A stretch of 64,000 nt of DNA from Escherichia phage vB_EcoM_G53. Below the pieces are notes generated by a model. The model was not told the DNA's origin and did no database searches. It saw only the letters and a program-made list of their open reading frames with translations. Within the stretch, counting starts at the first letter, position 1, and each line of letters opens with the position of its first letter. Below, one piece after another: positions 1-64,000 of the stretch. The position numbers were made by a program, and so were the translations under genes. The stretch lies in the sequence record MK327943.1. The stretch is one strand, 5' to 3'.

Positions 1-252
1 AAGTTTAGCATTACCCAAGATTCCGCGAACGGCTTTATCAATGTCTTCATTAAATAGCTTTTCAGCCTCATCAAGGGTAATTGTACCGTTGCATTTATGA
101 CCGATCATTCTGTCAAGTTCAGCTTTAGCTACGGCTAAAGACGGGTTCTTTGTTACCAAATGGCCTATGCCAATCGTCCAAAAGCCTTCGGTGTCTTTGT
201 ATAAAGTCAGTCTAAGACCTTCGTCATTACGAAGCATTTCAAATATATTCAT
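1..252 (-). CDS. e: endolysin (T4-type lysozyme e), N-terminal 84 codons; 3' end lies beyond the window start
   Basis: Minus-strand ATG at 252 reads [24 protein letters not shown], near-identical to the T4 lysozyme N-terminus; frame open to position 1. Confidence 0.9.
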
Positions 253-280
253 AATACCTCCCACGTTTATAGGAGGTATT
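253..280 (-). promoter_or_regulatory. stem-loop sequestering the Shine-Dalgarno of gene e (AAUACCUCC / GGAGGUAUU, 9-bp stem) with a late-promoter-like TATAAACG in the loop
   Basis: Perfect 9-bp inverted repeat 253-261 / 272-280 whose 3' arm is the GGAGG of the e RBS; T4 is known to control lysozyme translation this way. Confidence 0.55.
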
Positions 281-286
281 TATTAC

Positions 287-745
287 TTATAGGAGTGTAG
301 TGAGCACCTTATATAATGATTTACCCATTACATATTCCCATTGAGAAGGTTTAATTAAAGCGAATGCATCAAATTCAGGAATCTGTCGTCCGTCTGGGAA
401 TGTATGATAGGAATTACAAACACTGTTTCTGAATTGCTCGTGCTCTACAGGGATGGTATATAGGAACAGATGAATATTCTTATTGTCTGAGTAATGATGT
501 TCACCTAGGTCTTTCAGGAAGGCAGGGTCATATTGTGTAAACCCGGTTTCTTCTTCGCATTCGCGAATAGCGGCTTCAATAGGAGATTCGCCAGGTTCGA
601 CACGGCCTTTAGGAATATCCCACCGATGAGCTAATGCACCTTTAGGACGAGAACCAGTTACACGGCCCATGAATAACTCTTTATCTTTTGACATGAAGAT
701 AATACCGGCTGATAGCTCTTTCACTTTATTTTTCTTACTCATCAT
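287..745 (-). CDS. nudE: Nudix hydrolase NudE
   Basis: 152 aa; Nudix box GRVEPGESPIEAAIRECEEETG; directly after e as in T4. Confidence 0.85.
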   Translation of the reverse strand: MMSKKNKVKELSAGIIFMSKDKELFMGRVTGSRPKGALAHRWDIPKGRVEPGESPIEAAIRECEEETGFTQYDPAFLKDLGEHHYSDNKNIHLFLYTIPVEHEQFRNSVCNSYHTFPDGRQIPEFDAFALIKPSQWEYVMGKSLYKVLTTLL

Positions 746-971
746 CTCGGTCCCATGATTTGGCCATTAATTCGGACATAAATTCTTCAATGCGCGTTTC
801 TTTAGATGGACTTTCACTATTAGAGACCGCAAGTTTGTAATCTGCAATAGGACAGAACATATCAAGGTCCATATTAAGGTCGTCTTTGATTTTTTCTTCT
901 GACACATCTTTATCGTATGTGTACAGATAACTATCACATGATTCTGATTTAATGTAAATTGCTATACTCAT
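735..971 (-). CDS. hypothetical protein (78 aa)
   Basis: ORF track 735..986; start moved to ATG 971 (SD AGGAA, ATGA overlap with upstream stop). Confidence 0.5.
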   Translation of the reverse strand: MSIAIYIKSESCDSYLYTYDKDVSEEKIKDDLNMDLDMFCPIADYKLAVSNSESPSKETRIEEFMSELMAKSWDRDDE

Positions 972-1447
972 CTCAAATTCCTGCATTCGGTAATAAAACG
1001 TTCAACTTCATTATTCTTGGCTTTTATCTTGTCTTTATGTTCTTGTAAACTACTTTTAATAAGATTAATAATGATAGCGACGGTGCCGCCGCCAATGATG
1101 CCACCAATAATACTTACGATAGTAGATGCTAATAAGATAGCAATAATATCAACAAAACCGAAAGAACTCACCTTAGTACTAAAAAACCATACCGACGGTA
1201 CAAATATAATCCATCCTGTTATCCATTGGCACTTATTGAAAAACTTTTCAAGCTCAGCTTGAGTTGTTCGTATTACTTCATCGATAGGTTGATATCCATT
1301 AATGTATCTGTTCACGATAATACCTGCTGGCTGGTCGATTTTAAATTCTTGGCAAATATGTTTCACTAAGTAGGATGGACATCCTGTCCAATCTACTGAA
1401 TAGTATGAAATACCTTCGTTGCCATCGTCTATATTATTGTTAATCAT
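968..1447 (-). CDS. small membrane protein with C-terminal ExFIxECR tail (family member 1)
   Basis: 159 aa; hydrophobic stretches WIIFVPSVWFF and IIAILLASTIVSIIGGIIGGGTVAIIINLI; ends ERFITECRNLR; TAATG overlap with upstream gene. Confidence 0.55.
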   Translation of the reverse strand: MINNNIDDGNEGISYYSVDWTGCPSYLVKHICQEFKIDQPAGIIVNRYINGYQPIDEVIRTTQAELEKFFNKCQWITGWIIFVPSVWFFSTKVSSFGFVDIIAILLASTIVSIIGGIIGGGTVAIIINLIKSSLQEHKDKIKAKNNEVERFITECRNLR

Positions 1448-2133
1448 TACCAGCCTTCCATAGGGAATTCCAGATAAACTTGAGCATTGACACGAATTTC
1501 ATTGGTAATCTTTTTAACTCGGTCTGTATTACGAGATACACGTCCGAACCAACGCCATCCATTACTAATTGCACGAGAACCAGTGTGCCATGTTTGCCAA
1601 TCAAACTGAAGAAGAGTACGGTCTGGAGCTTCCCATTTCTCTAGTTCACCTTTTTCAATTTTTTCGAGGACTTCTTTGTGCCACTGACGATAGATAAGTT
1701 CGCCATCAGGAATCTGACTGAACTCTGCAGTTCCTGTTGCAAAATGAGTAGGACACACATCAGCGTTAACAAGACCAAGAATATGTTCAGAATGGTAACG
1801 AGGGTTGTCATAGTCAGGTTGTCCTGCAGTAATAAAGTGTTGTCCAACTGGAATATCAGGGCGTGGAACATCGTCATGGTGATATCCAGGAATAGCAGGG
1901 TACCAACCAGGCATCAGCATATGAACCCGAGAATCAAATACAACATGTTGATTAGTCCAATCAATTGGGAGATTGGCAATAAAGCTACGAGTGATTGAGC
2001 CACCATTATCCCAAGCAAAACCCAAATCACAATTAAAGAACATTGGTTCATTTTTGATTCGGTCATTTTGTACGTTATGTGCAAAACTACCAACTGCACG
2101 AGCTTGACTATTAAACACTTTAGAACTATTCAT
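1447..2133 (-). CDS. hypothetical protein (228 aa); tentative 2OG-Fe(II) oxygenase-like residue pattern
   Basis: Long ORF with ATG and coupling to flanking genes; HHDD ... WHTGSR ... GRVSR pattern loosely resembles HxD...H...RxS; not verified. Confidence 0.55.
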   Translation of the reverse strand: MNSSKVFNSQARAVGSFAHNVQNDRIKNEPMFFNCDLGFAWDNGGSITRSFIANLPIDWTNQHVVFDSRVHMLMPGWYPAIPGYHHDDVPRPDIPVGQHFITAGQPDYDNPRYHSEHILGLVNADVCPTHFATGTAEFSQIPDGELIYRQWHKEVLEKIEKGELEKWEAPDRTLLQFDWQTWHTGSRAISNGWRWFGRVSRNTDRVKKITNEIRVNAQVYLEFPMEGW

Positions 2134-2134
2134 A

Positions 2135-2440
2135 TTATTTTCCTCGACATTCTTTAATGAAATTTTCTAGATTGGTAGATTCAATAGCTTTTTTACGAGC
2201 TTCTGTGTGTTCTTCTTCGGACAATTTACGTTTATAATTGACCCAGACATTATGGTCGAAACCAGACGTGGCATATAATAACAAAGCTCCAACGAATAGC
2301 AAAAATGGTGATAAAAATATACAACCAGGAACACCATCCATACTGTAAGCCTTTTGTAATACTGCAACAGAAAGAGTTGCGTAAAAAGGTGATGCAAGTA
2401 TTGTTAAAAGGCCAATTCGGTTGGTTTCGCCTAATTTCAT
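2135..2440 (-). CDS. small membrane protein with C-terminal ExFIxECR tail (family member 2)
   Basis: 101 aa; two hydrophobic segments; ends LENFIKECRGK; first gene after PeSL promoter at 2461-2498. Confidence 0.55.
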   Translation of the reverse strand: MKLGETNRIGLLTILASPFYATLSVAVLQKAYSMDGVPGCIFLSPFLLFVGALLLYATSGFDHNVWVNYKRKLSEEEHTEARKKAIESTNLENFIKECRGK

Positions 2441-2460
2441 AATATTCTCCTCATGTTTTA

Positions 2461-2498
2461 ATAGGACTACTATAATATAGCCCTATCAGTTTGTACAC
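2461..2498 (-). promoter_or_regulatory. early promoter with inverted repeat (PeSL-type), weaker -35 (TGTACA)
   Basis: Minus strand TGTACA-N17-TATAGT; inverted repeat ATAGGACT / AGCCCTAT brackets the -10. Confidence 0.45.
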
Positions 2499-2699
2499 TT
2501 ATTTTGACATTTCTTCGATGTCACGACGATACCCATCACGAACTTCACGAAGAGCTTCAAGGCCACACATAGGCTCGATACCAGTAATGTGAACTTGATT
2601 AATCTGATACTCTACATCTTCTAACTGAGCGAAAACATAACGACGTTCTGCTGCACAACCAGGTTTAGCTTTACCGAAACGTTTATTCAAAGTAGTCAT
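2499..2699 (-). CDS. hypothetical protein (66 aa)
   Basis: ORF track 2499..2717; start placed at ATG 2699 preceded by GGAG; lies between two PeSL promoters. Confidence 0.5.
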   Translation of the reverse strand: MTTLNKRFGKAKPGCAAERRYVFAQLEDVEYQINQVHITGIEPMCGLEALREVRDGYRRDIEEMSK

Positions 2700-2728
2700 T
2701 TTTATATCTCCATTCACTCATTTGTTTT

Positions 2729-2766
2729 GATAGGTCTATAGTATCAACAACTACAGACCTTGTAAA
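2729..2766 (-). promoter_or_regulatory. early promoter (PeSL-type)
   Basis: Minus strand TTTACA (2761-2766) - 17 bp - TACTAT (2738-2743); short inverted repeat TGATA / TATCA around the -10. Confidence 0.6.
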
Positions 2767-2779
2767 CTGTTTTGCGAAA

Positions 2780-3736
2780 TTATTTGAAAGGTTTTACCAT
2801 ATGGAAATTTTGTTTGAAACGTTTGACGTAATCGTCGTGTCCTAAGCTTTGGTACATACTTACTACTTTGCTATAATTTTCCCAAGCGAACTCACGGAAC
2901 CATCCTGATGTGATTGATGTACAGACCTTTTCAAGGGCCATCATAAAACTATCACGTGGATGGATTTTAAAGTCGTTAGGAATCTGTGAACGTTCAAGAG
3001 CTAATACACAAGCTTCTTCATATACACCGGCTAATTTAACCATTTCTGGTAATGATTCGAACTTCTCGCGTGATGTCATAACTTCTGAGCCTTCTTTCAT
3101 ATAAAACTTATAAGCAGGCTGGTCAGTTAGTGCAATGGCTTCATGGATAGTATCATGGTCATACGTATAGATGTCATCTTTAAAGAACGCACTTTTAGAA
3201 GTGTCAAGAACTGGGTGAGCATAATTCAAGGTTTCTTTCTGGCGTTTCAGCATAATTTCAGTAAGTTCATCGTTCAGTGTAACACCTTTACCACGAAGAT
3301 ACTGAATATGGTTCATAGTCTTTAAAAAGAATGGATTATTTTTCTTGAAACGATGAGACATCTTAATTGCAAGACATATCTCAGGAGTTGCCCAGTAAAA
3401 CCCGTTCAAACGGTCTTTAGTCAAATTTTTCTTGGCGTATTTTAAAAGGTCATAAGAAGACGTGAAATCTTCAGGAGTGAGTTCACCGACTAGTTCGCGA
3501 ACGTTAGTGAGAGCCGGAACGATGTATGCTTCAAAATGAGTTTCGCGTCCATTATGGAAGCATTTGAAAACTTGGACATCAGGGTTATCTTGGTGAACAT
3601 ATACACCCATCATTTGATTTTTGAATGCATTCCAAGAACCTTGGTCCGCAATAAAGTCCCAATCACTATTTTTAATAGCGCTAGAATCAATAAGACCGTG
3701 ATAGTGAAGTGCACGAGAACCAATAACTAACATCAT
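2780..3736 (-). CDS. hypothetical protein (318 aa); N-terminal GS...DWD is weakly nucleotidyltransferase-like
   Basis: Long ORF, SD GAGGAAAAT upstream of ATG 3736; motif IGSRALHYHG...SDWDF; no secure domain call. Confidence 0.6.
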   Translation of the reverse strand: MMLVIGSRALHYHGLIDSSAIKNSDWDFIADQGSWNAFKNQMMGVYVHQDNPDVQVFKCFHNGRETHFEAYIVPALTNVRELVGELTPEDFTSSYDLLKYAKKNLTKDRLNGFYWATPEICLAIKMSHRFKKNNPFFLKTMNHIQYLRGKGVTLNDELTEIMLKRQKETLNYAHPVLDTSKSAFFKDDIYTYDHDTIHEAIALTDQPAYKFYMKEGSEVMTSREKFESLPEMVKLAGVYEEACVLALERSQIPNDFKIHPRDSFMMALEKVCTSITSGWFREFAWENYSKVVSMYQSLGHDDYVKRFKQNFHMVKPFK

Positions 3737-3764
3737 AATATTTTCCTCGGATTAATTCATTAAC

Positions 3765-4004
3765 TTAAATTTCACGACATGCGATATTATATTCATCCCA
3801 GAGGTCATCATGTGAAGCCTCTACCAATGGAACGATTGTACCGTTTATGTCTTCATTATAAGGGCAAATTGTACAGTGCGCATCTTCGAATCGGATGCCT
3901 TTGTGTTCAGATTTTTTATAACGCATATCGAATATCTTTGCAAACTTTTCACGAGTAATGGTTTTACCAACCACTTTGGTTCCGATACTTTCGTAATAAA
4001 TCAT
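3765..4004 (-). CDS. hypothetical protein (79 aa), Cys/His-containing
   Basis: ORF track 3765..4016; ATG 4004 has GGAG 8 nt upstream while ATG 4016 has no SD; contains HCTICPYNED. Confidence 0.5.
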   Translation of the reverse strand: MIYYESIGTKVVGKTITREKFAKIFDMRYKKSEHKGIRFEDAHCTICPYNEDINGTIVPLVEASHDDLWDEYNIACREI

Positions 4005-4023
4005 TGTGGACTCCATTTGTTTT

Positions 4024-4061
4024 GATAGGACTACTATAACATAGCCCTATCTTGTTGTAAA
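4024..4061 (-). promoter_or_regulatory. early promoter (PeSL-type)
   Basis: Minus strand TTTACA (4056-4061) - 17 bp - TATAGT (4033-4038); inverted repeat ATAGGACT / AGCCCTAT brackets the -10. Confidence 0.65.
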
Positions 4062-4066
4062 CTGTT

Positions 4067-4264
4067 TTAGCAAGAATAACTAGATGATACCCAGCCTTGA
4101 ACAGTGATACTATTGTGGGATAATGAGATCGCGTCCTGGAGATTCAGACCTGCGTTATCTTCAATCCATAATGTAACTTCTTCGCGTTCTTCTGTTGCAA
4201 TTTGGAACAGGTTTTCCAGAGCAGCTACTGCCGTACGTACAGCACAATCTAATTCACGAGACAT
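4067..4264 (-). CDS. small protein, GxWVxSSxxC C-terminal family (paralog 3 of 3, 65 aa)
   Basis: Ends VQGWVSSSYSC; SD TAAGGAAAC overlapping upstream stop; third of three tandem paralogs. Confidence 0.55.
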   Translation of the reverse strand: MSRELDCAVRTAVAALENLFQIATEEREEVTLWIEDNAGLNLQDAISLSHNSITVQGWVSSSYSC

Positions 4265-4273
4265 ATTGTTTCC

Positions 4274-4546
4274 TTAGCAAGTGTGAGAAGATGCGACCCA
4301 ACCACCAGTTTCGAGGCTCAGGTTGTAGTCGTATTGGTAAACGTCAGCCCATTCAGCATAGCCGTTTTTTGTACAACGTTCAAGATCGGCTTTAAGATGT
4401 CCGGGTGAATGATAGGTTCCACCCATACCATAAGCTGGGTACAAGTTGAACGTTGTGTTTTGTTTATCAGCAATTTCTTTGGCAGCCTCAATAGCTGCAT
4501 AGATTTTTGCTACAGCTTCAGCCAGTTCGGTTTGTTCTTTAGACAT
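4274..4546 (-). CDS. small protein, GxWVxSSxxC C-terminal family (paralog 2 of 3, 90 aa)
   Basis: Ends TGGWVASSHTC; shares YGxGGTY with paralog 1; SD TAAGGAAT overlapping upstream stop. Confidence 0.55.
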   Translation of the reverse strand: MSKEQTELAEAVAKIYAAIEAAKEIADKQNTTFNLYPAYGMGGTYHSPGHLKADLERCTKNGYAEWADVYQYDYNLSLETGGWVASSHTC

Positions 4547-4555
4547 AACGATTCC

Positions 4556-4861
4556 TTAGCACAACGCAGAAGACGAAACCCAAGCACCTTCAGTAATAAC
4601 GTAACCATTACCTTCACGCTTAACATCGCCACCATTATTTTCAATTTCATCTTTCATCCACTGGGATACGATTTCACCCTTAGGATAATAAGTACGACCG
4701 CTACCATAATCACCTACAGAAAATGATACGGCATATTGGTCTGCGATCTTTGTTGCTTCTTCTTCGATACGTTCAGCTTGATTCAGAAGTTTATAAATTG
4801 CATCTGAAGCGGATTTGGCATCATTAAACTCTGGTACTTTAATTTCAATAATCTTACTCAT
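4556..4861 (-). CDS. small protein, GxWVxSSxxC C-terminal family (paralog 1 of 3, 101 aa)
   Basis: Ends EGAWVSSSALC; ATGA start/stop overlap with upstream membrane protein gene. Confidence 0.55.
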   Translation of the reverse strand: MSKIIEIKVPEFNDAKSASDAIYKLLNQAERIEEEATKIADQYAVSFSVGDYGSGRTYYPKGEIVSQWMKDEIENNGGDVKREGNGYVITEGAWVSSSALC

Positions 4862-5217
4862 TTTCTACATTCCTTAATAAAGTTTTCGATTGTTTCATTT
4901 TCACGTTTAGCTAGAAGTTCATTATAACTAATCATTTGAGAAGCGTAAATCTTTTTATTTTTCTTGTTATGGTTTATAAAATCGTAGTAAAAATAGACTA
5001 CAGTACAAAATGATGCGATGGATGCAAAGGCTTGGGTATACCGTAAGTCCTGCCATTGGTCTGTGAATCCACCAGTGTTCCCTATAAATCCTAACACAAC
5101 GCCGTCAATAAGAAATCCAACTAATCCAAAGGCAAATCCCATGCCAATACTCATAATAAAAATTAGAATGTTCTCACCAAGAGAAGGCCATACGGTTAAG
5201 AGTTGAGGCTTTTGCAT
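4858..5217 (-). CDS. small membrane protein with C-terminal ExFIxECR tail (family member 3)
   Basis: 119 aa; hydrophobic segments; ends IENFIKECRK; SD TTAAGGAAATAAG upstream. Confidence 0.55.
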   Translation of the reverse strand: MQKPQLLTVWPSLGENILIFIMSIGMGFAFGLVGFLIDGVVLGFIGNTGGFTDQWQDLRYTQAFASIASFCTVVYFYYDFINHNKKNKKIYASQMISYNELLAKRENETIENFIKECRK

Positions 5218-5591
5218 CTTATTTCCTTAACGAATTCCATAGCTTCTTCATATTCATACTTTTTAACAGCTTCATCATACTGAGCTTGGGCTTTTGCGCA
5301 CTGAACTTTCCATTCTCTTAATCGGGCTCTGTGATGACGGCCTTGGTGCCAATATCCTACCCAATTAATAGGCATTAATAAAAACGGTACAATAAGTGGT
5401 GCGACGAACATTAATGAAAATGCTGCATCAGACGATATAACTTCACTAGAATCTAAAACAGCTCCTATAATCATAAAGATTAAAAATGCTAAAGCTAAAA
5501 TAGGGCCAAATAATACTTCATTTGGGATTAATTTACGCTTGTATTCATACGCCCAGGGCTTACTTGGCATGTATAGGGTTGGCTTTGACAT
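5196..5591 (-). CDS. small membrane protein with ExFVKEIRC-type C-terminal tail (family member 4)
   Basis: ORF track 5196..5621; start moved to ATG 5591 (MSKPTLYM) just after the conserved tail codons of the upstream gene; hydrophobic segments. Confidence 0.5.
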   Translation of the reverse strand: MSKPTLYMPSKPWAYEYKRKLIPNEVLFGPILALAFLIFMIIGAVLDSSEVISSDAAFSLMFVAPLIVPFLLMPINWVGYWHQGRHHRARLREWKVQCAKAQAQYDEAVKKYEYEEAMEFVKEIRCKSLNS

Positions 5592-6162
5592 ATTCTCTAC
5601 ATTCCATAATAAATTGCTCAAGGATTAAATTGTTAGTGAAATTAGGACTAACAACCATAGTTTCATAAAGCGCATCAATAGCACTTAAAGCATCAACTCT
5701 TTTAAGCAAAGGCTTGCCTTCATACATAGTTTCAGAATCGATGATTAACGTAAAGTAATATTTTTTATTATCGACTAGAACTTCTGTATCGATATAAAAC
5801 ATATTAGACCTCAGAAGCTTATCTCTAAAGCCATAATAATCTTCAGAGCGTTCGCTGATATATTCCCATTCAGTGTTTAAACAACAAACAGACCACGTAG
5901 GAGCAACGAAATCAGTGAATCTAATATCATGGTCTGCAACTAGTTTAGCAATAGCTCCGATATCATGAATCATAATACCTGGGGCTAATAAAGATTTTCT
6001 GCTATGGCTAGCCGTTTTCTCGGTGGTCTCATAAGAAGACGACCAGTACCATTTACGTCCGGTTGCAACATATCGTAATGAATCAACTAAAGACGTAGGT
6101 GGATTTACCTTATCTCGGAACTCTTCGAACATTGAGTCAATATCATTATTTTGGTTTCGCAT
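5560..6162 (-). CDS. hypothetical protein (200 aa) with ExFIMECR motif near C-terminus
   Basis: ORF track 5560..6183 begins at TTG; ATG 6162 has a strong AAGGAG SD; contains LEQFIMECREY. Confidence 0.55.
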   Translation of the reverse strand: MRNQNNDIDSMFEEFRDKVNPPTSLVDSLRYVATGRKWYWSSSYETTEKTASHSRKSLLAPGIMIHDIGAIAKLVADHDIRFTDFVAPTWSVCCLNTEWEYISERSEDYYGFRDKLLRSNMFYIDTEVLVDNKKYYFTLIIDSETMYEGKPLLKRVDALSAIDALYETMVVSPNFTNNLILEQFIMECREYVKANPIHAK

Positions 6163-6181
6163 GTTAACTCCTTTATTATCC

Positions 6182-6203
6182 AAAAGGAGGACCGGAGTCC
6201 TCC
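6182..6203 (-). terminator. hairpin plus short U-run (weak terminator or attenuator) between operon genes
   Basis: GGAGGAC-CGGA-GTCCTCC perfect 7-bp stem followed by UUUU on the minus strand; sits in the leader of the next gene. Confidence 0.45.
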
Positions 6204-6211
6204 GTATTATT

Positions 6212-6805
6212 TTATTTCAAAGAGTTAATATATTCTTGTACATCAGCAGAAGTGGTTTCGACGCCGGCTGGAGTGCCATTGAACGTTTCAACACGAGTCA
6301 GAGTGTCTTCGATATCAACCTTAGTCAGTGCAGCTATTTCAATTACATCATCGGCCGTAGAGATACCAAGGGCATTAGCTGCTCGAGTTTCACGAATGTA
6401 TTCGAGTTTGATTGCCAGATTCTGACGAGCATCGTCAAGTTCAACCACCTTACGAGCAATTTCAATTCGCATAGCGGCATACCCGTCAGCTTTTGTATTA
6501 AGTTGTTCGGCAGTTCGACGATACAGAAGACCAAGCTTAGCATGCATAGTAACATCTTGTCCTTCAGCCAGGAGCTTACGAATTTCACGTTCCTTAGAAG
6601 CGGCTTGCTTGTTCTTTTCATTAACAAGTTCGCGAATACGTTTTTCTTCATTAATAGATTTAACAGAAGCCGTTTTTAGTTCTTTGATTTGGGTAATCAA
6701 CTTATCTGCAGCTGCGTTATACTGTTCTTCGACAGTCAGATTTTTAGCCATAGCAGTACCCAGTTTAGTGCGGATGAATTCAACAAGTTTCTTCAGTGTG
6801 TTCAT
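6212..6805 (-). CDS. coiled-coil protein (197 aa); weak resemblance to PspA/IM30-type proteins, unverified
   Basis: ORF track 6212..6820 begins at TTG; ATG 6805 preceded by AAGGT; Lys/Glu/Ala/Arg-rich heptad-like sequence; first gene after promoter at 6841-6875. Confidence 0.55.
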
Positions 6806-6840
6806 ATTATTACCTTTCAATTGGTGGTTTATTATCCAAT

Positions 6841-6875
6841 GAGAGCATTATACTCTGCTCTCAAGAGTTTGTAAA
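6841..6875 (-). promoter_or_regulatory. early promoter (PeSL-type) with consensus -10
   Basis: Minus strand TTTACA (6870-6875) - 17 bp - TATAAT (6847-6852); inverted repeat GAGAGC / GCTCTC brackets the -10. Confidence 0.65.
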
Positions 6876-7103
6876 TTATTTTTTAATCAAATTGACATAA
6901 AACTTGGCGTCTTCTGGGTGCATGCCTTCGCAGTATTCTTCAACCATGAACTTCTTAACAGCTTCATAAGGACCACTCAGATTAAGCTCAGTTGTCCAGA
7001 ACTTGGAATCTTGGGCTGAATCGATATGAACTTCAGGGTGACGGTTGCGAATAACTTCTTCTGTGTATTCATAATCAACGACATCAATACTAACTTTAGC
7101 CAT
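6876..7103 (-). CDS. hypothetical protein (75 aa)
   Basis: ATG 7103 preceded by GAGAGGAAAA; single-gene cassette between two PeSL promoters. Confidence 0.5.
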   Translation of the reverse strand: MAKVSIDVVDYEYTEEVIRNRHPEVHIDSAQDSKFWTTELNLSGPYEAVKKFMVEEYCEGMHPEDAKFYVNLIKK

Positions 7104-7126
7104 TTTGTTTTCCTCTCATTTGATTT

Positions 7127-7164
7127 GATAGGTCTATAGTAACACCGTCCTTGGTGTTTGTACA
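7127..7164 (-). promoter_or_regulatory. early promoter (PeSL-type), weaker -35 (TGTACA)
   Basis: Minus strand TGTACA - 17 bp - TACTAT (7136-7141); TGATA / TATCA-type flanking repeat. Confidence 0.5.
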
Positions 7165-7668
7165 TCATTTATTTTTAATTTTGCAAATTTTTCCAGCTTC
7201 AATGCACGCAGCATAGATGATGCTCTGGGCAATTTTATTGCTAGTGGACCTTGCAATCACACTAAGAACAATTTCTTTTTCTTCACCACCACATCCCCAG
7301 CTATTTTGCCCATGTGTACCTTTAACTACGGCTGAAACTTCAACAGAACGTCCACCATCAGAAGTCTTAACATCCACAACCCAATCACCGTCTTTCTCAT
7401 TAACCTGTGGTTTATCCCAAGAAATACTAATATATGATTCACCGTCAATAGAAGTCGCCGGGTTTTTCTCTACAGTAAGACCTTCGCTTTCTAACCATTC
7501 AATAGTATTTGAGCATAAATCTGTAGAACATCTCATCGGAAAGCGGCATGATTTTTCACCTTTAGATGCAGCATCATACATCTTTTCCAAAATACGCTTT
7601 TGTACATTTTTAAAAACAACGTCACGCGATTCTTCAGATTTTTTATTCAGTTCAGTATAAAGACTCAT
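7165..7668 (-). CDS. hypothetical protein (167 aa)
   Basis: ATG 7668 preceded by GAGGAAAA; single-gene cassette after PeSL promoter at 7690-7726. Confidence 0.55.
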   Translation of the reverse strand: MSLYTELNKKSEESRDVVFKNVQKRILEKMYDAASKGEKSCRFPMRCSTDLCSNTIEWLESEGLTVEKNPATSIDGESYISISWDKPQVNEKDGDWVVDVKTSDGGRSVEVSAVVKGTHGQNSWGCGGEEKEIVLSVIARSTSNKIAQSIIYAACIEAGKICKIKNK

Positions 7669-7689
7669 AATGTTTTCCTCATTTGTTTT

Positions 7690-7726
7690 GATAGGTCTAT
7701 AGTATCATACCTCAAGGAGAAGTAAA
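7690..7726 (-). promoter_or_regulatory. early promoter (PeSL-type)
   Basis: Minus strand TTTACT - 16 bp - TACTAT (7699-7704). Confidence 0.5.
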
Positions 7727-7761
7727 CAACTTTGTGAAAAATTTATCTGCCCTAGATGCCC

Positions 7762-7788
7762 GAAAGCCCCTTCCTATGGTTGGGGCTT
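7762..7788 (-). other. GC-rich hairpin downstream of the internal-protein-like gene (no U-run)
   Basis: AAGCCCC ... GGGGCTT 7-bp stem; related to the hairpins at 8482-8505 and 50921-50944. Confidence 0.3.
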
Positions 7789-7805
7789 AAGTGATTGTAA
7801 CTTAA

Positions 7806-8432
7806 TTATTTACGGGTTTTTGCATACTGAGCAGCGTCAGCAGCCAAACGACCTGCTTGTCGAAGTTTTTCTTTAATCTCATCATGAAGTGGTTGAGTAT
7901 ACTTCAAACCTTCGATAGTCAAATAAAGACGATAAAGGTCTGGGGTATCAAGGTTGTTGATATGTTGGCCATTACGAAGAATATTGAATTCACGAACGAG
8001 TGAAGACGTATCAGATTCAATATCACGAACAAGCGAAGATAGTTGTTTATATTTTTTTTCCAGGCTAGAAGTATCAAACTTAAGAGCAGGAGCTTTAGGA
8101 GTTGCTTTTACTTCCGGCTTAGGCTCAGGTTTTGCTACTGCTTTAGGGGTCGCAGGTTTAGGAGTGGTAGGAGCAGGTTTCACTTTAGGCGAACCAGATT
8201 TAGCAGAAACACCACCACTAACAATATCTTTGAATGCTTTAGAAGCTCTGTAATATTCTTTTTGGCTGGAAGTGTCGATACCGTACATGGCTTGAACGTT
8301 TTTGAAAAACTCTGTACTAGTTTTTGTACCAGAAATAGCATCGTAAGCAGCTTGCCATTTCTCTTTTGTCATACGTACACCGGCTTCGGTGATTACTTCC
8401 GTTTCGGCTAAAAATTCATTAAAAGTATACAT
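7806..8432 (-). CDS. internal-protein-like capsid cargo candidate (208 aa) with capsid-targeting N-terminus and Pro/Lys-rich linker
   Basis: N-terminus MYTFNEFLAETE resembles the T4 internal-protein targeting sequence MKTYQEFIAE (prohead protease cuts after the LxE motif); low-complexity KPAPTTPKPATPKAVAKPEPKPEVKATPKAP; late promoter TATAAATA 35 nt upstream. Confidence 0.6.
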   Translation of the reverse strand: MYTFNEFLAETEVITEAGVRMTKEKWQAAYDAISGTKTSTEFFKNVQAMYGIDTSSQKEYYRASKAFKDIVSGGVSAKSGSPKVKPAPTTPKPATPKAVAKPEPKPEVKATPKAPALKFDTSSLEKKYKQLSSLVRDIESDTSSLVREFNILRNGQHINNLDTPDLYRLYLTIEGLKYTQPLHDEIKEKLRQAGRLAADAAQYAKTRK

Positions 8433-8467
8433 TGATGGTCCTTAGAAAGTAGGTTTATTGTTTACTA

Positions 8468-8475
8468 TATTTATA
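8468..8475 (-). promoter_or_regulatory. late promoter (TATAAATA) for the internal-protein-like gene
   Basis: Exact TATAAATA on the minus strand about 35 nt upstream of ATG 8432, immediately after the terminator at 8477-8505. Confidence 0.55.
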
Positions 8476-8476
8476 C

Positions 8477-8505
8477 AAAAAAGCCCCGACCTTTCGGAAG
8501 GGGCT
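8477..8505 (-). terminator. rho-independent terminator ending the tRNA/stable-RNA early transcript
   Basis: AGCCCC...GGGGCT stem (imperfect extension, UUCC-type loop) followed by UUUUUU on the minus strand. Confidence 0.7.
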
Positions 8506-8519
8506 ATATACCTTGTCGG

Positions 8520-8800
8520 GGTCCCACCTGCTAAGGCAAGTGTTTGTACGAAACGCCGGGATTCGAACCCGGTTATTAAGCAGTTGACGCTACTCAATAT
8601 TTTTAAAAGGCCATATCTCGACCATATCCGAACGTTCCGTCAAAAACGCTACTCGGCTTACGACAAAGATATTTCCTCGAATCGATAATTCTGTGCGCCG
8701 TTTCTGCTGTGATGTAAGGGGATATTAACAAATCGTAAAGATTTATTAAGACCAGTCCTTACTCAGGGAACATCAGTCCGACGTCTTGCCGGTAGCGACC
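8520..8800 (-). ncRNA. putative stable small RNA(s) with a tRNA-like 3' domain (comparable to T4 species 1/2 RNAs); boundaries approximate
   Basis: About 300 nt non-coding between CDS end 8808 and the terminator; minus strand has a canonical T-arm CCGGGTTCGAATCCCGG plus acceptor-like 3' strand but no complete cloverleaf. Confidence 0.3.
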
Positions 8801-8807
8801 CGGCTTC

Positions 8808-9152
8808 TTATTTTGGCATATCGTCAATTTGCTCTCGACGCCGACGCCATAGATTAATCGCTTCATAGGCACATTCTGCGTTTGGTATATGACGGCAATA
8901 ATATAATGATTCGCGTTTCTGGAACCGATGTTGCAACGGGATTTCGTTTAAAAGGTCTTTACGGTCAAAGTATTCAAAACTAGTTAACCCAGAACGGTTT
9001 TTAAGAAACTTCCAATGTCCGAATTCATTTTGAAAATAAACATAATCAGCATGCTGATACAGCGAATTAATTAACCTATCGGAAATAACTGTTTCACGTT
9101 CGTTAAAATAAAACGTTAAGTCATGAACTACCAGATAAATATTGCCTTTCAT
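8808..9152 (-). CDS. hypothetical protein (114 aa) immediately downstream of the tRNA genes
   Basis: ORF track 8808..9200 would overlap the tRNA; ATG 9152 preceded by GAGGAAAAT is used instead. Confidence 0.5.
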   Translation of the reverse strand: MKGNIYLVVHDLTFYFNERETVISDRLINSLYQHADYVYFQNEFGHWKFLKNRSGLTSFEYFDRKDLLNEIPLQHRFQKRESLYYCRHIPNAECAYEAINLWRRRREQIDDMPK

Positions 9153-9170
9153 ATTTTCCTCACTTGAAGT

Positions 9171-9247
<77 letters not shown>

Positions 9248-9253
9248 AATATA

Positions 9254-9327
9254 TGACCCAGACCAGATTCGAACTGGTAACCTTTCCCTTATGAGGGGAC
9301 TGCTGCTAACCATTGAGCTACAGGGCC
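9254..9327 (-). tRNA. tRNA with CAU anticodon (Met, or Ile with modified C34 as in the T4 tRNA-Ile)
   Basis: Manual fold: acceptor GGCCCTG/CTGGGTC (one mismatch), anticodon loop CTCATAA, T-arm ACCAG-TTCGAAT-CTGGT; D-arm slightly atypical. Confidence 0.65.
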
Positions 9328-9406
9328 TAAATAACTTTCTATTATGAAAGGCACTTTAGAGCACCTTTGGTAATAGAGGGTATGAATTAATAATAACACA
9401 TAATTC

Positions 9407-9922
9407 TTAAAGCAAATCAATCATTTTAACAGTCGGCAAAACGATTTCTTCTTCAATATAAGCAAATTCAACACATTCAACTACGCGCAAGAAATCATAA
9501 TCATAATATTCAGAAGCATGGCCAAGAATATCAATGAGACCTTCTGATACTAAATATCCATTCTCATGGAACAGGTCAAATACACGCGATTCGTCTTCTT
9601 CAGATTTATTACCAAGGTCGACTTCAATATCAAAGACCTTTTTAATGAATTCTGGATAAAGCTGGTCTGAGAACAATCCTTCAACCAAGTATTCATAGAT
9701 TAAAAGCGAACAATCACTGAATAGTGTATTACCACAGTAACGTTCAGCTTTAGTGCTGGAATGACGGCTCTTAAATTTCTTCAAAAGATATTTAAACTGT
9801 TGGAGCTCATGCTCTTCCACACCAAATAATGTTTTGGTTTTATAGTTGTCGCCGTCATTTTCCCAAGTAGTGACATCAATTACGTAACCCTTAGGAATTG
9901 TACTGCCTAAACAAATATTCAT
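9407..9922 (-). CDS. hypothetical protein (171 aa)
   Basis: ATG 9922 preceded by GGTGAG; last ORF of the early operon before the tRNAs. Confidence 0.55.
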   Translation of the reverse strand: MNICLGSTIPKGYVIDVTTWENDGDNYKTKTLFGVEEHELQQFKYLLKKFKSRHSSTKAERYCGNTLFSDCSLLIYEYLVEGLFSDQLYPEFIKKVFDIEVDLGNKSEEDESRVFDLFHENGYLVSEGLIDILGHASEYYDYDFLRVVECVEFAYIEEEIVLPTVKMIDLL

Positions 9923-9926
9923 TTAC

Positions 9927-10217
9927 TCACCGTACCATATTAATGTAATTATATTCAATGCAACATAATTTCAAAGGATTCTTGAAAATATCATATTCAA
10001 GAGGACCTTTTTCTGTTTCAATAAAGAAATCAAAGTTAACTGTGTTAAATTTATCGTCTTCACAGAGTAATTTAACTTGCGAAGATGAACGGTCGATATA
10101 AACCTTTTCAACCTCAAAGTTAGTCAGAATACCGTAGTCGTCGACTAGTGCTTTAGCTGCACGTTGATCGCTTTCATATCCATTCTCAACGGATTTTACC
10201 TTAGCATAAAGAATCAT
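9927..10217 (-). CDS. hypothetical protein (96 aa)
   Basis: ATG 10217 preceded by GGTGGAA; ATGA overlap with upstream gene. Confidence 0.55.
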   Translation of the reverse strand: MILYAKVKSVENGYESDQRAAKALVDDYGILTNFEVEKVYIDRSSSQVKLLCEDDKFNTVNFDFFIETEKGPLEYDIFKNPLKLCCIEYNYINMVR

Positions 10218-10576
10218 GAATGTTCCACCATTTCAAAGGTATGAGCATCAACAATATGATACCAGTCAAAATTTTCTTCTGCGTTTTTATAAATTTCGCG
10301 AAGAGCCTCAACAGTTTTTCCTGTAGCAACAAGGTCGTCAATACCACCAAGAGGATAACAGTCATAACCAGCAAACAGAAGGAAATTAATAGTTTCTGTA
10401 GGTTCTGGATGCAGAACTCCGTTATCGTCTACCACTTCAAAGAAAGTGTAAGAAGGAGTACAAGTTTTAATCCAGGCCCATGCTTGAGCTGCTGAATCAA
10501 ACGGATTACGGAATAAACGACAATCTGGGTCTTTAGAAGGATTTGCTTCAAAATCCGCATATATGTGATATTTCAT
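10214..10576 (-). CDS. hypothetical protein (120 aa)
   Basis: ORF track 10214..10594; start placed at ATG 10576 (MKYHIY) preceded by AAGGTGAG. Confidence 0.55.
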   Translation of the reverse strand: MKYHIYADFEANPSKDPDCRLFRNPFDSAAQAWAWIKTCTPSYTFFEVVDDNGVLHPEPTETINFLLFAGYDCYPLGGIDDLVATGKTVEALREIYKNAEENFDWYHIVDAHTFEMVEHS

Positions 10577-10577
10577 T

Positions 10578-10763
10578 TTACTCACCTTTTGCAATTTTAT
10601 CCATAACGATAGCGATTAAGCCGATTAGAAATGCTACTACCAATGAGATAGAATTTTCTGTTGTTGACAGTAGTCCACAAATGAATCCTACAAACATCGA
10701 AAAACTAAAAGCCATTGAAGCAATTACTACAGCAACATTACGAATCAGTTCAGCGCGTTTCAT
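10578..10763 (-). CDS. small membrane protein (61 aa)
   Basis: ORF track 10578..10784; ATG 10763 preceded by GGAG; one long hydrophobic segment. Confidence 0.5.
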   Translation of the reverse strand: MKRAELIRNVAVVIASMAFSFSMFVGFICGLLSTTENSISLVVAFLIGLIAIVMDKIAKGE

Positions 10764-10791
10764 TTTATTTCTCCATTTACTCATTTGATTT

Positions 10792-10829
10792 GATAGGACT
10801 ACTATAACATAGTCCTATCATCATGTAAA
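10792..10829 (-). promoter_or_regulatory. early promoter (PeSL-type)
   Basis: Minus strand TTTACA (10824-10829) - 17 bp - TATAGT (10801-10806); perfect 8-bp inverted repeat ATAGGACT / AGTCCTAT brackets the -10. Confidence 0.65.
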
Positions 10830-10832
10830 CTA

Positions 10833-11096
10833 TTAAATTCCAGCTTCGCGTTTAACATAATCGACATAAGCTTGGATAGCTTTCTTGCTGGTAATTTTTA
10901 CCTGGCCACGACCATTGCCTTCTTTAGAGTTTTTCTTAACAACTACATTACCATCTTTAACACCCCATACATGGACATAAGTACCGATGTTTCGGTCGTA
11001 GAACATTGCATGGTCGTTGTTGTAAGAGAATGATTCGTAGTTCTCCGACAGAGTAGAAGATTGAGATTCAGCGATAAATTCTTTATACGTTTTCAT
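10833..11096 (-). CDS. internal-protein-like capsid cargo candidate (87 aa)
   Basis: N-terminus MKTYKEFIAES matches the T4 internal-protein capsid-targeting sequence; own PeSL promoter. Confidence 0.6.
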   Translation of the reverse strand: MKTYKEFIAESQSSTLSENYESFSYNNDHAMFYDRNIGTYVHVWGVKDGNVVVKKNSKEGNGRGQVKITSKKAIQAYVDYVKREAGI

Positions 11097-11122
11097 TTGT
11101 TTTTCCGTTTGGTTGTTGATTT

Positions 11123-11160
11123 GATAGGACTACTATAACATAGTCCTATCTGCATGTAAA
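11123..11160 (-). promoter_or_regulatory. early promoter (PeSL-type)
   Basis: Minus strand TTTACA (11155-11160) - 17 bp - TATAGT (11132-11137); same 26-bp palindrome as at 10792. Confidence 0.65.
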
Positions 11161-11164
11161 CTAC

Positions 11165-11452
11165 TTACAGAAGAGTTTTTGCAATAATTTTAAGCTGAGC
11201 TACAGAAATATGCTTAGCTTTAAACAGTGCGGTCTCTTCAGCCGGAGAGATAACAATAGTAGCGCCATCTTTCTTAGCAGACCATCCATCCCCTAAGTAA
11301 ACAGTACCTTTTACTTCTTCGCCATCAACCAGACTAATCATCGGTTTACCCTCACGTCCTTTATTTGCTTTAATAACTTCGGAAGTAAGGGTTGCTTCGG
11401 TCAGAGTAGAAACGTTAGCAACAGGTGATATAAATTCTTTATAGGTTTTCAT
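11165..11452 (-). CDS. internal-protein-like capsid cargo candidate (95 aa), at the position T4 ipI occupies next to 57B
   Basis: N-terminus MKTYKEFIS...LTEA resembles the capsid-targeting sequence; SD AAGGAAAT; orthology to ipI not established. Confidence 0.6.
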   Translation of the reverse strand: MKTYKEFISPVANVSTLTEATLTSEVIKANKGREGKPMISLVDGEEVKGTVYLGDGWSAKKDGATIVISPAEETALFKAKHISVAQLKIIAKTLL

Positions 11453-11480
11453 TTTATTTCCTTGAGGTTGTTTATTTGAT

Positions 11481-11515
11481 AGGATGATAGTAACACACCA
11501 TCATCCTTATGTAAA
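11481..11515 (-). promoter_or_regulatory. early promoter (PeSL-type)
   Basis: Minus strand TTTACA (11510-11515) - 17 bp - TACTAT (11487-11492); inverted repeat AGGATGAT / ATCATCCT brackets the -10. Confidence 0.65.
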
Positions 11516-11529
11516 CTGTTTTGTGAAAA

Positions 11530-12215
<686 letters not shown>

Positions 12216-12219
12216 TTTA

Positions 12220-12954
12220 TTACCTTAAGATTGTTTCAATTTTAGAATAAAGCTCTTCTAAAGAGCCGTCGTTTGTAATAACTAAATCGCCTTCTTCAAT
12301 AGGCAACCCAGCTTCTGTAATATGTTTATCGGTGGATTCCGTACCAGAGCGAACCACATGAATAACTGTAGCACCCATCGCTCTAGCGGTTTCCATTTCA
12401 TGGACTTGGCGTGTATCGGTTACAACATAGTAATCGAAATCACTTCCAATATAATCCATATAGTTTAATGCAAAAAGCTTAACCCAATACATACGGTCAA
12501 ATAAATTAACGACAACATCCGTACCGAGGGCTTGCATAAGACGGCGGATTGACCATGTGTCGTTGATATTATTTATAGCTTCACGCAGGGCTTCATATGG
12601 TTTAATATCTAGATACGAATATCCACCTTCTAACGATGATAATACTTTAACATTATTAATCGGTAAATATTGACTTTGCAAATAAATTAGCGCTTCTTCC
12701 AATAATTCAATAACATCCAACTTATTGAGATTTAATGGTGTTTCACGGTCGTATCCAATGCCTTCAAAGTATTCGTATTTCAACTCTGTGAATACATCAG
12801 GATTTTCAGCATGCCTACGTCCCCAGGCTATTGCTAGAGCGTCTTTAATTGGATATGCTAATTGGTATTTTACGGATTTAAAGTTTGAATTGATGTAATC
12901 AGCAGTGGTGTCTTTACCACTACGTTTGATGCCACTTAAAAAGATTAGCTCCAT
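12220..12954 (-). CDS. 1: deoxynucleoside monophosphate kinase (gp1)
   Basis: 244 aa; N-terminal P-loop FLSGIKRSGKDT; close to my recollection of T4 gp1. Confidence 0.9.
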   Translation of the reverse strand: MELIFLSGIKRSGKDTTADYINSNFKSVKYQLAYPIKDALAIAWGRRHAENPDVFTELKYEYFEGIGYDRETPLNLNKLDVIELLEEALIYLQSQYLPINNVKVLSSLEGGYSYLDIKPYEALREAINNINDTWSIRRLMQALGTDVVVNLFDRMYWVKLFALNYMDYIGSDFDYYVVTDTRQVHEMETARAMGATVIHVVRSGTESTDKHITEAGLPIEEGDLVITNDGSLEELYSKIETILR

Positions 12955-13007
12955 AGGTTTTCCTCATATAATTTATGAGTGATTATAACATACGGAGCTA
13001 GAAGCGA

Positions 13008-13592
13008 TTAACGTAAGGAAGGGTGTCTAGAAATGGATTTAGATTCGACTGCTTGACGTGGTTGTTGAGATACAATGACTTCACCATCCTTTTCTATCGT
13101 CATATACGCATAGTGAATAGTTGCTACGCACGTAACGGCAGGGTCAGAGTCTTCGGTGTAACTAAATTCAATTTCACTCAAATCAGAAATCCATGGTTTA
13201 TAGAAATTCGCCGTCAAAACTACTTCAGTCTTATTGTTGTTTAAAATGTGCAAAGTAACAAACTCAGGACCATCGGAGTGGGCAGTATTATGTCCGGTTA
13301 TATAGTTATTAGTGCTGAGCATCCATTTATACATGTTCATCCAGGACGTCATGTCTTCATCAACTATAAATCGTACAACAAAAGGGTCATATTCAAATGT
13401 GGTGCCTGCACGCATTGCACGTCCTAACCCCATCGTGCCTGTCACAGTTTCAACAACAGGAATTCTCACACCTGGCAATGGAGCCGTTTGGGCATTGAGC
13501 ACAAAACCTGAAGTTCGTGTACTATCCGGGATATCCACAACAAAGTTTGTTATATTTGTTTGGTTAAAAATCTGTCTCGCTGGACGAGTCAT
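13008..13592 (-). CDS. 3: tail completion and sheath stabilizer protein gp3
   Basis: Position between genes 1 and 2 as in T4; ORF track begins at GTG 13598, ATG 13592 preceded by GAGGTG used. Confidence 0.75.
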   Translation of the reverse strand: MTRPARQIFNQTNITNFVVDIPDSTRTSGFVLNAQTAPLPGVRIPVVETVTGTMGLGRAMRAGTTFEYDPFVVRFIVDEDMTSWMNMYKWMLSTNNYITGHNTAHSDGPEFVTLHILNNNKTEVVLTANFYKPWISDLSEIEFSYTEDSDPAVTCVATIHYAYMTIEKDGEVIVSQQPRQAVESKSISRHPSLR

Positions 13593-13694
13593 AAGCACCT
13601 CAAAAACGCTTTAATAAAAATGCAGTATAATGGTTTTAGGTCTCTTCCATTAATCCGGTTCAACAGAATATCAGAAGAACGGAAGAGAATAGAA

Positions 13695-14516
13695 TTAAGA
13701 TTTCCAAACAGTATTCGCAGAGAAACGTTTTCCTTTTGACATAAACTGCTGAGTAGGTAACATGATTATGTTAGCCCAGTCTTTAGGAGCTATTTCTGTT
13801 ATTGTTCCTCTAATGTGGCCTGGCAGGTATGCTTTAATCATTTTGTCAGCACCTTGAAATCCTTTCACCTTGCTCCAGTCTATCTTCAACTTTGTGTTAT
13901 TAGTAATAGTAGTTGTGCTAGCATATTGCTTCAGCAATTCTTCAAGAAACTGTTGACGTGCTTTAGGTGGGATATAGTGCAAGTTTAACCCATACATCAA
14001 ATTATGTTTACCTAATCCTAAATAAATAATCAAAGGATATCTGTCCCAATACGGCAGAGTATCTTTATGTTTAGCATCATACACGTAAGTATAAATTTTG
14101 CCTGGCGTAGGCTTGACTACTTTATGACCTTTTACACTTTTCTTAATTGTTTCAACAAACCACTTAGATGATTTGTTGTTTACTGCTGCGCCTTCATTTC
14201 TAATCTTTTCTCGTATTGAACTGCGAAACGAGTTTATCATCAGAAGTTGACGTTCTTGCTTATTGAGTTTATTTTTAGGTTTAGATTCAAGCGTTTCAAT
14301 TTTCTGTGCAGTTTTAATAGATGATGCATATCTAGACATTGCAGATGTAAACGACGAGTATTTTATTCCTTTTGATTCTGCAAATGCTTTTGCAGTGATT
14401 CCTTTCTCTTTAGCTTTCTTGTATTCTAATCCTATCTCAATCCATTTTCTTTCATTCATAGACTGAGCAATCTTAGGGGCTTGTACGCCTTCAGATATAA
14501 TTTGGAATATGCTCAT
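13695..14516 (-). CDS. 2: DNA end protector protein gp2
   Basis: 273 aa, same size and position as T4 gp2. Confidence 0.8.
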
Positions 14517-14518
14517 AA

Positions 14519-14968
14519 TTACCCCTTGTATCCGAGTTTTCTAAGACCATCTTCGGTTAGAACTCGAAATTTTATATTTCTCTTTTCAGCAACAGCTGAG
14601 GCAGCTTTCCATTTGTCACAGTTCACAGACCACGTGTAGATTTCATTCATATAACGTTTCTTAGCCGCAGTTGTAAGATTCACCGGTTTAATAGGTGGCT
14701 GAGTTTCTTTCTTTGGTTTTATTTCTACAAAGAACTCTTGACCTGATGCATCTTTCATCCATATGTCCATATAGTATCGACGTTTCTTACCTTCAGCATT
14801 ACAAAAATATGGAATTACTGCTGTTTCACTACCCCATGCAATAATTTCTGGATTTTTATCCAACCATTCGAAAAAGAATTTTTCCCAGTTTGAACGATAC
14901 GTTATTTTGGTATGGTCTCCACGGTATTTTTTTAAATTTTTTGGGACCCATTTACCAGAGTAGGCCAT
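14519..14968 (-). CDS. 4: head completion protein gp4
   Basis: ORF track 14519..15112; ATG 14968 has a strong AAGGAGG SD and gives 150 aa as in T4 gp4. Confidence 0.8.
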
Positions 14969-14979
14969 GTTGTCCTCCT

Positions 14980-14987
14980 TATAAATA
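14980..14987 (+). promoter_or_regulatory. late promoter (TATAAATA) for the gene 53-5 transcription unit
   Basis: Exact TATAAATA on plus strand about 43 nt upstream of the gene 53 start. Confidence 0.55.
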
Positions 14988-14994
14988 GTATTAT

Positions 14995-15002
14995 TATTTA
15001 TA
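14995..15002 (-). promoter_or_regulatory. late promoter (TATAAATA) for gene 4, divergent from the gene 53 promoter
   Basis: Exact TATAAATA on minus strand 27 nt upstream of gene 4 ATG 14968. Confidence 0.55.
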
Positions 15003-15029
15003 CCAATTTCATATTGGAAGGAGACTATC

Positions 15030-15605
15030 TTGTTATTTACATTCTTCGACCCAATAGGATATAGTGCTAAAACAGTTGATAAGAATGCACCTACTATTCC
15101 TATGACAGACATATTTCGTAACTATAAAGAGTACTTTAAGCGTGTTGCTGCCAATTATAGATTACGTTCTTATTACATTAAAGGCTCTCCGCGTCCTGAA
15201 GAATTAGCAAACATAATTTATGGAAACCCTCAATTATACTGGGTTCTTTTGATGTGCAACGATAACTACGACCCGTATTATGGTTGGATTACATCTCAGG
15301 AAGCAGCGTATCAAGCTTCTATTCAGAAATATGCTAATGCTGGCGGCGACCAAATTCTTTATCATATTAACGAGAACCGTGAGAAATTTTACAATTTGGT
15401 TTCATATCCTGACGAGCCTTTAGTTTGGTACGATAAAGGTGATGAAGCTCGTAAGTATCCGCAATATAAAGGACCTTTAGCTGCAGTAGATATTTATGAA
15501 GCGGCTGTATTAGATAACGAAAAACTTCGTAAAATAAAAATTGTTGCAAAAGAAGATATAAACTCGTTTATTACAGATTTGATTCGTGAGATGGAGATTG
15601 CATAA
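15030..15605 (+). CDS. 53: baseplate wedge protein gp53
   Basis: 191 aa; TTG start 6 nt after GGAAGGAG; stop overlaps gene 5 ATG; T4 synteny. Confidence 0.8.
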   Translation: MLFTFFDPIGYSAKTVDKNAPTIPMTDIFRNYKEYFKRVAANYRLRSYYIKGSPRPEELANIIYGNPQLYWVLLMCNDNYDPYYGWITSQEAAYQASIQKYANAGGDQILYHINENREKFYNLVSYPDEPLVWYDKGDEARKYPQYKGPLAAVDIYEAAVLDNEKLRKIKIVAKEDINSFITDLIREMEIA

Positions 15606-17338
15606 TGGAAATGATTAGCAGTAGCCTTAATTGGTTCGTGGGTGTTGTCGAGGACAGAATGGACCCATTAAAACAAGGGCGAGTTCGAGTGCGAGTAGTT
15701 GGACTTCATCCCGCACAGAGAGTACAAGGCGATGTGCAGGGTATTCCTACAGAAAAACTTCCATGGATGACTGTTATTCAACCTATTACGTCTGCATCAA
15801 TGTCAGGTATTGGTGGTTCTGTTACAGGTCCTGTTGAAGGAACTCGAGTATATGGTCATTTCTTAGACAAATGGAAAACAAACGGGATTGTACTTGGTAC
15901 ATATGGCGGAATTGTACGTGAAAAGCCTAATAGACTTGAAGGTTTTTCAGACCCGACAGGCCAGTATCCGCGACGTTTAGGTAATGATACGAACGTATTA
16001 AACCAAGGTGGTGAAGCTGGTTATTATTCAAACTCTAACGTAATTCAAGATAACAACTTAGATTATGGTATAAACCCAGACGATACAGATTTAGCAAATA
16101 TTCCAGAAGATGATGACCCTAATTTTACAATAACAGAAATGTTACGTCGTGACGAAGGTCTTCGTGATAAAGTGTATTGGGACCATCTCGGATATCCTAC
16201 AGTAGGTATTGGACACCTTATAGTAATGGAAAAAACCCGGGATATGTCTCGAATTAATAAATTGTTATCTGATCAAGTAGGGCGTGAAGTAACAGGAAAT
16301 CCGGGAACTATTACATTAGAAGAAGCAACAGCGTTATTTGAGAAAGACCTTGCTAAGATGCAGAAAGACATTCGTTCTAATTCTAAAGTAGGTCCTGTTT
16401 ATGCTAAAATGAACAGATCTCGCCAAATGGCATTAGAAAACATGTGCTTCCAAATGGGCGTTGGTGGTGTAGCAAAATTCAATACTATGCTTAAAGCAAT
16501 GGCCGAAGGTGATTGGAAAACTGCATACAAATCTGGGCGCGATTCATTATGGTTCCAACAGACTAAAGGACGTGCTTCACGCGTAACAACAATTATTTTA
16601 ACTGGTAACATGGAATCATACGGTGTTCCTGTTAAAACACCACCTTCGCCTGGTGTTGGTGCCGATTTAGTTACTAGAAATACAGATCCAGAAGATCCGG
16701 CTAGTCCTCCTGTTCCGTTAGATTCACGCATCCTTTTTAAAGAACCGGAATCAAGTTATCGTGGTGAGTACCCATATGTTCATGCTATGGAAACAGAAAG
16801 TGGTCATATCCAAGAATTTGACGATACTCCAGGTAATGAACGTTATCGCTTAGTTCATCCAACAGGGTCATATGAGGAAGTTTCTCCGTCTGGGCGTCGT
16901 ACTCGTAAAACTGTAGAAGACCTTTTTGACATCACTAATGGCGACGGGAACTTCTTGATTTCTGGCGATAAGCTTGTTAACGTTGGTGCTAATGAAATAT
17001 ATTATAACATGGCAGACCGCCTCCATCAAATAGACGGCAATGACACAATCTTTATTCGTGGTAACCAAGCTAAAACTGTTGAAGGCGATGGAACTCTTTA
17101 CGTTAAGGGTAATATCAAAATAGTTGTTGACGGAAATGCAGATATTCTTGTTAAAGGTGATGCCAAAACTCAGGTCGAAGGGAATCATGATTACACCGTC
17201 AACGGAAACGTTAAATGGACTGTTAATGGTAATGTTGATATGACTGTTGCCGGGGATTGGGCAGAAACAATGTCTACAATGAGCTCAGTAGCTTCAGGAC
17301 AATACACTGTTGATGGATCTCGTATTGATATTGGGTAA
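15605..17338 (+). CDS. 5: baseplate central spike / tail lysozyme gp5
   Basis: 577 aa; internal lysozyme-like segment DEGLRDKVYWDHLGYPTVGIGHL; C-terminal beta-helix repeats (VxGNxxxxV). Confidence 0.95.
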   Translation: MEMISSSLNWFVGVVEDRMDPLKQGRVRVRVVGLHPAQRVQGDVQGIPTEKLPWMTVIQPITSASMSGIGGSVTGPVEGTRVYGHFLDKWKTNGIVLGTYGGIVREKPNRLEGFSDPTGQYPRRLGNDTNVLNQGGEAGYYSNSNVIQDNNLDYGINPDDTDLANIPEDDDPNFTITEMLRRDEGLRDKVYWDHLGYPTVGIGHLIVMEKTRDMSRINKLLSDQVGREVTGNPGTITLEEATALFEKDLAKMQKDIRSNSKVGPVYAKMNRSRQMALENMCFQMGVGGVAKFNTMLKAMAEGDWKTAYKSGRDSLWFQQTKGRASRVTTIILTGNMESYGVPVKTPPSPGVGADLVTRNTDPEDPASPPVPLDSRILFKEPESSYRGEYPYVHAMETESGHIQEFDDTPGNERYRLVHPTGSYEEVSPSGRRTRKTVEDLFDITNGDGNFLISGDKLVNVGANEIYYNMADRLHQIDGNDTIFIRGNQAKTVEGDGTLYVKGNIKIVVDGNADILVKGDAKTQVEGNHDYTVNGNVKWTVNGNVDMTVAGDWAETMSTMSSVASGQYTVDGSRIDIG

Positions 17339-17341
17339 TAT

Positions 17342-17857
17342 ATGGCACAAATACTTCCTTTAAATACCGACTTAGGAGAAGACATGGAAGGGGCGTCTAT
17401 TGACGTCCTTTTTACTCCACAGTTAGAAACAACCGAAACTTTAGTGTCAATAAATATAACAGATTATGAACCGACACAAGGCATTACGGTAGATGGTAAT
17501 CGTTTATATGGAACATATGAAAGTGTGTTTAGCTTTTCTTCGGATGCATTGAAATATCGATTAAATGATGATTTTAAAACTGCATCTTCATGGGATGATT
17601 TACCGAAAGATGAATCCACCCAGTTATATTTGTGGAGAGCTCCTCAGAATCTTCGTAAAGTGTTTAGTTATACGGTTGAAATGATTTATAACTACCAAGA
17701 AGAAAGTTCATCAGGCGGTTCTAGAAGTGACTCTGGTGCAGAACCTCCACCAGCTCCAGTACAAAAAACTCTTACTAAGGTTTATACAAAAACTATAGTA
17801 GGAAATTGGAGCAAATGGGCTCATCAATTACGAAACTATGTTTATGTGAGGCCGTGA
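17342..17857 (+). CDS. 5.1: gp5.1-like protein
   Basis: 171 aa ORF directly after gene 5, as in T4. Confidence 0.7.
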
Positions 17858-17859
17858 AA

Positions 17860-18153
17860 ATGTCTGGCTTAAGTTACGACAAGTGCGTTACAACAGGTCA
17901 TGAAGCATGGCCTCCTACTGTAATAAATGCTTCCCAATCTAAAGTGTTCACCGGCGGTATTCCTGTTCTTGTGGCAGGAGACCAAATAACACCTCATACA
18001 GAAATTAAAAAACCATACGAGACTCATGGAGGTGTTACTGAACCTCGTACATCTAAAGTATACGTCACCGGTAAAAAGGCCGTTCAAATGGCTGACCCAA
18101 TTTCATGCGGGGATACTGTTTCTCAGGCCTCGTCAAAAGTCTTTATAAAATAG
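17860..18153 (+). CDS. 5.4: PAAR-repeat spike tip protein gp5.4
   Basis: ORF track 17806..18153; ATG 17860 gives 97 aa, the size of T4 gp5.4. Confidence 0.75.
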
Positions 18154-18161
18154 GAATTAAA

Positions 18162-20135
18162 ATGGCAAACACTCCTGTAAATTATCAATTAACACGAACA
18201 GCGAATGCTATTCCCGAGATTTTTATCGGGGGCACATTTGCCGAAATCAAACAGAACATTATTGAATGGCTCAATGGGCAGAATGAATTTCTTGATTATG
18301 ATTTTGAAGGTTCACGCTTAAACGTATTGTGCGACCTTTTAGCATATAACACTCTTTACATCCAACAGTTCAGTAATAGTGCAGTGTATGAAAGTTTTAT
18401 GCGTACTGCAAACTTGCGTAGTTCTGTTGTACAAGCGGCTCAAGATAACGGATATCTGCCTTCATCTAAATCAGCAGCACAAACAGAAATTATGCTCACA
18501 TGTACGGATGCATTAAATAGAAACTATATCACCATTCCACGTGGCACTCGTTTCTTAGCATACGCTAAAGATACTTCTGTTAACCCGTATAACTTTGTTT
18601 CTACCGAAGATGTCATTGTAGTTAAAGACAAAAATAACCAATATTTCCCGCGTCTTAGATTAGCTCAAGGGCGTATTGTTCGCACTGAATTAACATTTGA
18701 TAGATTAAAACCTATCATTATTCGTGATAAGAATATTGACCGTAATTTGGTTAAGTTGTATGTTGACGGAGCAGAATGGATTAACTGGACTCGTAAGTCG
18801 ATGGTTCACGCTGGTTCTACGTCAACAATCTATTATATGCGTGAAACAGTTGATGGGAACACCGAATTTTATTTTGGTGAAGGCGAAATCTCTATTAACA
18901 CGTCAGAAGGTGCGTTAACATCTAACTATATTGGTGGCCTTAAACCTGTTCAGGGTTCTAAAATCGTAATTGAGTATATTTCTACTAATGGCGCAGATGC
19001 TAACGGTGCTGTAGGATTTTCTTATGCTGATACATTAGCTAATATCACTGTAATCGATATTAATGAGAACCCTAGCAATAACCCGGACTTTGTCGGGGCC
19101 GATGGTGGTGGTGACCCTGAAGATATTGAACGTATCCGCGAATTAGGCACAATTAAACGCGAAACTCAACAACGTTGTGTAACCGCTTCCGACTATGACA
19201 CATTCGTCTCTGAGCGGTTTGGTTCTATTATTCAAGCGGTTCAAACATTCACAGATTCATCTAAACCAGGGTACGCATATATTGCTGCTAAGCCTAAATC
19301 TGGATTGTATTTGACTTCTGTCCAACGCGATGATATCAAAAACTATTTGAATGATTATAACTTAGGGACTATTACACCTGTTGTTATTTCGCCTGATTAT
19401 TTGTTTATCAAAATGAATATCAAAGTTACATACGCGTTGAATAAACTCCAAGAATCAGAACAATATCTTGAAGGGCAAATTATTAATAAAATTGACCGAT
19501 ATTATATTGAAGATGTAGAAATTTTTAACTCATCGTTTGCAAAATCTAAAATGCTAACTTATGTCGATGATGCAGATATTTCTATTATTGGTTCTTCAGC
19601 TACTATTCAAATGGTTCGCGAAGTACAAAACTTCTATAAAACGCCTGAGGCCGGTATTAAATACAATAATCAGATTAAAGATAGATCGATGGAATCTAAT
19701 ATATTCTCGTTTGATTCGCACAGACCTAATCCAGAAAATGCAAACGAAACTATTAAATATGGTGTTCGCATAGTATCTTCTGACCGTAATGACCGTGGCA
19801 TAGGTCAAGTTATTATTGGTCCATTTGCAGACGGTGATGTTGTTGAAAACGAAAATATACAACCTTATACAGGTAATGATTTTAATAAACTTACTGTTAC
19901 TGACGGACGAAACAAATACTATTCAATTGGTGAAGTGAATTATCCTGCCGATTCGATTTATTGGAACATTGCTAAAATTGACCTCACTTCAGACCGTTTT
20001 GAAGTTCAAACAATTGAACTTTATTCCGACCCTGCAGATGATATTATTTTTACAAAGGATGGTTCTTTAATCGTATTCGAAAATGACTTACGTCCTCAGT
20101 ACTTAACTATAGATTTGGAGCCTATTTCACAATGA
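18162..20135 (+). CDS. 6: baseplate wedge protein gp6
   Basis: ORF track 18105..20135; ATG 18162 (MANTPVNYQL) gives 657 aa, close to T4 gp6. Confidence 0.9.
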   Translation: MANTPVNYQLTRTANAIPEIFIGGTFAEIKQNIIEWLNGQNEFLDYDFEGSRLNVLCDLLAYNTLYIQQFSNSAVYESFMRTANLRSSVVQAAQDNGYLPSSKSAAQTEIMLTCTDALNRNYITIPRGTRFLAYAKDTSVNPYNFVSTEDVIVVKDKNNQYFPRLRLAQGRIVRTELTFDRLKPIIIRDKNIDRNLVKLYVDGAEWINWTRKSMVHAGSTSTIYYMRETVDGNTEFYFGEGEISINTSEGALTSNYIGGLKPVQGSKIVIEYISTNGADANGAVGFSYADTLANITVIDINENPSNNPDFVGADGGGDPEDIERIRELGTIKRETQQRCVTASDYDTFVSERFGSIIQAVQTFTDSSKPGYAYIAAKPKSGLYLTSVQRDDIKNYLNDYNLGTITPVVISPDYLFIKMNIKVTYALNKLQESEQYLEGQIINKIDRYYIEDVEIFNSSFAKSKMLTYVDDADISIIGSSATIQMVREVQNFYKTPEAGIKYNNQIKDRSMESNIFSFDSHRPNPENANETIKYGVRIVSSDRNDRGIGQVIIGPFADGDVVENENIQPYTGNDFNKLTVTDGRNKYYSIGEVNYPADSIYWNIAKIDLTSDRFEVQTIELYSDPADDIIFTKDGSLIVFENDLRPQYLTIDLEPISQ

Positions 20136-23100
20136 CAGTAAAAGCGCCAGCAGTCACAAGTCTCAGAATATCCAAGTTGTCCGCTAACCAAGTTCAAATA
20201 CGCTGGGATGACGTTGGTGCTAATTTCTACTATTTTGTAGAAATCGCTGAGACTAAAACGGCAGACGGGGAAATAATTCCCCCTGCCAGCTACAGATGGA
20301 TAAATTTAGGATATACTCCTAATAGCAACTGGTTCGAAAGTAGCTTAGACCCATTAACTTCTTATATTATTCGTGTATCAACTGCCGCCGAAGGCTTCGA
20401 GAGATCTGATTGGGTATATACCGAAATATTTGAATCATTTCAGACTAACGCGTATACATTTCAACATATGATTGAAATGCAATTGGCTAACACTTTTATT
20501 AGAGAAAAATTTACAAATAACAACATGGCTTATGTCGATTTTAATAACGACACTATAATGGCAGCTCTAATGAATGAATCGTTCCAATTTAGCCCAGCTT
20601 ATGCGGATATTTCATCTATTAAAAATTTCATTATTGGCGAAAATGAGTATCATGAAATTCAAGGTTCGATTCAACAGGTGTGTCATGATATAAACCGTGT
20701 TTATTTGATGGAATCCGAAGGAATTCTTTATTTGTTTGAACGATATCAGCCTGTGGTTAAAGTCTCTAATGATAAGGGACAAACCTGGAAATCGGTTAAA
20801 TTGTTTAATGACCGTGTAGGGTACCCTGTATCAAGAACAGTGTATTACCAGACAGGTTATACCACGTATGTTCTTGGGTATGATAAATTATTTTACGGCC
20901 GTAAATCAACTGACGTTCGTTGGTCTGCTGATGATGTGAGATTTAGTTCTCAAGATATAACATTTGCTAAAATTGGTGACCAGTTAAATTTAGGATTTGA
21001 TGTAGAAATATTTGGTAACTACGCATCATTACCTGCTAACGTGTCACGTATTGCAGAAGCTATCGTTTGCAATGACGATTATGTATACGTTGCTGCTCGA
21101 GATAAAGTTCGTTTTATTAAAACTAGTAATGCCCCTATTGATTCGGACCCGTTATCTCCGACATATTCCGAACGTTTGTTTGAACAAGAAACATTTAACA
21201 TCACAGGTAACCCTAAGGCAGTTTGCTATAAAATGGATTCTGTCGGTGGTAAAATATTTGCACTGATTATCGGTGAAGTTGTTAATCTTAATGACGACCC
21301 GAGGACCACTCCTATTGTTGATTCTGCTGATAAGGGCGTTTACGTTCTAGACCATGATGCTGGCACATTTAAACGTGTGTTTGGTAATACTGAAGAAGAA
21401 CGCCGTCGTATTGAACCTGGGTACACCAGTATGTCTACTGATGGTGTTGAGTTATCTATTTCATCTAGTAATTTTAAATTTCTAGAATCGGATATTGTTG
21501 ATGACCCAAAAACACAAATCAAGTACGGTTTAATCGGTGCTGTTAAATATGAGTATCCTCGCGAATGGTTGGCTGATAAACATTATCATATGATGGCATT
21601 TATTTCAACTGAAGACTCTCAATGGGAATCGTTCACTCCTCAACCGATGGAATACTATGCTGAGCCATTCTTTAGTTATTCTAGAAAGTCCGGTACTCGA
21701 TGTTGGATTAATAACTCAGACAAGGCTGTTGTAATTTATTCTGATTTACTTTACACTAAGGTTATTGAGAATCATCCACTTAGTTCTTCAGACCGTGAAG
21801 TTCATGAATATTGGAAGGACGGTGACTGTACAATAGTGATGCCTAACGTAGATTTCACCGGATTTAAAAAATATGCATCCGGCATGATTTTCTATAAATC
21901 ATCAGGTGAGATTATTTCTTATTATGATTTTAGTTATCGTGTTAGAGATAATGTTTCTATAATTTGGAAGCCTACTAATATATTCTTAACAGCATCGTTA
22001 CAAAACCAAGAAAAAGATACCACATGGACTCCTGTAGAAGAGAACGGTATTGCAGACCCAGATTTACGACCATTGCTCACTACAATGATGCCAGAGTCTT
22101 ATCTTTTAGATAATACAAACTTTGAAGCATTCTGCGAGGCTTATATTCAGTATCTTTCTGACGGTTATGGGACCCATTATAACAACCTTTTAAATCTTAT
22201 TAAAAATCAATATCCGCGCGAAGAACATGCGTGGGAATATTTATGGTCTGAGATTTATAAACGAAACATTTACTTAAACGCCGAAAAACGCGATTTAGTG
22301 TCTCGTTTCTTTGAATCAAGAAGTTATGACTTCTATTCAACTAAAGGAACTGAAGCGTCATATAAATTCTTGTTTAAAGTGCTTTATAACGAAGATGTTG
22401 AAATTGAAATTGAATCTAGTTCCGGGACCGAATATGATATCATCATTGAATCTGATTCGTTGACAGAAGATTTGGTCGGGCAAACCATATACACCGCTAC
22501 AGGACGTTGTAATGTGACGTATATCGAGAGAAGTTACTCTAAAGGTAAATTACAATGGACTGTAACAATTCACAACCTCTTAGGTCGTTTAATCCAAGGA
22601 CAGGAAGTTAAAGCTGAAAGACTTCCTGGTTTTGAAGGTGAAATTGTTCGTGGTATTAAAGGTAAAGAGCTTTCTCAGAACAACATCGATTACATAAATC
22701 GTGGTAGAGCATACTACGTAATGAAGATTAAATCTAAACTTCCATCATCTCGTTGGAAATCAGACGTATTACGTTTTGTTCATCCGGTTGGATTTGGATT
22801 TATCGCAATTACCCTTCTCACAATGTTTATTAACACCGGATTAACACTTAAACATGTTGAAACCATTATTAATAAATACAAAAACTATAAGTGGGATTCT
22901 GGATTACCGACTAAATATGCAGACCGAGTGGCTAAATTAGACCCACAAGGAAATGTTGAGTTTGACCCTATTACAGGTAAAGCGATATATGAAATAGGCC
23001 CTATGGCTGGTCAAGATTATCCATTGCCTGAAGATTATAACGCTGAAAACAATAACTCCATATTTCAAGGTCAACTTCCATCGGAACGACGTAAACTGAT

Positions 23101-23230
23101 GAGCCCATTATTTGATGCGTCCGGAACAACATTCTCTAGATTTAGAGATTTGGTTGAACAACGGTTAATCGATAATGTAGGAAATCCAAGAGACCCCGTG
23201 AATCCACCACAGGTTAAATTAGATGAATGA
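20132..23230 (+). CDS. 7: baseplate wedge initiator gp7
   Basis: 1032 aa, same size and order as T4 gp7. Confidence 0.95.
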   Translation: MTVKAPAVTSLRISKLSANQVQIRWDDVGANFYYFVEIAETKTADGEIIPPASYRWINLGYTPNSNWFESSLDPLTSYIIRVSTAAEGFERSDWVYTEIFESFQTNAYTFQHMIEMQLANTFIREKFTNNNMAYVDFNNDTIMAALMNESFQFSPAYADISSIKNFIIGENEYHEIQGSIQQVCHDINRVYLMESEGILYLFERYQPVVKVSNDKGQTWKSVKLFNDRVGYPVSRTVYYQTGYTTYVLGYDKLFYGRKSTDVRWSADDVRFSSQDITFAKIGDQLNLGFDVEIFGNYASLPANVSRIAEAIVCNDDYVYVAARDKVRFIKTSNAPIDSDPLSPTYSERLFEQETFNITGNPKAVCYKMDSVGGKIFALIIGEVVNLNDDPRTTPIVDSADKGVYVLDHDAGTFKRVFGNTEEERRRIEPGYTSMSTDGVELSISSSNFKFLESDIVDDPKTQIKYGLIGAVKYEYPREWLADKHYHMMAFISTEDSQWESFTPQPMEYYAEPFFSYSRKSGTRCWINNSDKAVVIYSDLLYTKVIENHPLSSSDREVHEYWKDGDCTIVMPNVDFTGFKKYASGMIFYKSSGEIISYYDFSYRVRDNVSIIWKPTNIFLTASLQNQEKDTTWTPVEENGIADPDLRPLLTTMMPESYLLDNTNFEAFCEAYIQYLSDGYGTHYNNLLNLIKNQYPREEHAWEYLWSEIYKRNIYLNAEKRDLVSRFFESRSYDFYSTKGTEASYKFLFKVLYNEDVEIEIESSSGTEYDIIIESDSLTEDLVGQTIYTATGRCNVTYIERSYSKGKLQWTVTIHNLLGRLIQGQEVKAERLPGFEGEIVRGIKGKELSQNNIDYINRGRAYYVMKIKSKLPSSRWKSDVLRFVHPVGFGFIAITLLTMFINTGLTLKHVETIINKYKNYKWDSGLPTKYADRVAKLDPQGNVEFDPITGKAIYEIGPMAGQDYPLPEDYNAENNNSIFQGQLPSERRKLMSPLFDASGTTFSRFRDLVEQRLIDNVGNPRDPVNPPQVKLDE

Positions 23231-24227
23231 TTCAAGTGTTATCTATCGTGCAATAGTTACATCAAAATTTAGAACAGAGAAAATGCTGAATTTTTATAAT
23301 TCAGTTGGGGATGGAGACGATAAGAACTCCATTTATATTACGTTTGGACGTTCAGAGCCTTGGGCGTCAAATGAAAATGAGGTGGGCTTCGCCCCACCTT
23401 ATCCTACAGATTCTGTTCTTGGTGTTACTGATATGTGGACCCATATGATGGGTACCGTTAAAGTTTTACCTTCAATGTTAGATTCTGTTATTCCTAGACG
23501 TGATTGGGGAGATGTGCGATATCCAGACCCTTACACGTTTAGAATTAACGATATAGTCGCATGTAATACTGCTCCGTACAACGCGACAGAAGTTGGAGCT
23601 GGTTGGTTAATTTACCGTTGTTTAGATGTCCCTGACGTAGGGCTCTGTTCAATAGAATCTTTAGATAATAAAGATGAATGTCTTAAATTGGGTGGTAAAT
23701 GGACTCCGTCTGTTCGTTCTATGTCTCCTCCTGAAGGCAGAGGCGATGCTAATGGGGTTATCGAAACCGGTGATGGATATATTTGGGAATATCTTTATGA
23801 GATTCCTGCCGATGTGTCAATTAACCGTTGCACTAACGAATATCTTGTAGTTCCATGGCCGGAAGAAATTAAAGAAGACCCCACCCGTTGGGGATATGAA
23901 AATAACTTAACTTGGCAACAAGATGACTACGGTTTGATTTACCGTGTTAAAGCTAATACGATGCGGTTTAAAGCATATTTTGATTCTGTTTATTTCCCTG
24001 AGGCAGCTTTGCCTGGTAACAAGGGTTTTAGACAGATATCAATTATCGCAAACCCGTTAGAAGCTAAGAAAAATCCAAATGACCCTAATGTTAAAGCAGA
24101 AAAGGATTATTACGACCCTAGAGACCTGCAACGTCATTCCGGTGAAATGATTTATATGGAAAACCGACCACCTGTTATTATGGCAATGGACCAAACAGAA
24201 GAAATTAACATTTTGTTTATGTTTTAA
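23223..24227 (+). CDS. 8: baseplate wedge protein gp8
   Basis: 334 aa, T4 size and order. Confidence 0.9.
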   Translation: MNDSSVIYRAIVTSKFRTEKMLNFYNSVGDGDDKNSIYITFGRSEPWASNENEVGFAPPYPTDSVLGVTDMWTHMMGTVKVLPSMLDSVIPRRDWGDVRYPDPYTFRINDIVACNTAPYNATEVGAGWLIYRCLDVPDVGLCSIESLDNKDECLKLGGKWTPSVRSMSPPEGRGDANGVIETGDGYIWEYLYEIPADVSINRCTNEYLVVPWPEEIKEDPTRWGYENNLTWQQDDYGLIYRVKANTMRFKAYFDSVYFPEAALPGNKGFRQISIIANPLEAKKNPNDPNVKAEKDYYDPRDLQRHSGEMIYMENRPPVIMAMDQTEEINILFMF

Positions 24228-24230
24228 TTA

Positions 24231-24255
24231 GGGAGCCTTCGGGCTCCCATTTTTG
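24231..24255 (+). terminator. rho-independent terminator after gene 8
   Basis: GGGAGCC-TTCG-GGCTCCC then ATTTTTG. Confidence 0.7.
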
Positions 24256-24259
24256 TATC

Positions 24260-24267
24260 TATAAATA
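24260..24267 (+). promoter_or_regulatory. late promoter (TATAAATA) for gene 9
   Basis: Exact TATAAATA about 33 nt upstream of the gene 9 ATG. Confidence 0.6.
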
Positions 24268-24299
24268 GAATATAATATCGGACAACAAAAGGCAGAATT

Positions 24300-25172
24300 A
24301 TGGCATTTTTTAAGCAAACTCCTAAACAATTAATCGATACCGGCGAAATTGGTAATGCCTCAACAGGTGATATCTTATTCGACGGCGGTAATAAAATAAA
24401 TGACGATATCAACGCTATTTACAATGCATTTGGCGATCAACGTAAAATGGCCGTAGCAGATGGAACCGGACCTACAGGTCAAACTATTCATGCCACAGGT
24501 TATTATCAAAAAGGAAAGGCGATCGATTATCAAACTCCTATTAAACCCGGCACCATGCATGATATTGATGCTTCTGATGGCGGTGTGATTGTTATTATTG
24601 ACCGTCCTGAATTAGGTGATTCTGTAGAATTCATAAACTCTAATGGGTCTATTTCTGTTAACAATCCTTTAAGTATCCAAGTAACCGATGGTTCAATTAA
24701 AGGTGTTCTTAATAATCTTGTTATTTCCACCCCTTATACCCATGTTGTTCTTCGTTGTGTTGAACTTAACGGGCCAACTTCAGTATGGAATTATTCTACT
24801 GATAGCATGTTTGGGCAGAAAGAATCTCCTGTTGATGGGACTTGGAGTCTTACAGGAAACACAGTTTCTATTCCTCTGTTTTATCGCACAGATTATAACA
24901 TGGCTAAATTGCTTGTTACATGCCAATCCGCCGACGGTAGAAAAATAAAAACATGCGAAATAAATATTCTAATAGATACAATTAACTCAGAAGTTCTTTC
25001 TACCGAATTTGCAGTAATGCGAGTTGGTAATGTAGATGAAACCGACGAGATTGCTAATATTAGCTTTAGTATTATTAACAACTTTGCTACTATGACGATT
25101 ACATCCGATATTATTGGATTACGTTCAGCAGTTAAAATTATCTCAACTCAGAAAATTGGGGTCGCTCAATAA
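24300..25172 (+). CDS. 9: baseplate wedge protein gp9 (long tail fiber socket)
   Basis: 290 aa, T4 size and order. Confidence 0.9.
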   Translation: MAFFKQTPKQLIDTGEIGNASTGDILFDGGNKINDDINAIYNAFGDQRKMAVADGTGPTGQTIHATGYYQKGKAIDYQTPIKPGTMHDIDASDGGVIVIIDRPELGDSVEFINSNGSISVNNPLSIQVTDGSIKGVLNNLVISTPYTHVVLRCVELNGPTSVWNYSTDSMFGQKESPVDGTWSLTGNTVSIPLFYRTDYNMAKLLVTCQSADGRKIKTCEINILIDTINSEVLSTEFAVMRVGNVDETDEIANISFSIINNFATMTITSDIIGLRSAVKIISTQKIGVAQ

Positions 25173-26977
25173 TGAAACAAAATATTAAAATTGGTAACGT
25201 CGTTGATGACGGACAAGGCGATTACCTTCGTCGAGGTGGTGAAAAAATAAATGAGAACTTTGACGAAATCTATTATGAATTAGGTGATGGTGAAGTTCCT
25301 TATGCCGCTGGCGCATGGAAGACTTATGATGCGGCTGATGGTCTTAATCTTAAGGCTGCTTGGGGTAAATCTTATGCAATTAATACTACTTCTGGACGAG
25401 TTTCGGTAAATCTTCCTAAAGGGACAATTGCAGACTATAATAAAGTTATTCGTGCTCGTGACGTATTTGCAACTTGGAACATTAACCCTGTTACTTTAAT
25501 TCCGGCAAACGGGGACACGATTAAAGGTTCTTCATCTCCGGTAGAAATTAACGTTCAGTTCTCTGATTTAGAATTAGTTTATTGTGCTCCTGGTCGTTGG
25601 GAATACATCAAGAACAAACAAATTGATAAAATAGTTAGCTCTGACATTAGTAATGTTGCTCGTAGAGAATATCTGGTTGAAACCCAAGGTCAGACCGATT
25701 TCATGGATGTTTTTAACGGGACCTCTTATAACGTTAACAACATTCGCGTAAAACATCGTGGCAACGAATTGTATTATGGTGATGTATTCAGTGATAATAG
25801 TGATTTTGGTTCTCCAGGCGCTAATCCTGGTGAACTGGTTGCACTCGATGGATTTAATATTAGATTACGCCAACCGTGTAATGTTGGGGACACTGTACAA
25901 ATTGAGACATTCCTAGACGGTGTTTCTCAGTGGCGTAGTTCATATACTCGTCGCCAAGTTCGCATTTTAGATAGTAAATTGACTGCTAAAAAGTCTATTG
26001 ATGGAAGTATTTACGTCACTGATTTGAGTACATTCAGGTCTATTCCATTTACAGCATTTGGTATTAATCCTACAGAACCACCTAACCCGAATTCATTAGA
26101 AGTTCGCTTCAATGGTATTCTCCAAGAATTAGCTGGTACTGTTGGAACTCCTATTTTCCGTTGTGAAGGTGTGGATGCTGATTCTGAAGAGTCGTGCGCT
26201 AATCTAGGTGGGACATGGACTCAATCGTATACAGATTATGCGATTGAGTATACTGATAATACCCCTAGCGCAATTCTGTTTGACCGTCAATTTGAAGACC
26301 AAGACATTATTACCATCACATGGTTTAATAACGATTTAGGAACTCTTCTTGAAATGGAAGAAATCCTTGATGTCGCTGATGAGAAATATGTTTCTCAAGG
26401 GTCTAACATTGAAATTACTGGCGATGTTGCATTAACCGATTTTGATAAAATCGGCTGGCCTAATGTAGAACCTGTTCCTACATATGAACGTGAATTCTCG
26501 ACTATTTCAGCAATATTTGACACAATTTATCCTGTTGGGACTATTTACGAAAATGCTGTTAACCCTAATAATCCGGCCACTTATTTAGGTTTTGGTTCGT
26601 GGAAAATTTGGGGACAAGGCAAAGTATTAGCAGGTTGGAATGACGACGCATCCGATCCTAATTTTGCATTAAATAATAATGACCTTGACGTCAATGGTAA
26701 CCCTACTCATACCGCGGGTGGTACCGTTGGTGTAACAACCATCACATTAGAAAATGCTGATTTACCGGCTACACAAACCGATGAAAAGGTTCTTATTTCT
26801 GATGATAATGGTACAGTAATTATAGGCGGTTGCCAATATGACCCGGATGAAGAAGGTCCTATTTACACTAAATATCGTGAAGACCATGCAAAGACTAATG
26901 AATCTCATGTTCCAGCGCGTTCTATAACTAATATTCAGCCATCTATAACTGTATACCGTTGGGTAAGGATTGCATAA
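25172..26977 (+). CDS. 10: baseplate wedge protein gp10
   Basis: 601 aa, T4 size and order. Confidence 0.9.
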
Positions 26978-27636
26978 TGACTGTACTTAATACAAAGGCG
27001 GGAGTTATTTCCCGCCATGCTGATTTTTTGAATTACAGAAAAAATCCAGCTCAAATTGATGTTTTAAACAACCAAGCTGTAGGTTCCGTGACTATTTCTC
27101 AGTTAGCTCGCGGTTTTTATGACGCTAACGTAGAATCTGCAATAAATGATGTCCATAATATGGCACGAGCTGATATTGGTACTGTTGTCACAAACACTTC
27201 AGGCATATCGCCTGAAGGTACAGCACAAGTTGATTATTGGACTTTTTCTGGTGATGTTCTCGACGATACTTTGGCCCCTGGAACGCCTGTCGTTATTAAC
27301 GTATTTGGACTTGCTGTTAAAGCAACAATCGGTATGACTGATAACGAATTAACGGCACAAGTTCGTATAGCTTTACAAGAAGCCATTGCTAATCAAATCG
27401 CTATTTCTTCTTATAAAGACCATCCGTCTGAAGGTAATAAACTTCAGGTGACATATTTAGATAACCAACGTCATGTGTTGCCAACATATGCTTCGTTTGG
27501 TGTAACAATTTCGCAAGAAATTTTGTCTGAAGCAAAATCCGGATACGGAACATGGAATTTATTGGGTGCCCAAACGGTTACTCTTGATAACCATGGTACT
27601 CCTACCGTTTTCTACCACTTTGTGAGAGCCTCATGA
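26977..27636 (+). CDS. 11: baseplate wedge protein gp11
   Basis: ORF track 26959..27636; ATG 26977 overlapping the gene 10 stop gives 219 aa as in T4. Confidence 0.85.
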
Positions 27637-29216
27637 GTAATAACAATACATACCAACACGTTTCAAATGAATCTATTTACGTTGAATTCGACCCCGTAGG
27701 GTCGAATTTTCCAGACACAGTCACTAATGTCCAAGCCGCATTAGCTGCCATTTCTCCTTCAGGTGTTAATGGCGTACCGGAAGCAACAACTACTACACCT
27801 GGAATTATTCAAATAGCTACTCCACAAGAAGTTATTGATGGATTAGATAATAGTAAAGCTGTTACTCCGGCAACACTGAATGCTCGTCTACAATATCCTA
27901 ATGCAACCGAAACTCAATATGGCTTAACTCGTTATGCTACTGAAGATGAAGCAGTAACAGGAACTATTGACGATGCATCAATTACTCCGCTTAAATTGAA
28001 TCAAAAAATAGACAATGTATTTCAGACAAAAGTGTCAACAGAAGCAACAAATGGTGTAATTAAAATTTCAACTTCTGCTGCGGCATTAGCCGGTTCTGAT
28101 GATACGACGGCAATGACTCCGTTAAAAACGCAACAATTAGCAATTAAACTTATTTCGCAAATTGCTCCAAATAATGGTGACGCAACCGAATCTATTACTG
28201 GTGTTGTTCGTTTGGCTACAGTTGCTCAAGCGCAACAAGGCACCCTTCGTGAAGGCTATGCAATTTCACCTTATACCTTTATGAATTCAGTAGCATCAGA
28301 AACTAATAAAGGTGTCGTTAAACTAGGGACACAGACCGAAGTAAATAGTAACAACTCTTCAGTTGTAGTGACCGGCGCAACATTAAACGGGCGTGGGGCT
28401 ACAACTTCTTTACGTGGAGTTGTTCGTTTAACTACACAAGCGGGTAGCCAATCAGGTGGTGATGGTTCTTCTGCCCTTGCTTGGAATGCTGATGTTATCC
28501 ACCAACGAGGCGGACAAACTATTAATGGCACGCTTCGCATTAATAATACGTTGACGGTTGGTTCTGGTGGCGCTAATATAACGGGTAATGTCAATATGAC
28601 CGGTGGTTATATTCAAGGCAATCGTATTGTGACTCAAAATGAATTGGACCGAATTCTTCCAGTTGGCGCTATTACAATGTGGGCTGCAGATAGTTTACCG
28701 AGTTCTGACTGGCGCTTCTGTCATGGTGGGACCGTTTCTGCTTCAGAATGTCCTGTATATGCTTCCAGAATTGGGACACGATATGGTGGTAGCTCTTCTA
28801 ACCCAGGCTTGCCTGATATGCGTGGATTATTTGTTCGCGGCTCAGGTCGTGGTAACCATTTAACTAACCCTAATGTTAATGGTAATGACCAATTCGGTAA
28901 GCCTCGTCTGGCGGTAGGTTGTACCGGTGGATATGTCGGTGAAGTGCAAAAACAACAGATGTCGTATCATAAGCATGCTGGTGGTTTTGGCGAACATGAC
29001 GATTCCGGTGCATTTGGTAATACTCGTCGTTCAAACTTTGTTGGTACTCGTAAAGGACTTGACTGGGATAACCGTTCATATTTTACTAACGAAGGATATG
29101 AAATTGATCCAGCGTCTCAGCGTAACTCTAAATATACCATGAATCGTCCAGAATTAATTGGAAATGAAACTCGTCCATGGAATATTTCTTTAAACTATAT
29201 CATTAAGGTAAAATAA
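27633..29216 (+). CDS. 12: short tail fiber protein gp12
   Basis: 527 aa, T4 size and order. Confidence 0.95.
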
Positions 29217-30664
29217 TGACTGATATAACTCTGGTAGATTTACCATATGTTGACGGCCCGCCAGACGCGGGTCAGAGTCGTATTGAATGGATTAAAAACG
29301 ATGAAGAAATAACAGGTGCTGACACAAAATACGGTTCTGAAGGTGTAATGAACCGCCCTATTGTTGAAGTTCAACGTAACGTAGAAGCGTTAGATGTTAA
29401 TATTAAAACTATAGCATCTTCTTTGAATACGGCCAATGAAGATATCAAAGTTATTCAAGGTATTTTAGATGTTTCTGGGGATGTTGATGCTCTTGCACAG
29501 ATAGGCCAGAACACCCAAGATATTGATGTCATTAAAGTCACAGTTCAAACCCATGCTAGTGAATTGAATGATTTGAATGAACATATTGATGCGAATACTG
29601 ATGATATTGGTGTTTATAATCAGGAAACAGATTCAGTTTATAGAACGGTTCGTAATGACCTGCTTTGGATTAAAAATGAATTAGGACAATATACTGGTCA
29701 AGATATTAATGGGGTTCCTACTCCAGGAAATGATAGCACTGGTATGAAACGCCGTATTATGACTAATAGCTCCGTAATTGTTGACCACGGTGTTCGATTA
29801 ACTGATTTAGAAACTAAATTTGCTGATTCTGACGTCGGCTCTTTAACTATTGAAGTCGAACACTTGCGCGAAGAAATGGGGCCTCGTACTTCTTTCACTA
29901 CTCCAGTGTTTAGTCGTCTTTCCGGTATTGATTTAACTTTGTCGCGTCAAAATGCTGACTTGGATGGCATTAAACAGTCTATTGGGTATCCTAATACGAC
30001 TTCTATTATTACTACAACTAATGCGAATAGTTCAGCAATAAACGACATTAATCTTGAGCTCAATCAATCAGGTGGTATTAAACCTCGTTTGACTACGGTA
30101 GAAACTGCCATTGGCGCTGATGATTTGCCTACTACAATCCAAGGACGTATTAAACTCAATACTGATGCTATCGGAGCATTGAACACTGTTGTCGGCTCTG
30201 ATTCTTCGTCAGGACTGCGTTTTAATGTGTCATGGTTAAATAACGTAGTTGGTGTTGACGCTTCAGGTGGGAAACCGGAACCAGACGGCTCTTTGCTTTA
30301 TCGTACTCGAGAGCTTGAAGGAACTATCAGTGGGATGAGTAATGACATTCAGAACATTCAAACTGATGTTGGGACTAATAGCACAGGAATTAAGGGTTCT
30401 GTAAACACATTAAATACTCTTATAAATGGCACCAACCCAAATGGTTCGACTGTTGAAGAACGCGGTATATTGCCTACAGTTAAAAGTCATGATATGACAA
30501 TTAATGGTTTAACTTCTAGAATTGCTACTCTTGAAACTGATTTGGCCGCTGCAGAAGCTGAAATCCAAACTCTTAAGGACGCTGGATATATTGAAGATGC
30601 TCCTTCAGACGGTAAATTCTATGTTCGCAAAGATGGCGCATGGGTTGAACTTCCTACAGCTTAA
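29216..30664 (+). CDS. wac: fibritin (whisker, neck protein) Wac
   Basis: 482 aa; long repetitive coiled-coil-like body; T4 position after gene 12. Confidence 0.9.
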   Translation: MTDITLVDLPYVDGPPDAGQSRIEWIKNDEEITGADTKYGSEGVMNRPIVEVQRNVEALDVNIKTIASSLNTANEDIKVIQGILDVSGDVDALAQIGQNTQDIDVIKVTVQTHASELNDLNEHIDANTDDIGVYNQETDSVYRTVRNDLLWIKNELGQYTGQDINGVPTPGNDSTGMKRRIMTNSSVIVDHGVRLTDLETKFADSDVGSLTIEVEHLREEMGPRTSFTTPVFSRLSGIDLTLSRQNADLDGIKQSIGYPNTTSIITTTNANSSAINDINLELNQSGGIKPRLTTVETAIGADDLPTTIQGRIKLNTDAIGALNTVVGSDSSSGLRFNVSWLNNVVGVDASGGKPEPDGSLLYRTRELEGTISGMSNDIQNIQTDVGTNSTGIKGSVNTLNTLINGTNPNGSTVEERGILPTVKSHDMTINGLTSRIATLETDLAAAEAEIQTLKDAGYIEDAPSDGKFYVRKDGAWVELPTA

Positions 30665-30670
30665 TGAAAA

Positions 30671-30684
30671 GGGCCTTCGGGCCC
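30671..30684 (+). other. GC hairpin after wac (possible transcript 3' stabilizer or weak terminator)
   Basis: GGGCC-TTCG-GGCCC between wac and gene 13; no strong U-run. Confidence 0.35.
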
Positions 30685-30696
30685 TAAAGGATTTAT

Positions 30697-31623
30697 ATGT
30701 CAGGTTATAATGCACAAAACCCTAAAGAATTAAAGGATGTAATATTACGTCGTTTAGGCGCTCCTATTGTAAATGTTGAATTAACTACGGACCAAATTTA
30801 TGATTGTATTTCACGAGCGTTAGAACTTTATGGCGAATACCATTTTGACGGGTTGAATAAAGGTTTCCATGTATTTTTTGTTGATGACGAAGAAAAATAC
30901 CGTCACGGCGTATTTGATATGCGTGGTTCTAACGTATTTGCCGTAACAAGAATTATAAGAACAAATGTTGGCTCTATTACTTCAATGGATGGTAATGCAA
31001 CTTATCCATGGTTCACTGATTTCCTTTTAGGAATGGCTGGTGTTTCAGGTGGTATGGGTAGTAATTGTGGTAAATTCTACGGTCCGAACGCTTTTGGCGC
31101 TGACCTCGGGTATTATTCTCAATTAGTATCTTATATGGGTATGCTTCAAGATATGATTGCTCCTCTTCCGGATTTTTGGTTTAACTCTGCAAACGAGCAA
31201 TTAAAAGTAATGGGTAACTTTAGACAGAAAGATGTCATTATCGTTGAATCGTATGTTCGCTCTTATATCGAGACCCATAAGATGGTAGGAAATACAGTAG
31301 GGTACGGACAGGTCGGTCCTCGTGATTCATGGTCTATTTCTGAACGTTATGATAATCCAGACCACAATTTGGTCGGACGTCGAGTTGGTGAAGATCCTGC
31401 AACTAAACAAGGCGCATATAACAACCGCTGGGTTAAAGATTATGCAACTGCATTAGCTAAAGAGCTTAATGGACAAATTCTTGCTAAACATCAAGGTATG
31501 ATGTTACCGGGTGGCGTCACTGTTGATGGTGTTCGATTAATTGAAGAAGCTCGTTTAGAGAAAGAAGCTTTACGAGAAGAGTTATATTTACTGGACCCTC
31601 CTGCAGGTATTTTGGTAGGTTAA
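30697..31623 (+). CDS. 13: neck protein gp13
   Basis: 308 aa, T4 size and order. Confidence 0.9.
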
Positions 31624-31624
31624 T

Positions 31625-32389
31625 ATGGCTACTTATGATAAAAATCTTTTCGCCAAACTAGAAAATCGTGGTGGGTATTCTCAGACAAATGAGACTGAAA
31701 TCCTCAATCCATTTGTCAATTTTAATAATTATGAGAATAGTCAGACATTAGCCGATGTTCTAGTGGCAGAAAGCATACAGATGCGCGGTATTGAATGTTT
31801 TTATGTTCCACGTGAATATGTTGCAGTGGACCTTATCTTTGGTGAGGACCTTAAAAATAAATTTACTAAAGCATGGAAATTTGCTGCATATCTGAACTCT
31901 TTTGAAGGTTATGAAGGAGCGAAATCGTTCTTCAGCAACTTCGGAATGCAAGTTCAAGACGAAGTTACATTATCTATTAACCCAGGTCTTTTCAAACACC
32001 AGGTCAACAATCAGGAGCCCAAGGAAGGTGATTTAATATACTTCCCAATGGACAACAGTTTGTTTGAGATTAACTGGGTTGAACCATATGACCCATTCTA
32101 TCAAGTAGGTAAAAATGCGATTCGTAAAATTACTGCAGGCAAGTTTATTTACTCTGGCGAAGAAATCAATCCGGTGCTTCAGAAAAATGAAGGTATCAAT
32201 ATACCTGAATTTAGTGACTTGGAACTTAACCCTGTTAGAAATCTTGACGGTATCCATGACATTAATATCGATGAATATTCTGAAGTTGAGCAAATCAATT
32301 CAGAGGCAAGTGAATACGTTGAGCCGTATGTAGTAGTTAACAACCGTGGTAGACAAAATTCACCGTTTGACGATGGGTTTATGAATTAA
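31625..32389 (+). CDS. 14: neck protein gp14
   Basis: 254 aa, T4 size and order. Confidence 0.9.
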
Positions 32390-32412
32390 TAAATAGATAA
32401 GATAAAGCAAAC

Positions 32413-32430
32413 ACCGGTCGAAAGGCCGGT
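32413..32430 (+). other. hairpin immediately upstream of the gene 15 ribosome-binding site
   Basis: ACCGG-TCGAAAGG-CCGGT, followed by AGGAG and ATG 32439. Confidence 0.3.
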
Positions 32431-32438
32431 TAGGAGAA

Positions 32439-33263
32439 ATGATGTTTGGCTATTTTTACAACTCGTCGTTCAGGCGATATATCACAATGATGGGCGATTT
32501 GTTTTCAAATATCCAAGTTAACCGTCAATTGTCTACAGGCAATAAATTAATTAGAGTTCCTATTACGTATGCATCTAAAGAGCACTTTATGATGAAACTT
32601 AATAAATGGACCTCTATAAACTCACAAGAAGATGTGGCTAAAGTCGAAACTATTCTACCACGTATAAATCTCCAAATGGTAGATTTCGTTTATAACCCAA
32701 CGTTTAAAACGAATATATTGAATAACTCTCTTTTGAGTAAATCGACTAAGGATATTGTAGACCAATACAACCCATCACCAATTAAAATGATTTTTGAACT
32801 GAGCATCTTTACTCGTTATGAAGATGATATGTTCCAAATCGTTGAGCAAATTATTCCATATTTTCAGCCGCATTTTAATACGACTATGATTGAGCAATAT
32901 GGGCAGGATATTCCATTTGAAAGGGATATTAAAGTCGTATGGATGGCAGCAGCAATGGATGAACAAATAGACGGTGATAATTTATCCCGTCGACGTTTAG
33001 AGTGGTCATTAACATTTGAAGTAAATGGATGGATGTATCCTCCGGTAGGCGCAGCCGAAGGCCTTATTAAAACGACTTATCTTGATTTTCATGCTAACGA
33101 ACGAGACCTTCAAACAGCCGCCAGTGTTTTTGAATCAGTTGATACAGAAATTAAACCGAGAGACGTTGAAGCACAAGATTGGAATGGTGAAGTTGAACAA
33201 ACTTATACTCATGATATTCCAATCCCGACTCCACCAACCCCTCCTGGTCCTAGAAAACAATAA
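32439..33263 (+). CDS. 15: tail sheath stabilizer / tail terminator gp15
   Basis: 274 aa, T4 size and order. Confidence 0.9.
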   Translation: MMFGYFYNSSFRRYITMMGDLFSNIQVNRQLSTGNKLIRVPITYASKEHFMMKLNKWTSINSQEDVAKVETILPRINLQMVDFVYNPTFKTNILNNSLLSKSTKDIVDQYNPSPIKMIFELSIFTRYEDDMFQIVEQIIPYFQPHFNTTMIEQYGQDIPFERDIKVVWMAAAMDEQIDGDNLSRRRLEWSLTFEVNGWMYPPVGAAEGLIKTTYLDFHANERDLQTAASVFESVDTEIKPRDVEAQDWNGEVEQTYTHDIPIPTPPTPPGPRKQ

Positions 33264-35589
<2,326 letters not shown>

Positions 35590-35616
35590 AAATAAAGCAA
35601 ATTAAGAGGAATTAAA

Positions 35617-37599
35617 ATGGCACTTCTCTCTCCGGGCGTTGAGCTCAAAGAAACTACCGTACAGAGTACTGTAGTTAATAACTCCACTGGTACTGCTGCC
35701 CTGGCTGGAAAATTCCAATGGGGACCTGCATTCCAGATTAAACAAATCACTGATGAAGTTGCATTGGTTGATATGTTTGGTACTCCTAATACGGATACAG
35801 CAGATTATTTCATGTCTGCTATGAACTTCCTTCAATATGGTAATGACCTTCGTGTTGTACGCGCAGTTGATCGTGATGCTGCTAAGAACTCATCTCCTGT
35901 AGCAGGCAATATTGAATTCACAATCTCTGCTGCTGGTAGTAACTATGCGGTCGGTGATAAAATTATCGTTAAGTATTTGACCGAAACTGTTGAAGCAGAT
36001 GGTTATGTCACTTCAGTTGATGTCGATGGTAAAATTCTTAACATTTATATCCCAACCGGTAAAATTATTGCTCGTGCAAAAGAAATTAATGAATATCCGG
36101 CATTGGGTTCTAACTGGACCGCCGAAGTTGCCAGTTCTTCTTCTGGTCTCTCTGGCGTTATTACAATTGGTTCTATCGTAACCGATTCGGGTATTCTGTT
36201 AACTGAAGTTGAAACTTCTGAAGAAGCTATTACTTCTCTAACTTTCCAAGAATCTATTAAAAAATATGGTGTCCCAGGCGTAGTTGCTCTTTATCCTGGT
36301 GAACTTGGCGACCAGCTCGAAATTGAAATCGTATCTAAAGCAGACTATGACAAAGGTGCTTCAGCCCAGTTAAAAATTTATCCTGATGGTGGTACTCGTG
36401 CATCTACTGCTAAAGCAATCTTTGGGTATGGCCCACAAACTGATGACCAATATGCAATTATCGTTCGTCGTAACGATGCTGTAGTTCAGAGCGTAGTTCT
36501 TTCTACTAAACGTGGTGAACGCGATATTTATGGTAGTAATATCTTTATTGATGATTTCTTTGCTAAAGGCGCAAGCAATTATATTTTCGCTACTGCACAA
36601 GGTTGGCCAAAAGGTTTCTCTGGCGTAATCAAACTGGGCGGCGGCTTATCATCTAATGAAACTGTTGACGCTGGTGATTTAATGGAAGCTTGGGATTTGT
36701 TTGCTGACCGTGAATCTGTTAATGCGCAGTTGTTTATTGCTGGTTCTTGTGCAGGTGAATCTTTAGAAGTTGCTTCTACAGTTCAGAAACATGTTGTAGC
36801 AATTGGTGATTCTCGCCAAGATTGTTTGGTTCTTTGCTCACCACCACGTGCAACTATAGTCGGTATTCCTGTTAATCGTGCAGTTGATAATCTGGTTGAT
36901 TGGCGTACTGCGTCAGGAACTTACACTGATAATAACTTTAATGTAAGTTCTACTTATGCTGCTATTGACGGTAACTATAAATATCAATATGACAAATATA
37001 ATGATGTGAATCGTTGGGTTCCATTAGCCGCTGATATCGCTGGTCTTTGTGCTCGCACAGACAATATTTCTCAGCCTTGGATGTCTCCAGCCGGTTATAA
37101 CCGTGGACAAATTCTTAACGTTATTAAGCTTGCAATTGAAACTCGCCAAGCGCAGCGTGATCGTTTGTACCAGGAAGCTATTAACCCTGTTACTGGTACC
37201 GGTGGTGATGGGTATGTTCTGTACGGTGATAAAACTGCCACTTCTGTTCCTTCGCCATTTGACCGTATTAACGTTCGTCGTTTGTTCAATATGGTTAAAA
37301 CGAACATTGGTTCAGCATCTAAATATCGCCTGTTTGAATTGAACAACGCATTTACCCGTTCTTCTTTCCGTACAGAGACTTCTCAATATCTACAGGGTAT
37401 TAAAGCTCTTGGTGGTGTATATAACTTTAAAGTTGTTTGTGATACCACCAATAACACCCCAGCAGTTATCGACCGTAATGAATTTGTAGCTACTTTCTAC
37501 TTACAACCTGCGAGATCGATAAATTATATTACGTTGAACTTTGTAGCAACAGCAACGGGTGCCGATTTCGACGAACTAATTGGTGCTGTAGGTGCCTAA
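35617..37599 (+). CDS. 18: tail sheath protein gp18
   Basis: 660 aa, T4 size and order. Confidence 0.95.
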   Translation: MALLSPGVELKETTVQSTVVNNSTGTAALAGKFQWGPAFQIKQITDEVALVDMFGTPNTDTADYFMSAMNFLQYGNDLRVVRAVDRDAAKNSSPVAGNIEFTISAAGSNYAVGDKIIVKYLTETVEADGYVTSVDVDGKILNIYIPTGKIIARAKEINEYPALGSNWTAEVASSSSGLSGVITIGSIVTDSGILLTEVETSEEAITSLTFQESIKKYGVPGVVALYPGELGDQLEIEIVSKADYDKGASAQLKIYPDGGTRASTAKAIFGYGPQTDDQYAIIVRRNDAVVQSVVLSTKRGERDIYGSNIFIDDFFAKGASNYIFATAQGWPKGFSGVIKLGGGLSSNETVDAGDLMEAWDLFADRESVNAQLFIAGSCAGESLEVASTVQKHVVAIGDSRQDCLVLCSPPRATIVGIPVNRAVDNLVDWRTASGTYTDNNFNVSSTYAAIDGNYKYQYDKYNDVNRWVPLAADIAGLCARTDNISQPWMSPAGYNRGQILNVIKLAIETRQAQRDRLYQEAINPVTGTGGDGYVLYGDKTATSVPSPFDRINVRRLFNMVKTNIGSASKYRLFELNNAFTRSSFRTETSQYLQGIKALGGVYNFKVVCDTTNNTPAVIDRNEFVATFYLQPARSINYITLNFVATATGADFDELIGAVGA

Positions 37600-37612
37600 T
37601 AAGACGCCTGAT

Positions 37613-37630
37613 GGGCTATTTCGGTAGCCC
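37613..37630 (+). other. hairpin after gene 18, abutting the gene 19 late promoter
   Basis: GGGCTA-TTTCGG-TAGCCC. Confidence 0.35.
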
Positions 37631-37631
37631 A

Positions 37632-37639
37632 TATAAATA
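37632..37639 (+). promoter_or_regulatory. late promoter (TATAAATA) for gene 19
   Basis: Exact TATAAATA upstream of the gene 19 ATG 37712. Confidence 0.55.
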
Positions 37640-37711
37640 TACTATATCGTTTAAAAATTAATTCTATGGGCATCCGGTTAATCCTAAGCCCATATTACTA
37701 CAGAGGCTAAT

Positions 37712-38203
37712 ATGTTTGTAGATGACGTAACTCGTGCCTTCGAATCTGGTGATTTCGCTCGCCCTAACCTGTTCGAAGTAGAAATCTCTTATCTTGGGCA
37801 AAACTTTAGCTTCCAGTGTCGTGCTACGGCTCTTCCTGCTGCGATTGTTGAAAAGGTTCCTGTTTCTTATATGAACCGTAAAATTAACGTGGCCGGTGAT
37901 CGTACATTCGATGATTGGACTATTACAGTAATGAACGATGATGCTCATAGCATTCGTCAGAAATTTGTTGATTGGCAAGGTATTGCAGCAGGACAAGGTA
38001 ATGAAATTACCGGTGGTAAACCTGCTGAATATAAAAAGTCTGCTATCGTTCGTCAATTTGCCCGTGATGCTAAAACGGTCACTAAAGAAGTTGAAATTGT
38101 CGGCTTGTGGCCTACTAACGTTGGCGAAGTATCTCTTGACTGGGACAGCAATAACGAGATTGAAACGTTCGAAGTAACTCTTGCTCTTGATTGGTGGGAA
38201 TAA
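37712..38203 (+). CDS. 19: tail tube protein gp19
   Basis: 163 aa, T4 size and order. Confidence 0.95.
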   Translation: MFVDDVTRAFESGDFARPNLFEVEISYLGQNFSFQCRATALPAAIVEKVPVSYMNRKINVAGDRTFDDWTITVMNDDAHSIRQKFVDWQGIAAGQGNEITGGKPAEYKKSAIVRQFARDAKTVTKEVEIVGLWPTNVGEVSLDWDSNNEIETFEVTLALDWWE

Positions 38204-38251
38204 TCTGGTTGGGGAGAAATCCCCAGCTTCCCGTGATGACGGAGAAGTCCA

Positions 38252-38259
38252 TATAAATA
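38252..38259 (+). promoter_or_regulatory. late promoter (TATAAATA) for gene 20
   Basis: Exact TATAAATA about 29 nt upstream of the gene 20 ATG. Confidence 0.6.
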
Positions 38260-38287
38260 TAACTATAATTCCCATTCGGAGAATACA

Positions 38288-39859
38288 ATGAAATTTAATA
38301 TCTTAAGTTTGTTTGCTCCATGGGCAAAAATGGACGAACGTGATTACAAAGACCAAGAAAAAGAAAATTTAGAATCTATCACCGCACCAAAATTGGACGA
38401 CGGCGCTAAAGAATACGAAGTATCTGAAAATGAAGCACAGCAAACATATAATGCTATGTTTCAGAGAATGTTCGGTAGTCAAGAACCAGGGCTCAAATCA
38501 ACCCGTGAATTAATCGATACGTATCGAAATTTGATGACGAACTATGAAGTGGATAATGCAGTCTCTGAAATAGTTTCTGATGCTATCGTATATGAAGATG
38601 ATACAGAAGTCGTTTCTATAAATTTAGACAACACAAAATTTAGTCCAAATATAAAATCAATGATGTTGGATGAATTTAACGAAGTGTTGAATCATTTATC
38701 TTTCCAACGTAAAGGTTCAGACCATTTTAGGCGTTGGTATGTAGATTCTCGAATTTTCTTCCATAAAATTATTGACCCTAAACGCCCTAAAGAAGGTATT
38801 AAAGAGCTTCGTCGTTTAGACCCACGCCAAGTTCAATATGTCCGTGAAGTTATTACAACCACTGAAGCCGGTGTTAAAATAGTCAAGGGTTATAAAGAAT
38901 ATTTCATTTATGACACATCACACGAATCTTATGCTTGTGATGGTCGCATATATGAAGCTGGCACAAAAATAAAAATCCCTAAAGCCGCGATTGTTTATGC
39001 CCATTCTGGTTTAGTTGATTGTTGTGGTAAAAATATCATTGGTTATTTGCATCGGGCTATTAAGCCGGCGAACCAATTAAAACTTCTTGAAGATGCCGTT
39101 GTAATTTATCGTATTACTCGTGCTCCAGATCGTCGTGTATGGTACGTTGATACAGGTAATATGCCTTCAAGAAAAGCAGCAGAACATATGCAACATGTTA
39201 TGAATACGATGAAAAACCGTATTGCATATGATGCTACTACAGGCAAGATTAAAAACCAGCAGCATATTATGTCGATGACCGAAGATTATTGGTTACAACG
39301 ACGTGATGGTAAAGCAGTAACAGAAGTTGATACATTACCAGGTGCAGATAATACTGGAAATATGGAAGATGTACGTTGGTTCCGTAATGCGCTTTATATG
39401 GCTTTACGTATTCCTATTACCCGTATTCCAAGTGACCAAGGTGGTATACAGTTTGATGCTGGTACTTCTATTACACGAGATGAATTGTCGTTTGGTAAAT
39501 TTATTCGTGAGCTGCAACATAAATTTGAAGAGATATTCCTAGACCCGCTTAAAACTAATTTAATTCTTAAAGGAATTATTACAGAAGATGAGTGGAATGA
39601 TGAAATAAATAATATTAAGATAAAATTTCATCGGGATAGTTATTTCTCGGAATTAAAGGATGCTGAGATTCTGGAGCGCCGCATTAATATGCTTCAGATG
39701 GCCGAACCATTTATTGGTAAATATATTTCTCACAGAACAGCTATGAAAGATATTCTTCAGATGTCTGACGAGGAAATTGAACAAGAGGCTAAGCAAATTG
39801 AAGAAGAGTCGAAAGAGGCTCGTTTCCAAGACCCCGACCAAGAACAAGAGGATTTTTAA
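38288..39859 (+). CDS. 20: portal vertex protein gp20
   Basis: 523 aa, T4 size and order. Confidence 0.95.
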
Positions 39860-40095
39860 TGGACGATTTAATTCAAGCTATTAAATCAAACGACCTCGTT
39901 GCTACTCGAAAGTTTTTTGAAAGTGCAATGGCAGAAAAAACGGTTCGTTTGATTGAAGCACGCAAAGCAGAAATCGCTTCTCAATTTTTAATTGAAGGCG
40001 AAGAACCTGAAGAAGAAAAGAAAGCTAAAGCTTCGGAAGACGACGCTGATGAAGGCGATGACGACGAAGACGAAGATGATGAGGACGATGAATAA
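39859..40095 (+). CDS. 67: prohead core protein gp67
   Basis: 78 aa with acidic C-terminus [18 protein letters not shown]; T4 order. Confidence 0.85.
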
Positions 40096-40520
40096 TGTAT
40101 CTTATCCCTGAATCTTATGAATTGGTACTCGAAAATGTCGAAGCACTTATTCCTGAAGCACAGGGCCGAATCGATGCATTGTCTTCTGCTCTCGATATTG
40201 ACGATATAAATACTATTATCGAGAACATGCTTGAAACTGAAACGGATTTAGCTGTTGCAATGGCTTCCATTATTAATGAAGAACAGTTAAATGAGTTTAT
40301 CGTTAAACATGTTTCTTCTCGTGGTGAAGTCACCCGCACTAAAGACCGTAAAACTCGTGAACGTAACGCGTTCCAAACCACTGGTCTTTCTAAAGCAAAA
40401 CGTAGACAAATCGCTCGTAAGGTCGTTAAAGCTAAAAAAGCTAACCCTTCAGGCCAAGTTAAAGGCTTGCGTAAGCGTAAAAAGGCTCTTAAACGTCGTA
40501 AAGCATTAGGATTAAGCTAA
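40095..40520 (+). CDS. 68: prohead core protein gp68
   Basis: 141 aa, T4 size and order. Confidence 0.85.
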
Positions 40521-41161
40521 TGAATAAACCCGAGTTACTTATTGAAACTTGGGGTCAACCCGGTGAGATTATTGATGGCGTTCCAATGTTGGAATCTCAT
40601 GATGGAAAAGATTCTGGCTTAAAACCAGGGCTTTATATAGAAGGTATTTTTCTTCAGGCAGAGGTTGTTAACCGAAATAAACGTTTATATCCTAAACGCG
40701 TTTTGGAAAAAGCAGTAAGTGACTATATTAAAGAACAAGTCGCAACCAAACAAGCCCTTGGAGAATTAAACCATCCACCTCGTGCAAATGTTGACCCTAT
40801 GCAAGCCGCTATCATTATTGAAGATATGTGGTGGAAAGGAAACGATGTATATGGACGTGCTAGAATTATTGAAGGCGACCATGGTCCCGGCGATAAATTA
40901 GCTGCTAATATACGAGCTGGTTGGATTCCAGGTGTTTCCTCTCGTGGTCTTGGTTCTTTAACCGACACCAATAAAGGGTACCGTATCGTGAACGAAGGAT
41001 TTAAATTAACCGTCGGCGTAGATGCCGTATGGGGACCTTCTGCTCCAGATGCTTGGGTTACTCCTAAACAAATATCAGAATCAGAAAATTCGGTGGAAAC
41101 CACCAAAAACAGTGCTGATGAAGCATTTAAAGCTCTCGCAGAGAGTTTAAAAACATTATAA
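40520..41161 (+). CDS. 21: prohead core protease gp21
   Basis: 213 aa, T4 size and order. Confidence 0.9.
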   Translation: MNKPELLIETWGQPGEIIDGVPMLESHDGKDSGLKPGLYIEGIFLQAEVVNRNKRLYPKRVLEKAVSDYIKEQVATKQALGELNHPPRANVDPMQAAIIIEDMWWKGNDVYGRARIIEGDHGPGDKLAANIRAGWIPGVSSRGLGSLTDTNKGYRIVNEGFKLTVGVDAVWGPSAPDAWVTPKQISESENSVETTKNSADEAFKALAESLKTL

Positions 41162-41164
41162 ATA
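41157..41164 (+). promoter_or_regulatory. late promoter (TATAAATA) for gene 22
   Basis: Exact TATAAATA overlapping the gene 21 stop, about 30 nt upstream of the gene 22 ATG. Confidence 0.5.
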
Positions 41165-41194
41165 ATAATGTAATCTAAACCACAGGACACTAAA

Positions 41195-42007
41195 ATGATC
41201 AAAGAACAACTTTTGAAAGAAGCTCAGAACATCGAGACTTCAGTTGCTCTTAATAGTGTTTTCGAATCAGTAGAACTGTCTCCGGACGTTAAAGCTAATT
41301 TCAGCACTGTATTCGAAGCCACCGTTAAGCAGGAAGCAGTCAAACTGGCTGAATCTCATATCAAAGCCATCGCCGAAAAAGCCGAAGAAGAAGTTGAAAA
41401 GGCTAAAGAAGATGCTGAAGAGAAAGCTGATAAAAAATTGGCTGAACAAGCTTCTAAATTCCTAGACCATCTTGCAAAAGAATGGCTCGCAGAAAACCAA
41501 ATCGCAGTTGATAAAGGCATTAAAGCTGATTTGTTCGAATCCATGCTTGGTGGTCTGAAAGAACTGTTTGTTGAACATAACGTTGTTGTTCCAGAAGAAT
41601 CTGTAGATGTTGTAGCAGAAATGGAAGAAGAGCTGGCCGAACATAAAGAAGAAACCGCTCGTTTGTTCGAAGAAGTTACCAAACGTGATGCATATATCAA
41701 TTACGTTCAGCGTGAAACCGCTATTAATGAAAGCGTAAAAGACCTGACTGAATCTCAGAAAGAAAAAGTTATTGGCCTGGTTGAAGGTATGGATTATTCT
41801 GACGCATTTGGTACTAAGTTAACTGCTATTGTAGAAATGGTTAAAGGTTCTACTAAAGAAGAAGCCGCTATTACCGAAAGTATAAATACAGTTGACAATG
41901 ACGCTGCCGGTCTTAATTTTGTTGCCGAAGCAGTTGACACTACCACAACTCAGGTAGAACAGAATTCTAATGTAAGTTTATATGCGAAAGTCGCATCTCG
42001 TTTCTAA
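41195..42007 (+). CDS. 22: prohead core scaffold protein gp22
   Basis: 270 aa, Glu/Lys/Ala-rich; T4 size and order. Confidence 0.9.
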   Translation: MIKEQLLKEAQNIETSVALNSVFESVELSPDVKANFSTVFEATVKQEAVKLAESHIKAIAEKAEEEVEKAKEDAEEKADKKLAEQASKFLDHLAKEWLAENQIAVDKGIKADLFESMLGGLKELFVEHNVVVPEESVDVVAEMEEELAEHKEETARLFEEVTKRDAYINYVQRETAINESVKDLTESQKEKVIGLVEGMDYSDAFGTKLTAIVEMVKGSTKEEAAITESINTVDNDAAGLNFVAEAVDTTTTQVEQNSNVSLYAKVASRF

Positions 42008-42024
42008 TTTAAAGGTTAACACAA

Positions 42025-43593
42025 ATGACTACTATCAAAACTAAAGCTCAGCTCGTAGACAAATGGAAAGAACTGCTGGAAGGTGAAGGCCTGCCGGAAA
42101 TCGCTAATAGCAAGCAGGCTATTATCGCTAAAATCTTCGAAAACCAGGAAAAAGATTTCGAAGTATCCCCTGAATATAAAGACGAGAAAATCGCTCAGGC
42201 ATTTGGTTCTTTCTTGACCGAAGCTGAAATTGGTGGTGACCATGGTTATAATGCTCAGAACATCGCAGCAGGTCAAACCTCTGGTGCAGTAACCCAAATT
42301 GGGCCGGCAGTTATGGGTATGGTTCGTCGTGCTATTCCTAATCTGATCGCCTTTGATATTTGTGGTGTTCAGCCTATGAACAGCCCGACCGGTCAGGTAT
42401 TTGCTCTCCGTGCAGTATATGGTAAAGACCCTATCGCTGCTGGCGCTAAAGAAGCTTTCCATCCGATGTATGCCCCAGACGCGATGTTCTCTGGTCAGGG
42501 TGCTGCTAAGAAATTCCCAGCTCTGGCTGCTGACACTACTACTGTTGTAGGTGATATCTATACTCACTTCTTCCAAGAAACTGGTACTGTATATCTGCAA
42601 GCTTCTGCTATCGTAACACTTGATTCTGGTGCAACTGATGCAGCTAAATTAGATGCAGAAGTTAAGAAACAAATGGAAGCTGGTGCACTGGTAGAAATCG
42701 CTGAAGGTATGGCTACTTCTATCGCTGAACTCCAGGAAGGTTTCAACGGTTCTACCGATAACCCATGGAATGAAATGGGCTTCCGTATCGACAAACAAGT
42801 TATTGAAGCTAAATCTCGTCAGCTGAAAGCAGCTTACTCCATAGAATTGGCACAAGACCTCCGTGCAGTACACGGTATGGATGCTGATGCTGAACTGAGC
42901 GGTATTCTGGCTACAGAAATTATGCTAGAAATCAACCGTGAAGTTGTTGATTGGATTAACTACTCTGCACAGGTTGGTAAATCTGGTATGACCCTGACTC
43001 CGGGTTCTAAAGCTGGTGTATTTGACTTCCAGGACCCGATTGATATCCGTGGTGCTCGTTGGGCCGGTGAAAGCTTTAAATCTCTGTTGTTCCAGATTGA
43101 TAAAGAAGCAGTTGAAATTGCTCGTCAAACCGGTCGTGGTGAAGGTAACTTCATTATCGCTTCCCGTAACGTAGTTAACGTACTGGCTTCAGTTGATACT
43201 GGTATTTCTTACGCTGCACAGGGTCTGGCTTCTGGTTTTAATACCGACACTACTAAGTCTGTATTTGCCGGTGTACTTGGTGGTAAATACCGCGTATACA
43301 TCGACCAGTATGCTAAACAGGATTACTTCACCGTTGGTTACAAAGGCGCTAACGAAATGGATGCAGGTATTTACTATGCTCCTTACGTTGCACTTACCCC
43401 ACTGCGTGGTTCCGATCCTAAGAACTTCCAGCCGGTAATGGGCTTTAAAACTCGTTATGGTATCGGTGTTAACCCGTTTGCTGAAAGTTCCCTGCAGGCT
43501 CCAGGTGCTCGCATCCAGTCCGGTATGCCGTCTATCCTGAACAGCCTTGGTAAGAATGCTTACTTCCGCCGTGTATATGTAAAAGGCATCTAA
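42025..43593 (+). CDS. 23: major capsid protein gp23
   Basis: 522 aa, T4 size and order. Confidence 0.95.
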   Translation: MTTIKTKAQLVDKWKELLEGEGLPEIANSKQAIIAKIFENQEKDFEVSPEYKDEKIAQAFGSFLTEAEIGGDHGYNAQNIAAGQTSGAVTQIGPAVMGMVRRAIPNLIAFDICGVQPMNSPTGQVFALRAVYGKDPIAAGAKEAFHPMYAPDAMFSGQGAAKKFPALAADTTTVVGDIYTHFFQETGTVYLQASAIVTLDSGATDAAKLDAEVKKQMEAGALVEIAEGMATSIAELQEGFNGSTDNPWNEMGFRIDKQVIEAKSRQLKAAYSIELAQDLRAVHGMDADAELSGILATEIMLEINREVVDWINYSAQVGKSGMTLTPGSKAGVFDFQDPIDIRGARWAGESFKSLLFQIDKEAVEIARQTGRGEGNFIIASRNVVNVLASVDTGISYAAQGLASGFNTDTTKSVFAGVLGGKYRVYIDQYAKQDYFTVGYKGANEMDAGIYYAPYVALTPLRGSDPKNFQPVMGFKTRYGIGVNPFAESSLQAPGARIQSGMPSILNSLGKNAYFRRVYVKGI

Positions 43594-43617
43594 TCTTAAT
43601 TGATTAAATCTTATTTT

Positions 43618-43647
43618 GGGAGACTTCGGTCTCCCATTTTTGGTTTT
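43618..43647 (+). terminator. rho-independent terminator after gene 23
   Basis: GGGAGAC-TTCG-GTCTCCC then ATTTTTGGTTTT. Confidence 0.8.
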
Positions 43648-43915
43648 ATTTCTGTGCAATTTCGATGTAAGTTTTCAAAATATTTTGCCAATTAGGCATA
43701 CCTTCTTGGACATATGCCGGAGAACCGTCTTTGTTTTTGAATGATGCAAGTTTATCAGTGGCCCAATAACCTTTAGCTCGAGCTTCAGAATCAACTTTCA
43801 TCCATACTTTGTTGAAGGCATTACCATTAACTTTTGCACCATATTTTTCTACTAACTTAACTGCTTCAGCTTCCAGAACTTTTAAAGTATCTCGTAAGAA
43901 ACGTGCTTTAGTCAT
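43646..43915 (-). CDS. hypothetical protein (89 aa) on opposite strand between genes 23 and 24
   Basis: ATG 43915 with own PeSL early promoter; occupies the site where T4 carries segD but has no endonuclease motifs. Confidence 0.55.
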   Translation of the reverse strand: MTKARFLRDTLKVLEAEAVKLVEKYGAKVNGNAFNKVWMKVDSEARAKGYWATDKLASFKNKDGSPAYVQEGMPNWQNILKTYIEIAQK

Positions 43916-43936
43916 TTTGTTTACTCCTCTGTAGTT

Positions 43937-43974
43937 GATAAGTCTATAGTATCACATACCAAATACGTTGTAAA
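43937..43974 (-). promoter_or_regulatory. early promoter (PeSL-type)
   Basis: Minus strand TTTACA (43969-43974) - 17 bp - TACTAT (43946-43951). Confidence 0.6.
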
Positions 43975-43981
43975 CAATCTT

Positions 43982-43989
43982 TATAAATA
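43982..43989 (+). promoter_or_regulatory. late promoter (TATAAATA) for gene 24
   Basis: Exact TATAAATA about 28 nt upstream of the gene 24 ATG. Confidence 0.6.
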
Positions 43990-44016
43990 ATCTATATCAC
44001 ATAAGGAAAAAATGCA

Positions 44017-45300
44017 ATGAGTAAAATCCAAAAATTATTGCGTGAATCTACAACGTCTACTAGCAACTCAATTGGTCGCCCAAATCTCGTTGCTTTGACT
44101 CGCGCTACGACTAAATTAATATATTCTGACATTGTAGCAACACAAAGAACTAATCAACCTGTTGCTGCTTTTTATGGTATCAAATATCTTAACCCGGATA
44201 ATGAATTCACATTTAAAACCGGTGCTACTTATGCTGGCGAAGTTGGATATGTAGACCGAGAAAAAATTACTGAACTCACAGAAGAATCAAAAGTCACACT
44301 AAATAAAGGTGATTTTTTCAAATATAATAATATCGTCTATAAAGTGTTAGAAGATACACCATTTGCAGATATTCAAGAAAGTGATCTAGAATTAGCTCTT
44401 CAGATTGCAGTCGTTCATTTAAAGGTACGGTTATTTTCAGATGCAGCGGTAACAAGCAAATTTGAAAGCTCTGATAGCGAAATTTCTGATGCAAGATTCC
44501 AGATTAATAAATGGCAAACTTCAGTCAAATCTCGCAAACTTAAAACTGGTCTCACGGTTGAATTAGCGCAAGATTTGGAAGCGAATGGATTTGATGCCCC
44601 TAACTTCTTAGAAGATTTGCTTGCTACTGAAATGGCTGATGAAATTAATAAAGATATTCTTCAGTCTTTAATTACTGTATCGAAACGTTATAAAGTTACT
44701 GGAATTACTGACACCGGATTTATTGACTTGAGCTATGCATCCGCTCCAGAAGCAGGTCGTTCATTATATCGAATGGTGTGTGAAATGGTATCACACATTC
44801 AAAAAGAGACAACTTATACTGCAACGTTTTGTGTAGCCTCAGCTCGTGCAGCTGCTATTCTTGCTGCTTCTGGTTGGTTAAAACATAAGCCAGAAGATGA
44901 CAAGTATCTTTCACAAAATGCTTATGGATTCTTGGCAAATGGATTACCTCTTTACTGCGATACCAACAGTCCGTTAGATTATGTTATTGTGGGTGTTGTA
45001 GAAAATATCGGCGAAAAAGAAATTGTAGGGTCCATCTTTTATGCTCCATACACTGAAGGAGTAGATTTAGATGACCCGGAACATGTCGGTGCATTTAAAG
45101 TTGTAGTTGATCCGGAAAGTTTGCAACCGTCTATCGGATTATTGGTTAGATATGCTTTATCAGCAAATCCTTACACAGTAGCAAAAGACGAAAAAGAAGC
45201 GAGAATAATTGATGGCGGGGACATGGATAAAATGGCGGGACGTTCAGATTTGTCTGTTTTATTAGGTGTTAAGCTACCAAAAATTATTGTTGATGAATAA
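44017..45300 (+). CDS. 24: head vertex protein gp24
   Basis: 427 aa, T4 size and order. Confidence 0.95.
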   Translation: MSKIQKLLRESTTSTSNSIGRPNLVALTRATTKLIYSDIVATQRTNQPVAAFYGIKYLNPDNEFTFKTGATYAGEVGYVDREKITELTEESKVTLNKGDFFKYNNIVYKVLEDTPFADIQESDLELALQIAVVHLKVRLFSDAAVTSKFESSDSEISDARFQINKWQTSVKSRKLKTGLTVELAQDLEANGFDAPNFLEDLLATEMADEINKDILQSLITVSKRYKVTGITDTGFIDLSYASAPEAGRSLYRMVCEMVSHIQKETTYTATFCVASARAAAILAASGWLKHKPEDDKYLSQNAYGFLANGLPLYCDTNSPLDYVIVGVVENIGEKEIVGSIFYAPYTEGVDLDDPEHVGAFKVVVDPESLQPSIGLLVRYALSANPYTVAKDEKEARIIDGGDMDKMAGRSDLSVLLGVKLPKIIVDE

Positions 45301-45305
45301 AACAA

Positions 45306-45327
45306 AGGGACCGTAAGGTCCCTTTTT
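45306..45327. terminator. bidirectional rho-independent terminator between gene 24 and rnlB
   Basis: GGGACC-GTAA-GGTCCC flanked by A-run upstream and T-run downstream. Confidence 0.75.
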
Positions 45328-45329
45328 CG

Positions 45330-46328
45330 TTATGATACTAATTCAATCCATGCAGGACGCAGAACATCTTGCACCATTCGGACTAATTCTTTCTTAACAA
45401 GATTCGGATTATCAGATGATGTTAATACAATACCTTCGCGAGAAGTTTCTTCCAGAATATCTTGAACAGTCAATCCCATCACTTTGCCAAAATCTTTTGG
45501 CGTTACAGCACCAATCTTAGAAATCACATTATTAATACGATTTAATGTAACATAACAAGCTAGAACATCAAGCAAGTTTTTGTCAGTTTCGGTTAATGGA
45601 ACCTGAGTTTTAATAGGCTTATCAGACTTTTTCTTTTCACTGAATTTAGAGTTCTTGCACTTAATAGCTACACGAGTACCGTTTGGCAACCATTTAGGGA
45701 AACAAGGCTTCAGAACATAACCTTCTGCCGTATTATCGCCAATAACATTAGCATCAAATACGCAATTATTTGCTTCGACAAGGTCTTCCGATGCCGTGGC
45801 GTTATAAGCGGCTAAAACGGAATCAAGGTCATTTGGAATCATGATAAGAGAATCAAATGTTCCACGACCAAGCATTGGTGCCATTTTAAAACCGAATTCA
45901 TTACAGAAATCTTGCATTTCGTAATCGGTCAAATACGTATTATCACCACTTTCTGTATTGATAAGGATATCGAACACATAAAAATCTTTTTCACCGTAGT
46001 CAACACCTTTCTGGATTCCACCACCAGCGAATTCACCAAAGACCTGATATGATACAGCTCGAGAACTACCCATTACTTCTTGAACGTTTTTAATAGCCTT
46101 ATCATACTTCTTGAGTACAATTTCATAACCATAAAAATCTTCTGCTGGAAGAATAGGGCCTGTGCGCTTGGCGCATGTGACGTTGTCACGTTCAATTATT
46201 AACGAGAAGTTAGTCCCATGGATTTTCTCACGTGCTACCCAAACACCAGTAGTCAAACCATTAGTGTAGAGTTTTTCAATAAACTTAGAGTTGTAGTGGT
46301 TTTCAAGACTGCTGTATTTCTTAAACAT
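45330..46328 (-). CDS. rnlB: RNA ligase 2 (RnlB)
   Basis: 332 aa; N-terminus [21 protein letters not shown] and ligase motif I KIHGTNF match my recollection of T4 Rnl2. Confidence 0.9.
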
Positions 46329-46447
46329 AAATCACCATTATAAATAATAATATCAAAATAATTAGCAGAGACTCTATCTCTGACCGGATGTTTAATTTGA
46401 ATGGATAGAACCTAGATTCATTATACCATCAAAAATTGTAAAGCATA

Positions 46448-46699
46448 TTAGAACTTGATTTCTATCCAATGACCATCACGCTGGTCGTGATTAATTTTGT
46501 ACTGAAAGCCATTATCACGAAGCCATTGACCGACTTGTTCAGTTATAGTTAAATCGTTCTTTGACGGGTAGTACGTGAATTGTGTCTGGCCTTTATCAGC
46601 GGCTTTCTCTGCCATCACAGAGAAGTTAGTAATAAAATCACTCAACAAATTAGCTTTAGTGGCCAGTGCCCTTTCTCTTAATTCCTGTGCAAAACTCAT
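46448..46699 (-). CDS. hypothetical protein (83 aa)
   Basis: ATG 46699 preceded by AAGGTGAAG; ATGA overlap with upstream gene. Confidence 0.55.
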   Translation of the reverse strand: MSFAQELRERALATKANLLSDFITNFSVMAEKAADKGQTQFTYYPSKNDLTITEQVGQWLRDNGFQYKINHDQRDGHWIEIKF

Positions 46700-46890
46700 T
46701 TCTTCACCTTTTTGTTAATCAAACGTTTACGGTATACAACTTTTTCTTTTGCTTTAAACTTTGACCGAGCTGTCTCGGCTTTAGTCCATAGTAATCCAAC
46801 TTCTTTAGGTTGTAAACCAATTTTTTGAGCAATTTCTACGAATGAAAATCCCGCCTCATGTAATGTATAAACTTCAACTTCAGCTCTCAT
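46696..46890 (-). CDS. small helix-turn-helix protein (64 aa), putative DNA-binding
   Basis: ORF track 46696..46896 begins at TTG; ATG 46890 used; segment YTLHEAGFSFVEIAQKIGLQPKEV looks like an HTH; basic C-terminus. Confidence 0.5.
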   Translation of the reverse strand: MRAEVEVYTLHEAGFSFVEIAQKIGLQPKEVGLLWTKAETARSKFKAKEKVVYRKRLINKKVKK

Positions 46891-46958
46891 AATCAATCCC
46901 GTATTATTTGGTTTGTGCCATTATATACATCAATCTCAAGTTGTGTTTTGTATGCTTT

Positions 46959-46986
46959 AAAAACGAAGAAAGGGGCCGAAGCCCCT
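46959..46986 (-). terminator. rho-independent terminator after hoc
   Basis: AGGGGC-TTCG-GCCCCT then UUCUUCGUUUUU on the minus strand. Confidence 0.7.
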
Positions 46987-46991
46987 TACGA

Positions 46992-48410
46992 TTATGGATA
47001 TGTATAGATGATACCAGTTTCCAAAGCAGTTTTATGGATGATGTATCCATTACGTGATTCTTGAACATCAACTTCCGGATAGTCTTTCATCATCTTCTGA
47101 AGAGTGTAACGATGCAGGTAGTATTTACTATCTGGATCTTCAGTTTTCCAATCTTTACCTTCTTCAGTCATTTTTTGGATTTCATCCATAACCCACCATC
47201 CGCACCAGATGTAAGCTGAAGTACGATGTGGAAGAGGATGAACATAAGGTAATTCACCTTCTGGTTCCGGAGCAACTTTATCAGTTACCTGAACTTGACC
47301 TTCTGCTGTAATAGTTTTGCTATCGTAATCAGTTGCAGTAATAGTTGCAGTAACTTCAATAGTTTGACTTCCAATAGATGAGGTATCAACGGTATATACA
47401 TTAGTTGACCCTTCTACAGGAGAAGAATCTTTCTTCCATGAATACTCGATTTGCGCTTCTTCTGGAGCATCAGTGACATTAGCGGTAAATGTAGCCGAAG
47501 CATCTTGCTGAACGTTAATAGAAGGAGGAGTCAATGTAACCCGTGGATTCATTGTCTTCTTATTAACCGTTAATGATACTTCATTCGAAGTAACTTCCTT
47601 TGCATCATAATCTGTCGCGGTTACTTGGGCTACACATTTAATTCTTTTTACTCCACTTGTAGTCGGAGTATAGCTAAATGTAGAGTTAGTTTCTCCACCA
47701 ACCTGTGAATCATCTACATACCACTGATACGTAGCAGACGCTCCAACCGGTTGAGAAGCTAAGGCAGCAGTAAATTGAACTGGGGTTCCAATTACTCCGG
47801 CTGAAGGACTATTGGGAGTTACTGCCAACGTAGTTGTCTGTGTCTTTTTATTAACAGTCAGTGACACTTCATTAGAAGTAACGCTTAGTGCGTCATAATC
47901 TGTTGCGGTTACTTGAGCCACACACTTAATTCTTTTTACCCCGCTTTCGGCAGGAGTGTAATTGAACGTAGCGTTAGTTGCTTCGCCAACAGGAGAATCG
48001 TCTACATACCATTGATAAGTAGCGTTTGCGCCTGATGGCTGCGAAGCTAAAGCGGCGGTAAATTCAATAGCTGTTCCTATTACTCCAGCGTCAGGGCTAT
48101 TAGGAGTTATAGCCAGAGTAGTTGTCTGAGTTTTATTTTTAACTGTGATAGTTGCAGTAGCTTCTGCTGTTTCAGCTTCAGCGTCTGGAACTGTATTTGC
48201 TGCAACTACTTTAATAGTCTTTTGACCGGCAGGTCCTTTTAGTACATAACTAAAAGTTGCTTCAGCTCCATCTTGTGGAACATCATCCACAGTCCAAGCA
48301 TATGTAATAGTTCCACCTTCAGCCTGACCACTAGGTGTGGCAGTAAACTGCTGGGTCTGTCCTATAACTCCAGTAGGTGTTTTAGGAGTTATATTAACTG
48401 TAAAAGCCAT
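46992..48410 (-). CDS. hoc: highly immunogenic outer capsid protein Hoc, with an extra Ig-like domain
   Basis: 472 aa; N- and C-terminal regions near-identical to my recollection of T4 Hoc, including the C-terminal capsid-binding region PLPHRTSAYIWCGWWVMDEIQK; one Ig-like domain is tandemly duplicated. Confidence 0.9.
   Translation of the reverse strand: MAFTVNITPKTPTGVIGQTQQFTATPSGQAEGGTITYAWTVDDVPQDGAEATFSYVLKGPAGQKTIKVVAANTVPDAEAETAEATATITVKNKTQTTTLAITPNSPDAGVIGTAIEFTAALASQPSGANATYQWYVDDSPVGEATNATFNYTPAESGVKRIKCVAQVTATDYDALSVTSNEVSLTVNKKTQTTTLAVTPNSPSAGVIGTPVQFTAALASQPVGASATYQWYVDDSQVGGETNSTFSYTPTTSGVKRIKCVAQVTATDYDAKEVTSNEVSLTVNKKTMNPRVTLTPPSINVQQDASATFTANVTDAPEEAQIEYSWKKDSSPVEGSTNVYTVDTSSIGSQTIEVTATITATDYDSKTITAEGQVQVTDKVAPEPEGELPYVHPLPHRTSAYIWCGWWVMDEIQKMTEEGKDWKTEDPDSKYYLHRYTLQKMMKDYPEVDVQESRNGYIIHKTALETGIIYTYP
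47559..48134 (-). repeat. tandem duplication (2 x 288 bp) inside hoc encoding two near-identical 96-aa Ig-like domains
   Basis: Residues 93-188 and 189-284 are near-identical (both end KRIKCVAQVTATDYDA..VTSNEVSLTVNKK); coordinates derived from codon positions. Confidence 0.8.
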
Positions 48411-48419
48411 AAGCTATCC

Positions 48420-49088
48420 TTATTTTAATGTTATGAAAGAAGAATTACGAGTTTCACGAATTAGAACTGATCCATCGCGATTAATATAATAAATTAAGCT
48501 AAATAATGTTTGGTGAGCAGAAGCATGTACAAAACTAGTTGGGCGAGATTTCCAATCTGGGGTTTCGGCTATCCATTGATAAATCCACCAAGGAACAGTA
48601 ACATATCCTGGGGCTTTGCCTAATTTAATTAGTGTAGGACTAAAATTTTCAGGCAGAACAAATTTTACTTCTTTATTTACCTCTGGTTCAGGCTCTTTTT
48701 CAGATTCAACAACCTGAGTAATTGCTTCTTCGAATTTATCATGGCTGAATTCTTTTTCTTGTTCGACAACTTCTAATACTTCAACTTGTTCTGTTGGAGA
48801 ATCAAACAACAGAATAGCTTCTTCTTTAACTTCTTCGTTGGTGAAATTAACACCGTCCACATCATCTGCGGCAGTAATTAAATCAGTGATAGATAATCCA
48901 TCAGTTTCAGGTAATGGTTCATCAGCCAGTGCGTTAAGAGCTTCTTCGATATCAACAACAATATTATCGAATGATTTTGTTTTCTTAACACTAATGCCAA
49001 ATTGTTTCGCATATTCGAACAGTTTAGCTTTGGCTTCCTTTTTATCGGAAAGAGCACGTAACTCTTCAATATAGTCTTTATCGATCAT
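48420..49088 (-). CDS. inh: inhibitor of prohead protease (Inh)
   Basis: 222 aa at the T4 inh position between hoc and uvsW. Confidence 0.75.
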   Translation of the reverse strand: MIDKDYIEELRALSDKKEAKAKLFEYAKQFGISVKKTKSFDNIVVDIEEALNALADEPLPETDGLSITDLITAADDVDGVNFTNEEVKEEAILLFDSPTEQVEVLEVVEQEKEFSHDKFEEAITQVVESEKEPEPEVNKEVKFVLPENFSPTLIKLGKAPGYVTVPWWIYQWIAETPDWKSRPTSFVHASAHQTLFSLIYYINRDGSVLIRETRNSSFITLK

Positions 49089-49101
49089 AGTATTTCCTCA
49101 T

Positions 49102-49109
49102 TATAAATA
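49102..49109 (+). promoter_or_regulatory. late promoter (TATAAATA) for uvsW
   Basis: Exact TATAAATA about 30 nt upstream of the uvsW ATG; uvsW is a late gene in T4. Confidence 0.6.
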
Positions 49110-49138
49110 TAACTATATTTATTACATGGTAATTTGAC

Positions 49139-50653
49139 ATGACTGACATTAAAGTACATTTTCATGATTTTAGTCACGTTCGCATTGAATGCGACGAAAG
49201 TACGTTTTACGAACTTCGTGACTTTTTTAGCTTTGAAGCTGACGGGTATAAATTTAACCCGCGTTACAAATATGGGAACTGGGATGGTAGAATTCGTCTT
49301 TTAGATTACAACCGTTTGTTACCATATGGACTTGTAGGACAAATAAAAAAGTTCTGTAGCAATATGAGTTATTCTGTATGGATTGACCCTAAAATCTTTG
49401 AGACCGAAGACCTTACCAGAGAAGATTTTGACGCATGGCTTTCTAAACAAGAAATTTATTCGGGCAACTCCAAAATCGAACCACATTGGTATCAAAAAGA
49501 TGCAGTATATGAAGGACTAGTTAATCGTCGTCGAATTTTAAACCTTCCGACATCAGCAGGTAAATCACTAATCCAAGCACTTTTAGCTCGATATTATCTA
49601 GAGAACTATGAAGGTAAAATTCTCATTATCGTCCCTACAACAGCATTGACAACCCAGATGGCTAATGATTTTGTTGATTATCGCTTGTTTAGTCATTCGA
49701 TGATTAAGAAAATTGGCGGTGGTGCTGATAAAGCAGACAAATCTAAAAACGACGCTCCAATTATTGTTGGCACATGGCAAACGGTAGTTAAGCAGCCTAA
49801 AGAATGGTTCTCTCAGTTCGGTATGATGATGAACGATGAATGCCACTTAGCAACAGGCAAAAGTATTTCTTCAATCATCTCAGGATTAAATAATTGCATG
49901 TTTAAATTCGGTTTATCCGGCTCATTAAGAGACGGAAAAGCCAATGTAATGCAGTATGTAGGCATGTTCGGCGAAATCTTCCGTCCTGTTAGCACGTCTA
50001 AATTAATGGAAGATGGACAGGTAACTGAGCTTAAGATTAATAGTATTTTCCTTCGTTATCCGGACGAATTCACCGTTAAATTAAAAGGTAAAACATACCA
50101 AGAAGAAGTTAAAATTATTACCGGACTAAAACGTCGTACAAAGTGGATTGCTCAACTTTCGGTCAAATTGGCTAAGAAAGACGAGAACGCCTTTGTAATG
50201 TTTAAACACGTTACACACGGTAAAGAAATATTTGAAGCTATTAAAGAGCTTGGATACGAAAAAGTTTATTACGTATCAGGTGAAGTTGATACTGAAACAC
50301 GTAACGCGCTTAAAGTCATGGCAGAAAATGGTAAAGGCATTATTATTGTCGCATCATATGGAGTATTCTCTACTGGTATTTCAGTCAAGAATCTTCATCA
50401 TGTTATTTTTGCCCATGGTGTTAAATCAAAAATTATCGTACTTCAAACCGTAGGTCGTGTGCTTCGTAAGCACGGTTCTAAAGCTGTTGCTACAGTTTGG
50501 GATCTCATAGATGACGCAGGTGTAAAACCTAAATCATTAAATACTAAAAAGAAGTATACTCATCTTAATTACTTGTTAAAACACGGTATTGATCGTATCC
50601 AACGTTACGCTGATGAGAAATTTAACTATGTAATGAAAACAATTAATTTATAA
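49139..50653 (+). CDS. uvsW: UvsW RNA-DNA and DNA-DNA helicase
   Basis: 504 aa; DExH box MMMNDECHLA; T4 size and order. Confidence 0.95.
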   Translation: MTDIKVHFHDFSHVRIECDESTFYELRDFFSFEADGYKFNPRYKYGNWDGRIRLLDYNRLLPYGLVGQIKKFCSNMSYSVWIDPKIFETEDLTREDFDAWLSKQEIYSGNSKIEPHWYQKDAVYEGLVNRRRILNLPTSAGKSLIQALLARYYLENYEGKILIIVPTTALTTQMANDFVDYRLFSHSMIKKIGGGADKADKSKNDAPIIVGTWQTVVKQPKEWFSQFGMMMNDECHLATGKSISSIISGLNNCMFKFGLSGSLRDGKANVMQYVGMFGEIFRPVSTSKLMEDGQVTELKINSIFLRYPDEFTVKLKGKTYQEEVKIITGLKRRTKWIAQLSVKLAKKDENAFVMFKHVTHGKEIFEAIKELGYEKVYYVSGEVDTETRNALKVMAENGKGIIIVASYGVFSTGISVKNLHHVIFAHGVKSKIIVLQTVGRVLRKHGSKAVATVWDLIDDAGVKPKSLNTKKKYTHLNYLLKHGIDRIQRYADEKFNYVMKTINL

Positions 50654-50678
50654 GGGCTTCGGCCCTTAGGAGATAAAA

Positions 50679-50912
50679 ATGGTACTTGAATTTAAACAAT
50701 TTTTATACGAAGCATCTATTGACGAATTCATGGGTAAAATTGCTAGTTGTCATACCCTAGAAGGGCTTGAAGAATTGGAAGCTTATTATAAGAAACGTAT
50801 AAAAGAAACGGAATTAAAAGATACAGATGATATTTCTGTCAGGGATGCCTTAGCAGGTAAGCGTGCCGAACTTGAAGGCGACGATGATGAGGATGTGGAA
50901 GAAGACTTCTAA
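50679..50912 (+). CDS. uvsW.1: UvsW.1 small acidic protein
   Basis: 77 aa immediately after uvsW with SD AGGAG; T4 order. Confidence 0.8.
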   Translation: MVLEFKQFLYEASIDEFMGKIASCHTLEGLEELEAYYKKRIKETELKDTDDISVRDALAGKRAELEGDDDEDVEEDF

Positions 50913-50913
50913 T

Positions 50914-50944
50914 TAAAAAAAGGCCCGACCTTTTTGGAAGGGCC
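50914..50944 (-). terminator. rho-independent terminator for the minus-strand uvsY transcription unit
   Basis: GGCCC...GGGCC stem with U-rich loop followed by UUUUUUU on the minus strand; same hairpin family as 8482-8505. Confidence 0.65.
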
Positions 50945-50970
50945 AAAAACCATAGGCAAAAAAGGTAACA

Positions 50971-51138
50971 CTATAGTAAAAGTTGGGTTTCGTTCAATTG
51001 CTCTTCTGAACTTTCTGAAACCGGTAATTGTTGGACATAATTATAACAAGGACCAGGATGTGCTGGACCTTTGTCTGTTTCAACAACCAATGCAGAATCG
51101 ATTGGAGTTTTACAGACAACACAAATCTTATCTGACAT
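50971..51138 (-). CDS. small Cys-containing protein (55 aa), not in the ORF track; possible zinc-binding protein
   Basis: ATG 51138 six nt after GGAGG; translation MSDKICVVCKTPIDSALVVETDKGPAHPGPCYNY...; late promoter upstream. Confidence 0.55.
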   Translation of the reverse strand: MSDKICVVCKTPIDSALVVETDKGPAHPGPCYNYVQQLPVSESSEEQLNETQLLL

Positions 51139-51167
51139 GATTGCCTCCTAAGTTGAAATTACATATC

Positions 51168-51175
51168 TATTTATA
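51168..51175 (-). promoter_or_regulatory. late promoter (TATAAATA) upstream of the 55-aa ORF
   Basis: Exact TATAAATA on minus strand about 30 nt upstream of ATG 51138. Confidence 0.45.
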
Positions 51176-51395
51176 CAACTCTCATATGCATATCAATGCC
51201 CATATCTTTAGAATAAAAATATTCATCAAGATATCCGGCAAATTTTCCTTTAATATAAAGGACGTCTTCACCACACGGGTGGTCTGCCAGGATACGAATA
51301 TCCTGACGACGTAGACGATACTTTTCCATTAAGAATTTAATTTCAGTTTCAAATTCTTCGTCATTATTAAAGGCATCTTCAATTGAATAACGCAT
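51171..51395 (-). CDS. uvsY.-1: UvsY.-1-like small protein
   Basis: 74 aa directly downstream of uvsY with start/stop overlap; T4 order. Confidence 0.7.
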   Translation of the reverse strand: MRYSIEDAFNNDEEFETEIKFLMEKYRLRRQDIRILADHPCGEDVLYIKGKFAGYLDEYFYSKDMGIDMHMRVV

Positions 51396-51808
51396 TATTG
51401 CCCCGCTTCAAATTCTCGCATATCCTGGATATGTTTAAGTGCAAAACTACGAGACTTAACTGCGTCAAGTGCACCACTACAGAACTCAAGTAAAATTCCC
51501 CAGTATTGTAAAGTAGTCTCTATTTTAAGCACATCTTTATCTGCAGCCAGGACAGTTTTCATTTCAGATTTCTCGTATCGGTCCATACTGAATTCATCAC
51601 CGTCACCTCGTCCCGAGTAGTAGTCTAATCTTGCTTTTAGAGCAGTTTTCTTCTGAGTCTCTATACGCAACATTTCTTTACGAATAAATGAGTGCTTACG
51701 TAGCCATTTGCTGTATAACTTAACATTATTCGCCGTCTCATATTGCAACTTTGACATATCAATAGCTAAGTCTGCGTCTAACTCTTCCTGTAAATCTTCC
51801 AGCTTCAT
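51395..51808 (-). CDS. uvsY: recombination mediator protein UvsY
   Basis: 137 aa, T4 size and order. Confidence 0.9.
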   Translation of the reverse strand: MKLEDLQEELDADLAIDMSKLQYETANNVKLYSKWLRKHSFIRKEMLRIETQKKTALKARLDYYSGRGDGDEFSMDRYEKSEMKTVLAADKDVLKIETTLQYWGILLEFCSGALDAVKSRSFALKHIQDMREFEAGQ

Positions 51809-51862
51809 AATATTCTCTCATTAACTAATAATCTCCCGGCTGTATCGGAAGGACCTAAAACC

Positions 51863-51887
51863 ATTATACATAGGTCGCCTTGAAGCA
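51863..51887 (-). promoter_or_regulatory. MotA-dependent middle promoter candidate for uvsY
   Basis: Minus strand TAATGCTTCA (MotA-box-like) - 12 bp - TATAAT, about 55 nt upstream of the uvsY ATG. Confidence 0.5.
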
Positions 51888-52286
51888 TTACACTCTATTG
51901 CTTGACGCTAACTGAAGTTTAATTTGTTCAATATCGTCAGGGTTGTCTACGACCGAAAATCTAATCTCTACTATAACCGTATAGTCATCATATACTGGCG
52001 TTACACTTACAGAAAGTTTGTCGATGCGTGGCTCATAGTTACGAACAGCTGCCTGGATATTACGCTCAATCGTATCGGCTGTAAGTGGTGTCATGTTCTC
52101 GAAAAGTTCGTCGACCAAATCGCATCCAAATTCAGGGTCGAAGGGGCGTGAGCCTTTTCTAGTTGTCACTATGCCAAGAAGACTATTTTTAATAGAACGA
52201 AGTCCTACAGAACGAGCAACGTCCTTGTTCCAATCCATACGCATTTCTGGGTCGATATCTGAATAAAGTTTATTGATATTAGACAT
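51888..52286 (-). CDS. 25: baseplate wedge protein gp25
   Basis: 132 aa, T4 size and order. Confidence 0.9.
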   Translation of the reverse strand: MSNINKLYSDIDPEMRMDWNKDVARSVGLRSIKNSLLGIVTTRKGSRPFDPEFGCDLVDELFENMTPLTADTIERNIQAAVRNYEPRIDKLSVSVTPVYDDYTVIVEIRFSVVDNPDDIEQIKLQLASSNRV

Positions 52287-52912
52287 TATAATAACTCAAA
52301 GAATTCTTTGAGGCCTCGTATTGTGTGAACGTGTGACGCCCCACATTTGGGACATTTAATAGGGGTTGCCAGATAAATTGATGGCGACACCAAAAGATTT
52401 TTAATATTGATCATGTCATCTTCTGTTATAAGGCCGTAAAGGTCGTTTATTTCTGCTTCAGTTAAATCTTCAACAGGGATGGACTCTCCATTGACAAAAA
52501 CGGCCTCAATACATGAAGCAATCATTAATGCGATATTTTTATCGTCAAATAATTTAGGTTGACGGAACTTAATTTTAATACCACTAAACGAATACCAGGG
52601 ATCGGCCTGTTCATCTAATTGAGTGTGCAATAAATTCATATAGACTTGAAATGAATGCCCACAGGAACAATTCCAGGTGTGTTCTTGATTCACTTCACCT
52701 AACGAATGTGCCCACAGATTTACCAACAATAGCTCGGCTTCTTGTTTAGTCAAGTTTTTAGCGTTAGAGCAATTAGTGATAATATTGTTCACTGCTGATT
52801 CAATAGTACCGGTAGCCCGTGCACCTATGAGTCCTAAATATTCTTTTAAAGTAAAGGCTCTACAATTCACTTCTTTATCGCCTAAACGTACGGTAAACGT
52901 ATATTTGTACAT
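52286..52912 (-). CDS. 26: baseplate hub assembly protein gp26
   Basis: 208 aa, T4 size and order. Confidence 0.85.
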   Translation of the reverse strand: MYKYTFTVRLGDKEVNCRAFTLKEYLGLIGARATGTIESAVNNIITNCSNAKNLTKQEAELLLVNLWAHSLGEVNQEHTWNCSCGHSFQVYMNLLHTQLDEQADPWYSFSGIKIKFRQPKLFDDKNIALMIASCIEAVFVNGESIPVEDLTEAEINDLYGLITEDDMINIKNLLVSPSIYLATPIKCPKCGASHVHTIRGLKEFFELL

Positions 52913-52930
52913 GTTAACTCCTTTATTGTG

Positions 52931-52938
52931 TATTTATA
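52931..52938 (-). promoter_or_regulatory. late promoter (TATAAATA) for genes 26-25
   Basis: Minus-strand TATAAATA inside the palindromic TATTTATAAATA, 19 nt upstream of gene 26 ATG. Confidence 0.5.
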
Positions 52939-52942
52939 AATA
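52935..52942 (+). promoter_or_regulatory. late promoter (TATAAATA) for gene 51 and downstream baseplate hub genes
   Basis: Plus-strand TATAAATA 17 nt upstream of the gene 51 ATG, overlapping the divergent gene 26 promoter. Confidence 0.5.
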
Positions 52943-52959
52943 ATAGAAAAGGAGTAATT

Positions 52960-53712
52960 ATGGCTAATATAATTCGTTGTAAATTACCGGATGGTGTTCA
53001 TCGTTTCAAGCCGTTCACCGTAGCGGATTATAGAGACTTTTTACTAGTTAGAAATGATATCGAACATCGTTCGCCACAAGAACAAAAAGAAATAATTGCT
53101 GATCTGATTGATGATTATTTTGGCGAGTACCCTAAAACATGGCAACCATTTATATTCCTGCAAGTTTTTGCAGGCTCTATAGGCAAAACAAAAGTTCCCG
53201 TTATTTTCACTTGCCCTAAATGCTCTAAAGAAAAAACTGCACCATTTGAGATATATCAAAAAGAACTAGTCGAACCTGAACTTGATGTTGCTGGTATAAA
53301 AATACGTTTTTCTTTCCCTGAAAAGTTTTATGACAACAAAGCATTAATGATAAGTGAAAACATAAAAGAAATATATTATAATGACGAATGGTACCCATGG
53401 AATGATTTGACTGAAGAGAACCAAATCCAAGTAATAGAAGCAATAGACATTGACTCGCTCGAGAAGGTTATTGCTTCTATGAATCCTATTAATTTGACCC
53501 TTAGATTAGGATGTTGTGAACGACATGTTAAAACATATACTGATATCTTAGAGGTTTTTAAATTGTTAGTTAACCCTGATGAGATTTTTACATTCTATCA
53601 GATAAACCATTCACTGGTAAAGAGTCAATACACATTGGATTCTATTATGCAAATGATTCCTGTTGAACGTGGTATTGCTTTAACATTAGTAGAAAAGGAC
53701 CATAAAAAATGA
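52960..53712 (+). CDS. 51: baseplate hub assembly catalyst gp51
   Basis: 250 aa, T4 size and order. Confidence 0.85.
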
Positions 53713-54881
53713 AAGTATTCCAACGTCCAGGATATCCTAACTTAAGCGTTAAATTATACCAAGATTATTCGGCTTGGCAAGAAAATAGATACGTTGAACT
53801 CGCAGCAACAATAACAACTTTAACCATGCGAGATTCGCTATATGGAAGAAATGAAGGGATTCTTCAATTTTATGACACTAAAAACATTCACACTAAAATG
53901 GACGGTAGACAGATAGTTCAAATCTCTGTTTCAAATTCAAACACGCCTCTCCAAGTTAGAACTCGAATTTATGGATGTAGACATTATTCTGTGTCTGTGG
54001 ACTCAAAAGGTGACAATATTATTGCAATTGAGCTTGGAACAATACATTCTATAGAGAACCTTAAATTTGGGCGACCATTCTTCCCGGACGCAGGCGAATC
54101 TATACGTGAAATGTTAGGTGTCATATACAAAGACCGTGCGTTAATTACTCCGCCAATAAACACTATTAATGCTTATGTTCCTGATATCCCTTGGACAAGC
54201 ACATTTGATGATTATTTGGCATATGTCAGAGAATTAGGACTTGCTACAGCGAGTGATAAGTTCGTATTCGTATGGCAAGATATTTTAGGCGTAAACATGA
54301 TTGACTACGATACTCTTATTGGTCAGGAAGGCATTAAGATGATTGTAGGTGAGCCAAATACTGTAGGTCAGTATATTCAAGAGCTTGAGTATCCATTAGT
54401 ATGGGATTTCACCTGGATGACTAAAGCTAACCAATTTACAAGAGACCCTATTAAAAACGCCACGATATTCGCTCATTCATTTTTAGATACATCTATTCCG
54501 GTTATTGTTACAGGCGATGGCGATAATGCTATTGTTGTGTCAAGATCCGGTGGATATTCCGAAATGACCTATCGTAATGGATTTGAAGAAGCAAGTCGTC
54601 TTCAGACAATGGCTCAATATGACGGATATGCTAAATGCACTACTACAGGTAATTTTAACATAACGCCTGCTACTAAAATTATATTTGTTGACCAAAAGAA
54701 CCAATTCAAATCCGAATTTTACGTAGATGAAGTTATTCATGAGTTATCAAATAACAACTCACAAACTCATCTATACATGTTTACCAACTCAATGGTGTTA
54801 GAACCTGTTAACCCAGTTAAGGTTAAAAATGAACTTAAATCTGATTCTACCTCTAAAGAAAATAATTCTACCACAGTCTAA
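53709..54881 (+). CDS. 27: baseplate hub protein gp27
   Basis: 390 aa, T4 size and order. Confidence 0.9.
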
Positions 54882-55362
54882 TAAAAAGGTAATGATTCCT
54901 AAATTAGGGCTCAAACATTATAATCTTTTAAAGGACGTTAAAGGTCCTGATGAAAACATGAAAATCTTAGCTGATTCTATTTGTAAAAATATGAGTCCTG
55001 CAGATTTTGATTTTGCATGTCTACATATATTGGAATTTAATAACAAACTTAAGTCTGAAGTTGAAAAAGATGGATTCACTTATAAACTAGATGACGTCTA
55101 TGTATGCCAACGAACAGAATTCCAATTCCAAGGTAATACTTTTTATTTTAGACCCCCAGGCAAATTTGAACAATTCGCTACAATCAGTGAAATGCTATCA
55201 AATTGCTTAATAAAAGTTAATGACGAAGAGAAAGAAATTTCTTTCCTTGAGATGCCTGCTTTTGTAATCAAATGGGCAGAAGACCTTTCGACAACTATTG
55301 CTATTCCAGGCCCTAATGGTCCTATTAAGGGTATAGCAGAAATTATTGGATTGCTTGAATGA
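54829..55362 (+). CDS. 28: baseplate hub distal subunit gp28
   Basis: 177 aa matches T4 gp28 size but overlaps gene 27 by 53 nt; alternative ATG 54892 with SD AAGGT would give 156 aa. Confidence 0.75.
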
Positions 55363-57131
55363 AACCTGAAGAAATGAAATCCATGCGTAGAAATAAGGTC
55401 ATTGCCGATAATAAACCACAAAAAGTAGCTGCAACAGCAGCTACCGATTCATTAGAAGCATTGAATAACATTTCATCAAAACTAGACGATGTCCAAGCCG
55501 CGTCTGAACTCACATCACAAAGTGTAGAAGATAAAGGCAATGGAATTATTGAATCAATTGGAGACTTAAAGAATTCGACAGATAATACTGCTGAAGGCAC
55601 AGAGCTTATCGCAGAAGTTATTGAAAAACAAACTGAAGTCACTAAAAGTATAAACGAAGTTTCTAGTGCAATAAGCTCTAAGTTAGACCGATTAGCTACA
55701 TTATTAGAGCAAAAATTACAAACATCTACCGCTATTCAAAATACAGGAGGCACCTCTCTTGAAGTAATTGAGAACGCGATACCTGTTAAAGTGGTTGAGA
55801 ATGAAACTTCTGATGAGTTGTTTAAAGCATTCCCTACACCTGAAAAGATTGATAATAAGCCAGACGAAGATTTCTTCCCAGCCACGGTTCAAGAAAGTGC
55901 TAATTCTACTTCCGATTCTAAAGGCGGAATTAGCTTTAAATTGAGCGATAAAATTGCAATGCTCACCAAAACAGTTCAAACCGGGTTTAATAAATCAATA
56001 TCAATTTCAGACAGAATTGCTGGAATGCTTTTCAAATACACTATAACGGCTGCTATTGAAGCAGCAAAAATGGCCGCACTTATTCTTGGTATTGTTATCG
56101 GTATTGATTTATTGATAGTCCATTTCAAATATTGGACAGACAAGTTCACTTCTGCCTGGGATTTATTTGACGAAAACTTTACTAAATTCTCCGATGAAGC
56201 TAAAGAGTGGGGTAAATTCTTAAGTGATATATTCACTTCTATTGACTCGATAAAACAATTGTGGGAAGCTGGAGACTGGGGCGGTTTAACCGTTGCTATT
56301 GTCAAAGGTGTAGGAACAGCATTAATGAACTTAGGTGAACTAATTCAATTAGGAATGGCTAAACTCTCTGCGTCTATATTGCGTGCTATAGGTTTTGGCG
56401 ATACCGCGGACGAAATAGAAGGACGTGCTTTAGAAGGATTCCAAGAAACTACTGGGAACAAATTAAAGAAAGAAGACCAAGAGAAAGTCGCTAAATATCA
56501 AATGAAACGTGACGATGGGGAATTAGGAACCGTTTCTAAAGGTCTTGATATGTTACAACGCGGCAAAACATTCGTTACTAACTGGGTTCGTGGTAATGAC
56601 AATAAAGAAGAGTTTAGTACAAGCGATGAGCGTGCTGCGGAATCAGCAAAATTAAAAGAGTTGCCTGAAGAGGAGCGTAAAGAGGCGTATATAAAAGCTA
56701 ATGAAACTCGTGCGGCACTGGTTAGATTTGAGGATTATATCGATAAAATCGATATGACTAATCCGGAAAATGCTAAAAACGTCGAGAAGTCTTATGCTGA
56801 TTTAAGTAAACTTATTAAAGACCCTGAACTTAATAAAACTCCTGTTGTTAAAAAGGAAATAGATGCTAGATTTGAAAAGCTAAATAATAAAATGGCTGAA
56901 GCCAAAAATGCCCAGACAACAGTTAAGCCTGAATCTTCGTCTAAATCTCCAGAAGCAAAACAAGTTCAGTCAATAGAGAAAGGACGTGCTTCTGAATCTA
57001 AACAACAGCAACCGGTAGCGGCGATTAGTAACACAAATAATGTCGTCAAAAAGAATACCGTAGTCCAGAATATGACCCCTGTAACAAGTACAACGGCTCC
57101 TGGAATTTTCCATGCCACCGGTGTTAATTAA
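55359..57131 (+). CDS. 29: tail tube tape measure / baseplate hub protein gp29
   Basis: 590 aa, T4 size and order. Confidence 0.9.
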   Translation: MKPEEMKSMRRNKVIADNKPQKVAATAATDSLEALNNISSKLDDVQAASELTSQSVEDKGNGIIESIGDLKNSTDNTAEGTELIAEVIEKQTEVTKSINEVSSAISSKLDRLATLLEQKLQTSTAIQNTGGTSLEVIENAIPVKVVENETSDELFKAFPTPEKIDNKPDEDFFPATVQESANSTSDSKGGISFKLSDKIAMLTKTVQTGFNKSISISDRIAGMLFKYTITAAIEAAKMAALILGIVIGIDLLIVHFKYWTDKFTSAWDLFDENFTKFSDEAKEWGKFLSDIFTSIDSIKQLWEAGDWGGLTVAIVKGVGTALMNLGELIQLGMAKLSASILRAIGFGDTADEIEGRALEGFQETTGNKLKKEDQEKVAKYQMKRDDGELGTVSKGLDMLQRGKTFVTNWVRGNDNKEEFSTSDERAAESAKLKELPEEERKEAYIKANETRAALVRFEDYIDKIDMTNPENAKNVEKSYADLSKLIKDPELNKTPVVKKEIDARFEKLNNKMAEAKNAQTTVKPESSSKSPEAKQVQSIEKGRASESKQQQPVAAISNTNNVVKKNTVVQNMTPVTSTTAPGIFHATGVN

Positions 57132-57139
57132 GGATTATT

Positions 57140-58249
57140 ATGATTAGTGTAAAAGAAATAGTAGTAGATGCAAAGGATTTAAATAAAGCAATCCCAGTCT
57201 CAGAAAGTGCCGGGCAAAGCACTAAAACAGAAACAACTACTAAAACTTATGTTGCTCAATTTCCTACAGGAAGAGCAGCCGGAAATGACTCCACAGGAGA
57301 CTTCCAGGTAACAGACCTTTATAAGAATGGATTATTATTTACCGCGTACAATATGTCTGCACGCGATTCAGGATCCCTCAGGAATTTACGTCCGGCGTAT
57401 GCCGGGACTTCATCTAATGGTATCATATCAGATTTAACTGATAATGTGAAAGATGCAGTGACTAAATTCTCAAATGGATTGCTTCCTGCCGGAGCTAATA
57501 AGTCTACTATAAACAAAACTCCTGTTGCTAATATACTTTTGCCACGTTCCAAATCCGACGTTGATACAACTTCGCATCGTTTTAATGATGTCGGTGATAG
57601 CCTTATTACTAAAGGTGGAGGTACTGCTACGGGTGTTTTAAGTAACATTGCTTCTACCGCAGTTTTTGGTGCATTAGATTCTATTACTCAAGGGCTTATG
57701 GCTGATAATAACGAGCAGATTTATACGACTTCTCGTAGTATGTATGGTGGTGCTGAGAACCGTACTAAAGTCTTTACATGGGATTTAACTCCACGTTCAA
57801 CTGAAGACCTTATGGCTATTATAAACATTTACCAGTATTTTAACTATTTCTCATACGGTGAGACCGGTAAATCACAGTACGCCCAAGAGATTAAAAGTTA
57901 TTTAGACGAGTGGTACCGTTCAACGTTTATTGAGCCTATGACACCAGACGATGCAGTAAAAAATAAGACATTGTTTGAAAAGATTACTGCGTCATTAACA
58001 AATGTATTAGTTGTAAGCAACCCTACAATTTGGATGGTTAAAAACTTTGGTTATACATCTAAATTTGATGGATTAACTGACGTATTTGGCCCATGTCAAA
58101 TTCAAAGCGTACGTTTTGATAAAACTCCAAATGGACAATTTAATGGTCTTGCTGTTGCTCCTAACTTACCATCAACATTTACGTTAGAGATAACAATGCG
58201 AGAAATTATTACATTAAACCGTTCTTCACTTTATGCGGGGACTTTCTAA
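57140..58249 (+). CDS. 48: baseplate-tail tube junction protein gp48
   Basis: 369 aa, T4 order. Confidence 0.9.
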   Translation: MISVKEIVVDAKDLNKAIPVSESAGQSTKTETTTKTYVAQFPTGRAAGNDSTGDFQVTDLYKNGLLFTAYNMSARDSGSLRNLRPAYAGTSSNGIISDLTDNVKDAVTKFSNGLLPAGANKSTINKTPVANILLPRSKSDVDTTSHRFNDVGDSLITKGGGTATGVLSNIASTAVFGALDSITQGLMADNNEQIYTTSRSMYGGAENRTKVFTWDLTPRSTEDLMAIINIYQYFNYFSYGETGKSQYAQEIKSYLDEWYRSTFIEPMTPDDAVKNKTLFEKITASLTNVLVVSNPTIWMVKNFGYTSKFDGLTDVFGPCQIQSVRFDKTPNGQFNGLAVAPNLPSTFTLEITMREIITLNRSSLYAGTF

Positions 58250-59211
58250 TGTACTCTTTAGAAGAATTTAATAACCAAGCTATAAATGCAGATTTCCAAC
58301 GAAACAATATGTTTAGTTGTGTATTTGCTACTACACCATCAACCAAATCATCTTCACTAATTTCGTCAATTGGTAGTTTTGCTTATAATAACTTAGGGTT
58401 GGATTCAGATTGGCTAGGATTGTCTCAAGGTGATATCAATCAGGGCGTAACAACCCTGATTACAGCAGGAACACAGAAATTAATTCGAAAATCAGGTATA
58501 AGTAAATATCTGATTGGAGCAATGAGTCAACGTACGGTACAAAGCTTGTTAGGTGAGTTCACAGTAGGAGCTTATCTGATAGACTTCTTCAATATGGCAT
58601 ATAATAATACAGGTTTAATGATTTATTCTGTAAAAATGCCTGAGAACCGATTATCGTATGAAACGGATTTCAACTATAACTCCCCGAACATCCGAATTAC
58701 CGGTCGTGAAATGGACCCGTTAGTAATAAGCTTTAGAATGGATTCTGAAGCATCTAACTTTAGAGCAATGCAAGACTGGGTAAACTCAGTCCAAGACCCT
58801 GTAACAGGTCTTCGTGCTTTACCACAAGACGTCGAAGCAGATATTCAGGTTAATTTACATGCACGAAATGGTTTACCACATACCGCTGTCATGTTCACTG
58901 GATGTATTCCTGTTAGTGTCTCTTCTCCTGAGTTAACGTATGATGGTGATAATCAGATAACAGTTTTTGACGTAACATTTGCTTATCGCGTTATGCAATC
59001 AGGTGCTGTAAATAGACAGGCTGCTTTAGAATGGCTGGAATCAGGACTTATTAGTAGTGTTTCAGGAATGTTTGGAAATAATCAGAATGATTCTGGACTA
59101 GGAAGTGCAGTATCAAGACTTTCTAGATTAGGTGGGACTGCTGGTGGTGTGTCTAATATAAACACATTGACAGGTGTTGTGAATTCTGCGTCAAGAGTTT
59201 TAGGACTATAA
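58249..59211 (+). CDS. 54: baseplate-tail tube initiator gp54
   Basis: 320 aa, T4 size and order. Confidence 0.9.
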   Translation: MYSLEEFNNQAINADFQRNNMFSCVFATTPSTKSSSLISSIGSFAYNNLGLDSDWLGLSQGDINQGVTTLITAGTQKLIRKSGISKYLIGAMSQRTVQSLLGEFTVGAYLIDFFNMAYNNTGLMIYSVKMPENRLSYETDFNYNSPNIRITGREMDPLVISFRMDSEASNFRAMQDWVNSVQDPVTGLRALPQDVEADIQVNLHARNGLPHTAVMFTGCIPVSVSSPELTYDGDNQITVFDVTFAYRVMQSGAVNRQAALEWLESGLISSVSGMFGNNQNDSGLGSAVSRLSRLGGTAGGVSNINTLTGVVNSASRVLGL

Positions 59212-59213
59212 GA

Positions 59214-59235
59214 AAAAGGGAGACGTTGTCTCCCT
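59214..59235. terminator. terminator hairpin between gene 54 and the alt-proximal gene (U-run on minus strand)
   Basis: GGGAGAC-GTT-GTCTCCC with AAAAA upstream on plus (UUUUU after the hairpin on minus). Confidence 0.65.
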
Positions 59236-59243
59236 TTAGGGGT

Positions 59244-59537
59244 TTATTTACGGAATGAAAGGAATGCTGGTGCTCTGAATGGAGTATCATCTTTAGAGTA
59301 TTTAACTAATACGACCATTGGTACCTCTGTTTCTAAATGACCTGTCACTACACCGACAAAAATTTGATCAGTGTGCTCAGGGTCACGAAAGTTTTTAAGA
59401 GGTTCCATAGCAATATGGAATGCACCTGGGAATACTCGATTCAATTCATCAATCACAGCTTCGTTAAAAACATCATCCGCTGGGATAGCATCTTCAACTA
59501 CTAGTTCTTGGCCATTAAAGCGAAGCATAGATTTCAT
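59244..59537 (-). CDS. hypothetical protein (97 aa), alt.-1 position
   Basis: ORF track 59244..59609 would cover the promoter; ATG 59537 preceded by GAGGAAAA. Confidence 0.55.
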   Translation of the reverse strand: MKSMLRFNGQELVVEDAIPADDVFNEAVIDELNRVFPGAFHIAMEPLKNFRDPEHTDQIFVGVVTGHLETEVPMVVLVKYSKDDTPFRAPAFLSFRK

Positions 59538-59560
59538 AACGTTTTCCTCATGTTGTTGAT

Positions 59561-59595
59561 GGGATGATAGTATCACACATCCATGTGTTTGTAAA
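59561..59595 (-). promoter_or_regulatory. early promoter (PeSL-type) inside the 3' end region of alt
   Basis: Minus strand TTTACA (59590-59595) - 17 bp - TACTAT (59567-59572); inverted repeat GGATG / CATCC. Confidence 0.6.
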
Positions 59596-61683
59596 CTATC
59601 CTTGGACAAATTTAAACGGAACTGATTCTAAATCCATTAAAGATGCTAACAATTTCAAACCTTTAGGTGCACTAGTTTTTTCTACAAATGAGGCAAAAGA
59701 TACCGGCTCATCTGATTCGATTTCACCTGTCATAGCAACTACCTCGCCTGTTTCCATGAGAACATCACCATCATAAATGACAGCTTCATCTAACTGGTCT
59801 GAGGACATGACTTCAGCTTGAATAAATTTAAGGTTGGATTCTAAACCTGCACCAGTATCAGATGACGCATCTGTAATTTTATTTATCTGCAAGAGAATGC
59901 CTCTAGGCAAAATAATTTCTTGCTCATTAGGGTGATTACTCAACTGTCCTGGATAAATCACGTTAACTTTATGGGCGCCATCAATAGCCCATCCAACGTT
60001 AACACGGATTTGTTCTGGTGCATGCATAGCTGTTCTTACTTGACTCGGAGAAATAGTAACACCTTCGTCATTATTGTCAATGTTAAGCTCTTTGCGAACT
60101 TCTTCAGGAGCAAGTCCAAGGGCAACGTTCTCTTTAAACCCACCGAAAATAATAGGAGCTAGTGAAGTGGAAACATAGTTTCTGAAGTAGAATACCTTAT
60201 TTTTAACCATTGCTTCGTAAATAGGCATTCTGATAGACTGAGCTCTATATAACGTTAGTCCTTCAGGTAAACGGTCTCCATTTAAAAACGCCGAATCAAG
60301 ACCATCAATAGCGCGTTTAACTTCATCTTCATCTGCAACATCGTAAAAATCTGGTTTATAACGACCTAACAACATATTATTGATATCGGTATACGCAGAA
60401 GAGGCATATTCACGAATAGCTCGTTTTTCAGCAACAGAGTATTGTTTAGGGTCCCGATTCATTGTTATATTAAAGGTGCCTCTAGCCGATTCTCGTGCAT
60501 AAGTATACATCACATTAGACAAGAACGCTGATTTACGTTGTTTCCAAGTTCTTTCAGATACTTCAGCTAAAACGTCGTCAGGCAGTTGGAAATTATCACG
60601 TCTAAAATCTTCAAACCATTCGTCTTTAATAGAGTCTGCAATTTCATTTGCAGCTTCAACAAAAGCAGCTAATGCTTTAACAGATGTTGTTTTTTCAGTT
60701 TTAATTTTCTTAGCAAACTTTTCTAAAGATGGCTTAATAACACTACCATAAGAAACTTCATCAGCAAATTTAAAGGATTCATCAATACGATTATAAATCT
60801 TATTTTCGATATCAGCAACTAAAGTGCCTTTTGCTGTGGACGATGCTTGGGCTAGTACGATTTCATATGCTTCAGGAAGTAATTCGGCTGTAGCTGGGCC
60901 ACTAACTTCTTTAGCAGAATTTTCGTATTTCTGGAATAACTCACCTTCTTGTCGGTCAGCTTCTAAAGATTGACTTGCTGCAATAGCACGACGAGAAATT
61001 TTAGTACGAGCAATAACAGGCTTATCTTTACGTTTTTCTTCTACAGCAGCAATAGAACCAGCGATAGCCGTTTCTTTGGTGACCTTTTCGCCAGTCTTTT
61101 TACTCACATAAACTTCGCCAACATCAGAATCTACTTTCGTGTACAACTCTGTGTTAATGTTAGGGATGCCTTTAATATCTTCAATGTTAGCATTTTTACG
61201 AACCATCATCACATAGGTGTGTTTACCTGTGAATTGATACATTGCCGTCAATACTTTAAAACGACCACCGGTTTTAGTAGAAACTAAACGAGCAAGAAGA
61301 GTTTGAAGTTGTTGTCCACGTCCTTTCAATTTCTTGGTAGGGAATCGGAACAGAACTGCATCCATACGAAGAGCTTTAACCTGTTCATATACTGTATTGA
61401 AAATGGTGTTGATTGCATCAATAGGAGCAGGACCAAGGCCATTTTTCAATTCAGCGAGATTACCCTTTTCAGACAGACTCATAATAACAACATGGGCGTA
61501 TTTGTCGCCAAGTTTAACTTGTTTTACAGCGTCGCCTTCGGAAAGGTAAGAGAATAAACGAACTACGATGTTTGTATCGATATCACCAATTTTCCAGACT
61601 TGTGGAACTTTAGCTTTAGGGTTCAAATTGACGACAGGAAGACTGCCTTCAGATTCAAACACTTCATTTAATTGTTCAGACAT
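59596..61683 (-). CDS. alt: ADP-ribosyltransferase Alt (packaged, modifies host RNA polymerase)
   Basis: 695 aa at the T4 alt position between gene 54 and gene 30; SD AAGGAA. Confidence 0.85.
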   Translation of the reverse strand: MSEQLNEVFESEGSLPVVNLNPKAKVPQVWKIGDIDTNIVVRLFSYLSEGDAVKQVKLGDKYAHVVIMSLSEKGNLAELKNGLGPAPIDAINTIFNTVYEQVKALRMDAVLFRFPTKKLKGRGQQLQTLLARLVSTKTGGRFKVLTAMYQFTGKHTYVMMVRKNANIEDIKGIPNINTELYTKVDSDVGEVYVSKKTGEKVTKETAIAGSIAAVEEKRKDKPVIARTKISRRAIAASQSLEADRQEGELFQKYENSAKEVSGPATAELLPEAYEIVLAQASSTAKGTLVADIENKIYNRIDESFKFADEVSYGSVIKPSLEKFAKKIKTEKTTSVKALAAFVEAANEIADSIKDEWFEDFRRDNFQLPDDVLAEVSERTWKQRKSAFLSNVMYTYARESARGTFNITMNRDPKQYSVAEKRAIREYASSAYTDINNMLLGRYKPDFYDVADEDEVKRAIDGLDSAFLNGDRLPEGLTLYRAQSIRMPIYEAMVKNKVFYFRNYVSTSLAPIIFGGFKENVALGLAPEEVRKELNIDNNDEGVTISPSQVRTAMHAPEQIRVNVGWAIDGAHKVNVIYPGQLSNHPNEQEIILPRGILLQINKITDASSDTGAGLESNLKFIQAEVMSSDQLDEAVIYDGDVLMETGEVVAMTGEIESDEPVSFASFVEKTSAPKGLKLLASLMDLESVPFKFVQG

Positions 61684-61719
61684 AGTGTTTTCCTTTTAGT
61701 AATAATTTATATTTATGCC

Positions 61720-61740
61720 AAAAAGAGCCCGAAGGCTCTT
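61720..61740 (-). terminator. rho-independent terminator after the gene 30 transcription unit
   Basis: AAGAGCC-TTCG-GGCTCTT followed by UUUU on the minus strand. Confidence 0.65.
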
Positions 61741-61927
61741 AATCCACAATCGGGAGCAAAGTACGATAAACTTCAAAATTAGGGCCTTTTTCGTACTTAT
61801 CAAAATTGTCCATAAAAATACGATAGGAATCGTTATTAGGAAAATCTAATATAATCTGAGAGCAAGAGGTGGAAACATCTCCACCATCCTTCTTAGCTAC
61901 AATAACTGTTTCTAAATAAGCTTTCAT
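61739..61927 (-). CDS. hypothetical protein (62 aa) between gene 30 and alt
   Basis: ORF track 61739..61948; ATG 61927 overlapping the gene 30 stop (TAATG). Confidence 0.5.
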   Translation of the reverse strand: MKAYLETVIVAKKDGGDVSTSCSQIILDFPNNDSYRIFMDNFDKYEKGPNFEVYRTLLPIVD

Positions 61928-63420
61928 TATAAACCTGTCTGGGACCACGGTCCAAATACGTCTTCAAACGAATCCGCTTCTGTTTTATCAAAACGGAACC
62001 CTTTAATAATTGGAAGGAAAATACCTACAGTACCTTCACGGCCTTTAGAATGAACCCATCCATTACATTCACAATCAGCGATACGTCCAATCAATTTACC
62101 TTCACGAGCTTCGGTCATTAATCGTTCACGGTCCAAATCATGACGCTCATCTAAAGGAATAAGAACCTTTACACCATCAACTGTTTTATGAGTTGTATCT
62201 TTAAACCCTGAACCACAATCGGTTGTAATACGACGACAACGTGATACGAGTTCGACACCACCTAATTTGTTAGGGTCTTTAGAGTGCTCATAGTATCCTA
62301 CAACTTCTAAAGCGATATCAATAACTTCTTTAAATTTAATTAGGTTCTTAGAGCGTTTGTTTTCCCAGTATGAATCACGGTTTTTAAGGATAATACCTTC
62401 AAGACCTTGGTCAACATATTTTTTATAAACCACTTTAGCTTCGTCAAGATTACGAACTAACTGATTTTCAATTGGCTCAATTCGCTTAAAGCCTTCAGCC
62501 ATATTTTCAAGAGCAGCAAAACGAACATCGTATTTCTGACCTTTAATTTTGCCATCAGAATAGACTTCATCTAAAGGAACATAGTCCCAGGCTTGAAGAA
62601 CCATACCTTCCGCTTCTTTAGGAGAAATAGTCCCTTGAAGAGATTTATTTGCTAAACCATTTGAAGTGCTACGGTCTGCAACTTGTACTTCTTCGGATTC
62701 TTCATTATCACCAAATAAGAACGACAGGTCATTTCCTGAGCTCACAGCCTTTTTAATATCAAATGAATGATAAACTAATTCACCGTCGATTAAAACCCCA
62801 TTAGGGTGTCTTTCACGAGCTTCTTTAGTCATTTCCATTAGTTCATCCGCTAATAGAGTAAGACCATGATATTCGTTGCCGGCACGAGAAAAGAATTGAA
62901 CACCATCATCGCGAACTTCAGCGAAACAACGAGCACCATCTGCTTTTAATTGGGCAAATGCGGGCCATTTAATATTTTTAGTAATCAATTTCTCGTCATA
63001 TGCAGATGCTAACATCTGTGGTTGCAATTGAATAAGTCCAGGCCACACCTTATTCGCGATAGACACTGAAGCACCTACTTCAAGGTCGCGCATCATTACA
63101 CGACGAAGGACTTCTACATCATCAGGTTTACCATCAGCGATATAACCCATGAGCTCTTTAATTGCAGCATTACCAGTGAGTTTACGAGTGGCTAATGTGA
63201 ACTCAATAAAATCCAACATGTCATCTAATTCAAGAAGACCATACGCTTGAGACCTTTCACCTGGTCCTGGCCATTTCTTAATATAATACTGGATACCACG
63301 TGCATATGTTAAACGATACACACGTTCAAGTAATTTGTTGTCCTTATTTTTCTTAAGGATTTCCTGTTTTGTTTTAGTAGAACCGATCGCAGCTATTTGG
63401 TTTAAAATATCTAAAATCAT
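61927..63420 (-). CDS. 30: ATP-dependent DNA ligase gp30
   Basis: 497 aa; adenylation motif KADGARC; T4 position. Confidence 0.95.
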   Translation of the reverse strand: MILDILNQIAAIGSTKTKQEILKKNKDNKLLERVYRLTYARGIQYYIKKWPGPGERSQAYGLLELDDMLDFIEFTLATRKLTGNAAIKELMGYIADGKPDDVEVLRRVMMRDLEVGASVSIANKVWPGLIQLQPQMLASAYDEKLITKNIKWPAFAQLKADGARCFAEVRDDGVQFFSRAGNEYHGLTLLADELMEMTKEARERHPNGVLIDGELVYHSFDIKKAVSSGNDLSFLFGDNEESEEVQVADRSTSNGLANKSLQGTISPKEAEGMVLQAWDYVPLDEVYSDGKIKGQKYDVRFAALENMAEGFKRIEPIENQLVRNLDEAKVVYKKYVDQGLEGIILKNRDSYWENKRSKNLIKFKEVIDIALEVVGYYEHSKDPNKLGGVELVSRCRRITTDCGSGFKDTTHKTVDGVKVLIPLDERHDLDRERLMTEAREGKLIGRIADCECNGWVHSKGREGTVGIFLPIIKGFRFDKTEADSFEDVFGPWSQTGL

Positions 63421-63686
63421 TTGATGTCCTCGATTTTGGTTACGGTTCTATTATAAGCCACTTCATCTAGAAGCGATTTCAACGTTTTCTGATAAGTTGT
63501 AATCCATTTACCGAGTCCTTCAACATAGTATTCTGAAATGTAGATGAACCCTTGTTCAACACACTCTTTAAATATTTCTGCGTCTTTTACTGAACGAAAC
63601 GATGGCCAGTCTCGAAAGAACATGTTAACGTGACCGTAGTCACGTGTGGTATTTTTGCCATCTGTAATATCATGAACTACAAACAT
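63417..63686 (-). CDS. hypothetical protein (89 aa)
   Basis: ORF with ATGA overlap onto the gene 30 start. Confidence 0.5.
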   Translation of the reverse strand: MFVVHDITDGKNTTRDYGHVNMFFRDWPSFRSVKDAEIFKECVEQGFIYISEYYVEGLGKWITTYQKTLKSLLDEVAYNRTVTKIEDIK

Positions 63687-63695
63687 AATTAACCC

Positions 63696-64000
63696 TTAAC
63701 AATTTATAGACCAAGTCCATTTAGACGAATCTAAAGGAAAGTTTTGAATCGTCCACCACGGCTGCATATCGGTTGGTCCTGGAGTTCGCCAGGTATATGG
63801 AGTGCGTGTTGTCGAGGGGCCACCAATTTGATTAGGCCATGCGCCTGGACTTGTTGCACCAGATTCTTTAAGCAAATCCGCCAATCGTTTTAAAAGGTCT
63901 TCACGATCTGAATCTGAATTATGCTCAGGTGGAACCAAACGAGATTCAATATCATCCCACGTGTGTACACGTTGTGCAGTACGAGGAATGGCATCACGTT
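63696..64000 (-). CDS. hypothetical protein, 3' portion; 5' end lies beyond the window end
   Basis: Reading frame stays open upstream of the ORF-track start (TTG at 63938) to the window edge. Confidence 0.45.
   Translation of the reverse strand, partial: RDAIPRTAQRVHTWDDIESRLVPPEHNSDSDREDLLKRLADLLKESGATSPGAWPNQIGGPSTTRTPYTWRTPGPTDMQPWWTIQNFPLDSSKWTWSINC

Follow-up and report, generated by a model that had tools for sequence, protein, structure and literature searches.

Internal protein I and a candidate second Ip-class cassette in the 57B–trna.4 interval of Escherichia phage vB_EcoM_G53

Two small genes, ORF1 and ORF2, lie side by side in the window, that is, the 64,000-nt stretch of Escherichia phage vB_EcoM_G53 (MK327943.1) that was analyzed. 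The best explanation of the locus as a whole, and one we consider probable, has three parts: ORF2 is the gene for internal protein I (IPI), ORF1 encodes an injected product of the same internal-protein (Ip) class, carried on a cassette, and such cassettes are exchanged through composite early-promoter/hairpin elements (PeSLs). ORF2 and its neighborhood hold nothing new. ORF1 is one more candidate for the injected-protein repertoire by which the host range of T4-like phages, used in therapy and typing, is shaped.

The locus and its ipI gene

Both ORFs occupy the 57B–trna.4 interval of a Mosigvirus (RB69-group T4-like) phage, the equivalent of 57B-ipI-trna.4 in T4. The region is the well-known variable internal-protein (ip) hotspot of T4-like phages. 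Positions 10500–12300 are 98.5–98.7% identical to Escherichia phages NicPhage and 55, and 260 phage records match. The ORFs extend from 10833 to 11096 (ORF1, 87 aa) and from 11165 to 11452 (ORF2, 95 aa), stop codons counted in, and both start with MKTYKEFI, as the initial annotation had it; what that annotation did not give is the strand, which is minus for both. In the direction of transcription, the minus-strand order is gene 1 (dNMP kinase), 57A, 57B, ORF2, ORF1, trna.4, trna.3, trna.2, an extra ORF, tRNA-Met, and tRNA-Arg. The trna.4 homolog (10578–10763, minus strand), a 61-aa predicted membrane protein, is recognized by phrog_1692 and by the annotations of T4, RB69, and phage 55; it is the conserved anchor at the downstream side of the hotspot. 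An Rfam scan of 8300–11700 found two tRNAs alone above threshold, and the PeSL hairpins described below had no family match.

The identification of ORF2 as the ipI ortholog, encoding a 95-aa IPI precursor (11165–11452, minus strand), is based on Pfam, PHROG, identity to T4, and synteny. Residues 20–95 match Pfam PF11634 (IPI_T4) over the entire profile (1–76 of 76; E=1.3e-50; 169.7 bits against a cut-off of 25), and the protein falls in PHROG 4363, ‘internal virion protein’. Identity to T4 IpI (AF158101) is 88.4% over 95 aa. The gene sits between 57B, upstream, and trna.4, downstream, and is syntenic with T4 ipI. Its length (95 aa), a 19-residue propeptide ending in L/I-T-E, and the position between 57B and trna.4 are all shared with the IPIs of T4 and RB69. 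The solved structure of mature IPI*, PDB 2JUB (76 aa), aligns end to end with ORF2 residues 20–95, and 72 of the 76 residues are identical. By these sequence comparisons, ORF2 is IPI, the founding member of the internal-protein class.

Because the 2JUB alignment begins at residue 20, the ORF2 propeptide, or capsid-targeting sequence, is placed at residues 1–19 (11396–11452, minus strand; MKTYKEFISPVANVSTLTE), ending at L-T-E19. Residues 17–19 are a gp21-type L/I-X-E motif. The propeptide differs from that of T4 IPI, MKTFKEFTSTTTPVSTITE. The mature part, IPI* (76 aa; 11168–11395, minus strand), is identical to that of RB69 IPI and differs from T4 IPI by four substitutions, the same number already reported for RB69 IPI, which blocks restriction by GmrSD enzymes (PMC6024577). 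IPI is an injected inhibitor of GmrSD, a type IV restriction enzyme, and both its function and its processing site have been published (PMC3012670, PMC6024577, PMC12373910). The ORF2 mechanism, GmrSD inhibition after injection, is established by homology to the experimentally studied protein, as follows. IPI would be made with its 19-residue capsid-targeting propeptide and co-assemble into the prohead core. The gp21 protease would then cut after L-T-E19, generating the 76-residue IPI*, to be packaged with the DNA and injected, whereupon it would block a GmrSD-type type IV restriction endonuclease. The initial annotation had counted the two ORFs as two further internal-protein candidates; ORF1 is such a candidate, and ORF2 is instead the canonical IPI.

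The 57B gene next door (11530–11985, minus strand) encodes a 151-aa Acb1 anti-CBASS 2H phosphodiesterase, in agreement with its earlier description as Acb1-like (Pfam PF23474 Acb1, E=1.3e-58). Both HxT motifs are present, HST at residues 43–45 and HIT in TPHITLSY, and the HxT/HxT tetrad is catalytic in Acb1 (PMC9117128). T4 gp57B shares with this gene a full-length match, the tetrad, and the adjacency to ipI. Acb1, unlike the two ip ORFs, lacks a capsid-targeting leader, and its synthesis follows infection. The proposed anti-defense neighborhood exists insofar as acb1 adjoins ipI. It is no novelty, as Hobbs et al. 2022 (PMC9117128) noted the T4 Acb1 gene adjoining ipI as an anti-defense island.

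ORF1 and its leader

ORF1 (10833–11096, minus strand), encoding an 87-aa precursor assigned to the Ip class, belongs to phrog_13302, in which function is unassigned, and has neither a Pfam nor an NCBIfam match. By tblastn, the full-length gene is confined to 28 phage records; all are Mosigvirus, identity is 95–100%, and the annotation is always ‘hypothetical’. Relative to phage 55, ORF1 has 7 synonymous and 0 nonsynonymous differences; relative to phage DCP548, 7 and 1. Over three relatives, the ranges are 4–7 synonymous and 0–1 nonsynonymous, and the lone replacement, S17T, preserves an L-x-E motif. Between ORF1, which bears a leader, and a distant leaderless homolog, dN/dS is 0.24. Purifying selection acts on ORF1, a genuine gene. 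The proposal that the ORFs, or their shared N-terminus, are chance features and not genes can draw on the small size of the ORFs and nothing more. It is refuted by the Pfam and PDB matches of ORF2 together with the selection acting on ORF1, the dN/dS of which is far below 1; conservation in 28 genomes and a confident fold prediction for ORF1 (see below) also speak against it, and we give it practically no weight.

The N-terminus of ORF1 is MKTYKEFIAESQSSTLSE and that of ORF2 is MKTYKEFISPVANVSTLTE; MKTYKEFI is common to both, as is STL(S/T)E farther along. BLASTP aligns residues 1–19 alone, 12 of the 19 being identical. Beyond this segment, no relation of the ORF1 body to IPI is detectable: distant homology to IPI* was considered and rejected, the profile–profile (hhalign) probability being 0.06%. 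The bodies are thus unrelated, as had been claimed.

Residues 1–18 of ORF1 (11043–11096, minus strand) form a predicted propeptide, or capsid-targeting sequence, MKTYKEFIAE|SQSSTLSE|, defined by its likeness to IpII/IpIII and by a homology boundary at residue 19. The first ten residues are identical to the leader of T4 IpII and IpIII, MKTYQEFIAE, at 9 of 10 positions, with K5 in place of Q5. The 10 N-terminal residues of IPIII are enough to bring a protein, even a foreign one, into the capsid; in the T4 leader, targeting depends on positions 4 and 7 and processing on positions 8 and 10 (PMC9026906). All four residues, Y4, F7, I8, and E10, are kept in ORF1. The claim of a capsid-targeting N-terminus on both ORFs therefore stands, as an IPI propeptide in ORF2 and as an IpII/IpIII-like leader in ORF1.

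The gp21 cleavage motif is L/I-X-E (PMC9026906). ORF1 has two such motifs, I-A-E10 and L-S-E18, and its remaining 69 residues contain no internal L/I/V-x-E site. The second motif is conserved as L-x-E18 with a variable middle residue, which is S in the window and T in DCP548 and in one further relative, P0001. After the two candidate cut sites, the next residue is S and N, respectively, where the T4 Ip proteins have A, a point against an injected ORF1. The window also encodes the gp21 prohead protease that would remove the leaders (40586–41152, plus strand; tblastn, 88% identity to T4 gp21') and the gp22 scaffold core protein (41195–42004, plus strand; tblastn, 77% identity to T4 gp22); it is with the gp22 core that internal proteins co-assemble (PMC9026906). 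Because of the leader, the L/I-x-E motifs, the presence of gp21 and gp22, and the selection pattern, ORF1 is likely to be packaged and processed. A literature search for virion proteomics of Mosigvirus phages found no relevant report.

PeSL elements and cassette exchange

A 48-nt element is present three times, in each case on the minus strand. The copy upstream of ipI (11471–11518) consists of TTTACA-N17-TACTAT and a hairpin and is kept in T4, Mizar, AV117, and DCP548. The copy between ipI and ORF1 (11116–11163), TTTACA-N17-TATAGT with an 11–12 bp hairpin, is the left boundary of the ORF1 cassette. The right boundary is the copy that separates ORF1 from the trna.4 homolog (10785–10832). ORF1 is thus carried on a 331-bp cassette bounded by two PeSLs that are 96% identical. 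The promoters match 10 or 9 of the 12 sigma-70 consensus positions, with a TG preceding the −10 hexamer in each, and every copy overlaps an 11–12 bp hairpin with a folding z-score of −4.0 to −5.2 relative to shuffled sequences. The composite promoter/hairpin pattern occurs 5 times in the window; 0 are expected by chance, and none was found in 100 shuffles. Each ORF does have its own PeSL early promoter, as first noticed: 11471–11518 for ORF2 and 11116–11163 for ORF1.

The consensus PeSL of T4 and PST is TTTACW-N17-TAYWAT (PMC4122927), from which the copies here depart by one −10 hexamer mismatch. The hairpins are AT-rich and lack a following U-run, and no terminator-like site was found. AT-rich hairpins without a U-run are also described for the IP-associated ‘analogs’, in T-even phages, of the RB49-type PeSLs (PMC2839356). 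As in the PeSL mobile cassettes of Arbiol 2010 and Comeau 2014, a composite early promoter with an overlapping hairpin stands at the borders of variable ORFs, and the elements are located at insertion, deletion, or replacement junctions between close relatives, here in the alignments with T4, Mizar, AV117, DCP548, and the IMG/VR contig L006.

Late expression has another candidate source. A T4-type late promoter, TATAAATA, lies inside gene 1 (12570–12577, minus strand), and the motif is also found at the equivalent place in T4 gene 1. It is the nearest sense-strand late promoter upstream of 57A-57B-ipI-ORF1, 1.5 kb upstream of ORF1. Directly upstream of ORF1 there is only an early-type promoter, and no late promoter was found directly upstream of either ip gene. 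We infer that the gene 1 late promoter may drive late expression of the ip genes, via read-through of the three hairpins; the timing of expression is a weak spot in the case for ORF1. IPI, a validated internal protein, has the same arrangement, with an early-type promoter directly upstream.

The content of the 57B–trna.4 interval varies, and Mosigvirus genomes that are otherwise nearly identical differ in carrying the ORF1 cassette, lacking it, or having another in its place. The window has ipI and ORF1. T4 and AV117 have ipI only, which runs straight into a PeSL of the 10785–10832 type, DCP548 has ORF1 only, and contig L006 has neither. Mizar combines ipI with a different leader-bearing ORF of 102 aa; RB69 has a 108-aa ip gene followed by ipI; RB14 has Ip5 and ipI. 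A second kind of homology is also at hand. The ribosome-binding site and first leader codons of ORF1 form a 30-nt direct repeat (11074–11103, minus strand) that is 90% identical to its partner at 11430–11459 in ipI. The junction of the ipI deletion in DCP548 falls within this leader-coding repeat; therefore, ORF1 is driven there by the ipI-type PeSL. Unlike the situation at PeSL-only borders, leader-coding DNA also serves as a junction here. We propose that the PeSL repeats and the conserved leader-coding DNA would act as homology patches for the gain, loss, and swapping of cassettes between related phages, each cassette bringing its own composite early promoter/hairpin.

The scale of this variation was gauged on 39 loci anchored on 57B, which contain 59 leader-bearing ORFs, 0–3 per genome; their bodies sort into 16 unrelated families. 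The two dissimilar bodies had prompted the suggestion of a set of injected proteins undergoing diversification, and the wider sample bears this out. The ORF1 family is among the rarer of the 16. Its body is outside the 15 other families recovered at this slot in the 39 loci sampled. As related by Arbiol et al. 2010 (PMC2839356), the polymorphism of the ip locus, with >30 IP variants, and PeSL-like elements were reported by Repoila et al. 1994, and PeSL-like elements flanking variable ip genes are to that extent already described (Repoila 1994; Arbiol 2010, PMC2839356). T-even ip polymorphism and PeSL-like elements are also treated in PMC4122927.

The ORF1 body, its relatives, and its proposed role

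The predicted mature domain of ORF1 (69 aa, 7.9 kDa, pI 9.4; 10836–11042, minus strand) was modeled with AF2. A run with 3 sequences gave a pLDDT of 51 and was unusable; with 5 sequences, the pLDDT was 92 (91.9 for the mature domain). The model has five β-strands and a C-terminal α-helix, and the BFVD models of ORF1 family members agree with it (TM 0.99 and 0.93). A comparison of the family profile with PDB sequences gave noise alone (E>=0.19). Foldseek found no significant PDB match, and the body has no confident fold relative. AcrIF13 (PDB 7FI4), a small anti-CRISPR, has 7% sequence identity to the ORF1 body, and the likeness was not reproduced by Foldseek; the fold is simple and is also seen in polo-box, LolA-like, and sulfatase subdomains, and we do not claim AcrIF13 membership. 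Going by the model, the fold offers no reliable clue to function.

Relatives of the body are few, and they are leaderless. In seven Dhakavirus-type records (IME08/IME341 group), tblastn matches ORF1 residues 15–82 at 63% identity; in each, the homolog is a 73-residue ORF, MKTLNINSFFY..., with no leader. In these records, IME341 included, the gene sits between topoisomerase gene 52 and motA, has its own early promoter, and is followed by a hairpin that is likewise of the ...CCTATCAAA type. Searching 1.8 billion representatives exhaustively with HMMER returned 6 at E<=1e-3, adding three more small leaderless proteins. One of these, P0004, comes from a phage contig that also encodes a DnaB-like helicase and an Rv2179c-like exonuclease; another, P0006, adjoins a homolog of T4 cef. 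A word-indexed search of 5.8 billion proteins gave 2 clusters only. P0003, a 3562-aa repeat protein that matched over a 26-residue Lys/Gly-rich stretch, was dropped from the family. The family is tiny, and no member has a known function.

The alignment of the leaderless relatives starts at ORF1 residue 19, directly after L-S-E18. The simplest reading of this boundary is that the 18-residue leader displaced a few N-terminal residues encoded by an early gene that already existed. The leader-bearing/leaderless pair would be a concrete example of a leader turning an ordinary early gene into an injected one. Because the leaderless homologs have their own early promoters and reside in early or replication regions, the pattern suggests that the domain works in the host cytoplasm and not as a structural component of the head.

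The same relatives give some footing to a different view of ORF1: that it works as a cytoplasmic early protein of the ordinary kind, having picked up its leader-like N-terminus incidentally when it recombined with the neighboring ip gene through the 5' DNA they share, with no meaningful packaging or injection. All other family members are leaderless and have early promoters of their own, ORF1 itself is immediately preceded by an early-type promoter only, and the DCP548 junction indicates that recombination inside leader-coding DNA does happen. On the other hand, the promoter argument applies equally to the validated IPI. Moreover, 9 of the first 10 residues of the ORF1 leader are those of a sequence able on its own to get foreign proteins packaged, all four key positions among them, and the leader and its L-x-E are conserved across diverged genomes, where changes are synonymous or preserve the motif. 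We regard an ordinary early protein as quite improbable.

The preferred reading, in which ORF1 is packaged and injected, is based on its resemblance to the T-even Ip class (IpII, IpIII, Ip4, Ip5, and others, >30 variants; Repoila 1994, Comeau 2007). ORF1 shares with that class the capsid-targeting N-terminus and the L/I-x-E processing motif; it is likewise small and basic, located in one of the two ip hotspots, and PeSL-flanked. It differs in that its body has leaderless homologs elsewhere in phage genomes. On this reading, ORF1 is a second, independent cassette of the Ip class. Its 18-residue leader, a composite of IpII/IpIII-type MKTYKEFIAE and an IPI-like STLSE, is fused to a 69-residue basic domain of β-sheet plus helix. 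The protein would be packaged, cut after E18 and possibly after E10 too, and injected, to act in the host cytoplasm at DNA entry. We infer the packaging, processing, target, and late expression of ORF1.

As to what ORF1 would do there, the role we find likeliest is stoichiometric inhibition of one host defense nuclease subtype, as is the case with Ip1, Ip2, and Ip3. Each of these inhibits a distinct GmrSD, with no cross-protection (PMC12373910); three injected Ip proteins now have known targets, and all the targets are GmrSD variants. ORF1 is unrelated to Ip1, Ip2, and Ip3, and an anti-restriction role for it is proposed purely by analogy with them. An anti-defense inhibitor is a tentative assignment, with an even chance at best. 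Within it, a GmrSD-type enzyme is, by that analogy, the single most likely target, given that the three known Ip targets are all GmrSD enzymes, each a different one. A homology search against anti-restriction proteins had been put forward with the initial annotation; it led ORF2 to IPI, the GmrSD inhibitor, and left ORF1 with no sequence link and no confident fold link to any known anti-restriction protein.

The lack of such a link is also in keeping with ORF1 being packaged and injected to another end: filling the head as a basic protein associated with DNA, aiding host takeover, or inhibiting a non-GmrSD defense. In its small size and basic charge (pI 9.4), the mature product resembles the classical internal proteins that associate with DNA (PMC9026906), and leaderless relatives are found in replication and early regions. 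Yet every Ip protein whose target is known, three in all, inhibits a GmrSD (PMC12373910), the leaderless, early-expressed homologs would go unexplained if ORF1 were purely a filler, and presence/absence polymorphism among near-identical phages, as seen for ORF1, is typical of accessory genes for host range or counter-defense. We consider such an alternative role unlikely.

Returning to the injected inhibitor, it is conceivable, though we hold it with real doubt, that ORF1 was an early cytoplasmic counter-defense protein recruited for injection when it gained the 18-residue leader through recombination at the ip hotspot, so that one domain has two delivery routes. In Dhakavirus and other phages, the domain may be supplied by early transcription, and in some Mosigvirus it may arrive pre-loaded, by injection. 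On this view, the target could differ from those of Ip1–3, an example being an enzyme that attacks the arabinosyl-hmC DNA of RB69-group phages. If this is true, the homolog pair would allow injection of an inhibitor to be compared directly with its expression, to see what injection gains. The natural near-isogenic phages, having ipI only, ORF1 only, both, or neither, are ready-made for host-range tests.

Recombination at and around ORF1

The leader, i.e., the capsid-targeting N-terminus of the T4-type internal proteins, is encoded at the start of both ORF1, an uncharacterised gene of this class, and ipI, the IPI ortholog. In phage DCP548 (618-960), ORF1 is present and ipI is absent, and the ipI deletion junction falls within a 30-mer common to both leader-coding regions (window 11074-11103 and 11430-11459). 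Therefore, besides the PeSLs, the early promoter plus stem-loop elements that flank ORF1, the leader-coding DNA itself is a recombination site.

The ORF1 body is also found without its leader. In phage IME341, a leaderless 73-aa homolog (2495-2716) has topoisomerase gene 52 on one side and motA on the other, and here too an early promoter and a hairpin element of the ...CCTATCAAA type flank the gene. This body is thus carried in a PeSL-type cassette at another genomic locus as well. In the window, a third copy of the PeSL subtype flanking ORF1 lies at 4021-4061 (minus strand) and differs at only 1 of 41 nt; an 83-aa ORF (3765-4016) follows downstream of it. The five PeSL-type sites of the window all fall within its first 12 kb, which is the variable e-to-57B region.

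Leader start and prohead proteins

The RB69 record (8450-8749) annotates ipI with four additional upstream codons, MEPKMKTYKEF.... Comparison with T4 and with ipI of the window indicates that the leader-proximal ATG is the likely start. Orthologs of the gp21 prohead protease and the gp22 scaffold are encoded at 40586-42004 (plus strand), in the same window as ORF1 and ipI, and are 88% and 77% identical, respectively, to their T4 counterparts.

A candidate head-internal protein and its upstream segment

A 208-aa ORF (7806-8432, minus strand) matches phrog_2280, annotated as of unknown function. Its N-terminus, MYTFNEFLAE-TEVITE-AG, resembles a capsid-targeting leader and contains two L/I-x-E motifs, the gp21 cleavage motif; its centre is a linker rich in Pro, Ala, and Lys. 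The upstream signals (8468-8505, minus strand) include a T4 late promoter, TATAAATA, directly 5′ of the ORF (8468-8475, minus strand), and a GC-rich hairpin with a T-run, also directly upstream on the same strand; a good ribosome-binding site precedes the ORF. Because of the leader-like N-terminus and these upstream signals, the ORF is predicted to be a late-expressed candidate head-internal protein.

In the segment between this ORF and tRNA-Arg (8442-9170, minus strand), the phage 55 record annotates a 94-nt "tRNA-Lys" at the equivalent of ~8550-8640, where neither ARAGORN nor Rfam detected a tRNA in the window. A 130-aa ORF with a TTG start (8808-9200, minus strand) also lies between the two genes; relatives annotate it as a 114-aa version with an ATG start.

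Follow-up and report, generated by a model that had tools for sequence, protein, structure and literature searches.

The long hoc allele of Escherichia phage vB_EcoM_G53 carries a probably old tandem pair of Ig-like domains from a one-, two- and three-unit series

The hoc gene of Escherichia phage vB_EcoM_G53 encodes a protein longer than Hoc of phage T4, and the question raised by the locus is how, and how long ago, the additional length arose. T4 Hoc is a monomeric fibre of 180 Å with three Ig-like domains and a C-terminal anchor at the center of the gp23* hexamer (PMC10385173). Each capsid carries 155 copies, one per gp23* hexamer, and the protein is dispensable in the laboratory (PMC10385173). 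We analyzed a 64,000-nucleotide stretch of the phage sequence (record MK327943.1), hereafter called the window, in which the first-pass annotation had attributed the additional length of Hoc to a recent 288-bp tandem duplication of an Ig-like domain.

The identification of the gene as hoc held up against T4. The window protein matched the T4 Hoc chain 5vf3_Z of the PDB with an E-value of 3e-219 (phmmer), the C-terminal domain was recognizable, and the gene order rnlB-24.2-24.3-hoc-inh-uvsW matched that of the annotated T4, RB69, moskry and mar005P1 loci. Around hoc, the window has a 222-aa Inh-like gene, two small ORFs and a gene for a 332-aa RNA ligase 2, as well as a gene for a 504-aa UvsW-like helicase that lies on the opposite strand. 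On sequence grounds, the ORF is assigned to Hoc, the highly immunogenic outer capsid protein of T4-like phages. The lengths first given, 472 aa for the window protein (ORF list) and 376 aa for T4 Hoc (PDB chains and NC_000866), were also correct. T4 Hoc aligned with the window protein in two pieces, T4 residues 1-112 with window residues 1-112 and T4 residues 93-376 with window residues 189-472 (E 4e-171), and the window protein therefore corresponds to T4 Hoc plus 96 residues at the boundary between Ig-like domains 1 and 2 (D1 and D2). The gene, its parts and its flanking signals are as follows.

48417..48421, minus strand: ribosome-binding site (AAGGA) that overlaps the inh stop codon and lies 6 nt upstream of the hoc ATG (direct sequence reading)
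46992..48410, minus strand: hoc coding sequence, 472 aa plus stop, intact (ORF list)
46992..48410, minus strand: layout of hoc as four Ig-like domains and then a C-terminal capsid-binding domain (T4 Hoc match, Pfam PKD)
48135..48410, minus strand: Ig-like domain 1 (D1), aa 1-92, a beta-sandwich in the AlphaFold2 model with pLDDT ~90
47847..48134, minus strand: repeat copy A, the first domain-2 unit, aa 93-188, of the PEAAN core type (repeat detection, unit comparison)
47559..47846, minus strand: repeat copy B, the second domain-2 unit, aa 189-284, of the QGESS core type (T4 alignment)
47271..47558, minus strand: Ig-like domain 3 (D3), aa 285-380 (T4 Hoc alignment; AlphaFold2 strands at 290-376)
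46995..47270, minus strand: capsid-binding domain at the C terminus, aa 381-472, conserved across genera (identity to RB69 and T4)
46970..46987, minus strand: GC-rich hairpin and T run, likely an intrinsic terminator, 5 nt past the hoc stop codon (consensus scan and sequence)

The record of phage G2469 annotates a terminator at the position equivalent to the hairpin. The T4 late-promoter core (TATAAATA) was not found on the hoc strand between hoc and uvsW.

Pfam families scoring above their cutoffs in window Hoc were PKD, Ig_2, PKD_3 and PKD_4, with the PKD domain PF00801 at 43.1 bits (cutoff 23.5). An AlphaFold2 model built from an alignment of 43 homologs contained four beta-sandwich domains across residues 1-380 with pLDDT ~90 (mostly 87-96). 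The C-terminal domain, almost invariant in the T4 alignment, was modeled with low confidence (pLDDT below 50) and was assigned from its sequence identity to T4 Hoc. It is 94% identical to T4 at the nucleotide level and shares 91 of 92 residues with RB69; its T4 counterpart, residues 281-376, binds gp23* hexamers in cryo-EM structures (PMC10385173). Foldseek searches of the PDB with the model returned the four-Ig strings of ICAM-5 (D1-D4), Dscam and Sidekick, and the Hoc protein of phage RB49 (3shs) at an E-value of 1e-9. The predicted fold and the Foldseek and Pfam matches indicate that the extra unit is a complete additional Ig-like domain. With the T4 alignment, they bear out the proposal that the ~96 aa absent from T4 are one Ig-like domain, present as a tandem domain 2.

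Tandem Repeats Finder reported a 288-bp period in 2.1 copies at 47553-48143, and a second repeat search found two 288-nt copies in register with zero indels. In codon register, the tandem falls exactly at 47559-48134, where two 96-aa Ig-like domains had been predicted. The copies were much less alike than the first-pass annotation had stated. It had called them near-identical, with few residues differing; units A and B are identical at 217 of 288 nucleotides (75%) and 80 of 96 amino acids (83%), leaving 16 residues that differ. Base composition alone would give ~74 nucleotide matches (sd 7.4), which places the observed 217 at a z of ~19. Of the 96 codons, 55 differ between the units, 39 by synonymous and 16 by non-synonymous changes, and third codon positions account for 47 of the 71 nucleotide differences. 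The Nei-Gojobori estimates for A against B were dN 0.12, dS 1.53 (saturated) and dN/dS 0.08. The differences were evenly distributed over the unit and the longest in-register identical run was 14 nt. Extra DNA conservation at the unit junctions was not detected, as identity per 24 nt ranged from 14 to 22 without excess at the ends. The amino acid differences were not enriched in loops of the model, with 9 of the 16 at non-strand residues, which make up 51 of the 96 positions. A saturated dS together with a low dN/dS indicates that A and B are old copies, each of which was kept functional. Judged from these substitution patterns, both units appear to be under strong purifying selection, so both are taken to be functional domains.

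The same divergence bears on the possibility that the assembler expanded or mis-joined the repeat. Assembly errors often arise at tandem repeats. The longest run shared by the two units, 14 nt, is nevertheless far under any read or k-mer length that could confuse an assembler, the ORF is intact, and the 1419-bp gene recurs at 90-97% identity in many independently sequenced genomes. The 25% divergence of the units and this recurrence make the concern moot, and we give an assembly artefact practically no probability.

The age of the A/B split was gauged against the divergence of hoc between phages. Between the two units, the paralogous dS was 1.53 in the window; it was 1.13 in moskry and 1.24 in F31. 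Orthologous dS for unit B, D3 and the C-terminal domain was 0.01-0.14 between the window and moskry, F31, G2469, mar005P1 and APCEc01, which belong to the same species, and that for unit A was 0.15-0.24 between the window and moskry and F31. For all parts of hoc, dS between the window and T4, a member of another genus, was 0.24-0.40. Orthologous values among the relatives, T4 included, spanned 0.01-0.46, and the paralogous values were greater by several-fold to ~100-fold. Since the paralogous dS exceeds the orthologous dS, we infer that the A/B split predates the divergence of T4-type hoc alleles in both genera. D1 was the most variable part of Hoc among the closest relatives; its dN against same-species relatives was 0.05-0.12, compared with 0.00-0.01 for D3.

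The close relatives of the phage differ in the number of units. The 24 kb around hoc were 98.1-98.5% identical to vB_Eco_F31, mar005P1, APCEc01, G2469 and other phages, and the relatives at ~98% identity are assigned to Mosigvirus in the records examined. The window phage, by this similarity, is placed in Mosigvirus (RB69-group T4-like). Among the 98% relatives, F31, WFbE185 and vB_EQ1 have a two-unit hoc, which matched the window gene in one piece, and mar005P1, APCEc01, G2469, FL18, JK42 and MM02 have a one-unit hoc, which matched in two pieces and is ~290 bp shorter. Of the 656 phage records that matched hoc, 60 were sampled at even spacing; ~20 of these had the full 1419-bp span and ~27 the 1131-bp T4-type span. 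The 1419-bp form was detected in Tequatrovirus (RB27 and PP01) as well as in Mosigvirus (moskry and F31), and a three-unit hoc was detected in Tequatrovirus UGKSEcP1. Among the top 120 protein clusters, homologs had 376 aa (79 clusters), 472 aa (29) or 568 aa (7), with a few others off by 1-4 residues, in agreement with the earlier expectation that the domain number of Hoc varies. The window hoc was identical to no record searched, its best match being 97.3%. The GenBank records of moskry and mobillu carry a repeat_region annotation beneath hoc. A scan of IMG/VR returned only four close relatives; the remaining hits were distant Hocs, whose genes measured 840-1653 bp, a sign of length diversity. 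The scan was of little use for unit genealogy, which was based on GenBank phage records and protein clusters.

These data allowed us to evaluate whether domain 2 was recently duplicated in situ by slippage or unequal crossover, leaving copies that have barely diverged. An exact, in-frame 288-bp period without indels is what such an event would leave, and the existence of relatives that are 98% identical over 24 kb and yet lack one unit looks at first sight like a recent gain. However, the two units are only 75% identical in DNA sequence with a dS of ~1.5, and the orthologous units of moskry and F31 are 92-99.7% identical to those of the window while within each of these phages A and B have diverged to the same degree. 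The single unit of the sister strains is B-type throughout, and what distinguishes them from the window is the presence or absence of an already diverged unit A. Nor is the two-unit gene restricted to one lineage, as it occurred in ~1/3 of the sampled related records and in two genera. In 30 two-unit proteins the unit pairs were identical at 54-82 of 96 residues (median 76), 82 being the maximum; the unit pairs of three-unit proteins were identical at 70-81 of 96 residues, and the three units of UGKSEcP1 at 218-225 of 288 nt in pairwise comparison (75-78%). A near-identical, demonstrably recent unit duplication was not found among the 30 two-unit or the three-unit proteins sampled. The claim of recency thus failed on a dS of 1.1-1.5 in three phages and on an architecture shared by dozens of phages of two genera, and a recent duplication is in our estimation very improbable.

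Units were typed at the 71 nucleotide positions at which A and B differ. In G2469, mar005P1, APCEc01 and T4, the single unit was B-type throughout (264-278 of 288 nt identical to B), apart from one short stretch in T4 (unit nt 242-251) that is A-type; unit A is missing from all four phages, and the one domain 2 that T4 has is the ortholog of window unit B (264/288 nt). Other one-unit genes were chimeric. The single unit of FL31 has an A-type 5' start and a B-type 3' end at the DNA level, and that of P0105, a metagenomic protein, changes from A-type to B-type between nt 218 and nt 230 and is followed by a D3 identical to that of the window at 283 of 288 nt. A chimera with an A-type 5' part and a B-type 3' part is exactly what an unequal crossover leaves when it removes one of the units of an A-B array, and the differing breakpoints in FL31 and P0105 point to independent events. 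By its sequence features, hoc fits a copy-number-variable tandem domain array, in which the unit number differs between close relatives and the chimeras have the polarity of deletions.

The order of the units was nearly invariant. The PEAAN core occupied unit 1 in 29 of 30 two-unit and 7 of 7 three-unit proteins, with QGES, QGEA or LGET cores after it. The two-unit combinations, PEAAN/QGES, PEAAN/LGETN and QGEAN/LGETN, look like different contractions of a three-unit PEAAN/QGEAN/LGETN array. One-unit genes carried either core (PEAAN-like in ~45 of 79, QGES-like in ~29 of 79); some one-unit alleles were purely A-type, others purely B-type, and many were patchworks. The pure A-type and B-type one-unit alleles and mosaics with a B-type 5' and an A-type 3' part, such as the T4 patch, cannot come from a simple deletion within an A-B array and need in-register exchange or gene conversion, which makes array contraction an incomplete account of the variation. 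Joining of hoc alleles out of register was seen in P0092 (567 aa), in which a T4-type D1 and one T4-type unit are followed, out of register at SLTVNKK, by RB69-type units, the remainder of the gene being identical to RB69 at 1103 of 1140 nt. The D1/unit, unit/unit and unit/D3 junctions have the common pattern ACNGTTAANAAN/AARAC and are plausible join sites. Because the copies are no more alike at their ends than in mid-unit, no specialized recombination site is claimed.

We consider it probable that the long hoc allele is an old tandem domain-2 pair, A-B, and that it is part of a series of one-, two- and three-unit alleles under out-of-register recombination. Most likely, an old, small array of units expands and contracts by out-of-register homologous recombination, with crossovers between units or at the conserved domain junctions (...SLTVNK/KT...). 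T4-type recombination-dependent replication and mixed infection would provide the setting, and the unit order would stay fixed within the series, with the PEAAN-type first and the QGES- and LGET-types after it.

An account with a different founding event was weighed against the old array. A-type and B-type one-unit alleles may have diverged in different phages, been joined out of register during a mixed infection, possibly not long ago, and then spread by recombination. One-unit genes of either core type exist in the proportions given above, some one-unit alleles (P0074 and P0058) remain A-like as far as their 3' end, P0092 proves that very different hoc alleles can be joined out of register at SLTVNKK, and hoc Ig cassettes pass between genera, as described below. 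But the unit order was never inverted, and an A-type unit in the first position in all but one of the multi-unit proteins points to a single founding event, or very few, and not to repeated fusions. The two-unit forms also resemble subsets of the three-unit array, as would be the case if an older array had contracted. The fixed order and the nested two- and three-unit series favor, as far as sequence comparison can tell, the old array, and we regard a fusion of alleles as unlikely, although a good deal less remote than a recent duplication.

The identity of the window to other phages changes abruptly along the locus. Between the window and RB69, which belong to the same genus, the flanking genes were 96-100% identical and the Ig region of hoc (~47270-48400) 54-67% identical. 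Between the window and T4, of another genus, the flanking genes were 60-76% identical and the same Ig region 83-96% identical. The C-terminal capsid-binding part was conserved in the window, RB69 and T4. Such a sharp mosaic indicates a T4-type Ig cassette within a Mosigvirus backbone, and by this pattern the whole Ig cassette (D1-D3) is exchanged between phage genera. More tentatively, the Ig region may be a cassette that is freely exchanged between Mosigvirus and Tequatrovirus, with the number of units (1, 2 or 3) and the patchwork of types kept polymorphic by selection; we hold this to be possible but doubtful. If it were true, adhesion to mucosal and bacterial surfaces and escape from antibodies would be candidate forces, and fibre length and valency would be tunable, the two-unit allele doubling the glycan-binding site.

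Weak attachment to bacterial surfaces and mucin glycans, and an effect on how particles disperse, have been proposed as roles of T4 Hoc. In the Hoc protein of phage PNJ-9, residues S183, L184 and T185 within the segment N180-T185 are needed for binding of fucosylated MUC2 (PMC11853027). The sequence NEVSLT occurs twice in the window protein, at residues 180-185 in unit A and 276-281 in unit B, and the other three pocket segments mutated in the PNJ-9 study are conserved in both units except for S126 in A against V222 in B. The PNJ-9 mutations sit in the last beta-strand of the domain and may destabilize the fold rather than contact the glycan. In the window phage, the C-terminal domain would bind the center of each gp23* hexamer and the Ig domains would project as a fibre. 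This fibre would be one Ig domain longer than the 180 Å fibre of T4, very roughly 40-45 Å more, and would display two NEVSLT domain-2 segments. Both features, the added length and the doubled candidate glycan-binding segment, are plausible for the two-unit allele.

The value of these results lies mainly in correction, the extra Hoc domain being, on the evidence above, an old, selectively maintained unit and not a fresh duplication. Assumptions on Hoc length taken from T4 (376 aa, 180 Å) fail for ~1/3 of close relatives, which has a bearing on phage display and vaccine scaffolds, on work with mucus adherence and on the selection of phages for therapy. The divergence between A and B is enough for genetic stability and for separate targeting of the units by primers or antibodies. 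The natural series of one-, two- and three-unit alleles is ready material for work on fibre length or domain valency and mucin binding. As a discovery the allele counts for little, since variation in the number of Ig domains in Hoc is published and the same architecture is present in many public genomes, some of them repeat-annotated. An open-access literature search for the explicit domain-2 tandem or the 1/2/3-unit polymorphism returned general statements on Ig variability and other variants only, and publication elsewhere is possible.

The Hoc protein of RB69 (471 aa; NP_861884), the type phage of the window's genus, also has four Ig-like domains and a C-terminal domain. Its Ig domains are 40-59% identical to those of the window at the amino acid level, and its two middle domains are identical to each other at 39 of 96 residues, far more diverged than A and B of the window. 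The possibility that the four-Ig Hoc of RB69 is orthologous to the A-B pair was considered and rejected; A and B matched RB69 unit a at 49 and 52 of 96 residues, respectively, compared with 40 and 38 for RB69 unit b. As both window units resemble RB69 unit a, the four-Ig state arose separately in the RB69-type and T4-type cassettes, and the fourth Ig domain of RB69 is, on this comparison, assigned a different and older origin than that of the window.

T4 Hoc (376 aa; NP_049793; PDB 5vf3 and 8t1x) is encoded by the same gene, likewise located between inh and 24.3/rnlB, and the window hoc is 87% identical to it in nucleotides overall and 94% in the C-terminal part. T4 has one domain-2 unit and three Ig-like domains, whereas the window has an A-type unit between D1 and the B-type unit and four Ig-like domains. 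In moskry, vB_Eco_F31 and vB_EQ1 (Mosigvirus) and in RB27 and PP01 (Tequatrovirus), Hoc has the same 472-aa architecture at 90-97% nucleotide identity, and the window differs from these two-unit Hocs by point differences and small mosaic patches only, mostly in D1 and unit A. The Hoc protein of UGKSEcP1 (568 aa) agrees with that of the window in unit type, junctions and core order and has one domain-2 unit more. The PNJ-9 variant has three domains and lacks D3 (PMC11853027), and the change in the window is instead a second copy of D2; the domain-2 numbering and residues of PNJ-9 (N92-T97, A122-G127, A165-Y172 and N180-T185) match window unit A. A Hoc homolog with 10 Ig domains occurs in Serratia phage Muldoon, and the number ranges from 1 to 10 among homologs (PMC10385173). 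Across Hoc proteins, the number of Ig domains varies while the C-terminal anchor stays (PMC11853027, PMC10385173). Within this range, the window hoc is an ordinary, widespread and already deposited length allele of a generally published phenomenon.

The phage vB_EcoM_G53 carries a T4-type Ig cassette in hoc, the gene for the capsid-decoration protein Hoc, on a Mosigvirus backbone, and the resulting mosaic is sharp. The region concerned and the flanks with which it was compared are as follows.

47270-48470: hoc mosaic region, compared with the flanks in 45250-49067 for identity to RB69 and T4; hoc itself lies on the minus strand

The identity profile against RB69, the type phage of the same genus (L030), gave 96-100% identity in the flanks within 45250-49067 and 54-67% in the Ig region of hoc. 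The profile against T4, which belongs to another genus (L028), gave 83-96% identity in the Ig region and 60-76% in the flanks. The C-terminal anchor of Hoc was conserved across the window phage, RB69 and T4.

Both allele classes were found together in one Hoc homolog, P0092.

L032:1501-3204 (Logan SRR17833564): P0092, a 567-aa hybrid Hoc

In P0092, a T4-type Ig-like domain 1 (D1) and one T4-type domain-2 unit are joined out of register at the SLTVNKK domain junction to RB69-type sequence that comprises units a and b, D3 and the C-terminal domain (1103 of 1140 nt identical to RB69). The hybrid thus has five Ig-like domains drawn from two allele classes.

Among the closest relatives, the part of hoc that varied most was D1 (window 48135-48410). 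The dN relative to mar005P1/APCEc01 was 0.117 for D1 and 0.009 for D3, and the dN/dS of D1 was approximately 0.8 in the comparison with moskry and F31. These values suggest that D1 has undergone additional mosaic exchange or that the distal tip of the fibre is under diversifying selection. D1 and D3 also contain small repeats.

47325-47353: 12-nt tandem repeat, 2.3 copies, within D3
47338-47357 and 48145-48164: 20-nt direct repeat, 90% identical, at the ends of D3 and D1

Both copies of the 20-nt repeat encode strands resembling ...ATATITV/TATITAT, and the repeat is probably a mere reflection of the last beta-strand common to Ig domains.

Outside the T4/RB69 group, the number of Ig domains at the hoc locus varies widely, as the homologs at the same locus in distant T4-like phages (L005-L021, IMG/VR) ranged from 840 to 1653 bp. 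The naming of hoc was inconsistent or wrong in many GenBank/NCBI records. Labels included "baseplate wedge subunit" (FP43), "endonuclease" (a Shigella sonnei entry), "capsid vertex protein" (SP1), "capsid whiskers protein" (BASEL phages), "hypothetical protein" and "PKD domain protein," and in a few records hoc was annotated as two or three separate CDS.

The T4 late-promoter core TATAAATA occurred 18 times in the whole window compared to 7.3 expected, a count reached in none of 100 shuffles. The cores were mainly on the plus strand at 35.5-44 kb, a distribution consistent with a T4-type late structural gene cluster. In the interval from hoc to uvsW, the scan found no such core on the strand that encodes hoc.

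Beyond hoc on the D1 side, inh and uvsW were separated by a spacer of only 50 bp (49089-49138). In T4, segE, a GIY-YIG homing endonuclease gene, sits between inh and uvsW; given so short a spacer, the window phage lacks segE at this position.
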